Shown one piece after another: positions 1-15,729 of a stretch of 15,729 nt of DNA. The position numbers and the translations under genes are program-made. This DNA is from Myxococcota bacterium (GTDB lineage Bacteria; Myxococcota; JACRCW01). Each line of letters begins with the position of its first letter. Position 1 is the first letter of the stretch. The notes beneath the pieces were generated by a model, which ran no database searches, had not been told where the DNA came from, and worked only from the letters and a program-made list of their open reading frames with translations. Location: positions 1-15,729 of the forward strand of contig JBFMGU010000250.1 in the NCBI GenBank assembly GCA_040752415.1. Direction: 5' to 3'.

Positions 1-125
1 GGGGAAGGGGGGCAATCGGTGAACACGCAACGCTATTCCGACGAGAAGACGCCCCCCAGGCACAAATGCGTGCCCCCCTTCCCCGGCTCGGTGACGACGG
101 AAAATTGGTACTGGGGAAGGGGGGC
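1..125. repeat. Three copies of GGGGAAGGGGGGC in alternating orientation (+ 1-13, - 72-84, + 113-125)
   Basis: ggggaaggggggca at 1-14, its exact reverse complement tgccccccttcccc at 71-84, and ggggaaggggggc at 113-125, all read directly from the sequence. Confidence 0.75.
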
Positions 126-388
126 GAACGAGCAGGACGGCTTGAACGGGGGGGGTTAGGTGTTCGCCGGCCACAACGAAATGGGCAGAATGCACACACA
201 GCCCCTCGAAGCGGTGAAGTCGGAACTCGGGCTTGGTGCGTTTCCAGGTGCAGCCTCGGCTGCCGCAATGGCCCCGCAGCGTCACGACGCCACGAATCCC
301 TGTGCTCCCGCCACCCCTTCGGCTTGGCACCACCACCCGTCCAACGCGGCATTGACAGGCCCGGCGTGACCATGTTGCCTGCGCGCCC

Positions 389-889
389 ATGAAGACGTGG
401 CAGCAGAGTCAGGAACACTACGAGACGTGGGTACGCGACGACGGCATCCCCACCGCCTTCGAGGAGGAGCTGGAGGACGGCACGGTGCAGCGCGTGCAGA
501 TGCTCAACTTCGGCACGGATGACGACGTGCAGGTGGTAGCGCGCAACGTCAGCAGGCCAGCACTGTTCGGTTTCGCCCACTGCGTGGGTCGCAACGTGGC
601 CAACGCGTTCTTCGAGGGTGAGCTCGCCGGGTGGCGCGGGGAGCTGGGCATCAGCGTGCAGCTCTTTCCCGAGAAGGACCCGGAGTTCGACCTGCACGTG
701 CGCGCCGCACCCAACCTGCCCCGCCACCATGCCGAGGAGGAGAAGCTCTTCCTCATGCTCCGGACGCGCCTGCGTGTGCTGGAGTCCCTCAAGACCGCCG
801 GGGATCCCGTCACCGTCCACTTCATCTTCGCCATCAATGGGGGGCCCGGTCACGTCGGAGACCCGCACGGGCACGACCTCCCGCACTGA
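389..889 (+). CDS. Hypothetical protein (166 aa, acidic N-terminus, His-rich C-terminal tail)
   Basis: ATG 389 to TGA 887-889. Strongly G/C-ending codons typical of real genes here and a protein-like composition, unlike the overlapping ORFs. No recognisable family motif and no clear SD sequence. Confidence 0.75.
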   Translation: MKTWQQSQEHYETWVRDDGIPTAFEEELEDGTVQRVQMLNFGTDDDVQVVARNVSRPALFGFAHCVGRNVANAFFEGELAGWRGELGISVQLFPEKDPEFDLHVRAAPNLPRHHAEEEKLFLMLRTRLRVLESLKTAGDPVTVHFIFAINGGPGHVGDPHGHDLPH

Positions 890-899
890 CAACCTGGTC

Positions 900-929
900 T
901 TGACCTTGGCCGGTGGTGCGCTCAACCAT
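900..929 (+). promoter_or_regulatory. Possible sigma70-type promoter for the peptidase gene
   Basis: TTGACC (900-905), 18 nt spacer, AACCAT (924-929), lying 31 nt upstream of the ATG at 961. The -10 match is weak. Confidence 0.25.
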
Positions 930-960
930 CCGCGCACTTCAACCCCTGCCGAGGAAGACC

Positions 961-2901
<1,941 letters not shown>

Positions 2902-3140
2902 CCCCCCACGACGGGTGCGCTTATCGGCTCCGCATCCCACATGTTGCCACACCGCGTGGAGACGCGGCGTATTGCGTTTCTCTCGTCGGGAAGTGGTGGG
3001 GTTGGCGCCCCCAGCCCGTGAGGTTGCGGGCCCCCAGCGCGCCTAAACGCCAGGGGATCTCCGCAGTTGCAACGTCGCGGTTTTGCGGCGTTTTCCCTCG
3101 AGGCCAGGTATCCTCCGCCTGGGTTGCCCGCCCGTGCCAG

Positions 3141-3157
3141 CTGGCGCGCAACTTGAA
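3141..3157 (+). promoter_or_regulatory. Candidate sigma54 (-24/-12) promoter upstream of the cytochrome pair
   Basis: CTGGCGCG-CAAC-TTGAA versus consensus YTGGCACG-N4-TTGCW, with correct spacing and two mismatches, 46 nt before ATG 3204. Palindromic candidate activator sites lie upstream at 3066-3090. Confidence 0.5.
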
Positions 3158-3203
3158 GTGCCGGGTCACGCTGGGGCCGCGCGACCCGCGGTCGGAGGTC
3201 GTC

Positions 3204-6200
3204 ATGCGCAGTCACGTCCGGATCCTCGGAATGGTCCTGGCTTTTGCAGCCAGCACCAGTCTCATTGCCTGCACCACCGAGAAGGAGTGCGAGGACGGCA
3301 GCCTCCCGGACGAGAACGGCGATTGCTACGGCGAGGCCACCAGCTCCAGCTCAAGCAGCGGTGACGTGATCAGCTCCAGCACGTCGGAGGAAGCCTCCTC
3401 GTCCAGCTCGTCGTCGTCGGGCAGCTCCAGCAGCTCGTCGTCGTCATCTTCGTCGTCGACTTCCTCGGCATCCAGCTCCTCGTCGTCGGGCTCGTCGAGC
3501 AGCTCGTCCTCCAGCTCGTCCTCCTCCAGCTCCTCGTCGACCGGCGGGCTCGGCAACTGCTTCAACAACCGCTACGCCGTCTACCAGGGCGATCCCATTG
3601 ACTGCGACGTGACCAACACCGCCGTGTGGGGTTCCTGCGACGAGACCGGCACGCGCGTGGGCGGCGACCCGAACCAGCAGGCCGCGTGCGTCCTCTTCTG
3701 CTTCATCGAGGCGGGCGAGTGCGCCAACACGCCGCTCACGCCGGAAAACAGCAACTGCATGCAGTGCCACAACGGCGCCGGCGAGAATGACCCGCCCTAT
3801 TCCGGCGGCGGTCTCGAGGACGCCCATCCCTGGCGCACCGCGGGCGGCAGCACCGTGAAGTGCACCACCTGCCACGGCGGCGACCCCGACAGCGGCATGT
3901 ACAAGGACCGCGCGCACATCTGTCCTCCGCCGGACATCGAGCAGATTCGCGACAACGGCGACCCGCGTTGGGAAGGCGTCATCCTGGACCAGTACGGACC
4001 GCGCGCGTGGAGCCGCTATCTGCACAAAGCGGGTCTGGACAAGAGCCAGTCCGACGGAATCCTGGGCGTCCCCGACACCTGGCTGTGCCTGGGCCCCGAC
4101 GGAACGCCCAACCGCACCGTCACGAAGATGGAGTACCTGCAGTTCCTGGCGCCAGGGGACCTGCGTGTCGTCGAGACGGGCAAGAGCTGCGGTCAGTGTC
4201 ACGTCAACCAGTCCAAGGCCGTGCCGCGCAGCGTGATCGGCACCAGCATCGGCCTGGTGTCCACGGCGCGCTTCGTGTTCGGCATTCCCAACGCCATCCA
4301 GGGCTCCAACCCGTGGCAGCCCGACTACGCCGTCCGCAACATCACCGCGCTGCAGAATCCGCAGGGCCCCGCCACCATGGACTTCACGCAGGCCGGCCAG
4401 GCCAACCAGCTCCTGGAGCCCACCTTCGTGCAGGACTTCGAGAGCAACACGAATGTGCAGACGGTGACGTCGGTGCAGATGGCAACCGGCGTGGAGAGCA
4501 ACGCGGACCTGGACCAGCAGGCCTTCATCTCCTACGGCTACAACCGCGTCCGCGACACCAACAGCGATCTCGCCAAGGCCATCACCGTGGCGTTCGTGAA
4601 GCAGTGCGGTGATTGCCACGCCGGCGACAGCGGTCAGAACAACACCACCGGCGACTACCGCGGCGCGGGCTGCGCTTCGTGTCACATGGAGTACGGGTTT
4701 GAAGGTCGCTACCGGGGCCTGGACCCCAACCTGAACCGCGGTGAGCCCACCAACCCCGACTTCATCTACCCCGGCGAGCGTCCCCACGTGCGTGAACACG
4801 TCCTGCGTGCGCGTTTCCGTCGGGTGGTGCGGGAGAACCAGCCGGAGCAGCTCATCTTCGGCATGAACAGTGCGCGCGCCTGCATCGGGTGCCACCAGGG
4901 CTCCAACCGCACCGTGCTGCAGTACCTGGGCATCCGACTGGACCAGAACCAGGACGTGCTGAACAACCGCCAGTACCCCGGCAATCCCGTCGTGGCGAGG
5001 TTCGCCAACGAGTTCCAGGGTCGTGACGGCGTGGAGCTGTACAACATTGCCTACGGGCCCAACGTCAATGACCGCACCACGCTGCTGAACAACCGCGCCG
5101 CCACGCAGTACGTCCTCTACGAAGACTATGGTTGGCGAAACATCTTCTATGACCCGAACTTCGGCGGCACACCCAACGCCAGTGACTTCGGGCAGCGCGC
5201 GGCCACCAACCGTGACGACACACCCGCCGACATCCACTACGAGCGCGGCCTGGAGTGTTACGACTGCCACACCTCGACGGAGATGCACGGCACCGGCCGC
5301 ATCTACGCGCGCGGCAACCACTCGCTCGCCGTCACGTGTGAGAGCTGCCACGGCAACGCGGATGGCTACGCCGACCTCAGCGCCGGTGGATTCGCCATGG
5401 ACCGCTTCGGCAATGAGCTGAAGCACGTCTACAAGGACCAGACCGGCCGCTACTACCTGATGGGCAAGCGCGACGGGCTCCCCCACTTCATCCCGCAGGT
5501 AAAGGACCTGGTGAACAGCAACAGCCAGGTCACCAACCCGCGCAACAACCAGCCCATCTACAGCGCCAACGCGGACTTCGCGATGGGCCGCATGGACTTC
5601 GACCCCACCAATGGCGACGGGCCGCTGCAGAACGTGACGCAGATCGACCAGGCGCTGCGCAACCGCGGCTTCAGCCACCTGGGCACGTCGGATAACGCGG
5701 GCGGGCTGGCCTGCTACACGTGTCACACGTCGTGGCAGAACCAGTGCGTGGGCTGTCACCTGGACCTGCAGGCGCGTGCCAACGTGGACGCCTACACACA
5801 GATCAGCGCCGACTACGCCAACAACAACACCGGCGGCATCCCGAACGTGGGCTTCCCCTGGGCCAATGACATCAACCAGAACTTCGTCAACAACGTGAAC
5901 GGCGAATACGTCTTCAGCACCATCAACGCCAACTTCACGTACATTGACATCAGCACCTTCTACGTCGGCGTCGGGAACCGGGGACGCATCGTCCCGTTCT
6001 CCGCGCAGCACAACTGGTTCAACTACATCGACAACAACGGCGAGCGCCTCCAGGACGTGATGACGCTGCTGGGCGTGCAACAGGCGGCCACCAACGCCAA
6101 CTACACCTACGGTGCGGTGGCCGGCGCCAAGGGCCTGTTCTCCGACCGATTCGGCAATGGTTCGTCGGCGGGGAACCGGCAGCGCATGACCAGCGCGGGC

Positions 6201-6815
6201 GGGTATCACCAGATGATGCCGCACAGTCAGCGTGGTCGGCCCACGGGTCAGGCCTGGGGCGGATACGGAACGGCGTGCTTCCACTGCCACCTGACGGAAG
6301 GCACGGTGAACAACACCAGCGCCGTCGACCTGGTGCGCACCACCACGGGCCTGGGCGCGCTCACGTACAAGAAGTTCGCCGCGGACCGCTTCGGTTGTCC
6401 CATGAACTTCATCAATTGCGCGGCGAACAACACCGTGAACCAGCCCGCGGGCATTGCCGACTGCACCAACGGCACCGCGCTGGACAACCAGGCCCGCCTG
6501 TTCTTCTTCGACGGCAATGCCAACCTCTGCCCGCCCTCCACCGCCAACAACAACCCGGCCGACGTGTTCGCGGACTACGACCAGTTCGTCACCGCCAGCG
6601 GCGTCAGCAACGCGCGCAACAGCCAGAAGCGCGTGGAGTTCACGGGCATCTTCCCCGCGGGCTCGCTGGCTCCCGACGTGGCGGGCCCGCTGGGCATCCA
6701 GCACCTGCAGCTGCTCAACAACCTCAACAACAGCGGCATCGTCCTCACGCAGTGGATTGATTGGAACGGCGTGCGCTGCAACGTGAACACCTGTCCCAAC
6801 GGGTTCTTCCAGTAG
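3204..6815 (+). CDS. Large lipoprotein multiheme c-type cytochrome (1203 aa, 11 CxxCH), paralog 1
   Basis: GGAGG (3194-3198) precedes ATG 3204, so the ORF-track start at 3018 is too long. Lipoprotein signal MRSHVRILGMVLAFAASTSLIA|C (Cys23). Poly-Ser linker. Heme motifs CMQCH, CTTCH, CGQCH, CGDCH, CASCH, CIGCH, CYDCH, CESCH, CYTCH, CVGCH, CFHCH. Stop TAG 6813-6815. Confidence 0.92.
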   Translation: MRSHVRILGMVLAFAASTSLIACTTEKECEDGSLPDENGDCYGEATSSSSSSGDVISSSTSEEASSSSSSSSGSSSSSSSSSSSSTSSASSSSSSGSSSSSSSSSSSSSSSSTGGLGNCFNNRYAVYQGDPIDCDVTNTAVWGSCDETGTRVGGDPNQQAACVLFCFIEAGECANTPLTPENSNCMQCHNGAGENDPPYSGGGLEDAHPWRTAGGSTVKCTTCHGGDPDSGMYKDRAHICPPPDIEQIRDNGDPRWEGVILDQYGPRAWSRYLHKAGLDKSQSDGILGVPDTWLCLGPDGTPNRTVTKMEYLQFLAPGDLRVVETGKSCGQCHVNQSKAVPRSVIGTSIGLVSTARFVFGIPNAIQGSNPWQPDYAVRNITALQNPQGPATMDFTQAGQANQLLEPTFVQDFESNTNVQTVTSVQMATGVESNADLDQQAFISYGYNRVRDTNSDLAKAITVAFVKQCGDCHAGDSGQNNTTGDYRGAGCASCHMEYGFEGRYRGLDPNLNRGEPTNPDFIYPGERPHVREHVLRARFRRVVRENQPEQLIFGMNSARACIGCHQGSNRTVLQYLGIRLDQNQDVLNNRQYPGNPVVARFANEFQGRDGVELYNIAYGPNVNDRTTLLNNRAATQYVLYEDYGWRNIFYDPNFGGTPNASDFGQRAATNRDDTPADIHYERGLECYDCHTSTEMHGTGRIYARGNHSLAVTCESCHGNADGYADLSAGGFAMDRFGNELKHVYKDQTGRYYLMGKRDGLPHFIPQVKDLVNSNSQVTNPRNNQPIYSANADFAMGRMDFDPTNGDGPLQNVTQIDQALRNRGFSHLGTSDNAGGLACYTCHTSWQNQCVGCHLDLQARANVDAYTQISADYANNNTGGIPNVGFPWANDINQNFVNNVNGEYVFSTINANFTYIDISTFYVGVGNRGRIVPFSAQHNWFNYIDNNGERLQDVMTLLGVQQAATNANYTYGAVAGAKGLFSDRFGNGSSAGNRQRMTSAGGYHQMMPHSQRGRPTGQAWGGYGTACFHCHLTEGTVNNTSAVDLVRTTTGLGALTYKKFAADRFGCPMNFINCAANNTVNQPAGIADCTNGTALDNQARLFFFDGNANLCPPSTANNNPADVFADYDQFVTASGVSNARNSQKRVEFTGIFPAGSLAPDVAGPLGIQHLQLLNNLNNSGIVLTQWIDWNGVRCNVNTCPNGFFQ
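3342..3539 (+). repeat. Poly-serine low-complexity linker (~66 codons) in cytochrome paralog 1
   Basis: Run of mixed tcg/tcc/agc/tca/tct codons encoding SSSSSSGDVISSSTSEEASSSS...SSSS between the lipid anchor and the folded region. Confidence 0.9.
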
Positions 6816-6836
6816 CGTTTCGCGCTCGGAGGTCGC

Positions 6837-9800
6837 ATGCGCCGGTGCTCGGCTGCGCTGCTGATGGCGTTGATGACCGCGTGCACGCAGGACCCCGGAG
6901 TGGCGCCGTGCGTGGAAGGCGGGTGTGACGGCGTCGACGGAGGCAGTGCGAGCTCCGCGTCCAGTTCCTCCAGCGGGTCTTCTTCTTCTTCGTCCTCTTC
7001 GTCGTCGAGCTCCTCCGGCGCATCAAGCTCGGGTGGCTGCGAGAATGGGCTCTGTTGCCCGGAGGGCTGCGTTCCGAACTTCGACGCGACGGCGTGCCTC
7101 AATTCCATCACCGGAGGCGCATGCGGGGACGAATGCCCCAACACGTGTGAAACGGACTGCCCCCAACTGCCGGACTGTTCGTGCTGGTGTGACGACGGGT
7201 ACGGCTGCGACAACGGGCACGCCACCTACAATGGTCAGACGTACGACTGTCATAGCGAAGCGGTGTGGGGGGGCTGCTGCGGTGGGCCGTCCGGCGACGA
7301 GACCGGCCAGGTCGCCTGCATGCTCTTCTGCAACCTCGACAAGGTCGGCGCGGGACTTCCGCCCTGTGACTGTCCCAGTCCGTCCCCCAGCAACTGCATG
7401 CAGTGTCACAACGGAGCCGGTCCCAATGACCCGTCCTACAGCGGTGGTGGTCTGGAGGACCCGCACCCGTGGCGCACCGCCGGCGGCCAGGCGCTGGGTT
7501 GCACCAACTGTCACGGCGGCGACTCCACCAGCGGCATGTACAAGGACCGCGCACACGTCTGTCCCCCGCCGGACATCGCGCAGATTCGCGACAACGGCGA
7601 GCCCCGCTGGGAGGGCGTCATCCTCGACCAGTACGGTCCGCGCGCGTGGAGCCGCTACCTGCACAAGGCAGGGCTGGACAAGGGCCAGGTTGACGGCGTC
7701 ACGGGCGTTCCGGACCAGTGGAGCTGCCCGGGCCCCGACGGTCAGCCAACACGAACCGTGACGAATCTGGACTATCTCCAGTTTATCGCTCCCGGCGACC
7801 TGCGCGTGGTGGAGACCGGCAAGAGCTGCGGCCAGTGCCACGTCAACCAGAGCAAGAACCTGCCGCGCAGCGTGATTGGAACGGGCGGCGCCATCATTTC
7901 CAGTGCGCGTTTCTCCTTCGGTATTCCCAATGCCGTCGTCGGACGGAGCCCGTGGGGCGCCGATTACGCCTTTCGGGACATCACCTCACTCTCCAACCCC
8001 GGCTACGGCGCGGACTACCTCGAGGCGGGACAGGTGACGTCGCTGCAGGAGCCTGGCTTCACCGGTGATTACGAAAGCAACCTGAACGTCCAGACCGTCA
8101 CCTCCGTGCTCATGGCTGACGGCGTGGAAAGCAACCCGAACCTGGATCAGCAAGCCTGGATTTCCTACGGCACCAACCGCATCCGTGACGGACAGAGCGA
8201 CCTCGCCAAGGCCATCACCACGACGGTCATCAAGCAATGTGGCAACTGCCACGCGGGCAACAGCGGCACCAACGACAGTCCCGGTGACTTCCGCGGCGCA
8301 GGTTGCGCGGCATGTCACATGGAATACGGATTGGATGGCCGCTACCGCGGGTCGGATCCCAATCTCAACGTGGTGGAGCCGGCGGACCCCGACTTCCTCC
8401 AACCCGGCGAGCGACCACACGTGCGCCAGCACCTCATCCGCGGCCGTTACCGGGTAATTCCACGACAGGGCCAGCCAGACCTCACCGTGCTCGGCATGGA
8501 CAGCACGCGCGCCTGTCTTCCCTGTCACGCCGGCAGCAACCACACCACGCTGCAGTACCTGGGCATCCGGCCCGACCCGAATCAGGACGTCGTCAACAAT
8601 CGGCAGTATCCCGCCAATCCGTTGAACGCCTTGCACCTCGAGAGCTTCCTCGACCACGAGGGCAGGCCGCTCGTCGGAGCGCCGCTGGACGGTGGGGAGC
8701 CCACTTCGCTGCTCCATGGCCGCACCGCAACGCAATACGTTGTCTATGAAGACTATGGTTGGCGCAACATCTTCTATGACCCGACCTTCGGCGGCACACC
8801 CAACGCCAATGACCCAGGCGCCCGCACGCCCGCCAACCGCGACGACACACCTCCCGACATCCACTACGAACGCGGCCTGGAGTGCTACGACTGCCACACC
8901 GCGAGCGAGGTGCACGGGAATGGTCGGATCTACGCCCGAGGCGAGCACGCATTGTCGGTGACCTGTGAGAGCTGCCACGGGAACGCCGACCACTATGCGA
9001 CGCTAAGCGACAACGGCTTCGCCCTGGACCGCTTGGGCAATGAGCTGCGACACGTCTTCAAGGACCAGATGGGGCGCTACTATCTCGTCGGCAAACGCGA
9101 CGGCCAGGCGCACTTCCTGCCGCAGGTCAGGGACCTGGTGAATCCCGACAGCGCAGTCACCCGCCCCGGCAACAACCAGCCCCTGTATTCCGCCAACGCC
9201 GACTTCGCCATGGGACGCATCGACTTTGACCCCACCAACGGTGACGGACCCGTGCAGGGCATCGTCGTTGACGACCAGGTCCGACGCGCCCGCGGCTTCA
9301 GCCACCTGGGAACGCCGGACAACCAGGGAGGCATCGCATGTCATACGTGTCACACGTCGTGGCAGAACCAGTGCGTGGGTTGCCACCTGGACCTGCAGGC
9401 GCGCGCCAACGTGGACGCGTACACGCGCATCACCAGTGACTACGCCAACAACAACACCAACGGGGTTCCCAGCCTTGGCTTTCCCTGGAGCCGGGCCATC
9501 AGCAGTGACTTCATCAGCCCCATCAACGGCGAGTACGTGTTCCACTCCAGCCACGCGCATGCAACCTATGTGGACGTGACCACGTTCTCCATCGGCGTCG
9601 GGAGCCGGGGGCGGATTGTGCCGTTCACGTCGCAGCAGTCCTGGTTCAACAACTTGGACAGCAGTGGGGACCAGCTCCAGCACGTGATGACGTTGCTGGG
9701 AGTCCAGGAGGCGGAAACGGGCAGCGCTGCAACGTACGGCACGGTGACCGGCAAGGGCTTCTTCTCGGACCGCCTCGGGAGCGGTTCCTCGGCGGGCAAC

Positions 9801-10424
9801 CGGCAGCGCAAGGCCAGCGCGGGCGGCTACCACCAGAGCGTCCCGCATACCCAGCGTGGTCGCGCCACCGGGGTGAGCTGGGGCGGCTACGGCACCGCGT
9901 GCTTCCACTGTCACCTCACGGAAGCCACGAGCAACAACCCCAGTGCCGTGGACTTGGTGCGCACGACGACGGGACTGGGCGCATTGACCTATCGCAAGTT
10001 CGCGGCGGACCGCTTCGGGTGCCCCATGAACTTCACGAACTGCACGCCCAGCCCCAACGGCAACGCCAATTGCGCCGACGGCACACCCCTGGACAACCAC
10101 GCCCGCCCCTTCCGCTTCGACGGCAACACGAACCTCTGCCCACCGTCGTCCCAGAACGGCGCCGCCGCGGACATCTTCGCCGACTACGATCGCAAGGTGG
10201 AACCCGACGGCGTGAGCAACGCGAAGAACAGCCACCGGCGCGTGGACTTCAACGGCGTGGCCCGCACCGGCGCGCTCGACCCGGATGTCGCCGGCCCGCT
10301 GGGGTCGGAGCACCTTCAACTGCTGAACAATCTCAATGGCCAGGGCGTCGTGCTCACGCAGTGGCTCGACTGGAATGGCACGCGCTGCAACGTCGCCAGC
10401 TGCCCGGGCGGTTACGCCCCGTGA
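6837..10424 (+). CDS. Large lipoprotein multiheme c-type cytochrome (1195 aa, 11 CxxCH), paralog 2
   Basis: GGAGG at 6828-6832 before ATG 6837, 21 nt after the paralog 1 stop. Lipoprotein signal MRRCSAALLMALMTA|C (Cys16). Poly-Ser linker and Cys-rich insert. Heme motifs CMQCH, CTNCH, CGQCH, CGNCH, CAACH, CLPCH, CYDCH, CESCH, CHTCH, CVGCH, CFHCH, colinear with paralog 1. Confidence 0.92.
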   Translation: MRRCSAALLMALMTACTQDPGVAPCVEGGCDGVDGGSASSASSSSSGSSSSSSSSSSSSSGASSSGGCENGLCCPEGCVPNFDATACLNSITGGACGDECPNTCETDCPQLPDCSCWCDDGYGCDNGHATYNGQTYDCHSEAVWGGCCGGPSGDETGQVACMLFCNLDKVGAGLPPCDCPSPSPSNCMQCHNGAGPNDPSYSGGGLEDPHPWRTAGGQALGCTNCHGGDSTSGMYKDRAHVCPPPDIAQIRDNGEPRWEGVILDQYGPRAWSRYLHKAGLDKGQVDGVTGVPDQWSCPGPDGQPTRTVTNLDYLQFIAPGDLRVVETGKSCGQCHVNQSKNLPRSVIGTGGAIISSARFSFGIPNAVVGRSPWGADYAFRDITSLSNPGYGADYLEAGQVTSLQEPGFTGDYESNLNVQTVTSVLMADGVESNPNLDQQAWISYGTNRIRDGQSDLAKAITTTVIKQCGNCHAGNSGTNDSPGDFRGAGCAACHMEYGLDGRYRGSDPNLNVVEPADPDFLQPGERPHVRQHLIRGRYRVIPRQGQPDLTVLGMDSTRACLPCHAGSNHTTLQYLGIRPDPNQDVVNNRQYPANPLNALHLESFLDHEGRPLVGAPLDGGEPTSLLHGRTATQYVVYEDYGWRNIFYDPTFGGTPNANDPGARTPANRDDTPPDIHYERGLECYDCHTASEVHGNGRIYARGEHALSVTCESCHGNADHYATLSDNGFALDRLGNELRHVFKDQMGRYYLVGKRDGQAHFLPQVRDLVNPDSAVTRPGNNQPLYSANADFAMGRIDFDPTNGDGPVQGIVVDDQVRRARGFSHLGTPDNQGGIACHTCHTSWQNQCVGCHLDLQARANVDAYTRITSDYANNNTNGVPSLGFPWSRAISSDFISPINGEYVFHSSHAHATYVDVTTFSIGVGSRGRIVPFTSQQSWFNNLDSSGDQLQHVMTLLGVQEAETGSAATYGTVTGKGFFSDRLGSGSSAGNRQRKASAGGYHQSVPHTQRGRATGVSWGGYGTACFHCHLTEATSNNPSAVDLVRTTTGLGALTYRKFAADRFGCPMNFTNCTPSPNGNANCADGTPLDNHARPFRFDGNTNLCPPSSQNGAAADIFADYDRKVEPDGVSNAKNSHRRVDFNGVARTGALDPDVAGPLGSEHLQLLNNLNGQGVVLTQWLDWNGTRCNVASCPGGYAP
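6945..7031 (+). repeat. Poly-serine linker (~29 codons) in cytochrome paralog 2
   Basis: SASSASSSSSGSSSSSSSSSSSSSGASSS, including a (tct)4 run. Confidence 0.9.
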
Positions 10425-10562
10425 CGCACTGCTCGTGGGTCGCACGTCGCTGAGGCGTCGCTTCGGCACCCTGAAGCACTTGATGATCCAGCAGAGACCT
10501 GACACCGGGAGACTCCGTGACGTCGTTGCGTCGCGGAGTGTGGACTGGCCCCGTGACGCACT
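10416..10562. repeat. 15-bp direct repeat GCCCCGTGACGCACT (10416-10430 and 10548-10562) flanking an 11-bp hairpin (10512-10539)
   Basis: Both exact copies were read from the sequence, and the first includes the paralog 2 stop codon. Hairpin ACTCCGTGACG-tcgttg-CGTCGCGGAGT has one G-U pair. Confidence 0.55.
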
Positions 10563-10807
10563 CCCTGCGCCTGCCCCGGGCGGGCCGGTTCGCGGGCGAC
10601 AACCTCGTGGAGCGCGTTGTGCTCCGACGTCGGGTGGGGGTTTCGCGGGGTGTCACGCATTCCCGGTCGGACACAAGGGCGGGACCAGCCAGCCCGCCGG
10701 GGAAATATCCGTCGCGGGTGAGGGGCTTCCACAAGGCCGCGCGCCGCAAGCGCGCTCCCTCAAAGGGACGGAGGTGAGCTTCCCGTTGGCGGCACGGGGG
10801 AAGGAGC

Positions 10808-12652
10808 ATGAGCGTGGCTGCTGCGGAGTTCCTGTTGGCTCTGCTGGTGGCGGCAGTGGTTCCCGCACTCGCGGTCTGGTGGCGTTTGCGCAACCGGGAG
10901 GAGTCCGTGCGCCGCCTCGACGCGGCCCCCCCGTCGCGTGGAGAGCCCGCCGCCGTTTCGGCGCCAACGCCCGCGACCTCCGCGGGACGCCGCTCCGCCC
11001 CCCCGGACACGCCAACGCCGGGGGAACGGTCCCAGACCCGGCTGCAGCCCGTGTCCGAGCGTACCCCGACGCCGGGTCGCCTGCGCACCGGCATTCCCCA
11101 CGCTCCCATCACGCTGACCAACATCCCACGCCCCACCGCCCACCAATTCAGCCAGCCCTCGTTCCGTCCCGTGGTCGGCATTGACTTTGGCACCTCCAAC
11201 ACCTGCGCGGCCTGGGTCGACGCACAGGGCGCGTTGCGGGTCGTTCCCATCAACGGCACGGACTACGTGATGCCCACCGCCATCTGGTTCAGCGGGATGC
11301 AGAAGTTCGTGGTGGGGGCTGGTGCCCGGGAGCGGTTGCTGGACGACCCGGACAACGTCGTGCACGGCTTCAAGCGGTTCCTGGGTCGACGTTTTCGCTC
11401 GGACTTCGTTTCCCGCCACCGCGACCGCGTCAACTACAAGCTGGTGGAGGGCCGCGACGGGAAGGTGGCGGTGGAGGTGCATGGCACCGTCAAGCCGTTG
11501 CGTGAGCTCGCCTGTCACGTCATCCAGCGGGTGGCGGAGCTGGCCACGGCGAGCGCGGGTCGTCACGTCGAGGATTGCGTGCTCTCGGTGCCCGCGCACT
11601 TCGGGTACGAGCAGCGCCAGGAGGTCCGTGCCGCGGCGGAGATGGCGGGCCTGGAGGTGCGCGCCCTCATCAATGAACCCACCGCGGCGGCGCTGCGTTA
11701 CGCGCACCACCGTTCCATCCGGGGCAACGCGCTGGTCTACGACCTTGGCGGAGGCACCTTCGACGCGTCGCTGATCTGCGTGGAAGGTGGCGTGGTGCGC
11801 GTGCTGGCCACGGGTGGCGACGCCTTCCTGGGAGGCGCCGACTTCGACCAGAAGATCACCCACGCGGTCGCGTTTGACTTCGAGAGGCATCACGGTGTGG
11901 ACCTCACGACCCAGCGGGTGGTGCTGCAGCGCCTGAGGTTCGCCTGCGAGCTGGCCAAGATGACCCTGAGCACGCAGGAGGAGGTGTTGGTGCGTGTGCC
12001 TTTCGTGGGGATGAACCGGGGCCGGCCTCTGGACGTGGAATACCTCCTGACCCGCCGCGAGCTGGAGCTCATCATCGCGCCGCTGGTGGAACGCACCATG
12101 GGCACATGCGACGACCTGCTGCGCTGCGCGAACCTCACCTCCGACCTGGTGGGCGAGGTGATCCTGGTGGGCGGGCAGACGCGGACGCCCGCGGTGCGCC
12201 GCCGCGTCTTCAGCCGCTTCAACTTCGACCCCGCGCGCGCGCTGGACCCCGAGCTGGCGGTGTGCTCGGGCGCCGCGCTGCTGGGCCACTACCTGGAATG
12301 CGGGCGGAGCGTGCTGCAGGACGTGCTCTCCGTGCCGGTCTGGATGATGGTTCCGGGAGACGGGCCCCGGCAGGTCATTGCCGCCCAGACGCCGGTGCCG
12401 TGCTCACGACGGGTGACCGTGGACGTCACCACGCCCCTCGGAGCGCCGCAGACCGTGGTGTTCTTCGAGGCGCTGGAGCCCACCAGCCCGGACCGCACCA
12501 TCCTTGGCACGCTGCGGATGGACCCGGAGTGGTGTCGCGGCCCCGCCGGCACGGTGGACCTTGAGGTTCGCATGGCGCAGAACTTCTCCCTGGAGGTCCG
12601 CGTCCTCGGCGGGCAACAACCCGTGAAGCCGTTGACGCTGTGCGCGTCCTGA
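10808..12652 (+). CDS. Atypical Hsp70/DnaK-family protein with N-terminal transmembrane helix, Pro/Thr-rich linker and truncated substrate-binding domain
   Basis: SD AAGGAG at 10801-10806. Hydrophobic [18 protein letters not shown] followed by RLR. Hsp70 ATPase motifs [45 protein letters not shown] and LVGGQTRTP. The C-terminal part is short, with no evident helical lid. Not the housekeeping dnaK. Confidence 0.9.
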
Positions 12653-12793
12653 AGCGGGCGCACGTGGCAAACCCGCCGGCTCCTGACCTGCCCGGCCGGC
12701 CGCAACCGTCGGATCGACGGGGTGTCGTGCCTTCACGCCCGACGTTGGTGTCGTCGGGAAACAACCCCGAATGTGGTGCCCGTGCGCCGCGCC

Positions 12794-13357
12794 TCACCTG
12801 CGTCGTGAAACCTCGACACGTCCACCGGTCATGTAGAACACGCCCTTCGCCATGTGATGCAGCGTGCGGTCCTCGTCGCGCTCGAAGTGCCATTCACCGT
12901 TGCGGAACAACCGGTCCTCCGCCCACGCCGCGGTCACCTGCGCAATGAACAGGTCATACTGCTTCTCGTTGTGCGGCTCGCGGACCACCTTGCACTCCAG
13001 CCACGCGGCACAACCTTCCACCAGCGGCGCTTCCACCGTCGCGGCTGGCGCGGTGGCAATGCCGCGCGTGCTCAGCTTCTCCACGTCCCGCCCGCTCTCG
13101 CTTCCCACGGCGTACGTCAGATCCACCTGCGCCCGCGTGGGCACGTTCACCACGAAGGCGCCGGACGCGTCGACGAGGCCACGGGTGTGGGTATCCCCGG
13201 CAATCACCGCGCAGAGCTTGGGTGGGTCGAAGTCCAGCGCCATCACCCAGGCCGCGGCCATGATGTTCACCTTGCCCGCGTGCGCGCTGGTGATGAGCGT
13301 GGTGGGTCCGTGATTGATCAGCTTGTACGCCTTCCGCAGCTCCACCGGCACCCGCAT
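12794..13357 (-). CDS. Flavin reductase-like domain protein (FMN-binding split barrel)
   Basis: SD GGAGGAG directly upstream. Motifs LINHGPTTLITS, NIMAAAW, FVVNVP, GSESGRDVEK, APLVEGCAAWLECKV and YDLFIAQV, typical of DIM6/NTAB-type flavin reductase-like proteins. Confidence 0.88.
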   Translation of the reverse strand: MRVPVELRKAYKLINHGPTTLITSAHAGKVNIMAAAWVMALDFDPPKLCAVIAGDTHTRGLVDASGAFVVNVPTRAQVDLTYAVGSESGRDVEKLSTRGIATAPAATVEAPLVEGCAAWLECKVVREPHNEKQYDLFIAQVTAAWAEDRLFRNGEWHFERDEDRTLHHMAKGVFYMTGGRVEVSRRR

Positions 13358-13367
13358 GGTCTCCTCC

Positions 13368-14453
13368 TCAGCGGCACAGCGCCGCCACCCGTTCCGCCAG
13401 GTCCAACGACGCGGTCAGCCCGGGACTCTCGATTCCCACCAGGTTCACGAACCCCGGAAGGTCCTCACACAACACGAAGTCCTTTTCATCCGGCTCGTCC
13501 GGCGCGCGCAGCTTGGGGCGGATGCCGCACCCGTCGTAGCGCAACTGGTCCACGCGCAACGGCCCCAGCAGCTGCTGCGCCGCCGCGTGGAACGCCAGCA
13601 GCTTGTGCTCCGCCGACGAGAAATCATCCCGCCGCTCCACGTACTCCGCGTCCGGGCCCAACCGGTATCCCCCGCCGCGGTCCAACGCGAGATGCACGCC
13701 AAGCCCCGCGCTCCGCTTGTCCTTCACCGGGTAGATGAGGTGCCGGTACTCCACGGCCGTGCTTAGCCGGAAATAGTCTCCCCGGCAGGGATGCAGCTGA
13801 TACGCGGTGACACCCGCCAGGCACGCCACCCGGTCCGCGTCCAGCCCCGCGGCATTCACCACCCACCTCGTCGACACCCGGCCGCGCGCGCTGTCCACGC
13901 GCCACCCGTCCGGCCCGCGCTCCAACCCGTGCACCGCGGCGTGGCTCAGGATGGTGGCCCCGTGCTCCTCCGCCGCGATGGCCAGCGAGTGGGTCAGCTC
14001 GGTGGGATCCACCACACCCGTCTCGGCGCACATCATGGCCGCGGCCACCTGGAGCGAGGGTTCCAGCCTCGTCACCTCGTTCCCTGGCAGCAACGTACAA
14101 CCCGGCGCCCCCGACGCCACCACGTTCGCGTGCAGCTTCTCGAGCGCTTCACGTTGCCCCTCGTGCGTGGCCACCACCAGCTTCCCGGTCTTGCGGTGCC
14201 ACACGCCCTTGGCGGCGGCCCAGGCGTACAGCAGCACGTTCCCCCGGATGCAGCTCTGCGCCTTCAGCGAATTGGGCGCGTAGTAGAGGCCGCTGTGGAT
14301 GACGCCGCTGTTGCGGGAGGTGATGCCTTCACCCAGGCGCGGTCCCTTCTCCAGGAGCACCACGCTGCGACGGGCGCGGGACAACGCGTGGGCCACGGCG
14401 CACCCCACCACGCCACCACCGACCACGACGACGTCCACGCCATCCCACGTCAT
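13368..14453 (-). CDS. FAD-dependent oxidoreductase, L-2-hydroxyglutarate oxidase (LhgO)-like / DAO superfamily
   Basis: Rossmann VVVVGGGVVG...LLEK, plus TSRNSGVIHSG, GKLVVA, VVNAAGL, RGDYF, HLIYPV, GLGVH, GIRPKL and GIESPGLTASL. The start overlaps the upstream stop (ATGA at 14453-14450). Confidence 0.88.
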   Translation of the reverse strand: MTWDGVDVVVVGGGVVGCAVAHALSRARRSVVLLEKGPRLGEGITSRNSGVIHSGLYYAPNSLKAQSCIRGNVLLYAWAAAKGVWHRKTGKLVVATHEGQREALEKLHANVVASGAPGCTLLPGNEVTRLEPSLQVAAAMMCAETGVVDPTELTHSLAIAAEEHGATILSHAAVHGLERGPDGWRVDSARGRVSTRWVVNAAGLDADRVACLAGVTAYQLHPCRGDYFRLSTAVEYRHLIYPVKDKRSAGLGVHLALDRGGGYRLGPDAEYVERRDDFSSAEHKLLAFHAAAQQLLGPLRVDQLRYDGCGIRPKLRAPDEPDEKDFVLCEDLPGFVNLVGIESPGLTASLDLAERVAALCR

Positions 14454-15700
14454 GACGCCGCTTTGACCATCTCCTCCAGCCGGTTCAACCCCAGCTCCAG
14501 CTGCGCCATGGGCGGACCAAAGGAGAAGCGCACGTGTCGACCGAACAGGCTGTGCTCCGGCGTGCGGCGCTTGCCCGGGTTCACGTCAAAGAACAGGCCC
14601 GGCACGCACAGCACCTGGCGCTCCAGCGCCGCCTGGAAGAACGCGAATCCCGTCGAGAGCGGGGCCGGCAGCTCCGCCACGCTGCCCCACACGTAGAACG
14701 TCCCCTGCGGCGGGGTGTCCACGCGGACGCCCATGGCGGTGAGCCGCTGCAGCATGTAGTCGCGCTTGGCGCGGAAGTGCTTCTGCAGCGCCACCGTGTC
14801 GCGCGCCACCTCCTCGGGATCCATGAGCCCCAGCGCCGCACGTTGCACCGGGCGCGCCGCGCCGCCGTCAATGAAGGAGCCCGCGCTGCCAATGGCGTCC
14901 ATGGCCGCGCGCGGTCCCAGGGTCCAGCTCAGGCGCAGCCCGGGATAGCGCCAGTTCTTGGTGAGCCCGTCGACGAGGACCACGGGATCCTTGTTGACGT
15001 CCTCCACGTACTGCGCCGCGCTCACCGTGGTGCCCGGGGGCGCGTCCCACAGGTAGTGCGAGTAGAACTCGTCGAGGATGAGGGCGCAGTCGTACTTGCG
15101 CGCCAGCGCGGTCATCTCGGAGAGGTGCGGGCCCCGGACCACCTTCCCCGTGGGGTTGGCGGGATTGCTGAGCAGGATGGCGCCCAGGCCCATGCCCCGG
15201 ATGGTGCGCTCCATCCACGGCAGCTCCAACGCGTAGTGCAGCGCGGGGTCCAGCTGGAGCGGGATGGGCTTGAAGAGGCCAAAGACCTCCAGGAGCTCTT
15301 CGTAGGCGGTGTAATCGGGGATGAAGTGCCCCAGGTTCACCGCCGCCACGCTGGCCAACGTGCGCGTCAGCGCCGTGCGACCACCACCGCTCACCACCAC
15401 GTTCTCCGCGGCGTAGCGGCTCGGCATCCCCTTGCGATAGCGCGCGTTGTAGAGCTGGGCGATGGCGTCGCGAAGCTCCATCATCCCCTCCACCGGCGCG
15501 TATTCCATGTCCGGGGCGGAGAGCGGGATCGTCGTCATGCGCGGCGTGGTGCCGGGAATCTCGCCGGTCTCCGGCTGTCCCTGACCCAGGTTGGCCCAGT
15601 CCGGGGATCCGCGACGGTAGCCGCGCGCGCGCGCCTCGGTGTCGATGTAGATGACGCCGGTGCGGGGCACGCGACGGAAGGAAGTCAGCAAGTCCACCAT
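14450..15700 (-). CDS. PLP-dependent aminotransferase, class I/II
   Basis: NLGQGQPE, YAPVEG..ELRDAIA, SNPANPTG, LILDEFY, DGLTKNWRYPGLR (Schiff-base Lys), PQGTFYVW and VRFSF. The start is either ATG 15700 or GTG 15712, and neither has a clear SD. Confidence 0.9.
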   Translation of the reverse strand: MVDLLTSFRRVPRTGVIYIDTEARARGYRRGSPDWANLGQGQPETGEIPGTTPRMTTIPLSAPDMEYAPVEGMMELRDAIAQLYNARYRKGMPSRYAAENVVVSGGGRTALTRTLASVAAVNLGHFIPDYTAYEELLEVFGLFKPIPLQLDPALHYALELPWMERTIRGMGLGAILLSNPANPTGKVVRGPHLSEMTALARKYDCALILDEFYSHYLWDAPPGTTVSAAQYVEDVNKDPVVLVDGLTKNWRYPGLRLSWTLGPRAAMDAIGSAGSFIDGGAARPVQRAALGLMDPEEVARDTVALQKHFRAKRDYMLQRLTAMGVRVDTPPQGTFYVWGSVAELPAPLSTGFAFFQAALERQVLCVPGLFFDVNPGKRRTPEHSLFGRHVRFSFGPPMAQLELGLNRLEEMVKAAS

Positions 15701-15729
15701 GCGCCGCACCACACCCGCTTTTTCCCCCG

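What the first reader, a model, noticed from the sequence alone, without database searches (positions are those of the whole stretch)
3204..10424. Tandem pair of giant lipid-anchored 11-heme cytochromes: candidate undescribed cell-surface redox / extracellular electron transfer system
Seen: two co-oriented genes 21 nt apart. Each encodes lipobox-Cys, poly-Ser tether, Cys-rich module, 11 colinear CxxCH motifs and a Cys-containing C-terminal domain (22 hemes in total). About 14 non-motif His are conserved in both (HPW, RAH, YLH, PHVRxH, DIH, xHG, FSHL, YHQ..PH and others), enough for bis-His ligation of all hemes. The +2 residue is Thr in both. Established: a non-Asp +2 residue usually routes lipoproteins to the outer membrane, and outer-surface multiheme lipoproteins (MtrC/OmcA, OmcB) mediate electron exchange with minerals or electrodes. 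Inference: the density of ~1 heme per 110 aa is low for a pure wire and suggests large catalytic or binding domains. No porin, quinol oxidase or heme-maturation genes are in the window, so partners must lie elsewhere. The core motif order (GDLRV..CxxCH; RGxGCAxCH..Y...GRYxGxDP; DIH..RG..CxDCHT; CESCHG; CxTCHxxW...CxGCH) recalls, from memory, ExtM-like deltaproteobacterial cytochromes, but I do not recognise this full architecture as a characterised protein.
Basis: partly seen in the sequence, partly recalled or inferred. Interest (0 to 1): 0.85.

Follow-up and report, generated by a model that had tools for sequence, protein, structure and literature searches.

The report
Tandem ExtM-like eleven-heme lipoprotein cytochromes
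Two neighbouring genes encode large lipid-anchored proteins with eleven heme-binding sites each; they belong to an unstudied long branch of the ExtM cytochrome family, which in other bacteria is encoded at the outer end of a gene cluster that looks built to carry electrons across the whole cell envelope.

Summary
Window 3204-6815 and 6837-10424 encode 1203- and 1195-aa paralogues, 67% identical. Each has a lipobox, a Ser-rich linker, a Cys-rich module and 11 colinear CxxCH motifs (shuffles give 0.03-0.08).

They are not orphans. Profile comparison shows full-core homology to ExtM-like 11-heme cytochromes (probability 100%, E 3e-104). They fail the ExtM equivalog model (80/74 bits, cut-off 800) and the MtrC domain model.

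They form a lineage-specific clade of five dispersed paralogues in an 11-Mb Myxococcota genome. That genome has system II cytochrome c maturation.

In 20 of the 31 closest metagenomic loci, the family gene is the last gene of a conserved cluster:
- a CcsBA-like protein and a DUF2959 lipoprotein;
- an FeS-flavin inner-membrane protein with a two-heme-b signature;
- a 23-heme cytochrome;
- an outer-membrane-barrel-like protein;
- a 7-heme lipoprotein.

In Myxococcota the family gene is unlinked, but it co-occurs with a related module: inner-membrane protein, 30-heme cytochrome and OMP-like protein.

Best reading, at confidence about 0.45: leashed, surface-displayed terminal electron-transfer modules of a PCC3-like conduit. 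Localisation, partners and substrate are inferred. No structure model could be made. I rate it a new variant of a known kind.

The parts
3194..3198 (+). GGAGG ribosome-binding site of gene A
   Evidence: Read from the sequence printed; it lies 5 nt before the ATG at 3204.
3204..6815 (+). Gene A: 1203-aa undecaheme lipoprotein cytochrome of the long-form ExtM-like family
   Evidence: CxxCH motifs at residues 185, 220, 329, 468, 490, 560, 685, 712, 837, 848 and 1025.
3204..3272 (+). Gene A signal peptide and lipobox (MRSHVRILGMVLAFAASTSLIA|C, Cys23)
   Evidence: Lipobox pattern match; +2 residue is Thr.
3393..3548 (+). Gene A Ser-rich linker (residues 64-115)
   Evidence: Mixed Ser codons with imperfect 12-69-nt repeats.
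3549..3755 (+). Gene A Cys-containing module before heme 1 (the Y.G..(I/Y)DC...WG.C...AC.LFC pattern shared with stand-alone relatives)
3756..6290 (+). Gene A 11-heme core (residues 185-1029), homologous to the ExtM-like core but carrying insertions
6291..6812 (+). Gene A C-terminal region after heme 11 (174 aa, 6 Cys)
   Evidence: conserved among the paralogues.
6828..6832 (+). GGAGG ribosome-binding site of gene B, inside the 21-nt spacer
   Evidence: No terminator-like site between A and B.
6837..10424 (+). Gene B: 1195-aa undecaheme lipoprotein cytochrome, paralogue of A (67% identity)
   Evidence: CxxCH motifs at residues 187, 222, 331, 468, 490, 560, 683, 710, 835, 846 and 1022.
6837..6884 (+). 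Gene B signal peptide and lipobox (MRRCSAALLMALMTA|C, Cys16)
   Evidence: +2 residue is Thr.
6939..7037 (+). Gene B Ser-rich linker (residues 35-67)
7038..7394 (+). Gene B Cys-rich module (22 Cys between the lipid Cys and heme 1)
7395..9914 (+). Gene B 11-heme core (residues 187-1026)
9915..10421 (+). Gene B C-terminal region after heme 11 (169 aa, 6 Cys)

Best explanation
A and B are two of five paralogous c-type cytochromes in this Myxococcota genome. Each is exported, lipid-anchored and carries eleven heme-binding sites. Their core is an ExtM-like heme wire. The most likely reading is that the lipoprotein pathway takes them to the outer membrane. There they would be held on a long Ser-rich leash and act as terminal electron-transfer modules of an envelope-spanning chain encoded elsewhere, on contig C39. 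That chain would comprise an inner-membrane protein with cytoplasmic 4Fe-4S clusters and a two-heme-b transmembrane domain, a 30-heme periplasmic cytochrome, and an outer-membrane-barrel-like protein. Electrons would pass from the cytoplasm through this chain to the undecahemes, and from them to extracellular or insoluble acceptors such as metal oxides or humic matter; the reverse direction is not excluded. Shown here: the sequence architecture, the homology, the gene context in relatives, and the co-occurrence. Inferred: heme attachment, outer-surface location, the C39 partnership, the direction of flow and the substrates.
For: 1. Cytochrome c nature. Each protein has 11 CxxCH against a shuffle mean of at most 0.08. 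All 11 motifs are invariant or nearly so in 40 family members. ResB and CcsA lie on C220.

2. Lipoprotein. Five of 5 paralogues and 42 of 69 other homologues match the lipobox pattern. At least 8 of the 27 misses are N-terminally truncated gene calls. None of the 5 paralogues has the +2 Lys that marks inner-membrane lipoproteins in M. xanthus.

3. Wire-type core. Homology to ExtM-like 11-heme proteins has probability 100, E 2.8e-104, over 601 columns. Nine conserved distal His plus 2 conserved Met are available for 11 hemes.

4. Context in the sister clade. Of the 31 strongest metagenomic loci (L034-L064), 20 have a 7-heme lipoprotein gene immediately upstream. Where the contig reaches further, the upstream genes are a barrel-like protein, a 23-heme cytochrome, a 744-aa Fer4 + Pyr_redox_3 membrane protein with two WxxxHx13H motifs, a DUF2959 lipoprotein and a CcsBA-like protein. 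The barrel-like protein has a signal peptide and a C-terminal Phe in 12 of 12 cases. Its period-2 hydrophobicity has z 3.2, against 0.1 for the cytochrome core. The linked genes form one clade with support 98/99. Two WX3HX13H motifs are the signature He et al. 2017 reported for the inner-membrane proteins of PCC3 and PCC4 (PMC5566968, sections 15-17).

5. This genome's C39 carries a TPR protein, a Fer4 membrane protein with the same two motifs, a 30-heme cytochrome and a secreted 793-aa protein.

6. Co-occurrence. In one sample of 401 Myxococcota genomes, the family (E<=1e-30) is in 7 and the C39 membrane protein (E<=1e-60) in 19. Six of the 7 family holders are among the 19, and the seventh (G082) has it at 1.4e-59. 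The 7 belong to 6 families. The adjacency of membrane protein and 30-heme cytochrome is kept in 4 of 4 genomes examined.

7. Surface-type add-ons. Stand-alone relatives carry N-terminal extensions (Ig-like Pfam domains, Cys-rich modules, Ser linkers) of 72-338 aa in 30 of 33 cases. The 30 proteins nearest the linked clade have only 23-56 aa before heme 1.

8. All five copies are intact, with dN/dS of 0.25-0.40.
Against: - No partner gene is adjacent to any of the five paralogues. The context evidence comes from a clade only about 32% identical.
- This genome has no detectable homologue of the linked clade's barrel-like protein (HMM, no hit at E<=10). The C39 793-aa protein is not detectably related to it (hhalign probability 4%).
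- The barrel nature of the C39 protein is weakly supported: period-2 z of 2.6-2.7; C-terminal Phe or Tyr in 2 of 3 orthologues but Met in this genome; the nearest named Atlas cluster is BBP2_2 with only a 20% share.
- Twelve of the 19 holders of the membrane protein lack the family at E<=1e-30, so that module works without it.
- How a lipoprotein would reach the outer face in this lineage is unknown.
- ExtM itself was found by proteomics in outer-membrane, cytoplasmic-membrane and periplasmic fractions (PMC5877670, passages), so the superfamily is not known to be extracellular.
- Heme density is low for a wire, at 92-109 aa per heme.
- There is no expression data and no structure model.
Confidence: 0.45

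Rival explanations
1. Periplasm-facing lipoproteins. The proteins would be anchored in the inner leaflet of the outer membrane or in the inner membrane. The Ser-rich leash would let the heme wire bridge or shuttle electrons within the periplasm, or reduce soluble oxyanions or sulfur species there, as is suspected for the Geobacter ext operon.
For: - ExtM was detected in periplasm and in both membranes (PMC5877670, passages).
- Its operon partner ExtKL (MccSep) is reported essential for elemental-sulfur respiration (bioRxiv 10.1101/2025.11.18.688581, abstract in the search listing; passages).
- No porin gene lies next to any paralogue.
- A leash of 33-52 Ser-rich residues could span periplasmic distances.
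- Most Lol-sorted lipoproteins face the periplasm (general knowledge).
Against: - In 20 of 31 close loci the family gene follows the barrel-like gene and a second lipoprotein cytochrome, the order seen for outer-surface cytochromes in porin-cytochrome clusters.
- Relatives carry Ig-like and Cys-rich N-terminal modules typical of surface proteins.
- The genome already has a 30-heme cytochrome suited to span the periplasm.
Confidence: 0.25
2. Catalytic multiheme enzymes. One or two hemes would lack a protein distal ligand or carry an unusual one, and the insertions would form an active-site pocket, as in NrfA, MccA or octaheme reductases.
For: - Only 9 non-motif His are conserved for 11 hemes across the family.
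- At 92-109 aa per heme, density is in the range of catalytic multiheme proteins (recalled).
- The only solved-structure hits are local matches to NrfA-type nitrite reductases (E 6.4e-4, 21 bits).
Against: - Two nearly invariant Met (M495 and M792, 93-95%) can supply the two missing ligands.
- There is no CxxCK, CX15CH or other catalytic heme motif.
- The NrfA matches cover one di-heme stretch of about 65 residues only.
- The core aligns end to end with ExtM-like proteins of about 55 aa per heme.
- Five divergent paralogues suit partner or substrate-surface variety more than one defined chemistry.
Confidence: 0.12
3. A and B work as an obligate heterodimer or polymerise into a filament. The tandem arrangement would then reflect a two-subunit structure.
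For: - Tandem pairs arose twice independently: in this genome, and in genome G034 (L030:10343-13648 and 13850-17044), where each pair falls within its own clade.
- The 21-nt spacing implies co-transcription.
Against: - Three further paralogues are single genes.
- Of the 22 other loci used for clustering, only G034 holds two copies.
- A is closer to the unlinked C60 and C209 copies (85% identity) than to B (70%).
- No complex prediction could be run.
Confidence: 0.08

Closest known systems
ExtM (GSU2935) of the Geobacter extHIJKLMNOPQS cluster, NCBIfam NF040943, and the wider ExtM-like group of about 600-760-aa proteins
   Same: The order of 11 heme motifs and the flanking motifs (NPGDLRV, RSSGCxACHM, DTPPDxH..CxDCH, CExCHG, CxxCH..W...CxGCH, PH...CxxCH) is the same. 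Profile-profile probability is 100, E 2.8e-104, over 601 columns. This genome also has a short ExtM-like protein on C334 (159.7 bits).
   Different: - A and B score 79.6 and 73.5 bits against a cut-off of 800.
- They have 11 hemes, not the 12 reported for ExtM (PMC5877670, passages).
- They are about 400-600 aa longer, through insertions, a C-terminal region and an N-terminal leash.
- They are lipoproteins.
- No ExtKL, ExtN, ExtO or ExtP genes are nearby.
- ExtM's own function is untested in the papers I read.
MtrC/OmcA/UndA outer-surface deca- and undecaheme lipoproteins (Pfam PF22113 domains II/IV)
   Same: Both are lipoprotein multiheme cytochromes. In the sister clade the family gene is encoded beside a barrel-like protein and a periplasmic cytochrome, which is the role I propose here.
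   Different: PF22113 gives 22.4 bits for A (cut-off 30) and nothing for B. A genuine MtrC-like protein in the same genome scores 168.8 bits. The heme spacing is different, and there is no two-pentaheme-domain layout.
PCC3 porin-cytochrome clusters (He et al. 2017, PMC5566968; Gallionellaceae survey PMC10734462)
   Same: The cluster logic in the linked clade and on C39 matches. There is an inner-membrane protein with two WX3HX13H motifs, a periplasmic cytochrome of 21-30 hemes, an outer-membrane barrel-like protein, and extracellular cytochrome(s).
   Different: - PCC3 extracellular cytochromes are described as repeat-rich, low-complexity and heme-dense, with a median of 34 hemes. This family is non-repetitive with 11 hemes.
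- The PCC3 inner-membrane protein is about 300 aa. Here it is fused to FeS domains, with or without an FAD/NAD(P) domain.
- Homology to the original PCC3 proteins was not tested, because no sequences were at hand.
UetJ, the extracellular undecaheme of the Tenderiales uet cluster (bioRxiv 10.1101/2022.05.06.490989)
   Same: Both have eleven CxxCH, no other recognised domain and a predicted extracellular location. In Gallionellaceae, candidate UetJ proteins have 11-12 hemes and are annotated as cytochrome c3 family or doubled-CXXCH proteins (PMC10734462, Table 1 passage).
   Different: Relatedness is untested, as I had no UetJ sequence. None of the 26 longer loci among L065-L113 shows a uet-like run of tetra- and triheme genes. 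The window has no uet-type neighbours.

Membership tests
ExtM equivalog (NCBIfam NF040943) | Whole-protein score at or above the curated cut-off of 800 bits | tested here: not met
   A scores 79.6 bits and B 73.5 bits.
ExtM equivalog (NCBIfam NF040943) | Location in an ext-type operon with ExtKL, ExtN, ExtO and ExtP | tested here: not met
   The window neighbours are a peptidase, an Hsp70-like protein, a flavin reductase, an FAD oxidase and an aminotransferase.
ExtM-like superfamily (my grouping: proteins homologous to the ExtM core) | End-to-end homology of the colinear 11-heme core | tested here: met
   hhalign of A1 against A2 gives probability 100, E 2.8e-104, over 601 columns. All 21 proteins in A2 hit NF040943 at 118-276 bits.
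MtrC/OmcA/MtrF family | Pfam PF22113 (domains II/IV) at or above the 30-bit cut-off | tested here: not met
   A scores 22.4 bits and B has no hit. The positive comparison in the same genome scores 168.8 bits.
Multiheme c-type cytochrome | Multiple CxxCH motifs conserved in relatives, an export signal, and a maturation system in the genome | tested here: met
   for the motifs; ResB and CcsA on C220. Covalent heme attachment itself cannot be tested with these tools.
Bacterial lipoprotein (Sec/SPII) | Lipobox with an invariant Cys after a hydrophobic signal peptide | tested here: met
   The pattern matches in 5 of 5 paralogues and 42 of 69 homologues. The pattern was recalled from PROSITE PS51257, and no SignalP or LipoP run was possible.
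PCC3-like porin-cytochrome conduit | The gene lies in a cluster with a porin, a periplasmic cytochrome of about 21 or more hemes, and an inner-membrane protein | tested here: not met
   This is not so for any of the five paralogues. It is met in 20 of 31 close metagenomic loci.
PCC3-like porin-cytochrome conduit | Inner-membrane protein with two WX3HX13H motifs in transmembrane helices, present in the genome | tested here: met
   The C39 666-aa protein has motifs at 475 and 645; L053 and L039 proteins have them likewise. The signature is as described in PMC5566968 section 17.
PCC3-like porin-cytochrome conduit | Outer-membrane beta-barrel partner | tested here: inconclusive
   Linked clade: signal peptide and C-terminal Phe in 12 of 12, period-2 z 3.2. 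C39 793-aa protein: z 2.6-2.7, and a C-terminal aromatic residue in 2 of 3 orthologues but not in this genome. No fold could be predicted.
PCC3-like porin-cytochrome conduit | Sequence homology to the original PCC3 proteins of Sideroxydans or Leptothrix | not tested
UetJ | Sequence homology to Tenderia UetJ and a uet cluster context | not tested
   No UetJ sequence was at hand. No uet-like gene pattern appeared in 26 loci.

The most novel reading that the evidence does not exclude
The family would be the outermost module of an undescribed electron-export machine that resembles NADPH oxidases and bypasses the quinone pool. The proposed path is: cytoplasmic NAD(P)H or ferredoxin, then a flavin/FeS domain, then two b hemes across the inner membrane, then a single 23-30-heme cytochrome spanning the periplasm, then an outer-membrane barrel, then surface ExtM-like undecahemes. 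In this myxobacterium the terminal module would have been detached from the operon, multiplied to five variants and hung on Ser-rich leashes of 33-52 residues. One conduit would thus feed several free-swinging reductases with different targets. Those targets could be minerals or humics, or possibly extracellular oxygen reduction during predation.
Probability: 0.2. Interest if true: 0.8.

Novelty: new variant of a known kind. Interest (0 to 1): 0.55.

Why it matters
Extracellular electron transfer is well understood only for the Mtr and Geobacter systems. PCC3-type clusters and ExtM remain predictions without biochemistry.

This finding links the two. It suggests that ExtM-like undecahemes are the outer terminus of PCC3-like conduits, and that some of those conduits have an inner-membrane entry point built like an NAD(P)H- or ferredoxin-driven transmembrane reductase.

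It also extends such machinery to large-genome Myxococcota and, judging by the names of relatives, to Planctomycetota and Proteobacteria MAGs.

If true, three things follow:
- It gives a testable role for a widespread 'hypothetical' family: 45 cluster representatives at E<=1e-30 and 564 metagenomic relatives.
- It gives a handle on metal and humic redox cycling by organisms not counted as electroactive.
- It offers a natural example of modular, leashed redox termini.

Tried and rejected
- Structure prediction, and hence fold search, heme-chain geometry and ligand assignment, could not be obtained. The tool accepted no jobs, and the one accepted job failed.
There is no verdict. An A-B complex exceeds the size limit.
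- Sequencing runs: none was listed for 3204-10424, so there is no expression data.
- Solved structures: the single sequence gave a best E of 0.24. The profile gave only a local NrfA match.
- ESM Atlas: only ExtM-like and c3/c7-type clusters, all at 0.89 or below, and no structure search.
- Earlier findings of this scan: nothing by place or by sequence.
- Promoter and terminator scan: no promoter-like site and nothing of note.
- The upstream regions of the four paralogue loci share no motif.
- Rfam: no match in the window.
- MtrB/PioB porin (PF11854): no hit in the genome.
- The genome-contig scan gave only 5 loci, which was too few for context.
- The ABC-transporter genes shared downstream of L042, L043 and L044 were judged incidental.
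- I considered and dropped the idea that the C39 793-aa protein is an orthologue of the linked clade's barrel-like protein.
- Literature. Searches found no description of this family. Terms used were: ExtM/cytochrome/selenite; undecaheme/lipoprotein/Myxococcota; UetJ; multiheme cytochrome/Myxococcota/EET; PCC3; GSU2935; Planctomycetota/porin-cytochrome. Supplementary tables of PMC5566968 and PMC10734462, which list PCC3 genes, were not read and may bear on whether the linked cluster has already been catalogued.

Full report
**Observation.** The window holds two co-oriented ORFs, 3204-6815 (A, 1203 aa) and 6837-10424 (B, 1195 aa). They are separated by 21 nt, and each is preceded by GGAGG. Each has exactly 11 CxxCH motifs at matching positions and no variant heme motif. 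Five thousand shuffles of each protein give means of 0.03 and 0.08 motifs and never more than 2. A and B are 67% identical over 1084 residues.

Both begin with a lipobox-type signal peptide, with the Cys at position 23 in A and 16 in B and Thr at +2. A Ser-rich run follows (A 64-115, B 35-67), then a Cys-containing module (8 Cys in A, 22 in B), then the heme region, and finally about 170 residues with 6 Cys. Fifteen non-motif His are shared by A and B. The neighbouring genes are an S9 peptidase, an Hsp70-like protein, a flavin reductase, an FAD oxidase and an aminotransferase. None is a porin, a quinol oxidase or a maturation gene.

**What family.** Pfam sees only a short c7/c3-type stretch around residues 676-720. 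The MtrC/MtrF domain model stays below its cut-off (22.4 bits against 30). NCBIfam's ExtM model matches at 79.6 and 73.5 bits against a cut-off of 800, so the proteins are not ExtM.

The resemblance is nevertheless real homology. I aligned 40 family members (A1) and 21 ExtM-like proteins of about 600-760 aa (A2). All 21 score 118-276 bits on the ExtM model. Profile-profile comparison of A1 and A2 gives probability 100, E 2.8e-104, over 601 columns, running from heme 1 to the last heme. The window proteins are thus a long form of the ExtM-like 11-heme core, with insertions, a C-terminal region and an N-terminal extension.

ExtM (GSU2935) is described as a 12-heme, 68-kDa cytochrome of unknown function, found by proteomics in outer-membrane, cytoplasmic-membrane and periplasmic fractions (PMC5877670, passages). 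A 2025 preprint ties its operon neighbour ExtKL (MccSep) to elemental-sulfur respiration but does not address ExtM (listing; passages). No solved structure is related by sequence.

**Distribution.** A word-indexed search of 5.8 billion proteins returned 71 hits. The best outside hit is 34% identical. The named hits are all 'hypothetical protein' from Myxococcales, Gammaproteobacteria, Planctomycetota and Alphaproteobacteria MAGs. The exhaustive search of cluster representatives found 747 at E<=1e-3, 249 at E<=1e-10 and 45 at E<=1e-30. A metagenome scan found 564 relatives.

The window's genome is 11.0 Mb in 520 contigs. It is a member of the Myxococcota: 28 MYXO-CTERM matches lie over the cut-off, against none in 14 control genomes. 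It carries five full-length paralogues (two on C169, plus C60, C209 and C495) and two distant ExtM-like genes on C90 and C334.

In trees the five paralogues form one long-branched clade with 100/100 support. A is closest to C60 and C209, at 85% identity. All five are intact, with dN/dS of 0.25-0.40. All five have a lipobox, a Ser/Gly/Thr-rich linker and a Cys-rich module. Within a sample of 401 genomes of the phylum, only 7 have the family at E<=1e-30. One of these, G034, has an independently arisen tandem pair.

**Ligands.** Across the 40-member alignment all 11 heme motifs are conserved. Only nine non-motif His are at least 90% conserved: H210, H240, H528, H532, H676, H693, H759, H823 and H1004 in B numbering. 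Two Met are also nearly invariant: M495, directly after heme 5's CxxCH, and M792. Nine bis-His hemes and two His/Met hemes is the simplest reading. An open-site heme cannot be excluded without a structure.

**Context in relatives.** None of the five paralogues has a conserved neighbour, but the sister clade does. Among the 31 metagenomic loci with the strongest matches (L034-L064):
- 20 have a 7-heme lipoprotein gene immediately upstream;
- 6 have at least 3.3 kb of upstream sequence without it;
- 5 are cut too short to tell.

Where the contigs reach far enough, the gene order is:
1. a CcsBA-like protein (PF01578);
2. a DUF2959 lipoprotein;
3. a 744-aa protein with an N-terminal transmembrane helix, a 4Fe-4S domain, a Pyr_redox_3 flavin/NAD(P) domain and a C-terminal membrane domain;
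4. a 23-heme cytochrome;
5. a protein of about 560 aa with no known family;
6. the 7-heme lipoprotein;
7. the family gene.

The unknown 560-aa protein has a signal peptide and ends in ...[Q/T][R/K][S/R]F in 12 of 12 resolved cases. Its period-2 hydrophobicity stands at z 3.2 against shuffles, compared with 0.1 for the cytochrome core. I read it as an outer-membrane barrel, but this is inferred.

The membrane domain of the 744-aa protein carries two WxxxHx13H motifs. That is the signature He et al. (2017) reported for the inner-membrane proteins of their predicted PCC3 and PCC4 porin-cytochrome clusters and interpreted as two b-heme sites (PMC5566968, sections 15-17).

The linked genes form one clade with 98/99 support. 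Database relatives nearest that clade have only 23-56 residues before heme 1 (30 of 30). Of the 33 relatives nearest the stand-alone clades, 30 have 72-338 residues there, including Ig-like domains. One stand-alone-type locus, L038, also lies within 6 kb of a 27-heme cytochrome and a transmembrane Fer4-flavin protein that lacks the b-heme motifs.

**Candidate partner in this genome.** Contig C39 encodes, in one direction, four proteins: a TPR protein; a 666-aa protein with two 4Fe-4S motifs and two WxxxHx13H motifs; a 30-heme cytochrome; and a secreted 793-aa protein of no known family.

In the same 401-genome sample, the 666-aa protein occurs in 19 genomes at E<=1e-60. Six of the seven family holders are among them, and the seventh has it at 1.4e-59. 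The seven belong to six taxonomic families. The membrane protein sits next to a 30-heme cytochrome in all four other holders examined, always on a different contig from the family gene.

This link has clear limits:
- The 793-aa protein shows no detectable relationship to the linked clade's barrel-like protein, and its barrel nature is only weakly indicated.
- Twelve holders of the membrane protein lack the family.
- Related genomes are not independent samples.

The genome also has ResB/CcsA maturation genes, 40 ORFs with three or more CxxCH, and a genuine MtrC-like decaheme lipoprotein. It has no MtrB/PioB-type porin.

**Mechanism.** I commit to the following reading, at confidence about 0.45.
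1. A and B are exported by Sec, lipidated at Cys23 and Cys16, loaded with 11 hemes by system II, and sorted away from the inner membrane. None has the +2 Lys that marks inner-membrane lipoproteins in M. xanthus (PMC3222651).
2. They are displayed at the outer membrane on a flexible Ser-rich leash.
3. There they act as terminal electron-transfer modules for the C39 chain, which runs from FeS clusters through two b hemes and the 30-heme cytochrome to a barrel-like protein.
4. They exchange electrons with extracellular or insoluble partners.

The cytoplasmic FeS domains, joined in relatives by a flavin/NAD(P) domain, argue for outward flow from cytoplasmic reductant. Localisation, partnership, direction and substrate are all inferred.

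The rivals are a periplasm-facing role (0.25), a catalytic enzyme (0.12) and an obligate A-B complex or polymer (0.08).

**Comparison and novelty.** The proteins work most like MtrC/OmcA or the extracellular cytochromes of PCC3, but they are members of neither. By descent they belong to the ExtM-like superfamily without being ExtM. Whether Tenderiales UetJ belongs to the same superfamily is untested.

I found no paper describing this long-form family or the linked cluster. Supplementary gene tables of the PCC3 papers were not read.

I rate the finding a new variant of a known kind, with interest 0.55. It is still informative, because it connects ExtM-like cytochromes to PCC3-like conduits and extends them to Myxococcota.

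**Not obtained.** There is no structure model, no complex prediction and no expression data.

Noticed in passing
G000 contig C39:7092-16831 (locus L114), minus strand: A conserved module of a TPR protein, a 666-aa Fer4 membrane protein with two WxxxHx13H motifs, a 30-heme cytochrome and a secreted 793-aa protein of unknown family. The adjacency of the membrane protein and a cytochrome with exactly 30 CxxCH is kept in four other Myxococcota genomes.
   Followed up: yes
G000 contig C157:32961-39743 (locus L029): A second cytochrome cluster. It holds a genuine MtrC/MtrF-like 10-heme lipoprotein (PF22113, 168.8 bits) with collagen-type repeats at residues 36-84 as an N-terminal spacer. It also holds a mono-heme cytochrome c, an 11-heme lipoprotein with a Geobacter-type CxxxxCH motif, and a 13-heme ORF.
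   Followed up: partly
Locus L030 (G034:C7), 10343-13648 and 13850-17044: An independent tandem duplication of the same family in another Myxococcota genome. Each copy has 11 CxxCH, and the flanking genes are housekeeping genes.
   Followed up: partly
Loci L053, L039, L048, L057-L059 (metagenome contigs), about 1-12700: A seven-gene cluster ending in the family gene. The HMM of the 7-heme lipoprotein scores 274.7 bits on this genome's 30-heme cytochrome, so the giant cytochromes appear to be built of 7-heme-like units.
   Followed up: partly
Locus L039:14205-16337: A multicopper oxidase gene (Cu-oxidase_3 and Cu-oxidase_2 domains) lies just downstream of the linked cluster. It was seen only in this locus.
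   Followed up: no
window 10808-12652 (+): An Hsp70/DnaK-like protein. It has an extra N-terminal stretch of about 120 residues that starts with a hydrophobic segment, and it scores well below the DnaK and HscA cut-offs. This is an atypical, possibly membrane-anchored Hsp70.
   Followed up: no
window 389-889 (+): A 166-aa ORF with gene-like codon bias (GC3 0.89) and no Pfam or NCBIfam match.
   Followed up: no
G000 contig C334:57406-63566 (locus L028): A short ExtM-like 11-heme protein (730 aa, 159.7 bits on NF040943) lies a few kb from an RnfC-like gene and further heme-motif ORFs.
   Followed up: partly
Loci L066-L109 (metagenome contigs): Many more distant relatives (23-25% identity) are 10-heme proteins of about 700-1470 aa. 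Several of them are flanked by another 10-heme gene and a 4-heme gene (for example L091, L093, L105, L107, L109), and a homologue of the FeS-flavin membrane protein lies about 9 kb upstream.
   Followed up: no
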